DNA of 61,882 nt, counting the filler, from Sphacelaria rigidula (Eukaryota): NCBI GenBank assembly GCA_964200075.2. It is 7 parts of 7 records of this genome, joined end to end, with 100 filler letters (N's around TTAATTAATTAA, not from the genome) between each part and the next. Parts side by side here need not be neighbours in the genome. Positions count along the whole stretch, not along the records: positions 8,857 to 17,611 come from CAXNAA020010183.1; 6 more parts are not named here. One strand, written 5' to 3'. A program made the position numbers and the translations under genes. The notes beneath the pieces are model-generated. The model was given only the letters and a program-made list of their open reading frames with translations, was not told the origin of the DNA and made no database searches. Positions 1 through 61,882 of this stretch are shown here, piece by piece; positions within the stretch are counted from its first letter, which is position 1, and the number at the start of each line of letters is the position of its first letter.

Positions 1-1504
1 AAGTGTGGAGAAAGTACTGTTTTGGGCTCGAACCTCATTTCATTGATGAACCTCATTTTATACAATCCTCTGTTAGGACGCGACTCAGCTCTCTGGGTAC
101 CGCACTTCCTGGGCAGTACCAGTCCCAATGGAAAAACACACGGAGTTTTTTCACGATCCATCGTATTTCCTTCGACACAATTCCTGTCATCTCATCCCTC
201 ATACTGGTGGAGACTGAGGCTCCAGCGTGCCAGGATATTGCCTCACCGTGTGAAAAATATTGCATCGTTTGGTTGCTCGCGTCTTGATTCTGGGAGCAGC
301 GAGGAAGTTTTTAATGTTAAGTTTGATTGATATGTTTATTATTGATCGATTCTTGTACGTATCATCATCGGCGATCCTCAAGGACTCCAACCGTGGTTAT
401 GACCACCACATACATCGACGTACCCGAGTAAAGCGCAAACACTTGCCAAAGGAAGCTGCAAAAGAGGGAAATACAAAAAACGAAATGGAGTACGCTGACT
501 TGAAACGAGCGACTGAACGTATCACAAAAATCAAAAAAGGAATAAAGGAATAAAGGAATAAAGGAAAGCTAAGCATGAGCTCGTACGATACATGGCGATT
601 CTTCGAAGGGCATGAGGGAATAAATTTATTCTCAGACGCAAGTATTGGTGAGGGCAAGGGATATTGCGATTACGGGTCGGAGACGCCCAAGCGCAAATAT
701 CATTTTTCGCCCTTTTGCTTTGTCCACCATCAACGCTGCAACGTGAGGCAGATATGCGATCAGAGTTTAATGTGTTTTGGCCCAGATATGAACGCTATTT
801 GCACACTAGGTTCTCCGCAACGAGCTGCCGGTAGGGCGGACTACACAACAGCACGGGTGGCCACTGGGGTGCTTGCAACCTCAAATTTGGACGTTACATA
901 CGTTGCACAAGGTCTGTAACGTCCAAATTTGAGGTAACAAGTACCCCAGTGACCACCCATGAGGCTAACAACGTCGAAGACGTAAACGCGCGCCGATAGT
1001 ACGAAATTTGAAAGTTGAAGGTAGTGCAATGTTATTGCACGGACCAGGCGTTGACATTATGCAGTAATAGACCAAATTATCTCATGCATACTATAATATT
1101 TACCCACGTAATACGTCCGTACCTATTTTAGTGTTTTGACGATGAGGGGACGGTTATTCCATGAATATATTAAGCGTTCTGAAGAGTCTGTAATTCCATG
1201 CGAGATATTTTATCGTTTGATGATATAAGGAAAATTCAGTTTTAAGGAACCCACCTCTGTAGACCCCAGACCTCCTAAACACACACGAAACGAAGTCGAC
1301 CCACCGAATACCCAACTACAACAAGCAGTTCGGAGCCCAGGAGGACCGCCAGCACGCGATCACTGCAATGAACATCAACGATGGCACTCCGTACCCTGTC
1401 TAGCCACGGCTAGCATCAGCATCATCGGGGGAACAAGCATCCAGCCAAAACCGCACACACACTGATAAGAACATGGCTTTGGCTCGCACATCTCTCCGGA
1501 TATA

Positions 1505-4500
1505 TGTTACAGAGTGGATTTTGACCCTGTAGCGAAGACTATAGGGCAATATAATTGCAGGCACTACCCATCTTCAGCCTGATGACGAATGGGAGAATAT
1601 GAAGATACAAATGCGGTGGGCACCCCCCACAGATCAGAAGATCAGAGGAACGCAAATCCAAATCCACTCTGAAGGCAACTCGATATATCGTCTTCCGATA
1701 ATTACATTGCACTCCACCTTTGCTGACCACGCACGACACCATTCACCTTCGCCAAGGATCGACCTACTTGTCAAACGCAATGCTCATTTTGTGCCTTCCT
1801 GCTGCCATCGCGCTGCTCATACCGGCGAGGTCTAAGCTATGCATTGTAGCGTAGGGTTATGATTGTAGCCGTAGTAATTGTCGATCAAGGATGCCTTGCG
1901 TGGAGGATGTACCCATCAAGTAGGCTACCCCTCACGTTTAATCTGTGCATAAGCTTTGCCTGTTGAGACATGGTGGCCAATCCGAGAAGCGAATTCGGGT
2001 TCCCACACACATCGTGACCTGATGGCACTCGTACGCGCTCAATACGCGCACACTGGATTAGCACACACCATGCTACTCTTGCAGGATCACTTCTGCTCGA
2101 ACAGTACGAACAGAGACTACCGCGAGTACGTTCGATCATACGGGTGCAGACGCTGGAAAAAGGCAGATCCCAACTGATGATGATGATACAGAATTGCCGT
2201 TTGTAGCCCTAAATAATATTTGCGGTTGAGTTTCAGTACATTCGCTGTACAGCAACATTCGGTAACCGATACACACCGCTGGTTATCGACTGGGCATCAA
2301 GACCTTGTTGTCTGCCCCCGACTTACGAAAGAGTCGATACCGGTGGCCCGCATATCATTGATCCTGTGTCAAACGTTAGCCATGCCTGGATCAATTCGCA
2401 GCCCAAAGGAGGGGAAATCGCAGGAGAACTAGCAAGGGATATATGTAGATGACATAGGATACTAATTGACTTCAGACCCGAAAATCACCGAAGAGGTCAG
2501 GGTACCGTTGAAAGGGCAGGGGCATGGATGGATGATACATTATCTGAACAAGGCAAATCACGACTTGGCAAGTGAGACGAGTACGTGAACCAGCGTGTCG
2601 GGTCATGCGTACACTCCCAGATCTATCCGTCCCTTCCAACATGTCTCCAGTTCAAATCCTCTTTGGCCGTACTCTATGGACTGCCCTAGACATTCTGGTA
2701 CCACAAATTGACGGCACTGACGCCGCGTGAGGTCTGGACAGTTTCGTGGAACAAAGAAAACGAAACCAAGACAGGGTTAAACTAGTCCCAGAAGCCAGAG
2801 AGAGAAATAAGCGAAGAGTTCGATAGAAACCGAATGCAAGCATCATGAGACACTCCCCGGGAACGTCGGATGAGGTAGAAAACATGGTGCTGGTTCAAAC
2901 AACTACAAAGTACGTCACACAGGGACGGACACCACGAAAAAATGGCACACGAAAAATGGGCAGGACCGCCGGAAGTGACATATATCCCCATACCTGGAAT
3001 CAATGTAGAACTATCGATGCAAGGCAGGAAACTACGCCACGGGACCGTCTCATCCACGGCCCTCAAACCATTTTAACAGCGTCGGCCTGAACTTAGATAC
3101 GCAATGGAGGATGACTTCGCCCAGCGAACCTGGGGGCCGGATCCAGGGTTTGCCGGCATCTGGACAATAACTTCCCACTCGTATACCCTAGTAGACCGGA
3201 GGAGCATGACTTTCGCACCCAATGAAGGGGTGTGGGAATATCAAGCTAGGTATCACGGTGGGCAAGATCCCAACTGGCTAGTAGAAACAGAAGTGTTGGG
3301 ACGCGTTCTATGATAGCCCCCACCCAAAAAAGTGCCTGATTTCAGGAGGCAAAATCTTCGCGTAAATTGAAATGGAAAATGCCGAGCACAACGAGCAGCT
3401 GGAAATTTCCACGCTTGGGTTTGTTTTCGCCAATGTTACCCATATGAGGTGGTTCATGCAGTCTAAACCCAAACATCAGGCGGTGTATGACCATTTTTTT
3501 CGCAACACTTTTGGACTGGTTTCGGGGGGGGACTATCGTAGAAAGTGTCTTGGATAGTATTCCATCTCTCCGACTCGATGCGTTTCATGTCACATGGGAC
3601 TTGTGTCATTCGTCAGTGAGACCTCACCCACAGTTTAACAGCAAGGGAGCATCTCCACCTACAACTCGTCGGTTGAGATGCTCGGACCGCGTACCAGGTA
3701 TGAATCAAGGTGAGGAGATCAGTAAGCGACGGTGTCGCCGAAGGAGTAGGGACTGGTGAGGTATATGATTACCTTGATCCATACTGGCGAGTGAGATACC
3801 CAAACGGCGAGCGGTTGGAATTCAGCAGGAGAGAAATGCGCAAATAAACATTTCAGAGTGGGTATTACCCAGTACATACCGTAAACAAAATCCTGCCATC
3901 AGACGCACGTACCCCTCCGAGTGAGTGCTTCATAGGTGGAGAACCCCAAGCAGGATAAACAAGGGTGGGACGTTCACTCAAGCTCGGAGACGCAGTCAAA
4001 GATGAGGAAGTTACCGCGTCCCACGGATGCAGTCGAAACCTGGGGGCAGCCGATTCTGGGGGCAGCCGAAACGGGCCTCCATTCCGTACCATCCAGCCAT
4101 AGAGAGGTGTGTACTGAGTTCCCTCTTTCATTCACACGGTCTCGGATCGATTGCACTGGTCTCAACTCAATAGGTCACACCTGGTGAAACACTTGGCAAA
4201 TCTATCGAGGGGGGATGTTTCAGGGGGGATATTGACCCTGTAGCGAAGACTATAGGGCAATATAATTGCAGGCACTACCCATCTTCAGCCTGATGACGAA
4301 TGGGAGAATATGAAGATACAAATGCGGTGGGCACCCCCCACAGATCAGAAGATCAGAGAAACGCAAATCCAAATCCACTCTGAAGGCAACTCGATATATC
4401 GTCTTCCAATAATTACATTGCACTCCACCTTTGCTGACCACGGACGACACCACCCATCCTTCGCCAAGGATCGACCTACTTGTCAAACACAATGCTCATT

Positions 4501-4682
4501 TTGTGCCTTCCTGCTGCCATCGCACTGCCCATACCGGCGAGATCTAAGCTATGCATTGTAGCGTAGGGTTATGATTGTAGCCGTAGTAATTGTCAATCAA
4601 GGATGCCTTGCGTGGAGGATGTACCCATCAAGTAGGCTACCCCTCACGTTTAATCTGTGCATAAGCTTTGCCTGGTGAGACA
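1505..4682 (+). mobile_element. Internally deleted LTR retrotransposon (Ty3/gypsy, chromovirus-like; LARD-like)
   Basis: Near-identical TG...CA LTRs at 1505-1970 and 4216-4682; TATA duplicated on both flanks; PBS-like TGGTGGCCAATCCG at 1971; purine tract at 4207-4215; chromodomain-like relic WEYQARYHGGQDPNWLVETEV near 3230-3300; no gag or RT ORF. Confidence 0.9.
3302..3547. mobile_element. MITE inserted in the chromodomain-like region
   Basis: Imperfect TIRs CGCGTTCTATGATAGCCCC / GGGGACTATCGTAGAAAGTG; the same right end recurs near 44660-44680. Confidence 0.65.
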
Positions 4683-5441
4683 TATATACTTCACTGAATG
4701 GTACTGCGACTGACGATTCATCCATAATTTGTCTCTGTCTGAACTATCTGACCCTGCCATCTCACTGTTTCACACGTCGGACAGATCAGGTCGTGACAGA
4801 TCCGGGTCGGCTCATTTGGGGCATAGATCGTGACCTGTCCGAGGTGTGCTGTCAAGTGCGCACGTTTTTCTGATGGTGATCTGTAGGACCAGCGTTCCCT
4901 GAACATGGTTGCCCAGTAACGAGCTGTACGATCTGTGCCATAAACACACGTTGATGTACAACTGATCTGCAGAAATGTGTCATCCGCACAACATCACATA
5001 GTTGTCATCTATATAACTGGGCTCATTCAATGCAGCAGCCTGTCATACACCCGTGCGATTCGAATCCCATGTATATCAGAAGCTACCCCTCACATGTGGA
5101 TCCTGAATCCAGTATACAAGGAACAGTGTCCCCCACCCGTAAGACCCGAATCTAGTATACAATAAACAACTTGCAGTATATTTTACCTGCTAATCTGTAT
5201 GACCCGGGTACATCGTGCACGTTCACAAGACCGTAGGTTCACAGTGACAGCCTTGGGACATGGAACATGAAGCTCGTATATTTCTTCCGAGTCGTTATAC
5301 GGCAGATGTGCACTTGTTTTTTCCAGAGTACTTATCTCTGCACGAGAAACGTTGAGCCAGGCTAGTACGATGATGGGGGACGACGTGGGGAGCCTTGATT
5401 TGACTTGAATTCGAACAGGGCTCCTCACGTGGTTCCCCACC

Positions 5442-5690
5442 GAGTCATCCCACGATAGGGCGGGGGGGGTGTTTTGGGCCACTTCTTGCACGAAATTCCG
5501 AGTCAAATCGTCGTTGAAAGCAGCAACGGTTGTTCGAACGATATTTTTGTGGATAAATAACGCTCATGCATACTGCCTGACACCGTTTGAAACCAAATAC
5601 AGGGGCAACGCAAGTGTGGCAGGTCGTCTGACACACCTATGAGCCTCCTTTTTCGTGCAACCAAATACCCCCCCTATCGTAGGATGACTT
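5442..5690. mobile_element. MITE with GAGTCATCC termini
   Basis: TIRs GAGTCATCCCACGATAGGGG / CCCCTATCGTAGGATGACTT; homologous copy at 24897-25143. Confidence 0.8.
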
Positions 5691-5779
5691 CATCGTAGTA
5701 CTAGCCTGGCCCGACGCTTGACTTTTGACGTGTCACGATCTTTGAATTTTGCGACATGTAACGATAAGTGCCCTCATTC

Positions 5780-5817
<38 letters not shown>

Positions 5818-7040
5818 CCCGGCCCCGCCCTTCACCCCCCCACGCCCACATCNNNNNNNNNNCCCCGGCCCACGGTTGCCTTTTTTCGTGTCCCCCTCTT
5901 TTTATTTTGCGCCATTTAAAGGAAAAGGCCCCCCCTCCCCCCCCCCCCCCCCCCCCCAGGATCTGCACTGTCGGGGTTTGTCCATGACAAAACTCTGGAC
6001 CCTAAAATCTGGTGTACAGCCTCGGAAAAACATGGACTGAAAAGCCAGGCGTTTACTTATTATGCTAGCACGGGTTCTGTGTGCATTTAACCCATCATTT
6101 TTTCAAGATCAGCGATTGTTTTAAAAAACCGGCATCTCATAATAAGTAAAAACCTTTGAAAAGCGCACCCCTACTGTTGCAATCGCAATTCCCGCCCGGG
6201 ACTTACTGGTGACGTCTTCGAGTATCACTACAGTAAGGAGCGAGGTCATTTCTCACAACAAGCGTCACGATGATGGCAGCCGCCCCTATTCGCTTCGCTC
6301 AGCTAGAACCCACAGCAGCGGCCTCTGAGCGCTAGCATCAGCAGCGTAACAACAATATCAACATCCGCAGAAAGGCGACCCGGTATGTTTGTTGTTGGAT
6401 CGGAGGGAAACAATATCAGCACTAGACCTGCAGGGTTGTGAGTTGCGCAGATGAGACGCATGTTCAATTGTGCCAGCGGCAGTACACACAACTATTTTCG
6501 TATTCCCTCGTTCAGGGTGCTGTCACGAAATGACGCCGTTACGTTGAGTTGATAGTGATGATCTGGATAATGATCGGGGACACGGAGATGAAACTCTGGC
6601 GTGTCTAGGAGGCTGTGCCTGGAAGGGCTCTCCGGGTAATGAGATGTTGTATGAAAGGCTGACAACTGAAACTGAGGCCAGTAAGACTGGGGAGTCCCTC
6701 AATAGATCCACCAGTTCTTCTTCTGGCTGGCGTCACAATATCGATATTAGGGCTGGAGCTAGTACCTAGCGGAACCTGCTGGAAAACCTTTGGCGGAAGA
6801 GTCTAGTAGCTGGGGACAACCTGATTCACCACGGGCGCGTGGAGGGGGTTCAAGCTGAAGTAATCGGCAAAAAGGCGGTTGGCCTGTGACTGATCCAGAC
6901 TGAGGACTTGCTGAAGCTGCGTGCAGCGGGAGTTTGGAGGCTCCTACGACTGTGTGGTGTGGCGACGAAGCAAGGGTGAGGTGTGCATTTTGCGACGATC
7001 CGCTGGCCTGCGGAATGTCCGCAGGTAGCCGCCTGCTGTT

Positions 7041-8694
7041 ATGGCGACCGGCTCGCGTGCTGTGTCCAGCGTGACGCCCGTGGTCATGCGGGGAGAGTTG
7101 CGACCTCCCCAATACGGGGATAGGTACTCCGAGAGTGCATCTCGCACTTTCTACACCAATTACTTAGAGTATAGGAAGCGTGTGGAGCGCGCTAACGCAG
7201 GAGGTGCTGTGCGACGTCAGGTAGTGTCGATGGCTCAACAAATGCCGGCGCATGTGCAGAGAGTGTTTACTCGTGTGGAACATGATGGGAGCACGATCAC
7301 CCCGCCGCAATTGGTCGCGGCGATCAAAACGCATACGGCAGGTGCCGAGGTGGAGTTGACCCAAGCGTCCGTGGCCGTGTCCAAAGCTGTCGCCATGGCG
7401 TCTCGGGGAAAGACGGTGCTAGAGCGCGTGGAGCCAATCCTGTTCAATCTGGAGAAATACTTCTCGGAAAATCCGAACGTGGAACTTGAATATCGTTCCC
7501 CCGTGGCTGAGTTCTTTGCCGGCCCGGCTGCAGTAATCACTGAGGCTTTGGTGGAGGGGTTGACGCCGGAAACATTTAAGCAAGCCGCGCTTGTGAAGTT
7601 GCAGCACGAAACAAATTGGAAGGCCGACCCGTACCTGGTAATGGACACCGTCGTGGCCGAGTCCAAAGAGTGGCGGAAGATAGAGGTGTTCGGCCAGTCG
7701 TCCACCTCCCCGACGAAGCCTTTGCGCCACCTCGACTCGAAATTGGCCGGTCGCGCCGCGACCATCATCTACCATCGCTGTGGCCAGGTCGGCCATTACG
7801 TGCGCGATTACCCAACGTCTTCTGGTGAAGAGTCTGGGCAGTCTTATGCCGCGCGCCATCGGCATCGTCAGCACAAGGGCAAAGGATGAGGTGATCGGGG
7901 TGGTGGTGACGACAGATCCTCCGGCAGTGGACGATCGCAGTCGATTTCTCAGCAGCAGCAGCAGCAGCAGCATGGGTCTGGTTCTGGGTCCGGCGCCGCC
8001 GTAGGTACTGCTGCTCCGCAACGCACGGTGCAGGTAAGACCGATTGCTACAGTGTCGAACACTGCGTCGGCGCCGGTGGAGGCGCCGGTGGCGACACCGG
8101 CAGTAGCGCCAGGCGCGGCGCCTGCTAGTGCGCTGGTCGGAGGTTCGCCAAATTCTTGGTGTGCTGGCTGGGGATTGTACCCGCTGGCGGTGTCGTTTGA
8201 ATCTGTCGGGGCGTCTTCGCCTGCGCAGCTTGCGCAGCCGTGACCTCAAGTGGGATTATCGGCGCATCGGTCGGCGGATGACGTGCCAGTAGAGTGTGCG
8301 GATAAACACGTTCCTGCGGAGCTGTGTGTTCCAAATCAACAGGGCGTGGAGACGTTGCGTTCGGGATGTGTTGGATTCTAGCGCTCATTTTAGGTGTCTG
8401 TCGGTGAAGATTGTAGAGATGTTAGAGCGTCTTCTCCCGCGTGTACCGCTGCGCATCCCGTTTTCGCTCGGGGTGCGGCAGGCCGTCACCGCGCCATGTC
8501 AGCATGTTCCGTCACGGAGCGTACTGTTCCACTACAGCTGGCTTTCGCGACTTCCTGGGGGCCGCCGCCGTTGCCTCCGATCTCGTTCGCAATCATGCCG
8601 GGGCCAGATGGCGTCATTCTTCTGGGGTTACCGACGCTTCAGGATCTTGGAGTCGACCCGAATACGCGGTTGTGGGACTCCAGGAAGACGCGGA
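7041..8694 (+). pseudogene. Ty3/gypsy gag-protease relic
   Basis: 282-aa ORF with degenerate CCHC knuckle (YHRCGQVGHYVRDYP), then frameshifted protease motifs VLDSSAHFRCLS and ILLGLPTLQDLG; possible LTR 6521-6737 (TGTCACG...CGTCACA); cut by a MITE and the scaffold end. Confidence 0.75.
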
Positions 8695-8756
8695 GAGCAA
8701 TGCTACGGTAGGGGTGCACTTTTTTCGCGAAATTATGTCTGATTCAGAGGCTCCTA
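8695..8756 (+). mobile_element. Truncated GAGCAATGC MITE (Sola-like)
   Basis: GAGCAATGCTACGGTAGGGGTGCAC end shared with copies at 15233-15489, 36258 and 48923. Confidence 0.75.
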
Positions 8757-8856
8757 NNNNNNNNNNNNNNNNNNNNNNNNNNNNNNNNNNNNNNNNNNNN
8801 TTAATTAATTAANNNNNNNNNNNNNNNNNNNNNNNNNNNNNNNNNNNNNNNNNNNN
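8757..8856. other. Artificial scaffold linker (also 17612-17711, 26467-26566, 35321-35420, 44175-44274, 53029-53128)
   Basis: Identical 100-bp N44-TTAATTAATTAA-N44 spacers containing stops in all six frames. Confidence 0.98.
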
Positions 8857-9335
8857 CAATCAGGCAGAATAAATCGTGAATTTGGTGATTTTGAGTCGTG
8901 ATGATTTGTCCTTACCGTGAACCTTTCTGCCCCCCCTTCAACACAGCTGTGCCACTCTACTGCGGTTGTCACCCTATTGCCTCGTTAACCTGAACCTTGA
9001 ATGGATCGTCATCGGTAAATTCCACCAAGATCAAAAACAACGTAAGAACAAGTAACATGCACGTAACGATAGGTTGCAATCCTGGCCAGTCGGCCAGTCC
9101 AGGTATACCCCAAACCCGGCGTCCTGGTTCCCTGGTATAATGTGTGGCTGTTTCTTTTCCGGATAATATTTCCGGATATTTCCGGGAATACGGGGAGGTA
9201 TCTCAAAGTTGATGGAATTTCGTACAACTCATTGGTTTGTGCGGCGGATGATCACGGACTATAGGAATAGAGGTGTGAGCTGGTGGATGACAAATCATCG
9301 GAGTTGTGAGGATCAAGGCAAACTAACGAAAGCGC

Positions 9336-9546
9336 TGTAATGCGTGAGAGGACCGCGTGGTTCAGAGGACCACATCAGAGCTTGAACATCCCCATGGTTA
9401 GGGTTAGAGTTAGGGTTAGGGTTGGGGTGAGGGTCAGGGGTGTGGTCCCTGCAGGGACAGGCCGGATTGGGGTCGAAGACGTCGATCCTGAGGTGTTTCG
9501 AACTACGATACAGTCCCCTAAGCACGCGACCCTCTCACGCATTACA
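9336..9546 (+). mobile_element. Telomeric-repeat-bearing TIR element, copy 1
   Basis: TGTAATGCGTGAGAGGACCGCGTG...CTCTCACGCATTACA; GCGC TSD; internal TTAGGG-like tract. Confidence 0.9.
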
Positions 9547-10151
9547 GCGCACCCACCCCTCTTGTCTCAGTTATGTTCAGTTACCAAGGCAAAATCACTC
9601 CACACCTCTCATGTGTTGAGCAAAGCTACACTATCGCTTGAGTGTGTCAGACAGTCAGCGCAGCACAGCAGTGGTCCTCAAAGTTGATCGTATCATTCAG
9701 CACAGGAATCCTAAATTACGGCACGGTACAGCGGCGAAGACCACACAACGTGTCAGTCAGAATCTACGCGAGCGTCTGTAGCAGCATTACCAACAGCAAA
9801 ATTAGCACCAGCTGGATCATCAGACGGAACAAATCTGGCTGCAGGAGGAGGGGAATCAGCATCAATATATATCCATCTTCGCCCCAAGGCGCACGCCCTT
9901 CGCCTCCGGCGCGGTAATCGAATGTTAGCTCTGAGTACAAATATCTCCGTGCTTTGGCCAAAATGGGTACACAAACTGGCTGCAGATAGACGCGGCCACT
10001 GTTGATCGTGTGGTAATTTGGCTTATGGGGAACAGCGTGGAATGCAAGAGCGTAAGATCCAGTATTCTGCTTCGAGATCGTTGGTAGAAAATGCGGCGGT
10101 TTAGCGGATGCGATTTCCTCATTTTCGTTCCAAACATTGACCAGGACCAAT

Positions 10152-10230
10152 GTGCCCCGGTGGTGTAATCGTTCGATCGTCGCCACTAGGGTGGAGAGAA
10201 TGAGGGTTCGATTCCCGATGCGTTTTTTTT
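10152..10230 (+). other. tRNA-derived Pol III-like unit (SINE head or tRNA pseudogene)
   Basis: A-box-like TGGTGTAATCG, B-box GGTTCGATTCCC, followed by a T8 run; no clean cloverleaf. Confidence 0.5.
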
Positions 10231-10294
10231 CTTCTTCCTATTATGTGATTTCCACCGTGGGAAGCGTGAGAACGTGAGTGAACAACGGTGCGGG

Positions 10295-10529
10295 TGTAAT
10301 ACGTGAGAGGACCGCGTGCTTAGAGGACCGCGCCGTGACTCGAAACACCTCACGATCGACGTTTTCCAAAACCAATCGGGCCAATCCCTGCAGGGACCAC
10401 GCCCCTGACCCCAACCCCAACTCTAACCCTAACCCTAACCCTAACCCTAACCCTAACCCTAACCCTGACCATGGGGATGTTCAAATTCCGATGCGGTCCT
10501 CTAAGCACGCTGTTCTCTCACGCATTACA
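10295..10529 (-). mobile_element. Telomeric-repeat-bearing TIR element, copy 2
   Basis: About 37-bp TIRs, CGGG TSD, longest (CCCTAA)n tract, opposite orientation to the other three copies. Confidence 0.92.
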
Positions 10530-12513
10530 CGGGAGTGTTGACCCAATCCGCGCGACCAAAATGGAAGGCGTGTACCGAGGGAGAGACGGGTTGATCCCTT
10601 GAGACCACAGACTCATCCGAGGAAGGGAAAGGGCTCAACGTGCGACAAATGAAGAAATACATGATGAAGAAACGCAGAGTTCTCTTGTGTTGCACTGCAT
10701 GCTTTAGCCAGATAAAAAAAAAGTACGGAGAATTGTCTTGAGGTGTGCTGCGCGTTTTCGATTGGAAGACATGAGGGACATTTGTCATAGCTCAAGAAGG
10801 AGCCGCCTGAGGTGCACGCCCGCACCGCTCGCCCCTCTAGGATCAAGGTGTCTGTTTTCTCCTCTCTCATGCCAGTGGTATTCAACGTGATAATACAGAT
10901 ATCTGCATACCTTCGTTTGATCGATTTCAATCTCGACAACTGGTGTTTTACGAGCAGCCGCCCTCTACTTTCTCCTTAAGCAGTCGATGCTGCTTGAACC
11001 AGTGTGTGCTCGAAGTATACCGACACGCTAGCATTGAGTACTTTCGAGTAGACTAGGGCTAGTAGATTGGCTTTTACCAGGCGTAGTACAGGAAGCGAGC
11101 GATGGGCGAGTAGGAATGTAGTAGCGGAGCGGGAGGTTTCCGCTCAAGAGATCTTGGTCACGCCAGGAGATTACCATAGTTGCAAGGAATGACAAGCTAG
11201 TAGGGGTAGAGAGGCTTTCGCAACAGTGGGGACAAGGAAGCTGCTCCGATGGACATCGGAGCAAGGGGAACTCCACTCAGCAGCTGGACAGGGGCTCAAT
11301 CCGGAGGCGATACAGGTACTCAAGTCGGTAGCACGGCGTTGGGTAGGATGTCCGGTCTTGAATTCCCAAATGCAATGGATTTGAGTGCGGGTGTTGATGT
11401 ACAAGGACAAAGTAACACCCAAGGTTCGTCGATACTATTGAGTGTCGATTCTCGAGTTTGGAGGCTGGACAAATTTGTCCCTTCAACAGCAATAAGGGTC
11501 ATGGGTGGATGAGTTGTAAGCGTGAAGTTGAGCGGTATGCTTTTATATACGGCTTCGGCGAGGGATTGTCTAGAGACGCTACGCTTTGTGTTGATCCTTT
11601 GAACAAGCAGCAGCCACTAGCATTGGGTGTGAGTTCGCACGATATCAAACGAGCACGATTTCCGTATAACAGCCTGGACTCGTTTTTGAGGTTCAACATT
11701 TTATTGTGGTTTAACGGACCATCGAAATTGCGTTTACTTTGTTCAAAAGGCTCGGGATTCGCAACCGCTTTCGTCCATGTGCCCCTTACGCAGAAATTTC
11801 TGCACGGGAGCGAAAGCATGATGGTGAGGAGTCCAACAGAAAAGCCACCGTCATTCATTGTGCCGCATCTTTTGAGCAACCCCTCCCTGCGTCTAAGCGC
11901 TACGGAACACGTAACAAAGCATGCTGAAAACACACCTATTTGGACTAGTCATCGAGTTTTCGAGCGCCTCTTGTTGAGTATTTGAGAGAGACTTCATACT
12001 GTTGCGCCACCGATGACCGCCGTCAGTGAAACGATCCAATGCGGCGGCAGACACCAACGATCTTTGAACCGCATCATCATTCAGCAGTCTGCTGAGATAT
12101 ACCGGTGCCCCACAATAAAGCTGCAGGCACACACAACGGGGGTAAGGGCTAGCCCCACGCCTGGGGTTGTTTCGCCAGTAGTGCCCATGCGAGGCGCTTC
12201 ATCCACTCTGAACCAGCTATCACGCCTTGTATGGCTACCTCCGCCGTGGCTGTGTTGGGGACCGGTTTCGTGGTGGGCTGTTGAACAATACTTAGTCTAC
12301 TGTAGTGGAACGCGCTTGAAAATCTGAGCCGTTTCTTTTTAATTCAGAATCCGCGGCAGCTGTAGTTTGAAAATCCCTTCTGACGGTCCCAAACGGGATC
12401 TGATGGAGCGATGAAAAGCGCTGGCACCCGCCCCCTCAGATGGTAGACACATACTTTTGGGCTCGCGTTCATCTTCTATAGCATGGTGGCGTGCTTGGAA
12501 TCAACACTTTTCT

Positions 12514-13167
12514 CCGAAAACATTAGGCTCAAAGATGGACGTTTTGCCCGAGTTCAAAAACCAAAAGTACAGCAAGGGTCAAGCCACTGATGACCCCATC
12601 CAATCACAGTCGTTGTAGTCTCGTACTAGGTCACTGGGATTGGAGATTGGTCAAGAGATTGTAGTGGAAAAGGTTTTTAATTCCCTTTCCTCTGAGTACA
12701 CCACTGTACGAGATCAATGACGTTTTGAGGCGGCATTGCAAGCGGATAAGACACAAGCCGTTGTCAAGGATAAATATCTGTAATAGATGGTTTGCGTAAT
12801 ACAGATCACAACCATACCCTCTACACAGGCAACAAAGGTTCCGAAAACATCAGGCTCAAAGATGGACGTTTTGCCCAAGTTCAAAAACCAAAAGTACAGC
12901 AAGGGTCAAGCCACTGATGGCCCCATCCAATCACAGTCGTTGTAGTCTCGTACTAGGTAACTGGGATTGCAGATTGGTCAAGAGGTTGTAGTGGAAAAGG
13001 TTTTTAATTCCCTTTCCTCTGAGTACACCACTGTACGAGATCAATGACGTTTTGAGGCGACATTGCAGACGGATAAGACACAAGCCGTTGTCAAGGATAA
13101 ATATCTGTGACAGATGGTTTGCGTAATACAGATCAAAACCATACCCTCTACACAGCCAACAAAGGTT
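12514..13167 (+). repeat. 327-bp tandem duplication in copia gag
   Basis: 12514-12840 is nearly identical to 12841-13167. Confidence 0.9.
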
Positions 13168-13401
13168 CCACCCCCAAGGGTGAGAGTAAAGGGGGTGGGA
13201 ATAGGTCGCAAAAGTCAGCGACAACACATAGTACTAGCAAGGTTCGGGGTAAGGGCGGTACGACTGGAAATACTGGCGGTAGTAGTCTAACAAACACACA
13301 AAATATTGGAAGGATTAATGTAGCGTGTTTCGAGTGTGGTAAGACCGACCACTTCGAATCAGAATGCCCGCAACGTATTTGTGAGGAATGTGGAGGCAAG
13401 G

Positions 13402-13629
13402 TGTAATACGTGAGAGGAGCGCTTGCTTAGAGGACCGCATCGGAATTTGAACATTCCTATGCTTAGGTTAGGGTCGGGGTTGGGGTCAGTGTTAGGGTTA
13501 GTGGTGGGGTTAGGGTCATGGGCGTTGTCCCTGTAGGGACTGGCCCGATTGGTTTTGAAAAATGTCGATCCTGAGGTGTTTCGAACTACGATGCGGTCCC
13601 CTAAGCACGCGGTCCTCTCGCGCATCACA
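13402..13629 (+). mobile_element. Telomeric-repeat-bearing TIR element, copy 3
   Basis: TIRs, CAAGG TSD, splits the second gag zinc knuckle; degenerate TTAGGG tract. Confidence 0.9.
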
Positions 13630-14282
13630 CAAGGGACACTCCAAGGGGTTTCATAAGCTGGTCGCGATGTGTACATTAGACAATTTCAAGGATTCTGTAG
13701 ATTTTGGGTACATTACAATGGAGACTAAGATTGGTGAACACGAGTCCGCAACGAACAGTGTACAAGATAACCGCCCAGTTTTAGATGAAGGGGACAAGGA
13801 GGTTTGGATATCAGATAGCGGAGCGTCATGCCACATGACTCCTTCGAAGTAGAAAATGTGTGATTACAAAGCTTGCACGGGTGTATCGGTTACTGAAGCA
13901 AATAGCCATAAAGTACCGATAGCAGGTTTTGGCAGACTGTTGGTATCCACGGTTGGTGACGATGATCAACTAACTTTCAATATCAACAGGGTGGCACATG
14001 TCCCGAGTTAGACAAATATTTGCGTACCCTGCAAAGTGTGCTCGTGGAACACGATTTTCTGATTAATGTGACGAAGAGAGGGACTGTGATTACTTAACCT
14101 GATGAAAGGGAAGTGTTCTTCAAGAAGGAAGGAATGATGCTATGGTTTTCACTCAATTTTCACCATCAACCACCTCGACGGATCATAAAGTTGACAACGA
14201 TGAGTCTGCCAGTGCTATTCTCGCCCCTGGAAAGATACAGATCAATCTCGATCAGCTGGACATCAATTCGTTTCATCAGTCT

Positions 14283-14573
14283 ACGGGTGGTCACTGGGGT
14301 CTGTAACCTGGCCATTTTGGGGCCCTATCCACCTTTGGTAAGGTCCGCGGATTAGGTAGACAACTGAGGAGCATTCGCACAGCATGGACAGGATCGAAAC
14401 AAAACATGTCCCAGTCTATAGGCGGGTGACTCCCCTGTAGACTGGAACATCTTTTGTTTCGAACCTGTCCATGCTGTGCGAATGCTCTTCAGTTGTCCAC
14501 CTAATCCGCGGACCTTACCAAAGATGGATAAGGTCCGAAAAAGGCCAGGTTACAGACCCCGGTGGCCACCCGT
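14283..14573. mobile_element. 291-bp foldback element
   Basis: Almost the whole element is an inverted repeat (ACGGGTGG...CCACCCGT); GTCT TSD; interrupts the copia GAG-pre-integrase region. Confidence 0.9.
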
Positions 14574-15232
14574 GTCTCATAGCCGTCTGCATGAGCGCTT
14601 GTTGCGGGAAAACGCGAAACAGTAGGGGGTGACTTTGGTGGGAAAGTTGGAGGAGTGCAAGGGGCGTTCCATGGCCAAGGGGCTGCGAAAGTCCATTTCG
14701 ATTTCAACCAACACTAGAGCAGAGAAACCGTTTGAACGAGTATTCATCGATGCGTCCGGACCAAAGTTAGGTGAGAGTACGGGTAGTATGAAGTATTCGT
14801 TTCTAATTCGGGATGAATTTTCGGGGAAAATCTGGATGTATTTTGATAAGCACAAGTCTGACACTACGAGAGGATTTGAGCAGTGCCTTGCAGATGTAGG
14901 AGCGAAGTGCATTGCTTCGGTGGTAGAGACTATGAGGTCGGGCGGTGGTGGAGAGTTTGCTGGGTCTTTCGGCAACCTGTGTGGGACACGCGGTATTAAA
15001 CAGGACTATACCCCAGCAGACAGTCTTGCGTATAACGGTGTGGCTGAGCGTGCGATAGCAATGGTTGAGCAGGCCGCTATGGCTGCACGAATTCAGGCGA
15101 AGGTAATGTACGATGTGGACGTTCCGGCAAGGGTGTGGGCTGAATCGTATCGTTGGGCGGCAGACGCATTAAATCGATCTGCTACCACGGCTAACCCTGG
15201 TAAGAACTCCCCAGATGAACTGTTCTACGGTG

Positions 15233-15489
15233 AAGTGATGCTACGGTAGGAGTACACAAATGTTTTCTGAGGTTGAAATTGTTAGGAGCCCTTTATTTCA
15301 TCCAAAACACGACTTGTGAAAATATACGAGAGTACGCCAGGATTAATATTCTAATGTGCTGGGGATATCCCGCATAAAGCTTCAAACGGGGATACTGTGA
15401 CCCACATTCTTGTGCGTCTAGAATCGTTAGGAGCCCCTGAACCAGAAAAAAAATCGCAAAAAAAGTGCACCCGTAACATAGCATTGCTC
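15233..15489 (-). mobile_element. GAGCAATGC/GAGTGATGC MITE (Sola-like, 4-bp TSD)
   Basis: GGTG TSD; removing it restores copia LFYGEAPQVKLLPFFKPG. Confidence 0.85.
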
Positions 15490-16476
15490 GGTGAAGCACC
15501 CCAGGTTAAGCTTCTACCTTTCTTCAAGCCAGGAGACGTCAAGTACAAGAGGAACTCGAGGTGTATGCCCAGAGCACAGGATCGTGTTTACTTAGGACCT
15601 GGTTACAACTACCCTCATGACTCCATGATAATGCAGACGAAGGGTAGACATGTCATCAGCACCCGAAATGTCACTTGGTGCCGTTTGCCCCCCTCAAGTT
15701 CTCGAACAGTGGTTCCATTTTCTAGGCGGGGTGGGGGAATCTCGCAAGATGTAGAGAGCGGGGAGGGCGATGCCGAGGACTCTGATTCAGGGGAGTCGGA
15801 CCTCGGAGTGGGGGGAGAATTCACGAATGGTGCGGTGTCCGAGGAGCGTGAACGAGATGTCAATAAGCGGTCAGAACTTGAGCAGGGACCACAGAACGGC
15901 GACAGTGAAAACACAGTGAAGCAGCTGCCTGCGTCGCCTACGTCGTCTACATCGTCTGCACCATCTTCTGAACATGATTCATGGGAGATGTCGTCTGTCG
16001 GTGGCGAAGATTCCCCAAGCTAACTAGATTCGGTTGAACCGACGCTAGGTCGGATCAGGCAACACACACGTCTGCTACAGCAACAACACCAAGAACAGCG
16101 ACCGCATCAACGCGTTCCTGACCTACAACATCAAGAAGGCGATCACAGTACGTTTTGGGCGTCGAGGAAGGATATCTGGGGCGCGGACAAGATACTGGCT
16201 CTTCTGGGCGACACGGATGACCCAAGAAAAACAGGGGAGTCTGAGTTGGAAGTTATTTCATAGGTTATCCGTGATGAGATTGAGGTAGCACCTGAGACGG
16301 TAAAGGATGTATACAATTCTCAGCTCAAGAGAGTGTGGATTGATGCAATGAACAGAGAGGTAGAAGGATTGCAACGTGGCAACACGTGGACAGTTGTAGA
16401 CTCACTGTCAGTAGGAGAGAAATAAGCAGATTCTAACTGGGGTTTCTAGTGAAAGGCTGATGAGCATAGTGATGTG

Positions 16477-17348
16477 TGTAGTAGTATGGCAATAGCAGAA
16501 TAGGCCGCACCCCAAGGGAGGGATGTGACAAGCCAGTCCTGTTTTCGACTTGTGATATCAAAGCTGAAGGTTCTCTCTCAACACAACAAACCAGCTGTTT
16601 GGGGCTGTTACACCAGACGCCACGCTCGTACGTGCAATTGATAGACAAAATATAAGCGAGGGGTTATGGTACACGTGACTTACGTGAGTCAGTCACGGGC
16701 TTGAAGACCAGTATCGTTGGAGAGATCAGCAGGTAGGCGGTTTTGGAGGCTCTTCTTATATATCCAAAATATGTCGAATGTCTTAGTCTGTGGGACAAGT
16801 GAGGCTGTAGGGGGGAAGAGGTGCTCGATCGCAGCTCAACCTTCATCCTGCCTCGCGTATAAACCTGTCATATTACAAAACCAGCCTGACGCGCCCTGCT
16901 GTGGCCAATCAAAGCGTCCGCTGTGACGGTGCGTAATTACACGGCCAAGGAGGCGCAGACCAGCCCACAAATTCCTCAGGCGAACAGCGATATCTAGAAT
17001 CTACCCCTTATATATCTACTTTGTAATACGTGAGAGGACCGCGTGCTTGGAGGACCGCATCGGAATTTGAACATCCCTATGGTCAGGGTTAGGGTTAGGG
17101 TTAGTGTTGGGGTTATGGTCAGGGGCGTGGTACCTCCAGGGACTGACCTGATTGGTTATGAAAAACGTCGATCCTGAGGTGTTTTGAACTACGGCGCGGT
17201 CCTCTAAGCACGCGGTTCTCTCTCGCATTACATACTTTACAAGCACACATTCGAGTAGAACCTTTTCATATCCACCAATCGTTTGTAAAACGGTCGCGAT
17301 ATCCCACGGTACTAGTTTAATTCTCGCACGCGGTCATGTACCATCACA
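16477..17348. mobile_element. Solo-LTR-like insertion in copia RT
   Basis: TG...CA ends, flanks TGTG/TGTA; removal rejoins KADEH..DV with MKAKARLV; left boundary uncertain by about 2 bp. Confidence 0.6.
17022..17232 (+). mobile_element. Telomeric-repeat-bearing TIR element, copy 4
   Basis: TIRs, TACTT TSD, nested inside the solo-LTR-like insertion. Confidence 0.92.
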
Positions 17349-17884
17349 TGTAATGAAGGCAAAAGCTCGACTGGTGTTCAGGAGTGATCATCGAGAGATT
17401 GGTGATATTTCAGCGTTTCCATCTACTCCTCCTTCAGCAACCAACAGAGTAGCTGCGGCGGTGGCTTGCGCTGAGGGGAAGACCATTTTTCACTTTGACG
17501 TAGAGCAAGCTTTCGTACACTCTGAGCTGAAGATCAAGTAACAGTGGACCCTAGAAAATGGGGTTCATACAAAATATGGGGTTGAAGTGGCATTTCTCTT
17601 TGGCAGGGAAGNNNNNNNNNNNNNNNNNNNNNNNNNNNNNNNNNNNNNNNNNNNNTTAATTAATTAANNNNNNNNNNNNNNNNNNNNNNNNNNNNNNNNN
17701 NNNNNNNNNNNTAGGGCGGCTTTTCGGTTGGACTGCACACCATCATGCTTTCGCTCCAGTTCAGAAACTTCTGAACTAGGGGCACATGGACGAAACCGGT
17801 TGCGACTCCCTTTTGAACAAAGTAAATGGAATTTCGATCCGTTAAACCTCATAAAAATGTTGAACCTCAATAACGATTCCAGGC

Positions 17885-18990
17885 TGTTTATTCAAGTCAT
17901 GCATACAACTCCAACGATGGCGAACGGACCTCGATCTCCGCCATCATTCATCACCCGTAGTGATATTGTTCTCAAACTCTTGTTTTCGAGCAAATCCCAG
18001 ACATTTATATATTTCGTTTAGATCTTGGACCGTCATATCCCATCCGTGCATCAGCCAAAATTAGAAATAATGATTTCCTCGACACTCTTGCAGTCCACCT
18101 GCACCAGTTCTTCGAACAAATGGACGCATCATCCACATGCTCCTTCTGACGTGAACGAAAAACCAGCCACGTGCTCGTTCAAACACGTGACATTCCATAC
18201 AAAAACATGCCACGGTCAAAGGTCATTGATGCATGCGCGCAAAATGTCTTTATCTTCAACCACCGAAAGCACTCGCGTGATACCTGCTCACATACGACGA
18301 GCCCACGCATTTCGTACCTTTCAGCTCATTTTCACCCTATTAGCAGGTGTCACCGTCTCCTACAGTCAGTACGAGCCTACGCATTTCGCAGTTTTCTCAT
18401 TTTCACGCTAACAGCAGCAATCCATATATCCTGCAGTCAGTACGTGCAAACCATACAAATATGATTCGACTGTGTTCCTACGCGAACACGATTATACGGG
18501 CTTCTCTTCATTTAGCATACAGCAGCATATTGAAAAGTGCCCCACCCTAGGCCGTCACCAGATGTCATTCATATCAGTATCATTCAAGCAAAAATTCGCA
18601 CGTGCCTGCCTGCCAAATTTCCACTCAGCATATGAAAATCCGCACATGCATGCCAATATTTCACTCAGCACATGCAATGCCACCTTCCTCGCAGCAAACG
18701 CCATGCATCGTCCGTGCCAACCACATCAGCACAACACGCATATGCCAAATACCCACGTGTACGCCAGAGTTTTACCCTGCACACGCGATACGATCATACT
18801 CGCTCAACAACCATGTTTTATGCGCAAGCTTGACCACGAACCACACAATATCAAGCTGAAATCATTCTCAAAACGATTCGCGAATACCAGTCATAATGTG
18901 TTTCCTCATTCTCAACAAGCACTCAATCACCACAGGACTTGCTGCTCAACATCAGTACCCAACTCGGCGCTCACCACAACAGCAAACACC
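17885..18990 (+). repeat. Unclassified dispersed repeat
   Basis: Diverged inverted homologue at about 46385-46860 and 47690-48140 (shared blocks such as CACGTGTACGCCAG..TTTTACCC and TACGATCATACTCGC). Confidence 0.65.
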
Positions 18991-20385
18991 TCAGGTAATG
19001 CCTTCTTTGTAGTCCTCCAGCCCGCTCCTGAGAAACAGCAGCACTCGAACCACAACCCCGTGCATAGCGTAGAGCAGCGTTTCCTCTCGGACACTCCCTC
19101 CTTGCACCTTCAGTCTTGTTACACCTGGCACCCCCATGGTGTAGCTCAACACGCCGCCCAAAGGTATATTCGCATCGCCAAACCAATGCGACAGATCATC
19201 CGCCCCCACAGATGCTTGCGCATTCACGAACGCTCATTCCTCAGCCGCTTTTACAGAGGAAATAAGAGGCGAAACGGAAGCATCCATACAATCCCACACA
19301 GCAACATCTCCCGATGGCATGAGCTGGTCTTGTTTGCTGCAAACTGATCAGGCCTGCAGACTTCCCTATCTTGAAGTGTTAGCTGCTTTTCAGCGGATCT
19401 ACCGCCACCAGCGGGCTTAATGAACGTTCATTGTACACTTCTGTCACTCAACAGCAGATTGCCATGTGGACTCCTCCCATCATGGGCACATGGGCTTCAG
19501 CAGCTTTTGTTATCCATACATTAACCCTCAGCATAGTACAGGAGAACAGGACCATAGCCTCTCTCCACCAGAGTAGCAAAACCGGCTCTACTCGTCATGG
19601 AGATCACCATCACAGAGTCCGGCAATCAGACTCACAACTCCACCTACAATGTCCCTGACCTTAGATAATAATGGTGGCTAGGTCTACAGCCCGACATTAC
19701 AGATCTCGATACCAGCCCCTGTAAATACCATGACAATGGCCCACTCTGAAGCGTGAGTTTGCAGAAGCTCAAAGAGCTTCGAAGACTCACGTTTCACCAC
19801 AATCTCCCATACCACAAAAAGGGGTAGGATGAAACAAACAAGGAGCAATCGGGAATTTTCATAGCCTGGCAAACATCGGACTTCAGCCTCAGCGCATGAC
19901 TCACGCGATTACGCCATCATTCAGTCATTGGTACACACAACGGAGGCGCCTGGCCTGCTAACCACGACCTACAATATAAGCATGCCACCCGGATGGTCAA
20001 ATTCAACCCACTAACATGGAATACAAACAAGCTACGCGCCGCCGATAAAATCAGCGCGTTACACGGATGGTCTCACGATCAAACACTCTGGAACCCACAC
20101 AAACCAGGCTATACCTTAGGCAACGGGAGCTGTAGTATCCACTGTCGAACGAACATGAGGGGGAGCGCGAAACTCGCGGTAGGATTTCGCGTTAATCGGT
20201 TTCAAGGGGGCTTGCCAAGGCATAACGATCAAGAAGACATCACTTTCAACATTGAGGCGGTGAATGCAAAAACTCATACCGGTGGAAAGACTAACGAGAG
20301 AGCTCGCGGTATAGGATCTAGGGGCGGCAGCAGTGGCCGATTAAATCTCCAGAATCATGCAACGATACTCGCCGCGCGACGCGTA

Positions 20386-20990
20386 CTGAGGAAGCCCGGG
20401 GGATCGGTCATCCGTTTTCGTACACGCCGACAGCAAAATCTACATTTGTCATACCCAGAGACACGTGACAATTTGCTGAGGAAGTCCATGGGCTATCGGT
20501 CATCTGTTGGCACAGATGTCGAACACACAGCTGGTTATGTGAAAGAACACTCACTTGGAAAGCCCCTTGGGAATCGGTGATCCATTTTCACAAATGTTCG
20601 GTCGAAGAGAAGAGACGGGGTGTCTCGGATCCAACGATTCACGAGCGAGTGAAGGTCGTGGAGACGCAGGAACAAAAACGAGAAACACAAAAGAAACGAG
20701 AGACAGGAAAAGTATAATGGACACCAACATGACAATTTGTTAAGGGAGCCCTTGGGGTATCGGTCATCCGTTGGCACAGATGTCGAATACACAGCCGGCT
20801 ACGTAAATAATATTTACTGAGGAAGCCCTTGGGGTATTGGTCATCCGTTTTCGCAAATGTTGGGCTGGAAAGAAGGGACGGGTCGTCTTGGGTCCAACAT
20901 ACCACTAAAACCGACTGCGATGGTGGCTTCCGTGATGGTCCGAGAGACGCAGGAGCAAAAACAAGAAAAACCAAAAAAATGAAAAGAGAA
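20386..20990 (+). repeat. Motif array inside a roughly 263-bp tandem duplication
   Basis: Five copies of approximately CTGAGGAAGCCCTTGGGGTATCGGTCATCCGTT. Confidence 0.7.
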
Positions 20991-21779
20991 GAAGGTGGCT
21001 GAGACCCTCACAGCTAGCAAGGAGCAATTGCAGTGAGTACCTCAGCACAGAATGGATGACAGCGGAGGAAAAGACTACAACGTGGTCTCAGTTCTCCAGA
21101 AATGTCGAGCCAAATGAAGATGGAAAGGTAAAGCTGCAGAATATTCACAAGTCACAACTCCATACGATGACGATATACACGTCTTCAAGGAATTCACCAG
21201 GTCACCAATTTCAGGTGGGTTGTTGAATGAAAAACCTCAATGTGGGGTCTTCACAAATACCGTACGGCGGGCTATGTCAGTTAGTCGAGCCAACTGTCGA
21301 AACGGAAATAAAAACGCTTGTTCCAATGCGCTTGGGTCACCTTGTCTGGGGACGTACATGTGTTCGAATAAGGGCACCACAGTTCCAGAACCAGATCAAC
21401 CCGACCTACAACATTCGACGGTTCCAAAACGACATGGAAACGCGAACATACACACATACACACCTAAGCATACACGCACACGCATATACACGTATGCGCA
21501 TACATACACCCACATACATATGCGCATACGCATACCCACACATATATGTGCGCATACACACGCCCACATACTCATACACACATATACATTCTCATACACC
21601 CAGCAACAAAAATGAAGGGGGAGTTTGCAGCCGTAGCGTCGAAGCAGCTAAGCGACGCTGAACGGGGGAAGTAAGACAGAACGCATCAAGACTCGTCTTC
21701 CTTCCATGAATTGTCGATATTCCGGACAATGGCGTCGTCTATGTTGCCGTCGTCATGACGCTGGAGATACCAGGACCCG

Positions 21780-24700
21780 CGGCGAGCGGGCGACGCTTCA
21801 GTGTACTAATCATCGTCTCAAATGAACTTCAGGGGGCCGCGGTCATCGAGGAAGCGGATGTAGTAGGGGTTGTCGGAGTCGGGTGCTGGTAAGTGAATCT
21901 TGCCCAGCCACCAGAGTGAGTCCTGCGCCTTGTACCTGAAGTACGCGCCTTTCGGTAGACGCTTCCTGCGAAATGAAAGCAAGTATTGCGCACGCGAAAC
22001 AAGGCTATAGCCAGCCTTGACGAAGCGGGCAGAGTGTTCCCGGGCCAGGTCCCGTGCCGCCGCGCCCTTCCGCAGGACCTGTATCTTCGGTTCAACGGAC
22101 GGTGTTGCGCAACATCGCCTACCCAGTATAACAAAATTTATCTACGGAAATGTCGCAAGTCGACTTCCCGTTCTCACGTGATCCGCATCAATCATTTCCA
22201 GTGCGTGTGATACATCACTGCTATTTTACCACCACAACCGCGGACCAATTGGGGTCCGCTGATATGATCGACTACCACGCGTTCCACGGGGACGTGAATG
22301 TCTTCAGCCGTGATGTGAGAAGGCGGCGGCTTGGTGGCGTGCCTCGTCCATACGTACTGGCTGAGTCTTAACGGCAATTGTTTGGGCATATCATTGATGT
22401 CGTGCGGGGCGGTGCAAGGTTTACAGCAACAGACAGACACGCGGTTTTTCTGCGGAGGTCTAGCTTCATCCGTGGGGAAAGCGAGGTACAAAAGGTTTTC
22501 CCCAATGGGTCGATCATCCGGTTCTGTAGCACTTGGCCCGCCGTCCAAACTTTCTCACGGCCCGGTCGAATTGAGGGACAGCTTGGCCTTCAGCACCTTA
22601 TCCGGCGAATCCTTACTCGAGTGGCTCGTTGGCGAATTGTCTGTACATCGTTGTACACCCACGCCCATGCAACTGCCTTCCACACTGGGCGCTTATGCAT
22701 CACCGCATCCAACGTGGTATTGGTACTGATCGCTTTTGCCAAATAGATTCGGTTTTGCTCGCACACCAAATCATATGCCAACCGCAGACGATGACTCAAC
22801 AGGTCATGATACTCCCTGATATCCCGGTCTAAACTCTGATGATCGCCCACCTTGCGGTGCTCGAATATGGTCAACGGCAGCCGCGGCATGCGACCAAAGT
22901 GGACTTCATTTGGTGCAACGCCGGTGGCGGTGTGGACCGAGGTGTTGTGGGTCCGTTGGAATAAGGGCAGATGCAGATCTCAATCTGTTTGCTGTTCGTT
23001 TGTGACGGCTGACAACATTTGCGCCATCGTATGGTTGACACGTTCCGTTCCACCGTTCGTTTGGGGGTGGTACGGACTTACAAAGATGCGATGGGAACCT
23101 AGTGGTGTACTGACCGCAGTAGAAAGTTTGCCGGAAAAATGTTTGCGATTGACGGACAATACACTCCGGGGGTCCGGCATGCATAATGGAGTGACAACTG
23201 AATCGATCATTCAATCAACAATATGTACTCGTTCCTGTTTTCCATGAGCGGCAACGGTCCGAAATAGTTCCAAGGTATAACTTCACCGGGCCCATTGGGG
23301 AGCGGCATGGACATGATTGGTCAACGCACAGTCTGGGGAGACGTCTTACGCGCCTGACAAATTAAACCACGACGTACCCACCAACGGACACTTTGGTCGA
23401 TACCTACCCAACTGTAGAATCGCTCGATGAATTATGTCGTAGACTCGGCTAATTGTTCTCGCGCCTTATCTCGGCGGAAATATATATATATATATATATA
23501 TATTTTTCGTTTACTCTCGTTCTACTAGAAATGAGATCGCGTACTTGTACAATGAAAACAAATGGGGGGGCGGTGAGCTACGGTGCGGCGGCAACATTTA
23601 TGTGGGGGCCCATCACACGGAAAAGGCCCTGTCCAAATATGGTTCTTGCATCTGTGTTGGCATTCCCAGAAACCAAGAGGAGGGATCGAGGGTGCGAGCC
23701 ACCGGGCGCCGTTTTCGGGGCAGAAGGCGTCAGCCCGCTCATGCGCAAACCGGACGTTTTTTCTGTGTCAGCCCACTCATGCCAAAATCCAGAGTCTCGG
23801 TGTCAGCCCACTCATGCCCAAACCTGGAGTCTTGGAAGCGTACGCGAATGATCTCCCTCGCGAGGTAGCTAATTATGACTACTTGTACTTGATCAGCCAG
23901 CAGCGGGTTTGTGCGAGACGGGCGTGAGGCGATGGGGGCGTTCCTTATGACACGTTGATATTAAACGGAGCCATCGTGCATCGACCCAACTCCGGAGGTG
24001 AGGTGGAAAATTGCGCGGTATAGCGAATCAGAACATCTACAAGTTTGTCGATGACCGCTGCAGTACAACCTGCACCGTCGAGATCGAGGGTGATGTGACA
24101 GGTGTGGTGGAACATCATCCCATAGTTGCAAAAACCTCGCTCGCTGCTCAGGCTAGAAACAATCCAACAATATTTGAGGAATGTCGGTTTTCGTGTCGTT
24201 ATCCGACGCGATCACAACCATTTTATCAGCTGAAACTGGTCCATGACAATCAGCGTTTTGCTCTACCTCAGTTGGGGAAGTGGTACTGGTGCGGGGACAT
24301 ATGTCAGACGAGGTGTACGTGGAAGCGGAGCCGAAGCATACCTCAACAACTGGTGGGGTACTCGATCAATGCGGAGACGTCAGAAAAACTGCTGGCGTCC
24401 GTCTTCACAAATACATCTTGCTGTCCGAACATATGTGTCGGAAACGCAACCAGCTACTCTCTGCCCAACAAAACATGGAATGCCATGGCATTGTGTGAAA
24501 CAATCAGAGCCGAAACAGAAGATCGTGCCATGGGGTGCGTATCGTTGGAGAACGGAACACTCAATCGCACAGCCCGGGTGGTACTCAAGAGTAGAACCTG
24601 CCCGGAGCCACCGAAGGTGCGTGGGGGGGACAGGGGACAGACATTTGTCGTCGAATGCGCCGGTGCGGAGCATGCCCTGCCAGCAACTGACGGTGGGAAA

Positions 24701-26100
24701 GGTCTATGGGGAGCCCGAGTCCGGTAATACCAGGGTTACAAGTTGATGGCTTGCACAAGATCCACTTGTAAGTAGTTTACAAGTCCAACTCTAGTTGTCA
24801 AAGACGCATCGTCTGAGGTGACAACGCAACGGGTAAGATCCGGACCAACTTTTGGCAACCAATTGATATGTGTTTGCTGTACCTCCTGAGCTCAGTGAGT
24901 CCTCCTACGAAAGGGGGGGGGTATTTTGGGTCACTTCTTGCACGAAATTCCGAGGCAAATCGCCGCTAAAATCAGGAACGGTTGCTTGAACGAGCTTGTT
25001 ACAGCTACATAACGCCCGTTCATACCGATTGACATCGTTTTGAACCAAATACAAGCGCATCGCGAGTGTTGCAGGTCATCTGACACACTTATCAGCCTTT
25101 TTTTTCGGGGACCAAACACCCCCCCCTTATCGTAGGATGACTCTCAGTACTGAAATATACTCTAGGGTGGTCTTGTGGGGCCTGGGGATGTGGGCACTGG
25201 TCTTGGGGGTTCTCCAATTTTGGGGACTAATAGTAGTGACCGTCGTGTCAGAGCCGGGGTCGGCTGTGATGTCGCCATGGGGGGGCATGCACTGCCGGCT
25301 TGGTAGTGGGTGTCCCAAGTGCCGGGTCGGCAGAAATGTCACCCCTGCACTGCAATGTGTCTGCCGAATCATCTACAGTAGTGGACTAGGGGGTCGACGA
25401 TTTTTCGTCGTCGGACGTGGTTCCGGTGGCTGCACCTGCGGGAGTCACGTCATCAACATCAACATATGCAGTGGAAATAGACATGGTCTCCACGGTTTTA
25501 TCGGGAGACACGTTGTCGGGGGCCAAATTTGGAACTACAGGGGACGCATCGTCTGTTACCCGCGTGAACCTGTCGTGGTATGGGGTCGCCAGTGGCGGAC
25601 CCGCACGTGAACGCGACACCGAACCGACAGTAGGTAGAGTGTACTTGTGGCTCAACACGTTCCACCTCGACCTCTTTGTTGGTGCTGGCTCAGGGGGCAA
25701 CGGGGGACAGAGAGCGATAGCGGCTCATCCTATACCTGAGGCGTACCGTCATGAGCTGTCGCTGTTGGGAAGTTCGCGGGAGTATTCGTGGCGGTGTGGG
25801 CTCTTGGCTTACCGACCGGGTCACTGCCGGGGGTCCTTCTCCAACCCGTGGAGCAACGGAAAGCGAGGGTTCCCTGTGGTCATGATCCACAGTGGAATAA
25901 CTATGCTCGACTACACAGTGTTACGCCGGGGATTTTTTCGTTTTTTTAATAATTTTTTAAACGCCTCCATGAACCACGGTGAAAAGCGTTGGATGATGGC
26001 AAATATCCCGATTTCGTAAGCACGGTCCGCACCCGCTGTGAATTCAAGAGCGGCCCGGACAGCATCGCCCAGGAGGTAGGAGGAGACGCATGAACAATCA
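21780..26100 (-). pseudogene. Ty3/gypsy (chromovirus-like) relic with integrase and chromodomain
   Basis: Integrase core SPYHPQTNGGTERVNHTMAQMLSAV and GRMPRLPL; chromodomain-like YHTHWK..ITWERE near 22150-22220; integrase part (21780-23450) is solid, upstream gag/pol extent is approximate; interrupted by insertions at about 23455-23866 and 24897-25143. Confidence 0.8.
24897..25143. mobile_element. MITE with GAGTC termini (same family as 5442-5690)
   Basis: TIRs and TCAGT duplicated on both flanks. Confidence 0.8.
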
Positions 26101-26619
26101 ACGTGCGTTCATATATAGACAGACAGTTCCTCTCGCAAATTTCAATGGCAGCAGTGCTGGATGCAACGAGTTAGGGCAGAATCCGTGCAGCTCAGGGTGA
26201 ACACCACCCCCCTCGCTGAAACCTGACCTCCGGTGTCATGGGAGAACATGGCGCTCGACTTACACGACCAGGAGGGATACAGAGGAATGTTTCACCATGT
26301 GGACAGCGTAAACTTTCTGTCGCAAGAGGTTCATTGAAATCCATCGGTGTCTCAAAATTAACGACTTGACTGAAGTTGAAAAACGTTTATATTTTGCTCC
26401 GCACCAGCACATGGGTGCAGTAGAGAGCCCCCTTCCTGCTCTACAAGCTGTTCACCCCAGTACAGTNNNNNNNNNNNNNNNNNNNNNNNNNNNNNNNNNN
26501 NNNNNNNNNNTTAATTAATTAANNNNNNNNNNNNNNNNNNNNNNNNNNNNNNNNNNNNNNNNNNNNTTTATTTGGACCTCTCAGAGTGGTAGGGGGGGGG
26601 GGGGCTATCGAGGCATCCC

Positions 26620-27330
26620 TGAGTTGGGCCAAGTATTTGTTTACCTCGACACGTACTACATCCCCTGCCTTGTTTTGGGCATGCTGTCGACGGCTCCTTC
26701 ATGTCGATGCAACGAGCGATACAGCCAACAGGTGCGTGCACGATGTGGACAAATTCAGCCTAGTAGACTTGGCACTCGCCGTCAAAACTCGACATTCCTC
26801 CCAGCAAAGCCGGGATTGACGCGCAAACACCCACATGACTCACAACATGAGCAGCGCCCATTTGATGAGAACGAATGAACATGCCTGGCCTAAACCGAAG
26901 ATTTGGCTGTCTCTTCACCGAGCTGATGATGCTGCACGTGTGAGCGCACAACGCAGCCCTTGACAGCTCTATGACACATGCCAAGAGGCCGCTGCGTGTA
27001 TACCGCAGTGTGCTTGAGGCGTGTTGCAAGATAACAGCGTGGGATACTTGCTGACATGGTCACTGTTGCCGAGCACCATGTATGTGGTGGAATCACCTGT
27101 GATCCCCCCTCGAAATATTCGGCCATGGTTTCTGATGACAAGAACAAACTGGAATCATGGTCGTATTATTCTTCCGTCATGCTCACACGCATTTTTCCAT
27201 TTCTTCCAGCAAAAGAAAAGGTGTACCGGGGTGCAGTCCGGCGTGGTCCTCACGGCGAGCGCGGGAGTGTGAGCTGTCCACTGCGACACTACAGGTACAT
27301 AATGACCAACACGCACCGAAATTTCTGGGA
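26620..27330 (+). pseudogene. piggyBac-like transposase relic
   Basis: Frameshifted VYLDTYY/TSPALF..ANR (resembles DNYYTSxxLF..GTxRxNR), LQDNSVGYLLT (resembles WxDNxxVxxLST), VSCP..Y. Confidence 0.5.
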
Positions 27331-28133
27331 AAGATGATCAATGCTGCACCAAAAGAGAAAATACGAAATGTCACAATTTCACGTGGTGTGTACAGTCACT
27401 GTGCACATGTGCGTGGAATATCAAGTCATAGTTTTCACCCTCGCCGAGCTTACATGTGCAGTTTTTCTTCATTCCTTTATTGCGGGTAACTCCAACTTTA
27501 CAAGAAGAATTTCTGTTCAAGTGTTTGGTCTCCCCTTTTATGCGGTTTTTTTTTTTTTTTTGTTTGTGTGGGGAGGGGGGGGGGATTTTTGGTTTTTCTT
27601 TTTTTTGTTTTTTTGTTTGTCCACGTTTTNNNNNNNNNNACTGGAAGATTTTCTTGTAAAGTGTTTGGTCTCCCCTTTTATGCGGTTTTTTTTTTTTGCG
27701 GGGGGAGCGGGGAGGGGGGGGGAAATCTTGATTTTTCTTTTAATGTGTTTTGTGATTGACCACGATTTCGACCTAGAATTGATTACTCGAAAGCTGAGGT
27801 CACAGGCTTGAAAAAAATCGAAATCTTACCAGGCAAGACATAGTTGACAGCAGACAGTGGTGTGAATGACCGAGAGATGGGAGGAGGCAGTGCTGGCGGG
27901 GATTACGTTTACCTATTGAACACTGTTATCGTTTGAGGATGATATATATATATATATATATGTCGGCAGACAAGCACCGGTGCCCTAAAGCAACGAGCAG
28001 CCGAAGAGCGGTACGGGAGAGGATGAAACAGCAAGGCAGACAGCGGAGAACCTCGCAACTGTGTTCCGGAAGCACTGACGTCATGCGTGCCTTTTATTCG
28101 TCTGAATGGCGATCTACGACTTCTCTGCCCACC

Positions 28134-30313
28134 CTAAAACATAAACACCCGACACACTTCCATTCGACTCCGTTCACAAACCGATCGCGAAACAAGAAAA
28201 AATTGCAAAAAAATAGCGTGACGCCAAGCGTGAGAACCTAAATGAAGCTCAAGTCCTCCAATCCTTTGTTCGATCCAAGCTGGGCCATGGAGGGGGGAGA
28301 GCAGTGGTATGCCAGTCTTTTTCTCAGGATTGCACACATATTCTCACCTCGACCCTGGGCGCCCGTGCTCCAATATCATCCTTTCCCGGAGCTCGAAGGC
28401 TCGAGGATTTTGACTTTTCAGTCTGCTCTCCGCGGCCTGTCGCTGAGCCAGCTCTTCCTCGGAGATTCTCCAGGCCAGGCAGGAGAGAAGGCCGGTCATT
28501 ACGGCTAGATATATAAGAATGGCGCTCTGGCTCACCGTGTAAAACGCCAAAAGCTCCTGCAAAGCGAAGAGATCGATACAGGGGGTAAGATCGCCAACGA
28601 CGTCCGCGCATCTTGTGAAGAAAACTGGAATACGGTGGTGGGTGCTGGTCAGACATGTGGGAAGGCAGAAGCCGAGAGGGCAGGTATTATCACTATTATA
28701 CAACATTATCTCCGCGTTCGAAATCGCGCACCCGATTTCCCTCTACCCGAGTTTCATAAGTACACGTTGCGTGTGCGCTACCGAAAGTGGCGGGTTATCC
28801 ATCGGTTTCCTGCGTTCTGGGCTGGTCGCACGCACTGATCGTCACACGAAGAAGCGGGACGTAGCCAGTCTCAACTACCTTGCACAAGAGCAAGTGCCTC
28901 AACGTTTTCCAACGTCTCTTCGCAAGCCCGCGCCGTCGTTCACCTTCCCATTGGAGTATCCGCACGCCTGGCCCGTCTTCGCCCGCAACGCGCGCGAGTC
29001 CGCTTTCCCCACCAGCGCATCTGAGTGCCAATGCCGCAAACTGTTGAACCCAACATCGAGCTCCGGATCATCCATCAACCAACGCCGTCGACCACGCCCC
29101 TCTCCTTCGCTGTCATCACCCCGGACGGATGCAACGGCAATGCTAGCCGCCGATTCCCCCGAAATGTCCATCGGATGTGCGTGTTTCCAGCTCCCGAGAC
29201 ACGCGCGGCAGGAGGATAGGCAGAGGGGCGGGCCTCCCAGCCGGGCCGCGGTTAGCGTAACGGCGATGAGGACGCTCAGGAATGAGAGGGACAGGACGGG
29301 CACGAGGCGTGGCGGGAGGAACTCTTCCATCGCCGCCACGAAGCTGCGCTTGAAGCGATCGAAGCCCGGCAGCACCGCGCCCGCTCGCTTCGCGCCGACC
29401 ACAAACATGGCGTTGTAGAAGCACCACGTGGACAGCGGGATGGCCGCCAGCCACGGAGAGCCTGACAGGGAAAACGGAATGGCGATACTCAGGATACACA
29501 TGGAAAAATGCATCGCCAGTTCTTTCTGGAACACGAACTTGTGCATGCGCAGGAAGATTCGACGCTGGCGAGTGCCTATCCCTCCGCCCCCCCCACCGTG
29601 CCTCTTGTTTCCGCGATTTCCCCCGCCACCAACACCGCCACCATCTACGCCACCGCCGCCGCCGCTGCCGCCGCCGCCACCACTACCACCGCCATCCCCA
29701 CCACCGCCGCCTGCCGACGGCGGGGATGTGTCTCCAGCCTCCATGCGGCATGGCACCAGGATTCCGTCTCCTCCCCCTCCGAGCTGTTGCTCTCCAAACA
29801 TGTCATCTGTATTCCAGGTGTTTCGAGAGTCTCCCGCGCTCCCCGTGCCTCCACCCCCACCGCTACTGAGGAGGTGGTCGCTGGCTAGGGGAGAGCGAGG
29901 CGATAAAAGGCCATTGTTGTGATCGATGTCCGATCTGTGGTCGGATTCTGCATCCCAGTAGGAGGAACGGGCGGTCAGCCGCCGCATATTGAAGACTTGC
30001 TCGGTGCACCACCCTTCGCCGCAGCCTGTATGAAGGGGTGGGGTAAAAACTGTCATGAGTGGTCTGTGCGCTTGAGCATATTCTGAGCAATACCCATCTT
30101 GCGTAACAACCGGAGAGTGTTGTGCCCGCGGTCGGGGCTGCTCCACGGGATGCTCAAATCGGGCCCGACAGTTTCCAAGAGCAGGTTCACGCGGACGCAG
30201 AGAAGCAAACGGCTCTCCAGAAACTCGCAAAAGTTGCCGAGTGGTTCTACATCAGACACAGGCGGCGGGCTTCTCACAGCATGCATGAAAATTGCACTGG
30301 GTTTGGTATGGGA
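28134..30313 (-). pseudogene. Degenerate multi-pass membrane protein gene of unknown family
   Basis: Exon 30313-30094, phase-compatible GT-AG intron 30093-30026, long exon with Gly-rich linker and hydrophobic helices; the 3' part is broken by stops and frameshifts (28899, 28344). Confidence 0.6.
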
Positions 30314-30911
30314 CTGCAGGTTGCGCTCCTCCAAAACTAAACCAAAAGGATAGCGACCGTTCGTTGCAGCAAAAACTCGACCTGAGAGACCGTTGATACT
30401 TCTGCGAGTTCTCCCGTCAATATCTACACAACAAACAAAACGCACGCAGAAGTAGTCGACGCGACGAACACAAAAGCGTCCGCCCAACAATTATACACCA
30501 CAGCGGATCATGGTAGTTGCTATGCAGCCTTTGGTTTCGTCCTTCTGAGTCGGGCGGCGTCCGTTGCACGCTGTGAGCACCGTAGCCTACGTTTCGAGTA
30601 TCGTGCCCCGCAGTCATCACAACAGTACACGGACTAGTCGGTCAGTACAGAGTGCAGTAGGGAGCACCGCACCAAGTTTAGTTATTTTTTTTCACGCCAT
30701 TCTGCTTTTTCGGACCACCGGAGGAAAGGTGTGTTTATCCCCTGAGACGACACATTCTTCTCGAGGAAGGGGAGGGGTTCACACCTTCCACAACATATGA
30801 TCAATAGTTGCAACAGGCCTATACTTCACGCGGTATATATTCTTCGTCTAATGCAATCATAGACCATATATTGTCCAGAGTGTGGAGGGTTGACAAGTAT
30901 GGCGAATATAC

Positions 30912-32096
30912 CACAGGAACCGTAGGTAAGGTACCGTACCGACCGAACCCCCGGTATTTACCGGGGTATCCCATACCGTGGTATGCGTGGGTATCGTAGG
31001 TATGAGGTTTGAAAATACCTGATTGAGCGGGTACGGTAGGTATTGAAATATCGAAATACCGTGGTGTCGTAGGTATCGTAGGTATGACTTTTGAAAATAC
31101 CTGGCTGAGCGGGTGCGGTAGGTATTGGTATCTCGAAATATTGTGGTATCGTAGGTATCGTAGGTATGACATACGAAAATACCCGATTGGGCAGGTACGG
31201 TAGGTACTGGTATCTCGAAATACCGTGGTATCGTGGGTATCGTGGGTATGGCATCTAAAAATACCCGACTGGGTCGATATCGGTAGGGTATGAGATGTCC
31301 CAAATACCAGTACCGGGTACCTGCCCTACCCTCTATACCGATTTCAAAACTGTCATCCGGCAGTGCGGAGAAGCGTTCCAGGGCGTGTCGTGGCGAAGAA
31401 AAAAATCGAAAAAATGTGGCGGTGGAATTGATTTGAGCGAAAATCGCACATTTTTGTCGAGTTGGGTCCAATCGATTTTTCAAGCTCCGATCGAAAAAAG
31501 AGGTTGAAATTCGTGAAACGAGCCTTCTAAGAACAGAGATGCGATGGGCCTGTCAGATCGAGGGGAAAAATCTACCGCACATCGGACTACATAATAGTGC
31601 GTTAATTCAAATTGATCCAAACACGCAAATCGGGGGGAATCTGGGTATATATTACTTGTGAAAACAAGACGTACCTGGTGCGACAACTTCCGGCCTTTGC
31701 ATAATAAGTTGGGACCAGCTGCTGCACCGTGGGGAGTGCATCGCGTCCGGTTTTACCGGGTATACCCCCGGTTTTTACCGGGGTATCCCATACCGTGGTG
31801 TGCGTAGGTATCGTAGATATGAGTTTTGAAAATACCTGATTGAGCGGGTACGGTAGGTATTGAATTCTCGAAATATCGTGGTATCGTGGGTATCGTGGGT
31901 ATCGTGGGTATCGTGGGTATGAGTTTTGAAAATATCCGATCGAGCGGGTACGGTAGGCATTAAAATCTCGAAATACAGTGGTATCGTCGGTATCGTGGGT
32001 ATGGCATCTAAAAATACCCGATTGGGTCGGTATCGGTACGGTATGAGATGTCCCAAATACCGGTACCGGGTACCGACCTTACCTACGGTGCCTGTG
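30912..32096. mobile_element. Non-autonomous hAT-like element with GGTAT subterminal arrays
   Basis: TIRs CACAGGAACCGTAGGTAAGGT / ACCTTACCTACGGTGCCTGTG; perfect 8-bp TSD GAATATAC. Confidence 0.9.
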
Positions 32097-34963
32097 GAAT
32101 ATACATACTCGTACATGCACATACCACATACGACTGGCTGCACCTGCAATAACGATCCCAATTTTCTCGTGGCCAGAAAGTGAAGGGTCATCAACGTTTC
32201 GGGACGAACAACCAACCACGCAAGCCCATGAATTCATTTGATTTCACGATGTTACACACCCTTGATTTCTCCTCACAGTGAACACCCTGGCACACTTCGC
32301 GGTCACATGAGTATATGAGTGTATGTGCCCAACATCCCTGATCAAACTGAATATAAATTTCGAAAAATTAACGTTGAACGGGTCGCAGCGGCAATTTTGA
32401 GGCATCGCACCTTTTGAACAACTGTTTAGACCATAAGACCATCCCTTTCAAGATGCTTCCTGACCTTGGCCCCCAATATCCCGTCAGATTGTCCACGGGT
32501 CAAGTGGGCGGGGATTGATTCGTCGAATGCAACGGCCATGACACTAAGGCCCATTATTATCGACACAACTCATCCGGAGACGTCCGATTTATTCGAGACT
32601 GGTGAATTACCTGACGACTCTTGAACGCTTGAGACCGCCACAGCGTACACGCAGGGCAGCTTTCCAAAAGTGCTGCGCTACGGTCCGAATTTTTCGGACT
32701 TCTCCAAAAATGAAGCGTCGGGGGGGGAAATCAAACCGCTGCGTTTTCGGGTAAGTCTGAACGCAGAGCCTGAAGGGTCCAAACATTTTCCGACATCGCC
32801 GAGAATACAGTGTCGATAATGATGGGCCTCAAACAATAACGCGGCAGTTTTCGTCTTTTCTCTTGCGGTGTATGCGATGATGCAGCTCCTTGACGACCGA
32901 ATGAAGAGGTACAATTACTTTCCCACAGAAAAGACGAGTTTGCGATTTCTTCAATATCGATTGATCGTGGTACATGAACACCGAAGTAAAAATGCCCCGC
33001 CACGAATCTAGCCTTGGTAATCAGATACAAGATAAACGCACCCGAGGTGAATCGACGGAGACACTCGCTGAAGGAAACCCGAGGACGTGAAATCACGGAG
33101 AGTTAGTGGGGAAACACAGGGCACTGAAAAACACATGTATTCTTCCATGCACACGTTTTTGTACATGCATTGCAGGTAGGTACGTAGCTTGTTGTCTCAG
33201 TAGTCATCGCCCGCAAACCTCCACATCGGCTAAAGAGCGGGGAAAGGTGGCGGCGACGGAGGCTACCCATGTTTACTGGTATTTTCAACCACACTATAGC
33301 TGTACTGACTAAAAACCTAGAACGAAAATAATGCCAGGGCGCTGCATTGCTCCTGCTGAGCGCTTTTCCCTTTTTCCTTCACGCACTTCCAAACAACTCC
33401 GTATTTTCGTAGATGATGACGAATGCCACGGATTCTGGAGCTGGACGCTGGACACCTAACTCATATTTCGTTGGGGCTAACTACAGCACGCACCAAGTGC
33501 AATCGATCGTGAGAACAAACTTTCATGTATTACGCAGGTGAAGGGCAAAGTAGGAACTATACTTCAGCGCAGAAGGAGAGAAGGTGGGACGGCGGAGGGC
33601 GTAGTTTGTTCCTGCGTTGATGCTTGCCACCCCCCGGCGCGGACTAGGTTCATGGCGGTGCGTGAGACTGCTGCTGTCGTAGTACATCGCTCCTCACGTT
33701 ACTAAAGCGACGCCCATAAACGTGGTACCATCAGCTTTCTATTGCATGAGGTTTGGCGAGTTTGCATGTACCTGGTCAACACCTGAACGCCCTGGTCGAG
33801 GTCTGACGCCGTATCAGCAAATAACTGACTCGGCAGTTCAGTTTCACCTGACAGTGGAACGGATGGTGTCTGCAGTAGACATAAACTTTCTGGTTACCTC
33901 GGTGCTAACATAAGATATCGAAATCTCTCGTTACGTGGTCTACTGCAACAGGAAAATATATGCATGCAATTTATGCTTCATGAGCAGTCAACTGCTCAAG
34001 GTTTAGCGGAGTTGAATTTACGTCGCGAAATGGAACAACGCGACAGAAGATAAGACAACGTCACAGACACCGGGACGTTAACGCGTACATGGCGTGGACA
34101 GGGTACATCACCCGTATTCAACACTGACTGCACAGGCAGAGTCATGTTGACTTCTGAGCACGAAAAAAATGTAGATTCACAGAACAGTACTTCACACAAG
34201 TACAACAGAGATCCAGCTAACAGCTGATAGCTACAGCAGAGGATTAACGAGGTGGCAACTGCAGTAGAGGTCAAACGAGGTGATAACCGTCTTCCGTGCA
34301 TAACGCAGGAACAAAAGCACACCGTAGGTGTCGTGCGAGACCTTGAGAACGTAAGTCACCATCAGCGAGGCCACGTGCGGTGAAACCACCGTGCTTATTT
34401 TGTTGCTTCTAGTGAACATTCAGACACCATTTTCGATGCTCAAGCACCCTGCACAGAGTCGGCGATAGCTCCATCCGCACAGCACGTACTCGGGGAAACT
34501 CACTTGCTATGAGTAGCCACGACTCGTACCCAGCAGCGCATGGTTTCTCAACGTGATAGACCGTTGCAGCGAAAATGAAAAAAAAACAAGTAAGGGTAAA
34601 GCCGAAATTATGAGGAGCAACAATCACACTATTCGTATTGCGTGAGGCTGCGGGCACAATCTGTGGCCTCGATGAACGGCTGCTAGCGTGTGCTGCTTAT
34701 GCATGTCGTAACAGCGTCTGTTAGGCAACATTTGATAACATTAGTTCTGTTGTACGCAAATGCTTATCAGATGTGGGTGGGTGTGTTGTCATTCCATCTG
34801 TTCTGGTCGCCATTCTACACATTTCAGTATATGTGGACGGATCAGCCGGGGTTACACAGGAGGAAGGTAAACGCAAGAGGTATTATAAGTTTAATTTTGT
34901 TGAACGAGCTGGTTCACGCTCATCACCCCGAACACTCATCGACAAAACCTGACGCCCTTGTAA

Positions 34964-35195
34964 GGAGTTAGACCCTGAGTTTTTGCACAGATGTTCTATG
35001 GGTCATCACGTAACTTTCGAAGAGCGTTTTCTTTTTTACTTTTTGATTTTTATAACGTTTTTCGGGGGTCCCCATTTTTCGGGAAAACATCGATCCAATC
35101 GAACCTCCGTAAAACGATTAAAAAAAAATCCTCGTTTTTCCAAAGTTGCGTAGTCACCCATAGAACACCTGTGCAAAATTTCAGGGTCCAACTCC
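34964..35195. mobile_element. MITE with about 55-bp TIRs at a TTAA-like target (Kolobok- or Sola3-like)
   Basis: GGAGTTAGACCCTGA...TCAGGGTCCAACTCC; flanks GTAA and TTAA. Confidence 0.75.
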
Positions 35196-35424
35196 TTAAC
35201 CTTTTTGGGACCGGGCCTCCAGAACGACCAATGAGGCCGGTCAGGAACGACGTGTCTGGCGTATGCACGAAACAGTGGTGTGTTCCTGTAAATCCGCGTA
35301 TGTAACTGGAGGGTTATGACNNNNNNNNNNNNNNNNNNNNNNNNNNNNNNNNNNNNNNNNNNNNTTAATTAATTAANNNNNNNNNNNNNNNNNNNNNNNN
35401 NNNNNNNNNNNNNNNNNNNNTGGT

Positions 35425-35474
<50 letters not shown>

Positions 35475-36257
35475 CGAAAAGTTTAAGAACAGTCAGCTTT
35501 GGGGGCGGGCAGTATGAGGCCTTAAGTGATTCGGGTGGTTCTTCGCTTGATACTGCGAAGGGTAAGAGTTGAGATAAATCGCGGGATGAGCTGACTGCTA
35601 AGTTGGCGGCCGTACTGTTGCAGTAAAGGGGGTGCGAAAAAAATCGCACTCGTCTGAGGTATCGCGACATGACGATTTTTTTCACTGCATCCTTTCTCAT
35701 CGCACGCTGACCGAAACGTTCGTTGGCGATTCTCATTCTTTTTTCATCAGAAGAGCTGAGTGAGTGTATTGGTAACTAATATTTTCTGTGTACCTTACTA
35801 CGAGCGTTAAAAAAGACGGGGTATGCGTTCCTGTGCGCCCTGATTATGTTCGCCAACACGTGATTTTCTCCCGACAATATTTAAAGAGAATAGGCACCAG
35901 TGTTACATCATCATTGGATTGTGAAGCAAAAGACTGTTCGGAAAAAGCAAGGTTTTACCTGTATATTCCGGGTGTTGTTGTTTCTTCCACTCGGGCCTTG
36001 TGACTCTCGGGAGACGTACTGCTGCAACTTGCTCATGTTGCTTGCCCCGTCCCGAGCACCGTCTTCTCTTCTGTGGGGGAATAGGAGGACAAGGGGGGCC
36101 GCCGTATTACCACCAGTGCCATCAATATCGTTACGACAATCGTCGCAAACATCGTCACTGAGTTGTGGAGCTGAATACCATTCTCAAACAACGCGCGTTG
36201 CAAGTCGTTTTGTACAATCGACCACGACGTGCGTTGCTGCATCACGCATGCATGCTT

Positions 36258-36487
36258 GAGCAATGCTACGGTAGGGGCGCACTTTTTGCGCGAAATCGTG
36301 TCTGGTTCAGGGGCTGCTGACGATTCTAGATGCGCAAGAATATGGGTCAGGGCATCCCCGTTTCCAAATTCATTCGCGATTTCCCTAGCCCATTGCAATA
36401 GTAATCCTGGCGTAATCTCACATATTTCATCAGACGTGTTTTGGATGAGATAAAGGGATCCTCATGTTTTTAACCTTGGAAAATATC
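36258..36487 (+). mobile_element. GAGCAATGC MITE, right end missing
   Basis: Homologous to 48923-49166. Confidence 0.75.
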
Positions 36488-36715
36488 CCGGGGGGGTCAA
36501 GTGGCATGGTTGAGGATTCGCGGAGCACCCCAAGACGCAACCGGAGTAGTCAGTCGCAGACAAATGAAATGCATGCTGAAATTGGCAGATTAGCATCGTA
36601 GAGAAGAAGTTATGACGATGTAGCTGATGTGCTACAGAACCGCGCCCCAAATATAAACGCGATCGACACAGGAATAAGCAGAACGAAAATACACCTCCCT
36701 CTCTCCGAATTCCGG

Positions 36716-37160
36716 CGAAGAATACGAGTACGAGAGTCCATTCGGCCATGCAGATATGCTTTCATTCCTATCCCCTCTCTCAACCCCCCGTGTATCTTCA
36801 GGTGTTCTTCCCCGTCTACTGTGCGTCTGAGCGTTCCTATTCCCCTTATTTCTATCATGACTCTTACTTTCGTCTCGTACCCTCTGCCTTCACCACATTT
36901 TCCGCCTTCACCACATTTTCCGCCTTCACCACATTTTCCCGTCTTTGTTTCCTCTAATCTCCTTCCATACTTTCTCGAATACTCTATCCCATCTCATTCC
37001 AGCCTGCCCTTTCGTAATTTCCTTCCATACGACCCTATTAGCCATGACTGGCAGTAATCTCTTTCTTGGCACGTTCCTTCCGCCGTATCGCCATTCTAAT
37101 TCTCTGCTTGTTTCAAGTGAGTACATTCCTAAACTCTGCTGTCAATGCAGCATTTCTTAT
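36716..37160 (-). pseudogene. LINE ORF2 C-terminal relic
   Basis: KRLLPVMANRVVW..GQAGMRWDRVFEKVWKEI and EHLKIHGGLREGIGMKAYLHG resemble non-LTR ORF2 tails; contains an 18-bp x3 tandem repeat near 36888-36938. Confidence 0.5.
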
Positions 37161-39307
37161 AGGGTACCGGAAGGGAAAAAGTTATATCCCACGCCCCGTC
37201 CGCCCCTGCAACCCAATGCCCAAAAATGGGAGGGAGGAGCAGGGGCGATACTCTCCCCCAACTTTGCATGGAAAACGCGCAGCGCCTCAGTGTTCAAAAA
37301 CAACGAAAACAGCGGACAACGGACAACCCACATGATTAGACGCTGCAAGCCACGCGAACCACGCGATCGAGCCTTCTCCCCGGGTAATTTTGCCCTTCAT
37401 AAATGAACGATGGCGCACTAATCGTACAAGGGCGATAGGCGACAAGACATCGCATCAGCTTTGATCAAGAAGAATCACCGACGGCCATGCCAGACGTTTC
37501 GTAGACGCCAAGAGCATGATAACAGTAGTCTCCAGATTAAACGGAAATTCATACCCACTGGCTTCACCTAAAAAACGCGAAGTCTTACATTACTCTGTGT
37601 GACACTGTCACTTAAACAATAGTGTGCTTGATTCCTCTCGGCGAAAGATGACGCTGGTAAGCGTCGAATCAATTATGCCTGGCTTAGGTACGATTTAAGA
37701 AGCCCTGCGGCGGCGGCACCACGCCGGAATAACGCCTCCTCTCCCGGTTGAACCAGTTGTTCACCGGCGAACAGGTTTAACCGGGGGGAAAAAACTCCAG
37801 TTAGTTAGTTTTGTCCTTCAAAACCGGAACCATTAAACGCCTACTTGGTTTTCCAACAGCCGTTTATACCCGATTCTTTTTTCAACGGCGCCCACCTCTA
37901 TCCAGCACCGTAACTACTATAATAATATTCCTCACACGAGATAGAAGCGCTTGGGTGATGTCGCGATTGCCTCCCCGAACCAGCGCCAAAACTGCTACGA
38001 GGAAAGTGACCATACAGTGCACAAGAGCGCGGGTTTCACACCACTGTATGAAGTGCCTCATATGGGGGACGTTGGTAGGCGAGAACGATCCTAAGCGTGG
38101 GAGCTCCGCGCTGCTGGGTGTGCTGGGCTTTTGTCATTTTCATGTGGAATTTGCTTTCTCCCACCAGCCCCTTTTCTGAGGGGGGAGGGTTGTCGCGACA
38201 TCACTCGTTCATTGAGTGACTTTTTATGAGACTCCGGAACGACCAAAAGCAGTAAGATACTAAAAAAAACAGAAGAGAAATAAACTTCCCCCGAGTTGAT
38301 CGGTGTGTAGTGAAAAAGAAACAATACTCAGGTTTGCCAGTAAAGTAATTAAGGGACTCGAGAGACGAGAATAATAACTGAAACAAGAATATTTCTCGTT
38401 TTTACACCCCAGGGAATAATGCCGATACCATGCGGTTGAAAAACGCATTGGTGCATCTACGCCACGACAGATATCGGGGGAAATTCGTTGCTACGCAGTA
38501 CTTTTTTGGAGGACGGTTCGCGGGTTGCCGCGCAAAAATATACAACATACTTGGACCGCAATGTTTTCGCTGTAGGTGGGGAAATAAATATACAACACGT
38601 TGCCTTCTCCGCCGAGAAAATATTTGGGGGGCTACTACTGCTATTATTATGTAAACTGCCACACAAACCATATTTCGGTAAACTCTGGTGGCGTGTTCTG
38701 ACTGGAAAACACACACACAATGATTTCACCTCTGCCAGGCCCAACAGGGGGGAGCGGCCCTACGCGGGCGGTGCCCTCCGGAGGCGTCTACGCGCTGCAG
38801 GAGCGCATATCGCCGCCGACTCCTCTGCGCTAGGGCAGACGGTGCCTCCGGAAGTTTTTTCAATCCTCATGAATACCAAGCGAGAGTCAAGCGACATGCA
38901 TGCCCAGCTCGGGTACCCGCAGAGAAAACAGCGAAGTACTTGGGAGGACGGCAGACGCACGAGCGAGCACACTGCGCGCTGGCCCCCCTTGTTACTTTCG
39001 GTGACCTTTAATAGATCGACACAGAGGGAACTCTAATGGCAACAAAGCAAATAGTTCATTTTTGCATGACGCGCTTTGGTCGCGTTTACTTGCGTGGTGG
39101 TCTACGTTGTCTTACCTGAGATGCTTCCTCCACGACCAGGCGTCACTCGAGAACAACTCGGGCGATCTGATCTGCGTGTATGACGTTACGTTCAAGAAGG
39201 CGGTTCGCGGATTGGCCTACCTTCCTCTCCCCTCCGACCATTTCTCCACGCATGACGATGCATGCAGGAGGGGAGCACACGCGGCCATTTGGCTACACCC
39301 CAACATG

Positions 39308-39587
39308 CCCACGGAGGGATGCGCGGCCCTCCATGGGGGAAACAAGCCTCCGGAGGCCTTCAATCCCTCTGGAGGAAACCAAACTTTACCGACCCGGAGG
39401 GCCGCGCACCCCTCCGGAGGAATATGGAGGTATGCGCGGCCCTCCAGCGGCAATGATAAGCCTCCGGAGGAGTTTAATCTCCCTGGAGGAAATCAAAGAA
39501 TGTCCTCTGGAGGGCCGCGTACCCCTCCGGAGGCGTTTAATTCCTCTAGAGGCTCGAAAAGTTCACGTTTACCCACCTCCTGAAGGA
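39308..39587. repeat. Array of CCTCCGGAGG palindromes
   Basis: About 14 perfect or degenerate copies spaced mostly 19-25 bp apart; outliers at 38775 and 38845. Confidence 0.85.
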
Positions 39588-41124
39588 ATTTTGGAGGTAG
39601 CCAAATGGCCGCGTGTGAGGCGTTCGTCGTGCATACGCCCGACGTGGCCGGCGTATATACGGTAATCCCCGATGCACTCGTCGCCAGTCCTTTCGAGAAC
39701 CTCGCGGTTTTGCAGCACTCGTATGGTATTGTCGGAGTGTGCCGCGGATTGAGGTATGCTCGTTGAGGCGCCTCAGCAGGAACCCGCAGTGGGCTTGCCG
39801 AAAAGGGCCGAAATTATTGGGCGATAGGATACTGAAATTACCATGATTATCGAAGGAATATCTTCTTGGGAGCTCTGAAATTTTGGAGAGCTCCAAACGG
39901 TCCATCATCATCGAGCTCTACCATTCGTTGCTGTCTGATATCTCATTAAGGACACACAGTTCTCATCTCGTCATTGGCTCACCTTCGCCGACAAAATAAA
40001 TGACAAGATGATCCTACCTGCACGTGCATGACGTTCAAATCTACCGTAAATATCTTTCTCGCAACCTCTCTGTGAAAGGGGGGGGCTGTCGAAAAGGCAA
40101 GGGCGTGATCGACCAAATAAATAGAGTATCGATTGATTGATGAAATGCTCATTATCAAGGAGGAGGTGAATGAAAGGGCTGTTCGACGCGTGGCTTCAAT
40201 ATGATATACAGTCTCGTCACAAGCACACGGTCTGTTGCCACGAGCAACTAACTGCATCATGATGCTGTACTCTGTTGCATTTTGTATCTGCGCGGACTGC
40301 TGTATGTTGTGTCCTGAAAATCGTTCAAGTATCTCGCCCTCATGAATCTTCGCTGTTACCACGATCATTGGCGGCATTGCTCCATCTATGGTCGAAGCTC
40401 CTAAGAACAGGGCGGCGCGTGCACTGCGCCAAGTTGATGGGGGTTTTAGTGGGAACATCCCCCACACTGCCTTGAGCCACCGCTCGAGGCGCCTTCCCCA
40501 CATAACTGCCGCGAGGTGGTCTAGCCGAGCTTTCGGGCAATCGGCACACGAACTCCTTCCATCAAGGCAAAAAAAAAGAAGCGGCATCGCTGGGTGAAGT
40601 CGCCGCCGAAAAAAGCAAGAGGGACTCGAAAGCTTGAGATAAAAGTTTGTGTAGTAGCATGCTTGCTCTCCGTCAGTGTGCTTAGATACAGCCGCCACAC
40701 CACCAGCTATAATAGACGTCACAAACGGTGAGGTATACCATACACTCGTAGCAGCACAGCAGGCAAGTAGGTTGCTACTGCACTAGATCGTTTCTGCTCT
40801 TGACTTCGAAATATTTGTTATATACATCTGCAACGGCAACCACCGTACTTGAGCCCAACAGCTCAACCACCACTGCCGACGCACACACTGTCTAGAGCTA
40901 AGAAGATGGGCACAGCTTCTTTCAGTGTGTGTGTATGTGTATGTTTGTGTGTGTGTCACCCCAGCTGTTCTGGACGCTAATCTACACATTCGGTTTGGTA
41001 TCCAGTACATATGTATAGGCGCATGAGACTCGGGTACGTCCATCATGATAGAGTATATACTTCGTACATGATCATGCCTGGATCAGTTCAAGTGCGACAA
41101 TCAATCAATCAATCAAAATTTTGA

Positions 41125-41325
41125 GCCGGGGTCACACAGGAGGAAAGTCAACGCAGCAGGGTTCCTTGTGGTTTAGCACTCCACCTTCCTTCTATGCTTG
41201 CCTCACTTTTCTCAAGAGCTTCCGCGGCTCCTTCCCTCGTCGACCGTGTTCGGACTTCTTTCATACTCACAACAGAGGCACGCTCCGCTGTTGGACATGA
41301 TGTGAGAAAAACCCCTAGATCGTGC
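41125..41325 (-). mobile_element. SINE body fragment
   Basis: Reverse complement matches about 57160-57380; other fragments near 34845 and 53575. Confidence 0.7.
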
Positions 41326-43034
41326 ATGGTGTAAGTACCTCTTTCAAGGGTGTCTTTCTTTCATACTTCAAGCACCGCGGGCTGTAAGCCATAGCGAGGG
41401 TGTTTTCCGACATCCCGCGTGCTGCTATTATACCCACCGTACCCTTAGTGTCGATGATAGAGTTGGCGTGCTACTACAATATATCTCTTGTTGTGATTCA
41501 TGCACAGACTTTGCACTCCTCCTGTCATGCCGACATGTATCTCAGTAGTACAAGTAGTTGCTGATTGTTATTATACTTACTGCTTTCTGAGGCAATGCTG
41601 CCGCTACTGCTTGCTGTTTGCTGCAGCCTATACTGTGTACATGACAGTACAGACGACGGGGCAGGAGGTTGCAGCTTACTAACGATGATGCTGCTGACAT
41701 ACATGCGCTTGTCATTTCAACTGGCCCTTCGACCCCCAGGACGCGCGATTTTTGTTGAAAATGCATTATTTGAGTTTTTGTCGAGTGTAAATGATGCCAA
41801 TCAACAGGCGTTCACTCACCCCAAAAGTTGCCTTGACCCACTCTGCTAGCTAGCGGTTGGATGGTAAACAACATGACCGTTATTTATATATTCGAACGTT
41901 TCGTTCAGACCCTTCATTATCGTGATCGATTTCTGGACGCACTACTCCCACCTTTGCTTTCATCATCTTCGAGGTCGAACTGAACGAAGTTCGTGTTCAC
42001 TCTAAGATAGCTCCTACACCCACCCTAATATGATTTGCGTGTTGTCCTTCTGTGTATCAAAACCATACCGGTCTCTTCGATATACATGGCATGATCATGT
42101 TTGAACCGAACAGTTGCATACACCATACACCCGGAAATTCTCCCGCATATTCTTGCTGGGTCGAATGTTCAGCCCCCGGAAGATCCGAATAAATGATGCT
42201 CAAGTATGATCCAACTATGAGCGACCATTGCGCATCAACTCCGAACCGTACAGACGGAAAGTGTGGGCAGTCGGAGCTTTGCACACAGTTCGACAGCATC
42301 CAAGAGGAGTGATCAGACCGTGGTGAAGTGTGCAGTGAAAGAAGGCGCCATGGTCTTCGGCTGCCGCTTCTGCTGCTGCAGGAGTTGGCTTGTGCCTAAT
42401 GTGAGTTCTTATCAAGGATAGATTCGATTATTCAAACGCTCCCTCATGTGGGACGCCTTATTTGCTCACTACAATATATAATAGCCATCACTACAACAGT
42501 AGTACACTAATTCCGCTATTATAAAATGTTGGAGCACAGACAGTAGAATTAAGATTACAGAATGGTTACCATCCTCACCGTTGTGCCGAGTATCTCGTCG
42601 CGAAGAAGCAGCAGCTCTGAGAAAAAGAGGCCGAGAGGACAATCAGCAAGTTTTCTTTATCCCGGCGGTTCGACTCAAGTCTTGAGTTGACGTAGGCGCT
42701 AGGCGAGCGATGAGATACGAGATGCAAGGTGTTCAGGCCTGGTGTATACAGTGTTTACAACGGATCATCGCAAAAATGTCCTACTCGTATCATGTATATA
42801 CGCTTCAATGAGACTGGGTGTACCTGTATTCTTGTTCAGGGCCCCTCCAACACCGCGCGGCATACACATACCGTCGTCGGGTTGAATTGAACCCTCACAC
42901 GGCTACAAAAGACGAAAGATCTCCATGAGATTCATGCACATATCGTTTGGAGGGAGAGAAGCTGGCATGCATGTGTGCGCACCACAATCTAATCCGGCTC
43001 GCGATGTGAAAACGTTATCTCTTGTTTCCAAAAG

Positions 43035-43206
43035 GATGCATCTTTGGCGACAAAGTCGCGATTCCTGCCACAGTGCGTTTTCAACCTGTACAAGGTCGCG
43101 CTGGCAACCTACTTCGTGTTCTGGTGCTTTTACTGGCCGGCGGCGGACGAGATCTACGACGGCTGGAAGTACTACACGCACTACACTTTCTACGTTACCG
43201 CAATCT
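43035..43206 (+). CDS. Exon of a rolling-stone-like membrane protein (probably pseudogenised)
   Basis: AG/GT-bounded open exon SRFLPQCVFNLYKVALATYFVFWCFY..WKYYTHYTFYVTAI; neighbouring exon-like stretches contain stops. Confidence 0.45.
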
Positions 43207-45505
43207 GTGAGAGACTGTCGATGTCGTCGTGCTTTACATATGCATTTGAAATACGGAGTGAATCGTGACAACATCCTGCCGCGGTGCAGCTATTCCCTTA
43301 TTTCAAAGTAACTATACGAGTAGTACTGACCGACATACAATCGTCCGGACCGGTCACTCAACTTCGTATACATGGTTGATGATTCTGTCGGCAGGCCACC
43401 AGCCGCACCAGACAAACACAACTGCTGTTCAATAGTCGGTATCGATTGAATGCCTGTTGTTGTGTTCATCTTTGTTGTGCCGAGATCCCACGTGAAGTGA
43501 AGCCTGACCTCTTGGATCAAAGGGTATGACATATATACCTGGTACATATGTCGTACCCTTTGGATAGACCTTACGTTTGTTGATGTTCCTTACATTAGCC
43601 CACTTCCAGACATCTAGTGCCCGTGGTCATACACAGTGTTGCGCTCGATTTAGTGTCACGTTCTTCACCACCACCCCAAGAATAGGCGCGACGGAGTCAA
43701 AGTAGTGGACGGAGCACGAACTCACAATGATGCTGATATACAGGTGTAATATGACTCTGAAGATATGTCCTCATCGACGTCTGGCTTAATTCCGGTGAGT
43801 ACCGTCAACAAACAAGTGGCAGCTCAGACAGAGAAATCTGTACATGGCCAGAAAGTCGTATCGGAATCTAACCTGTAGTCAGCCCTACAGACAGGTACAA
43901 CTAGCTACACCAGTATAAAAAGTCATCGTTCAAGATCGAGGGCGCCAATCAACTGCTGGCTGTTCGAAAAGTGTGTACTTGCAGTGGATAATCTCCATCT
44001 TACCTCGATCCTCTGATATTTTCATCTGCGGCAAGTCGGAACAGCAAGAACCTGGAGAACTGGTAGGCTCGCGTCTATAATAGCCACACAGACAGAGCAA
44101 CTTGATACTTCCTCCTCTGTCCCATAAGTAAAGTCCGTTATGGGCTTTTAATCGTTTGTGCATTCAAACTCTTGNNNNNNNNNNNNNNNNNNNNNNNNNN
44201 NNNNNNNNNNNNNNNNNNTTAATTAATTAANNNNNNNNNNNNNNNNNNNNNNNNNNNNNNNNNNNNNNNNNNNNAGGGATGCTTGGTCAATGGTCAAATG
44301 ACTAAGGCAAGCAACAAATGAGTACGCCCCCCCCCCCAAAAAAAAACAGCCCAAAAGTGTCACGAAAACAATGGTCATATACAGCGCCTGATCTTTGGGT
44401 TCAGGCTGTGCATGAAGCGCCTCATAAAGGCGACATTGGCGACAACGAACCCGAGCGTGGGAATTCCCAGCTACTCGTTGTGCTCGACTTTTTCCATTTC
44501 GATTTACGTCAACATTTTCCCTCCCCCAAACAGGCACTTTGGGGGGGGGGGGGGGGGGGGTTCNNNNNNNNNNCCATTTCTCTGGTGTTTGCTCTTTTTC
44601 TCTTTTGGTTTACCGTCACCTTTTCCCCCCCCCAAAAAGCGCTTTGGGGGGGGGGGGGGGGGGGGCTATCGTAGAAAGTGTCATCGCTGAAATTGAGGTC
44701 GTATTTTGCATCGAACGAATCAAGTCAAAATGTGATATCCAACAGCATGGCATGTCTAATTGCACAATGACACCACTCTTCATAGGACCAGAGCTCCTCG
44801 ACGAAACAGCTCGGCTAGCTTAAAGACAAAATCCCTGCGGACAGAGGATGCGTTCAAAACCTTGACATGAATTCGGGTGAAAACAAATGCGCGAAATTCT
44901 CCAGAATTTTGCACAACTCCGGAATGCCGAGAACAATGTTGAGGAGGACCGTGAAATGAAGAGTGGGATGGCGATGGTGACGTTGGCTGTTGGAACGTTG
45001 GAGTTAGTTTTGCGCTAATACCGGGTACCCTCATGTTTCTACGTAACTACCAACACCAGTTTGCCGCGCATTACCCATGCCATGCTCCTAATGACGTGAC
45101 CTGTTTCATGACTCAGGCCAGCTGACGTGGAAGGAGTCAGTCGAGTCTTGGGAGGCTGAGGTTAGGCCGCCTTGCTCATGTTCTGAGTTTTGTGCGCAAC
45201 CCGCATAATAGGGGATAGTAAAAGTTCGACGCCTCGCTGGTCTCCAGACAAGCAAAGAACCTGTTTGGTGGGTTCTTTGTGGATTATTTGTTTTCAGCCA
45301 AGACACTCTCCTGCAGCGCAGAACGGTTTTAAAAGAGGAAGACAAATGCGATCGTGTACTTCTATGCCTCAAAAATACGTACCAGTATTATGACAACAAC
45401 AACAAAAATAATTGTGTGCTTTCGTAATCGGTGTGAGGGGGCGTGCGCAACATGGCACAAGACCCGGCCGACCCGCACTTCTACCACTATTTTACACATT
45501 CTCAC

Positions 45506-45675
45506 CCTGACGCCCATTACTGCAAGAATAAAGTTGCCCACGACGGCCAGTTGATAGGCAGGGTTGGCCCTGCTTATGCTTGTGGTGACGTTGAACAGCC
45601 ATCTGCGGTACACCTTCGTTTCCAACACGAACACCAGAGTGCCGAGGACTATGAAGACGGACATGGGCACCTCAG
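45506..45675 (-). CDS. Orphan hydrophobic exon, unknown protein
   Basis: CAG acceptor after a (TG)n run, GTGAG donor, open frame VPMSVFIVLGTLVFVLETKVYRRWLF..LAVVGNFILAVMG. Confidence 0.35.
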
Positions 45676-45691
45676 CTGCTCGAATGGGTCG

Positions 45692-45697
<6 letters not shown>

Positions 45698-45746
<49 letters not shown>
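45698..45746. repeat. (CA)n microsatellite
   Basis: Seen directly. Confidence 0.95.
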
Positions 45747-45748
<2 letters not shown>

Positions 45749-48700
45749 CGATGCGGATAATGACAAAAGGACGCGCGCACACACGCACGCACGCACGCGA
45801 CGATACGGTTGATGGCGACAGCAACGTGCATGCGAACGACGATGTGGACCATGACGATACAATACACCCTAACAGATGTCGTTAAAGGCCAAGGTTGCGC
45901 TCTTAGTCTCACAAAATGCTGTGTGTTTCGGCAGCTCGCTGTTTCATTCTTACCCTGGTGTTTTTTCTCTCGGCGACAGTGTACCACCCTCAACCATGAT
46001 GCACTGGTGCGTGTCTCTAGGCTACTCATGGAAAAGTGAGTTCCCAGTAGATGCTACAGGAGAAGAAATAGAGTCCGACAGAGCAGGAAATGTGTACTAA
46101 CCTGTGCAGAAAGACAAACACCGGACTGTCACAAGCAGCCCGTACATAAAGGGCGCGATAAAAAAGAAGGGAGTAAAGAAGAGTAGGTAGAAGAGGAGCA
46201 GGGGCCGGGGTAGGCATAGGCTTGCTAGGAAAGCAGCGCAAGTAGCACAGGCAAGGCAGCGGAGTCAATATTTTTAGGTAGCCAATGACTATATCAGAAC
46301 TCTCGCTGTGACAGGGGCCAACGAACGGCGGCGAGACTAAAGCGACTTGTCTGAGGCAGCGGGAGTAGACAAGGCATTACCTGGGGTGCTAGCTGTTGTG
46401 GTGAGCGCGGGGTCGGGTGATGTTGCGGAGCAAGTGCTGGGGTGATTGAGTGCTTGTTGAGAGAGGAAACACATTTCCATTGGTATTCGTGAATAGTTCT
46501 GAGGACAATTGCAGCTTGTGGTCGTGCGGTTTGTTGTCATGTTCGTGCTGCTGGTCGCTCATGAAACATGGCAGTTGGGCGAGTATGATCGTAGTGCGTA
46601 CGCTGGGTAAAATCCTGGCGTACACGTGAGTGTTCGGGATCTGTGTGTCGTGCTGCTCTGGCTAGCACACGTGATACATGGCTTCTGCAAGGACGGGCGC
46701 ATGGGATGTGGTGGGTAAAATGCCGGCACGCGCATGCGGGTTCTTTGCCATGACATGTTTACCCATATGCACGGTGTCTGGCGAAGCGTCAGGGTGCGAC
46801 AGTTTCCAACATATTGATGTACAGTACTTGGCACCTGTACCATTTATTTCGTAATTTGTTCGCCGTAATTGGCGATTCTCTTGGGCTCTTTTGCTTGCCA
46901 CCGCTCATCACATTAGAGATCCGAAGGCACTTGTATCCGCTCCACATTCCAAGAAAAACAAAAACATCGGCACTCAACGTCGAGTGACTCACGGGCTGAC
47001 CGCCCATCGGGGGTCCTGGCATGTTTCAGCCAAGATTCTGATTCTTCAGTATTTTCGGTCGATCGAGCCTGTCCTGATCGTATTTGTGAAAAAATGTACT
47101 TTTTTTTTTAAAATTCCACCTACTCATTGCACTATTATAGAGACGAAAAACTGTGTTTCACGATCAATAAAGCCCTCCCGATGAACGGGGTATCTACTCC
47201 TATCGTACCATAACACGAACTAACACTAACTTGGGTAATGGGGAGGAAGATGATATGTTGATTCTCCCAAAATCTACCGATGCTAGCACTTTCGAGTTCT
47301 ATCGACGAGCAGTCGCGAGGAAACACCCTCCTGAACGAAAAATAGTTTGAACGCCTAGTAGTACTATGTGCTGGACGAGGTGAAGCTTGCGGGGGTCGGA
47401 CAAATCATGATTCGTCTGAAAATTACTTGGTTTGAGTATAATTAATTCGAATCGTACGAATCAATCCCTAGGCTTTATTTCAGCGTTACAACCCAGGTAC
47501 GCGCAGCCCAGACACGTGGAATGGCGCAAACGTTGCGTGGATACCGCTTGGACCAGCGGTCAACGTTTTTCTCCCTTTTGGGCAACCAGGCCGAAGAAAT
47601 CGTGGATTTGGTGACTCGTAGTCGTGATGATTCGTCCTGACCGCGTGAAAGCTTGTATTGTCCTGTTATCACAGAAACGTGACAGGTGTGAGGCTTCATC
47701 ACACGGAACTGTCTTCGTGCGGTTTGCGCGTACTGACTGTAGGTGATGATGATTGCTGTTGTTGGCGTAGATATGGACGGAAAATGCGAAACGCGCGTGA
47801 TTCTTGTGGTTGAAGATGAGGGAATATTGCACACGCGCGCCAGTGTGATCCTTGACCATGGGTCGTCTCCTGAAAGAGCGCCACGTGTATGGACGAGCAC
47901 GTGAATGATGCTTTGTTTCTGAATGGAAGGAACGGTGCAGGTGAGCTGCCAGTCTGCTGAGACATGATTCGCATTTTACATTGCGGATGATAAACGGATG
48001 TGATATCGAGGCCCTGGATCTAAATTTCTGGGTGGTATGCTCGGGACTTTGATTTCGAAAATCACGTAACTACCTCTGGTCCTTGATGGCGGAGGTCGAG
48101 ATCCGCTTGCCCTAGTTGGATTGTTACGAATGACTTAATTGGCGAGATCTGGGCTTTGAATCTTTCGTAAGGAGAGGTGTGCAATGCATCCGTTTTCATT
48201 GAGATAAACAAGCAGGAGGCCAGCTACGTGTTCGGTGTTTTGGATACTTATTTCATTTTAGTTACTGGATGCTTTGTTGCTCAGGCTTTTCAACGGAGCA
48301 AAGTACGTTTTGTATCCTAAAAGGTGCTTGTCTCGAATGAGAGAGACGAATAATCATCAATGCTACGGAACTTGACGTCCGTTGATGTTAAAGGTTTTCT
48401 TGGTGAAGAGTCAGGAGATTTATTTCGGCAAGGGTTTGATGATTTGACGTCAGCGATGGCTACGTGACTCGGAGTGGTGCAATTCTTGGAACAACCGCAG
48501 GATTGCGTGTTCATGATGAACGTTTTCGATAGCTTGCAAGTTGTTCGGGAATTGGACAAGCTTGTATGGAGCTATCATTGAATACAGCGGCAGGGATTGA
48601 CATTCCATGTGTAATATGGCGGTAGTACTAGGCAACAATGACGTCTGAATTGTCAAGCTCGACTCCGACCACCTTGTTACCTAGGTTTGGTACACAACTG

Positions 48701-48922
48701 CAGTTGGGACAACGTGCAGTACACATGTTCACGACTGGTTGATGGATCGCGGGTCTGCGAGTGTCGTCGGTGGACTCCGTGAGTTTTATCTCGATGCTAT
48801 ATGAGGTTTATTTCTCACACTTTCCCAGCGGGATAAGCTAGGTCGCCGATATCCGCCAGTATGAACATCTAAGGGTTTATGTATTAATAACAAAAGACGC
48901 TGAAGTCTACGTGCTCACTACG

Positions 48923-49166
48923 GAGCAATGCCACGGTAGGGGTGCACTTTTTTTCGCGAAATGTTGTCTGGTTCAGGGGCTGCTAACGATTCTACATTGC
49001 ACAAGAATATGGGTCAGGGCATCCCCGTTTGCAAATTCATTCGGGATATCTCTAGCGCATTGAAATAGTAATTCTGGCTTACTCTCACATATTCCGCAAG
49101 TGGTGTTTTGGATGAGATACAGGGCTTCTAACAATTCTAACCTCGGAAAATATTTGTGCATCACTC
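48923..49166 (+). mobile_element. GAGCAATGC MITE (Sola-like)
   Basis: GAGCAATGC...GCATCACTC with TACG TSD. Confidence 0.88.
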
Positions 49167-49469
49167 TACGGGAGGAGTTTACCTAGCTGTTTGACCTTCA
49201 GTGCAGAGCTCTGTAGGCTGCGAAGGAATTCGCCGGCGCTATCCTCGAAGCAGCGAAAACAATACTCCTGAAACAGGCATGAAAACCACCTATGCCGGAA
49301 TGGTGTCGAAGCCCGGACACAAGAGCAACAGCAGAGGCAACACTTGCCAAACGACGTGAGACACGCGGACTAATGAAGGACAACCGGACCCCAGCAACGT
49401 GAAAGGCACTCGGAGTCGCGTGGAAGTGGGTACGAACAGCAATAGACGACGACGTCGCACGCAGGAAAC

Positions 49470-50770
49470 GTGCTTCTGAAAATAGTGGCCGGCCGCCTCA
49501 TCGACTACTGCGAAGGCCATGGGATCCTAACGGAGGGACAGTGCGGTTTCCGACCCGATCGATCCATCGTCAACATGTTGTTCGTAGTGTGCCGAATCCG
49601 GGAGCTGGGGCGGCGGTGGAGAATACTGCTGTACACGTGCTTCGTGGACCTCCAGAAAGTACATTACTCGGTCGACCGAGAGCTCCTGTGGCACGTCATG
49701 AGGTGATCGCAGACATCCGCTAACTCCACGACGGTACGCGGCCTGCATACGTATGGACGGCGGGGAATTCTCGCAGGGGTGCGAGATCACACAGGAACTC
49801 CGGCCGGAATGTATTCTGTCTCCGCTGCTGGTCAACGTTTTCTTCGCAGCGGCGCTCGGGCTAGCTATCGTGCGATTCACCGAGGACGGCATCATCCTCA
49901 AGGACATAGCATATCGCGAGGAGACGGGGAAGGGGGCGGAGACATCACTGGAGCGCGTACGGAGAGCAGTGTGAGGGATGATATATGCTGGCGACGCCCG
50001 CGTCGTCTCGGAATCCCCCGGCGGCCTGGCGAGGACGATGACACTCATACTGTTTGTTTTTTCTTTCCTTTCCTTTTCTTTTCCTGTTTCTTCTTTTCTT
50101 CAGACCGTGTTTCAGTTTCGTTTTTCTTGGGTACGTCTGTCATGAGACAACGGCTGGACCCCTGGGGGGTCAGTCAAAGTGCGCCAATCAATCCATAAAC
50201 AAAAAGTGGATGTGTCTGGGGCCATTTGACTGATGGTGTCGGAGAAGAAGACGGAGACTTTCTTGATGCGAATATCGGAGAACCCACCAAAGAAGGGCGA
50301 GCGACCGGATGCCACCAACACCACCTCGCCTGCCCCTGGACATCGAAGCAACGGGCAAGAAGTACGCACAGACCACTCAGTTCCGATACTTGGGCAGTCT
50401 CGTCAACGAAGGTGGAAAGCTTGGACAAGAGATCAACCACCGGAGCAGAGCAGCATCGGCGTGCATCAGAGAGTTCTCCCGGGAGCTCTCTGACAGGCCG
50501 ACAGCACCGTGGAGGCTCAAGTTCCGAGTGCTGAAAGCAGAGGCAATGGAAACTTTACCGTACGGATGCATAACGTGGGCTCCGGGCCGCGAGTACTACC
50601 TGTTGCTGAGAAGGACTCCCCACTGGCTCCTTCCGCGAGTTATCGGGAACCTCTGCGTGCAGGGCACCTGCCGACAGCTTTCGTACACACAGCCCCTTGA
50701 GAAGACCGGATGCTAAAGTGCTGAAGCCATCGTCTGGCGACGGTGACTGCTGTTCGCGGGAGCCTTGGGC
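49470..50770 (+). pseudogene. RTE-clade LINE reverse transcriptase relic
   Basis: QCGFRPDRS, FVDLQK..SVDRELLW, QELRPECILSPLL, IYAGD (degenerate YADD), FRYLGS, LPYGCITW; interrupted at about 50049-50225 by a repeat also seen at 53220-53360. Confidence 0.9.
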
Positions 50771-51473
50771 GGGAATGCCCACCCTACCCACATGCCTTTT
50801 TTTCTTGCTAATCCCTTCCTTCCATTGTACCCCTCCCCAGATGTGATGGGTTTTTTTTTCATGTGGTGTTCTTGGTGTGTGTTATATACTCGCATATATG
50901 GCTGTCCCTCGAATATTGCGTACGGCGAGGTCTGCCCGGCCGGTGAACACCCGACATGGAATATCGCAGTATGATGGGAATGCGGAGGACAGTGCTTTTC
51001 GCCTCGCAATTGAGTATGCAGATAGCATGTGCACGTTGGGTTTCGAGAACCCCTACATGTGTAGATGTGGGTGGGAAAGGGCATAACCGGCGTAACTCCG
51101 ACGGGTAGAACACCCCGGCCTAGTAGAGGTACAAGGATGAAATCATGCGGATTTTTATTGCTATGGTTTGGTGATTTTTGGTTCTTGAGGTTTACTCTTA
51201 CTTCCGCTTGACTTTGAGTGCCAAGTGGGGGCATTCGCATCTGTCCTTTTTAATAGTAGTCCGAACGGTCGCCTGCGGCACCGGATCTTATGCGGTTAGA
51301 AGCATTGTTTTTCATTGTATCTCGTCTGCGCTGATTGTTCTGGGTCGTATTCTGTTTTTATTTGATTTTCTTGCTTTTTTGTTTTCGAGCAGGAGTTCGC
51401 ATCAGATGCCCAGTACGAAAGTAAGAAGTATTGCACAGAGATCGGAGTGTTTTTTTTATATATTTATATGGAG

Positions 51474-51505
<32 letters not shown>

Positions 51506-51804
51506 AACCGCAACACCATGCAAACGACAATAGGGGTGACTGATCACGATAACACGCAGAAGCATGATGTGAAGATGCGGATGATGACGGCAACAAAATG
51601 CATGCGGACGGCGATGTGGATCATAAGCGATATCACGTACATACATGATGTGGATGAAGACAACTTGTATGCTAACCAGGATGTGAATAATGGCGATAAC
51701 ATGAACGTACACAACGATACATATGACGAGCAACATCCGCGCACACGACGATGTGGATCATGACGAGAACACGCACACACAACGCATGTGGACGATCCTG
51801 ATCA

Positions 51805-51842
51805 AGGGTTAGGGTTAGGGTTAGGGTTAGGGTTAGGGTTAG
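51805..51842 (+). repeat. Interstitial telomeric repeat (AGGGTT)6
   Basis: Perfect hexamer run without the TIRs of the scaffold-2 element. Confidence 0.9.
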
Positions 51843-52904
51843 AACGATGACAATCGGTATAGAGCAAACACACACATACGGCAAATGAGCATAATTCCCT
51901 CCGTAGATCTTAACAGCATGGACAAACAACGTGCGTTTTGTCTCGCGCTCGCACTAGTCACGCACAATCCACATCACCGAGCAATAGCGGAACATATCGC
52001 ATTTTCCGTCCCGCATCACTTTACGTGCGCCAATCGATCGATCAATCAATCAGTACCAACCAACTCGGGGAAAACAAAATTCGAGCTTCGATGTAGAAAC
52101 CGAAATACGTGATGATTTAGTGCGTGATGCTCCAGTACTGGTACAGTATTGTAAAAAAAGACGTTTCCCGGCTGTGCGAAGAAGACACCGCAGAGAAGCT
52201 ATCGTCTGGTAGCTACAATGCCCCCCAGTTACAATGGTGTGTGATCCTGGAGAATAACAACAATAATACTAACAACAACGACGACGACGACGAAGAAGAA
52301 AGGAAAAGGCAACGAGAATAGGAACGCGGATAGCCGGTCCCGATGAAAAAATAAAAATGATGACACACAGAAAAAAACGAAGACAATAGCCATGAAACGT
52401 AAAGAAATGGCAATGTAGCGAAACACTTGCGCAATGATACTCACTGGCGGGCATCCCGAACGGCCGCGACAATGCCAAGGTCATCGCAGCTAGCAGTGGC
52501 ACAAAGAAGAAAAACGATCGTACAGGATGTGCCCACTCCCGCTGTACGGCTCCCCAGTGCAGCACGGCCTGTCCCAGGGAGGGAAACGAACGTCGCAGAA
52601 AGTTATACCTCGTCATTCCGCTGCGCAAAAAAATGATTTCCAAGATATCATAGGGTTCGATTCTGGCCATGGTCGATCAAATTGAATGCCTAGACTTTTG
52701 TGCGGGGGAATTGAGGCACCGGAGATGCCTCACGTTATCGTGGTGGAACTGTCGCGAACCCTACGTTTTAGTTCCCGAAACAAAATTATTTACATCGCTT
52801 TGAATCAAAACTTAATTCGTAGAGTTAAGTCGGGTGTCGATACATCGTGGCTGCGGCGCATCTCTCATGTGATCGTGTCGGGGCTGTAGTCGTATACCCT
52901 ATAA

Positions 52905-53028
52905 CAGTGGATTCTCGAAAATGGGGTTGAAAACAAATATGAGGTTCAACTCAAAAGCCGTGTTTTCCCTGACATAAGTTCATGACAAATTACTTTCAAA
53001 TGGACCACCCCATCCCTCCCGACCTCCC
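52905..53028 (+). mobile_element. CAGTGGA-terminated DNA-transposon end (also at 55555 and 17542)
   Basis: About 120 bp shared with 55555-55670; the copy at 17542 truncates the copia RT. Confidence 0.55.
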
Positions 53029-55928
53029 NNNNNNNNNNNNNNNNNNNNNNNNNNNNNNNNNNNNNNNNNNNNTTAATTAATTAANNNNNNNNNNNNNNNN
53101 NNNNNNNNNNNNNNNNNNNNNNNNNNNNTAAAAGAATCGAAAGTCAAATCGGACACCGTTAAGGGCTCATATAAACATAACGGACTTTACTTGTGGGACA
53201 GAGGAAGTATGTCGTTCTGTTTGACCCTCCTTTTTTTTCTTCATGTTCCTTCTTTTTCCCAGAGTGTGTTTCAGTTTCGTTTTTCTTGAGGACGTCCATC
53301 ATCAGACCACGGCTCGACCCCTGGCGGGTCAGTTGAAGGGCGACAATCAATCTAAAATAAAAAAAATCGTAAGTTACGTATTACACGCATACACGGGCCC
53401 TTGACCGCGTCCGATTTTTAAGTCATGAGTTTGTTTTTTCCCTGTCCGCGCAGTACCCTGCATGAGCCAATGGTCGAGAGAGAATCGGACCGCCCGACGA
53501 TGGCGGTAATTCGCCCCTATTCCACCGCACAAGGTAGGTAAAATAAAAAAAAATGAAGGAGAAACCTCTTGTCCTGACCTACCTCCTGTGTGACCCCGGC
53601 TGATGCGCTCACATGTGCCCAAATGTGGATTGGTGTACAGAGTATATGAGATACCAACGCATTCGCCATACATTCCGGACGGGGCACGTACTCATTCACT
53701 GTCTAACATACTGTGTCGAACGATTTCATGCCACCTTCATTCCGGGGGGGGGGGGGGGGCCGCAGAAAAAGAAAAAAGTAACCCCCCCCGCCCACACAGG
53801 AAATTAAAACCAAATAGGGTGATGGCGTTGGGAAAGCCCNNNNNNNNNNGGACGGGCCCCGTACCCATTCATTGTCTAACATCTGGGGGCAAACGATTTC
53901 ATGCCACCTTAATTCCGGGGGGGGGGGGGCACGCAGAAAAAGGAAAAGTTAACCGTCCTCGCCATCACTGGAACTTAATGCCAGATAGTCTTAGGCCTTG
54001 GTGAAGGCCTCCTAATCGTGTTTTACCACCCTTTCCAACGTCGTTCCTGCCGTCTGCCGCGCCGACACCCCGGTACGCTCCACATTGACCCCCCGAAAAT
54101 CTCAAAATTTCAAATTTCGACCCCAACTTTCTCAGTAATAATACATTTCAATCGTTTTTATTTTTCAAGGAGGACCACGATTTTTTGTTCAACAAGCCTA
54201 ACTGTAGCATCGTGAGCATCTCCGTTGGGGAAACGCTATCTGCAACCCGTGAAATACTATACTTATGGCACACAGGAAGTACTGTAGTTTAGGGATCACC
54301 ATCATCAGCAACATTACTTTTTACCAGCGATAATTACCCGAGGTCACCTGACTGACAAACGCCTCGTGGTCTCTCCCGGAATGCAGCAGCGGCATACATG
54401 AACACGAACAAATGAATATACCGACTGTAGGAATACGTGATCAAGCAGGAGATAGATGAAGGGGCTATCCTATGCGTGACTTGATTACACCATACATTCT
54501 TGGTTATAACCACATGGTCTAGAGCCACGAGCAACTACCTGCTTGATGCTGTCATCTGCTGTTGTATCTGCTCAGACAACCTGACAGCTTCGTTGCATTT
54601 GTGAAATCGGTAAGATTTTTCACCTTTGCTGTTGCTGGGGTCGTCAGCGGCAGTATCGAAGAAAGCAAGAGACACTCAAAAGATCAACGCAAAGTTTGTA
54701 TATATTCAGTACGCTTGCCTTCTGTCAGTTGTGCGCTTAGATACACTCGCTGAACCACAAGCTGTAGACATTACCTAGCATACAGGCGGTGGCGTAGCGT
54801 GCAGTCTGTGCAGCACAGCAGGCAGGTGGATTGCTACTTGATTTTTCCCACTCTTTACTTCGAAAATATGTCAATTTATCCTGGGTTTGTCTGCTAACGG
54901 CAACCGCACTTGACGGCAACAGCACAGCCACTGCTTGCGACACACACACACCATCTAAGAAGGCTGCACAAAGGGTATTTGGGTATTGTGAATACAGTAG
55001 CTTACTTAGTCATTCGGTGCGGAACCGATATGTTGCCTGCAGTGGATGCGCTAGTGATGCATCTCACCAAACCGCCCTGCCGCTCACACGGCTGCGCCAT
55101 CAATTCAACAGCGCCGCGGCACCTTCGTGTCATACTTCTCTCTTCTGTGCGCTCTGCTCTCTTCTGTGCGCTCTGATTGGCTGTGCACATCGGCTGTGCA
55201 CATCAATGCACATCAATGATTTTTTGAATTGGCAGGCGTTATTCAGGTCATGACTCGAAAAAAATATGGGTCCTACAATCAAGTTGCGCACATCAATGCA
55301 CAGGTTACCCTGTGGGCGCGGAGCCTTTGTGTTGGAGTTGAGGCTGAGGCACGTTTCCGCGTCACATTCGCATTCATCCTAATCCAACAGTACCCGCTGT
55401 TCCCCTATTTCAATTTCTTGATTTTGATGTTGATTTTGATTCTTGCACATTCACTGATCCCCCATGGATGCAGCCATTGTCACATGGCATACAATGCCCA
55501 AGCTGGATCAAATTGGAAACACTCGCTGGAGGATGGGTAAGAAGACAGAAAGAACAGTGGATTCTCGAGAAGGAGGTTGGACAAAAAACGAAGTTCGACT
55601 CACAAACCGTGCTTTCCCTGACCTAAAGTCATGACAAATGACGGACGACTCCATCCCTCCCGACCTCCCTCAAACTATTTCCGGGGATTTCTAGCCTTTC
55701 GTTCCCCGCAGGGTATGTGCGAAAGCACGATTTTTGGGTTAAACAGCGCCATTTTTTCACCCCGAGACAGTGGATTCCAGAAACGAAAATTTTGCACTGC
55801 TGTTTGCAATAGGGTTTTGGCATCGCCGTGTGTGAGCTTTTCAAGGAGCCACGAGAGTCCACTTGGCGGTGGTTTGTGCACATCATGAAATCGAAGGCAG
55901 TGCTGCCGCAGCAAACAGTATGTTACCA

Positions 55929-56290
55929 GGCATAAACACGTTACACATTCACGTTCACGTTACGTTCATCACGTGAAAAAAAATAGCGTTACGTTTCGTT
56001 AGATGTAAGGTCATATGAAACGTTTTATGTAACATGTAACGTCTAATACAACGTTACGTTGACACGTGAAAAAAAAAATGATGTCCATGTTACGTTGCGT
56101 ATGTCACGTAAAAAAGATAACGTTACGCGAATGTTTCATTTGAACATTTAACATCACGTTCACGTTACGTTCATCATGTGAAAAAAATAGCGTCACGTTT
56201 CGTTACATGTAAGGTCATATGAAACGTTTCATGTTACGTGTATCGTCCAATTTGACGTTACGTTGACACGTGTAACGTTCGAACGTAACT
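55929..56290. repeat. ACGTTAC-rich array with a roughly 200-bp direct duplication
   Basis: Dense ACGT motifs; about 55950-56066 matches 56155-56271; likely transposon subterminal sequence. Confidence 0.7.
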
Positions 56291-57081
56291 TTTCATCTGT
56301 GCATGTTGCGGCTCATTCACCAGTGTTCAAGGCGTTGTAATGTGTCGTGTAATGCGTGACGTGACCGTGTACGTGACGCTGGCGGTGGCCCGTCGTATGT
56401 TCGAGCGTAGGCGCATTATCTGATTGTGTAGCGTTACTTTCTCTACCGTGTATCGTTCATTCGTTTTTGACCGTATCATTTTCATTCCTCCTCTTTTCTT
56501 TTCATCTTCATGTCGCCAATCTTCATTTTTCAATTTTCCAGTGCTTGGTCATTCGCACGACAGCACAGACTAAACAACCAACACTTCGTGAACATGATTG
56601 AACGCTGACTTGCGTCGTCCTGGCATTTCTCAGACATAACTATGTCGGGTACCCTTGGTTCCATACATGTATACACGTATTCATGGACATATGAGATAGT
56701 TCATCACGGCCGGCAAATGTAGGCGGACGTATGTATGCACATATGCATGACAGGTTTACACCGCGGTTCAGGCAATCAAAGCATTTATCTACCTTGACAA
56801 ACGTTTGTTTTCCTGTACACAGACTGATGAATTTTTTCATTTCCCATCAGTTTGAACCGCTACGGAACTAGCCGTGGTCGCAGGACAAATATACCGAACG
56901 TGGAAAAACTAAACCGCTCGCTATTTCGACACAAAAAAACTCAACGGAAAGGTGAACATAAAGAGAACAAAATCAACCAAACAAGAAATATAAACGCTCG
57001 CTCCTTTGACTGAAAAAAAAATTCATGGCGTAGGAAAAAAAAGGGGATAAAAAACGACGAAAATGATCATGAAACTGCCGG

Positions 57082-57450
57082 TCGCCCCGGTGTCTCAGTT
57101 GGTAGTAACCTCGTAACCTTCTGATGGTTGAGTTGTGGGGTTCGATTCCCGGAGCGATCTGGGATTTTTCTTATACCATGCTCAACAGTGGAGAGCGACT
57201 ATGTCGTGGGTACACAAAAATTCGACTTAACGGTCGACGAGGGAAAGGGACTGCTGAACCCCTATCGCGATAAAAAATAAAAGGCGAGCACCGCAGGAGG
57301 AAGGGTGGGGTACTAAAAATAAAAAAAAGATGAAAAAAGCTCCTGTGTTGACCTTCCTCCTGTGTAACCCCGGCTGATGCGCCCACACATCCCGAAAGGG
57401 GTAGACTGGTGCCCAGAATAAATGGGACGACAACACAACACACACACAAG
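57082..57450 (+). mobile_element. tRNA-derived SINE, near full length
   Basis: A-box TGTCTCAGTTGG, B-box GGTTCGATTCCC, TCGCCCCGG/CCGGAGCGA stem, body repeated elsewhere in the window, CA-rich tail. Confidence 0.8.
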
Positions 57451-57558
57451 CACAAGAAACGAAGAGAATCCTCCGCCACAGAGTACAAGGTAACATATGA
57501 CACGAAGAACAAACTCAATACAAGCATTCACGACACCCCCCGCCCCTCTCCTCGATCA

Positions 57559-58790
57559 CTATAGGACATCCACAATATCTTCGTCTCGTGCAGGGTTACC
57601 GATCTCCCCTTCGCTTTCAGCCTGTGCAGCGATGGCGTGTCGTCGCCCCCCCTCCTGTCTTGCGTGGATATTGGCCATTCCCACGTTGATACATTTTACT
57701 TCCTTTACGCCGCCAGCGTTGAGACGCAGGAACATCATCTTGTACACGCGATCGGGGCCCGTTTGGCACCTCAGCTTGGTGAGGGTGGTCGACAAAACGG
57801 AGAAGTCCCGCTCCGATTGGCAACTGGTGCTGTTCACGCTGAGGTAGACACGTGCCAGTGCAGGTAACAGTGGAAACTTCGGCCCCTCGATGATTGAGCC
57901 ACCCTCACTGAACATCGGGTTCCCCGCCGAGCGCCCGTAGGCAATGGCATCCAGGCGGGCGTCTGCAGACGGCGCAATGTGCTCGTAGTCCATCATCTTC
58001 TTCCCCAAGCGGGCAGAAATGGTCATGGATGACCCCGCCGCCTGGACGCCAGCGGTGCTCTGATGGCGGCGGCATGGCTAGCCTCACGTTCCTCAAACAG
58101 GCTCCGTGAGCGTTTTTGTGCAGGCTCCTCAGCGCTGCCCGCCGCTCCATCGAGAGAAGTAGCCATCTCCCTGCTACCCAACTCAGTGTCCATCGCCTTG
58201 CCTAGCGCGACCAGCGCCTCCTTCGACATGTCGCGCAAAGTGTGGTCGTCCACCTCCGTTAAGTCCCCGTTGCCGCACACCGAGTCGTCCATTGTTTTTA
58301 AGCGCGGGTCCAGGTAAAAAGCGAGGATCCCCACGGTGGTGGAGGCCACATTAACCTTGCGATCCCTGAGCTGCCGCCTTCTGCATTGGGGCCTGGAGGT
58401 CATCGACGCACTTGAGCTCGTGAATCGGCGGCTTCTCTCACGTCTTGGTGTCCCTCGCCTTCTTAAAGTCGACCATCTCCAACTTTGCGGAGGTGAGGAT
58501 ATCAACGAGCTGGGGGCGCAGCTAGACGGCCCGGCCGAGGATGCTGTCAATGCCGTCCTGGATACCGCTCGTCACTCGCTTTGCGTACTCCAGCACGCAG
58601 CAGATCTTATTTATGACCACCGAGTCGGTCGGCGAGAGCCCGCGGTACGCATCCTGGGGGTGTTCGCGGAGGTACTCGGCGATGTACAGTATTTCTGGAG
58701 GATGATCAAACGCACCAAAATCGCAAGCTGCGAAGCCCACCTCGCATCCATTGTGGCGTACACACGGGGGTGTGAACGACGAGATGACGG
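57559..58790 (-). pseudogene. hAT transposase C-terminal relic
   Basis: RWASQLAILVRL, AFYLDPRLK and dimerisation motif FPLLPALARVYLSVNSTSCQSERDFS..LR..MMFLRLN, spread over several frames. Confidence 0.9.
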
Positions 58791-60966
58791 TTGAAAATGC
58801 ATGTTGATCATATTTTCATTCTTCACAACACCTTGAATGAATTGGTGTACTCACTCTTCCTGATTCGTGGGGAATAGCTGCGGTCACAACATGGACGAAT
58901 TCGAGGTAAAGCAGACGAGAACAAAGAAGGAAAACTGAAAATGTACCTGCGCAGAATTTACTCGATTGAATAAGCCGGCAGAGCCCACGTCACGAGTCAG
59001 ACCTCCCTTACACAGGTAAGGGTGACCCAAAGTGATTCGAAAAAAGCGCGACTATGGTCGAGCGTTCAAACTCCGCACTCGCCCCAAAATTGAGGACCTG
59101 TCCAAAGTCAGGCGGAGGACTAAAACATAGAACTTGTCCTGTTTCACTACTGTACCACAGCCATAACACTCAAGCCTTCTCTCATAACATGCAGTTTTCA
59201 CTACCTGTACTGTTCTCGTGTGTTCACGCATTGCAAAGACGGTTTGGATTGCATGAGCTCCGATGGTCGTTGTGTCCGTCTCTGCCGAAAACATTGTTAA
59301 TCGGCACGCGATGCTGCTTCCATACTGTTGAAAACTTCATGATGTGTTGGCTATTTTGTCTTCCGTATGGTGAACGAGACGCTGTCCGCTGCTACGACAC
59401 TTCTGCTGACGCTGTGCGTTGGGGGCGTGTACTATACTGGACCACTGTGTTATCTTCAGTGTACTGAATTTCACTCATATTATGTGTTCATGTGAAACGT
59501 GCTTCGAAATTGGACCGCACGAACACTAGGTTTTGGAATATTTTCCTGGCAATTCCCAGGTATAATTACGCAATCTGATCGGTAGTTATCAAGTACACCT
59601 GTCCCGCTCCAAATGCTGTCTACCAAAAATCAGAAACCCCACGAAAGAAAATGGGACGTAAACGCTTCAATAAGGAGACAAGGGCAGACGGGATAAACCA
59701 AACAAACAGAAATACTCGACAAAAAACTACGAACAAAAACGGAGACAACAGAACGAAAATCACGACTGAAAAGTTTTACATTACAACCCCAAACGTCACA
59801 TCTACTTCCTGCGGGGAAGCTCACCTGGTGTCATTGCGTCTCATTCAGTTGAGGATGTCGAACTTGATACCCGCAAACAACTCTCCCCCCGGCGTGTGAG
59901 GGGGTTCCGCGAGAGCGCCGCAGGAGTCGATGAAAACTGCGTTGTTTGGCTCATTTTTCCTTCAAAAAGGTTGAAAATTGTAGAAAATATGACCGCTCAC
60001 ATTGAGGAGCTCAAAGTCTTACCTGACATTCAAATCCCATTGAAGGCTGTGAGCGATTCGAAAGATATTCATGTGTAACATGCACCCGCAGACTCTCCGT
60101 GAGGGGAGGAAGATACAAACAAGCCAAGGCTGGCAGCACGCGGTGATCACGTATGCTCAATAGAAGATCTATGGTTTGGGGGAAGGGAGAGGCTTGGATG
60201 CTCTCGTAAAAAATGGTCCTTGCCATACTAAAATGTCCTAAACCAGTGAAGAAAACAAGAAAAAACTAACCCACTTATTTTTTGTTCATTATGCTCTTGC
60301 GAGGTCCCACACAAAATTTCGATGCACGAACACCAAATGTCGGCCGGTGAGTGGCCTGCAAAATACTGTTCCGAGGCTTCACCGACCCGGTTGGCCCTAA
60401 AATTAAATATGGACAATCAATAGGGCATAATACAAAAAGTTGTGCGTGGTCCGTAAGTTTTTTTTTTTTTGTCGTCATGAGCTAAAGGCAATAATCAGGT
60501 TTCAGGTTTCAGTAAAATACCGCTGAATTATGAAGAAAAAACTGTGGGTCCATGCATTTTATTATTATTATTTCCGCATATTAGTCCGATCTCGCGAACC
60601 CGTGGTCACAGACGTAGGCTCGCCTTTCCAATACCGTTTGCTGCTATTCCTTACGAGACACATTACAAAAAATAAAAATGAGAAGAGAGACGCCACGAAA
60701 ACCGGTGAGAAGTAGCTCCCCCGAGTTCAACGGGGAGAGAAAGAAAGAAAGAAAAACAAACAAACAAACACACGAACAAACGCCAGATCTGTCGAAAATG
60801 TACACCGAAAGGAAGGAAGAGAAAATATAACAAAAGACAACAGAGGTAATAAATACAAACACGCACACGAAGAGGGGAAAAAATACGAGGAAGGAAGGGA
60901 AAGGAGAGGTATCATGAAGTGCACAGAAGGTGAGCATAGCACACGCAGAACAAGAGGCTTCTTCAC

Positions 60967-61069
60967 CCTTGCCTGTCTGAAGAACGCGTCTTTGCCAGCC
61001 CCACCAGCAGCTGGCACCCTCACGATGTTGTTTGTGATATGATCCTCGATCATCTCCAGCACTTCGTCT
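60967..61069 (-). pseudogene. Orphan exon resembling telomerase reverse transcriptase just before motif B'
   Basis: RDEVLEMIEDHITNNIVRV..AFFRQAR; CAG acceptor; GC or GT donor; no GIPQG or DD exon found in this scaffold. Confidence 0.5.
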
Positions 61070-61524
61070 CTGGTCAAACCAACACGTGGATGAAAATTTA
61101 CGCGCAGTGGAACATGACTTTTCACGTTCCCTCTACGTGGATCACGCGGGCATACATCTCGTACCAGCGTCCTACACAGTACACCCGATACGCACGTATG
61201 AGTGATCGATGGTGGCGGCAGCACAAAATAGCCATGGAAGTGCTGCTACTGAAAGCTATCAATAGCTCTGCTACATGTATTGAAGCCTCACCACCCAAAG
61301 TCGACAGCCTGTAGACAAACCTGCCATACCCACCACATGAGCACAAGAACATTTACTCAAGAGGTAGCGGGTCAGAGAAACAAGCGTGACCATAGAGCGC
61401 AGAGCCAGTGCCAATCTCGTTGTACTAGCCCGGTGAGTACAAGAAGTCCTTGGTCTCTACCCAGGTTCGCGAGCACGTCAGCTCCTGCATTGCGGTGGTC
61501 GCGCGGCACCGAAACGTGACCGAA

Positions 61525-61788
61525 CCTGGACAATGACAGTAGGTCACGTTGTCAAAAAGTGTAATCCGTACAGTATCGACTATTGCGCCTCTTGCAATAG
61601 ACAATGGGTCCCATACTGTACGCAGTACGCTTTTTGGCAATGAAGTCTATCGTCATCATCCAGGAGTAGACGTTGTCAAAAAGTGTACTCCGTACAGTAT
61701 CGACTATTGCGTCTCTTGCAATAGACAATGAATTCCATACTGTACGCGGTACGCTTTTTGACAATGAAGTCTCTCGTCATCATCCAGG
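61525..61788. repeat. Long hairpin with a tandem second copy
   Basis: Foldback 61525-61664; 119-bp unit repeated at 61546-61664 and 61670-61788. Confidence 0.85.
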
Positions 61789-61882
61789 GTGTGAAATGTA
61801 TCCAGTTTTTTTTTCTCCCCTCACACTTTGAACCCCTCCCCTTCCTCGGGATGAGTCCGTGGTGTCAAGGGATCAACCCATC

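What the first reader, a model, noticed from the sequence alone, without database searches (positions are those of the whole stretch)
9336..17232. Mobile TIR mini-element that carries telomeric (TTAGGG)n
Seen: four copies (9336-9546, 10295-10529, 13402-13629, 17022-17232) with about 37-bp TIRs TGTAAT(A/G)CGTGAGAGGACCGCGTGCTTAGAGGACCGC, each containing GAGGACCGC twice. Each copy has its own TSD (GCGC, CGGG, CAAGG, TACTT), both orientations occur, and a telomeric tract sits at a fixed internal position. Lengths of 211, 235, 228 and 211 bp differ mainly in that tract. Known: TGT...ACA ends with short TSDs typify integrase-like transposases (Ginger/TDD) and LTR integrases. Inference: a non-autonomous DNA transposon that spreads interstitial telomeric, potentially G-quadruplex-forming sites, which could recruit telomere-binding proteins or seed chromosome healing. 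I do not recognise it as a described family.
Basis: partly seen in the sequence, partly recalled or inferred. Interest (0 to 1): 0.75.

Follow-up and report, generated by a model that had tools for sequence, protein, structure and literature searches.

The report
Seaweed mini-transposon carrying telomere repeats
In what is most likely a brown seaweed, a 210-235-base non-coding jumping element sits at hundreds of different sites (likely thousands of copies) and carries a short run of telomere repeats in its middle, so it has scattered telomere-like DNA through the genome; it was likely moved by an integrase-type transposase, and any effect of the repeats is untested.

Summary
The four copies are real, at the stated coordinates, in both orientations, each with its own 4- or 5-bp duplication. 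Corrections: the TIRs run about 50 bp, the doubled GAGGACCGC is exact in 2 of 8 TIRs, and the tract is mostly degenerate (2-6 exact TTAGGG). The host is most likely a brown alga. Contigs of public runs show a sharp-ended, dispersed family: 240-390 unrelated flanks per end in each DNA run, roughly 10^3 to 3x10^4 copies (inferred bounds), with the tract apparently kept in most copies. A paralogous empty site supports the 4-bp TSD and an interrupted zinc knuckle supports the 5-bp TSD. No PBS/PPT or shared internal region was seen, so a solo LTR or TRIM is unlikely. Verdict: a high-copy MITE with TGTAA...TTACA ends, likely moved in trans by a Ginger-like integrase-type transposase (none found), carrying a telomeric microsatellite probably as passive cargo. 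It matches no family description in the curated Ectocarpus list; Repbase and Dfam could not be checked. It is a concrete case of transposon-spread interstitial telomeric sequence. Binding, G4 formation and chromosome healing are untested.

The parts
9336..9546 (+). Copy 1, 211 bp (G-rich tract on + strand); TSD GCGC at 9332-9335 and 9547-9550
9396..9439 (+). Telomeric-type tract of copy 1 (7.3 units, 3 exact TTAGGG)
10295..10529 (-). Copy 2, 235 bp, opposite orientation; TSD CGGG at 10291-10294 and 10530-10533; inserted in a high-copy host repeat whose other copies show the empty site
10403..10470 (-). Telomeric-type tract of copy 2 (11.3 units, 6 exact TTAGGG); four units longer than copy 4
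13402..13629 (+). Copy 3, 228 bp; TSD CAAGG at 13397-13401 and 13630-13634; interrupts the second zinc knuckle of a decayed Copia-like gag
13463..13522 (+). Degenerate telomeric-type tract of copy 3 (3 exact TTAGGG)
17022..17232 (+). Copy 4, 211 bp; TSD TACTT at 17017-17021 and 17233-17237; best covered of the four by other family members in the sequencing runs
17022..17071 (+). Left TIR of copy 4 (about 50 bp; starts TGTAA; GAGGACCGC at TIR positions 13-21 and 29-37, likely transposase-binding motifs)
   Evidence: binding role inferred
17081..17124 (+). Telomeric-type tract of copy 4 (7.3 units, 2 exact TTAGGG)
17183..17232 (-). Right TIR of copy 4 (40 of 50 complementary to the left TIR; ends TTACA)

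Best explanation
This is a high-copy, non-coding miniature inverted-repeat DNA transposon (MITE) of what is most likely a brown alga, with about 50-bp TIRs ending TGTAA...TTACA and 4- or 5-bp target duplications, likely cut and pasted by an integrase-type (Ginger-like) DDE transposase supplied in trans, and carrying a short telomeric microsatellite that is likely passive cargo. Shown: precise ends, TSDs, dispersal over hundreds of unrelated flanks, a tract at a fixed internal position that varies in 6-bp steps. Inferred: the transposase binds the doubled GAGGACCGC motifs, cuts at the terminal CA and joins with a 4- or 5-bp stagger, preferring a bendable CG-centred site. Also inferred: the founder gained the telomeric tract once (for instance as filler when an internal deletion was repaired) and amplification then spread it, making the element a source of thousands of short interstitial telomeric sequences.
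For: Four copies with individual TSDs, both orientations. Summed contig depth rises from 128-223 in the flank to 1.1-3.3 million just inside the left end and falls again past the right end in X1. Loose ends with unrelated flanks (agreement 0.31-0.36) exactly at the ends: left 365/390/343 and right 278/293/247 contigs in X1/X3/X5. Other copies of the repeat that hosts copy 2 show an empty site with a single CGGG (joint 10285-10530 in X1, X4, X5; X4 loose end at 10530). The CX2CX4H spacing of the knuckle around copy 3 fits only if CAAGG is counted once. Depth over the tract (2.2-2.8 million, X1) matches neighbouring internal bins (2.0-2.6 million); the 3 listed joints that skip the tract are single contigs at single-copy depth. 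Ginger ends are TGTNR, with 4-bp (Ginger1, CCGG/CCGT) or 4-5-bp (Ginger2) TSDs (PMC2836005; PMC10045372). Plurality flank letters had a CG centre in 10 of 15 consensus lines and CA or TG in the other 5. For passive cargo: common degenerate units and 6-bp indels in the tract (tables 3-4).
Against: No transposase gene or long element with these TIRs was found; no genome is held and the collections searched hold no such algal DNA. The curated Ectocarpus library lists no autonomous Ginger. The four local TSDs are not CCGG/CCGT and only one has a CG centre. The flank-bias lines are plurality letters at about 0.33 agreement and not independent (same insertions in several runs). Tract depth may include true telomere or other ITS contigs, and only 15 of 84 joints were shown. 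The tool warns that summed depth is no copy number. Retention of the tract in most copies is equally expected if the tract helps the element.
Confidence: 0.58

Rival explanations
1. Same MITE, but the tract is functional and selected: it binds telomere-repeat (Myb/TRF-like) proteins or folds a G-quadruplex, which helps transposition, steers insertion or seeds telomere healing.
For: The tract is kept at a fixed place in most copies. G4Hunter best 25-nt scores are 2.04, 2.08, 1.76 and 1.60, and a four-G-run pattern with loops up to 12 nt occurs in 4 of 4 copies. Brown algal telomeres are TTAGGG, and TTAGGG-bearing subtelomeric satellites are hypothesised to seed healing (PMC11541908). Copies cluster: 4 in one of 7 pieces (P about 0.003); 14 X1 contigs join an end to a nearby start, and several nested self-insertions are listed.
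Against: The majority form is degenerate (TTAGTG/TTGGGG units in about 75% of depth at 17105 and 17109). The strict G4 pattern (loops up to 7) is met in only 2 of 4 copies, and 34 window regions score 1.6 or more. No excess conservation of the tract is evident. Clustering is also explained by insertion into TE-rich relics.
Confidence: 0.15
2. Same MITE, moved by another DDE transposase with TG...CA ends (IS481EU-like or an unclassified lineage) rather than by Ginger proper.
For: IS481EU families have TGT...ACA ends and mixed TSD lengths within a family, 4 and 5 bp included (PMC10045372). No autonomous Ginger is listed for Ectocarpus; its one TGT-ended non-autonomous family is unclassified.
Against: IS481EU was reported from parabasalids and also makes 15-25-bp TSDs, not seen in 4 of 4 copies here. 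The CG-centred flank hint resembles Ginger1.
Confidence: 0.2
3. Solo LTRs of a small LTR retrotransposon or TRIM, spread by reverse transcription and integrase.
For: TG...CA ends; Ectocarpus LTRs are 187-1130 bp, with 4-bp (Gypsy) or 5-bp (Copia) TSDs. Head-to-tail neighbours exist (14 contigs in X1).
Against: TIRs of about 50 bp are far longer than LTR end repeats (my knowledge). Both TSD lengths occur in one family. The head-to-tail contigs average single-copy depth (956 over 14 contigs), and the two spacers shown (13 and 35 nt) are unrelated, with no PBS or PPT. No TGG follows any of the 4 copies.
Confidence: 0.07

Closest known systems
Ginger1 / Ginger2-TDD DNA transposons and their MITEs (Bao et al. 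2010, PMC2836005; Ginger2_NA MITEs, PMC3845634)
   Same: TGTNR ends, TIRs in the 40-270 bp range, 4- or 5-bp TSD, short non-autonomous derivatives; a weak CG-centred target hint as in Ginger1.
   Different: No transposase known here; TSDs are neither strict CCGG/CCGT (Ginger1) nor AT-rich RTATAY (Ginger2); internal telomeric tract; the passages read name animals, a fungus and Dictyostelium, not brown algae.
DNA5-N1_Ec32 of Ectocarpus (PMC12477816, supplementary table)
   Same: Brown algal, non-autonomous, TGT...ACA ends, 5-bp TSD, annotated 'possible Ginger?'.
   Different: TGTTG-CAACA ends, 9-bp TIR, 502 bp, no telomeric tract noted; its sequence file could not be read, so no direct comparison.
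TBE transposons of Oxytricha (PMC7325037)
   Same: DNA transposon bearing host telomeric sequence.
   Different: Tc1/mariner, three ORFs, telomere-like sequence at the TIR tips; here non-coding with an internal tract.
Ectocarpus 98-bp subtelomeric satellite and Porites 188-nt satellite
   Same: Short repeats carrying TTAGGG away from the telomere proper.
   Different: Tandem arrays with no TIRs or TSDs described; this element is dispersed with TSDs.
Telomere-associated Penelope-like retroelements (PMC4522978)
   Same: Mobile elements with host telomeric repeats.
   Different: Retroelements with repeats at the 3' end, oriented at subtelomeres; not TIR elements.

Membership tests
MITE (non-autonomous TIR element) | Short, non-coding, TIRs | tested here: met
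   211-235 bp, about 50-bp TIRs; no Rfam match over the copies
MITE (non-autonomous TIR element) | Target site duplication, supported by an empty site | tested here: met
   4 of 4 copies; paralogous empty site for copy 2; knuckle spacing for copy 3
MITE (non-autonomous TIR element) | High copy number, dispersed, uniform ends | tested here: met
   240-390 unrelated flanks per end in each of 3 DNA runs
Ginger (1 or 2) | TGTNR termini | tested here: met
   TGTAA in 7 of 8 ends, TGTGA in the eighth
Ginger (1 or 2) | Gypsy-integrase-related DDE transposase in an autonomous partner | not testable with these tools
   No genome held; no algal hit in viral, metagenome or prokaryote collections
Ginger1 | 4-bp TSD, CCGG or CCGT/ACGG | tested here: inconclusive
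   0 of 4 local TSDs match and 2 of 4 are 5 bp, which argues against strict Ginger1 behaviour; family-wide plurality flank letters read CCGT, CCGG or ACGG in 5 of 15 lines
Ginger2/TDD | 4- or 5-bp TSD | tested here: met
   two of each
Ginger2/TDD | AT-rich RTATAY target | tested here: not met
   3 of 4 TSDs are GC-rich or mixed; flank plurality letters are C/G-rich
IS3EU/GingerRoot | TA...TA ends, 6-bp TSD | tested here: not met
   TG...CA ends, 4-5-bp TSD against PMC6839031
IS481EU/Banshee | TGT...ACA ends with discrete 4, about 15 and about 25-bp TSDs | tested here: inconclusive
   Ends fit; duplications tested up to 11 bp in 4 copies gave 4-5 bp
Solo LTR / TRIM | Paired direct copies around a conserved PBS/PPT internal region | tested here: not met
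   Spacers shown are unrelated and at single-copy depth; only 2 spacers were visible
Existing Repbase/Dfam family | Sequence match to a deposited consensus | not testable with these tools
   Libraries not held; Ectocarpus FASTA unreadable; no matching description in its 168-row table

The most novel reading that the evidence does not exclude
A Ginger-type transposon lineage is active in brown algae, and this MITE uses its telomeric tract to bind the host's telomere proteins, so that thousands of mobile mini-telomere seeds bias its own insertion and offer ready sites for de novo telomere addition after chromosome breaks.
Probability: 0.12. Interest if true: 0.75.

Novelty: new variant of a known kind. 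Interest (0 to 1): 0.42.

Why it matters
Transposition by mobile elements is listed as a possible origin of interstitial telomeric sequences (PMC6410037). This family is a direct case: one founder tract copied to probably thousands of loci. It gives a large natural experiment, same tract in many contexts, for asking whether short ITSs bind telomere proteins, fold G4s, slip or seed healing. It also points to an uncatalogued integrase-type DNA transposon in brown algae, where the best-curated library has only one 'possible Ginger?' family. Practically, it would confound ITS counts, telomere-content estimates from reads and telomere FISH in this species. If the tract is passive, the finding is a tidy but modest addition to MITE diversity.

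Tried and rejected
No whole genome is held, so no genome-wide BLAST. Exact-pattern scans: viral contigs 0 hits in 3 scans; metagenome contigs 0 in 2; prokaryote genomes 1 hit, a chance 21-nt match inside a bacterial ORF with no further likeness, rejected. Rfam: no match over the four copies; three sub-threshold miRNA hits fall on the unrelated palindrome at 14283-14573. Consensus folding shows only the TIR stem, with a double-sided change at 1 of 80 pairs; the z-score of -7.4 just reflects the TIRs, so a structured RNA was rejected. Pfam on 16 window ORFs found only a hAT dimerisation domain, and a laxer scan of 6 gave zinc knuckles; no Ginger-like transposase in the window. No RNA holder was listed. 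Run X8, only guessed to be RNA, holds near-full copies inside contigs of 0.3-4.2 kb; with no silent control laid this is not used as evidence. No precise insertion polymorphism was listed for any of the four loci (15 of 442 joints shown). Earlier-scan look-ups returned nothing. Ten literature searches listed no MITE with an internal telomeric tract and no description of this family; the library lacks most subscription papers. From memory, and not checked, some deposited non-autonomous DNA transposons of fish and invertebrates also carry GGTTAG-type tracts, which would lower the novelty. A protein search for brown algal Ginger transposases was not run: no Ginger query was in hand and hits would lack genomic context.
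Full report
Observation. All four copies are present as described: 9336-9546, 10295-10529 (reverse orientation), 13402-13629 and 17022-17232. They align end to end at 76-83% identity, and the length differences fall in the G-rich tract. Each has an exact flanking duplication: GCGC, CGGG, CAAGG, TACTT. Random site pairs show a 4- or 5-bp duplication in 1,074 of 190,402 trials. A TIR pattern gave 9 window matches, 8 being these ends, against a chance mean of 0.81. Corrections: the TIR is about 50 bp (40-41 of 50 in copies 2-4); GAGGACCGC is exactly doubled in 2 of 8 TIRs; the tract has 3, 6, 3 and 2 exact TTAGGG among 7-12 near-matches.

Context. The window is seven pieces of about 8.75 kb joined by artificial spacers. 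All four copies lie in piece 2; under uniform placement that has P of about 0.003. A 450-aa ORF in another piece has 15 homologues, and the two named ones come from Choristocarpus tenellus and Phaeothamnion confervicola; one run that holds the stretch is labelled algae metagenome. The host is therefore most likely a brown alga (inference). Ectocarpus telomeres are (TTAGGG)n (PMC11541908, passages), so the tract is probably the host's own telomeric motif. Piece 2 is a nest of repeats. Copy 2 sits in a high-copy repeat. Copy 3 interrupts a gag-like region with a zinc knuckle (PF00098, E 6e-6) of a decayed Copia-like element, named from protease, integrase and RT-like motifs that I recognise.

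Family-wide evidence. I laid contigs of four runs on piece 2 and of four runs on copy 4. In X1, summed depth goes from 128-223 in the left flank to 1.1-3.3 million inside the element and drops again past 17232. Contigs that leave the element exactly at its ends with unrelated sequence (agreement 0.31-0.36) number 365/390/343 at the left end and 278/293/247 at the right end in X1/X3/X5. The tool warns that summed depth is no copy number. As my own bound, dividing the depth at 17072-17081 by single-copy depth (about 68, 25 and 14) and allowing 1-31 overlapping contigs per copy gives about 1,000-33,000 copies in all three runs. Depth over the tract (2.2-2.8 million) matches adjacent internal bins (2.0-2.6 million). 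The three listed joints that skip the tract are single contigs at single-copy depth. So most copies appear to carry the tract; true telomeres could inflate this, and only 15 of 84 joints were shown. Variant depths imply a typical tract of about four exact and three one-mismatch units, with 6-bp indels (tables 3-4).

TSD checks. Other copies of the repeat around copy 2 join 10285 to 10530 in three runs, and the X4 loose end shows the left flank running into a single CGGG: a related empty site for a 4-bp TSD. At copy 3, the CX2CX4H spacing of the second knuckle holds only if CAAGG is counted once (flanks translated separately), supporting a 5-bp TSD. One family thus makes both lengths. The plurality letters next to the ends had a CG centre in 10 of 15 lines and CA or TG in the other 5. 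These lines are weak and not independent, but they lean towards Ginger1's CCGG/CCGT and towards the bendable pyrimidine-purine step that integrases with a 4-bp stagger prefer (my knowledge). Only 1 of the 4 local TSDs has a CG centre.

Age and clustering. Junction contigs show copy 3 in all four runs and copy 1 in three; X5 has a contig lacking 9254-9685, a larger piece that includes copy 1. No precise empty allele was listed. With 76-83% pairwise identity, these four insertions look old, and current activity is unknown. Fourteen X1 contigs join a right end to a nearby left end, and several nested self-insertions are listed. These contigs average single-copy depth and the two spacers shown are unrelated, with no PBS or PPT, which argues against a TRIM and suggests local clustering.

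Mechanism. Shown: MITE anatomy, TSDs, dispersal, tract position and slippage. Inferred: mobilisation in trans by an integrase-type DDE transposase, since TGTNR ends with 4-5-bp TSDs mark Ginger elements (PMC2836005, passages; PMC10045372, passages and Discussion). GingerRoot (TA ends, 6-bp TSD; PMC6839031, passages) does not fit. No partner was found. Inferred: one capture of a telomeric tract by the founder, then passive spread. G4Hunter peaks are 1.60-2.08 and the strict G4 pattern is met in 2 of 4 copies, while 34 window regions score 1.6 or more, so G4 folding is predicted but unremarkable. Nothing here tests protein binding or healing.

Comparison. In the curated Ectocarpus study (PMC12477816: abstract, passages, part of section 5 and the full 168-row annotation table) the only TGT...ACA DNA element is DNA5-N1_Ec32 (TGTTG ends, 9-bp TIR, 502 bp, 5-bp TSD, 'possible Ginger?'); no autonomous Ginger and no telomeric-tract MITE is noted. 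Its FASTA files were unreadable and may bear on this. A kelp genome table lists 875 automated Ginger hits totalling 100,805 bp (PMC12595068, passage), which is not proof of a transposase. Ginger2 MITEs are known from insects (PMC3845634, passages). Other telomere-bearing repeats differ in kind: TBE (PMC7325037, passage), telomeric Penelope-like elements (PMC4522978, passages), and the Ectocarpus and Porites satellites (passages). A review names transposition as a possible source of ITSs (PMC6410037, passages). Passages of PMC9498494, PMC9071541 and bioRxiv 10.1101/2024.02.19.579948 added nothing. Ten searches listed no such family. Repbase and Dfam were not available, and I recall, unchecked, similar tracts in some animal non-autonomous transposons.

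Verdict. A real, high-copy, apparently undescribed MITE that works like a Ginger derivative but cannot be filed as one until a transposase is found. Its distinctive trait, an internal host-telomere tract spread to probably thousands of loci, is well supported; a function for the tract is not. New variant of a known kind; interest 0.42.

Noticed in passing
window 14283-14573: A second, unrelated 291-bp MITE-like near-perfect palindrome (145-nt arms, 90% complementary) inserted in the same Copia-like relic; high depth in all runs.
   Followed up: partly
window 51805-51842: An isolated pure (TTAGGG)6 tract with no TIRs around it, in piece 6: an ordinary short interstitial telomeric sequence.
   Followed up: partly
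window 9254-9685: One X5 contig lacks this 432-bp piece, which includes copy 1; a deletion or a larger insertion polymorphism, not a precise empty site (record 25).
   Followed up: no
window 8695-8756, 15255-15492, 36258-36486, 48920-49158: Another very high-copy repeat of about 235 bp, present in four of the seven pieces.
   Followed up: no
window 12513-13169: Tandem duplication of 327 bp at 96% identity just upstream of the gag-like zinc knuckles.
   Followed up: no
window about 16480-17350: A stretch of about 870 bp that appears to split the Copia-like RT and itself hosts copy 4; possibly a nested solo LTR (read).
   Followed up: no
window 57559-58571 (-); 22593-23250 (-); 7029-7889 (+): Relics of a hAT transposase (PF05699), a Gypsy-like integrase and a gag-like ORF (last two named from motifs I recognise).
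   Followed up: no
window 28899-30251 (-): A 450-aa ORF with no Pfam family, conserved in brown algae and a Phaeothamnion (15 homologues, 49-88% identity).
   Followed up: partly
window, six N-spacers (for example 8757-8856): The window is a concatenation of seven short contigs of near-equal size joined by an artificial spacer, so distances across spacers mean nothing.
   Followed up: yes
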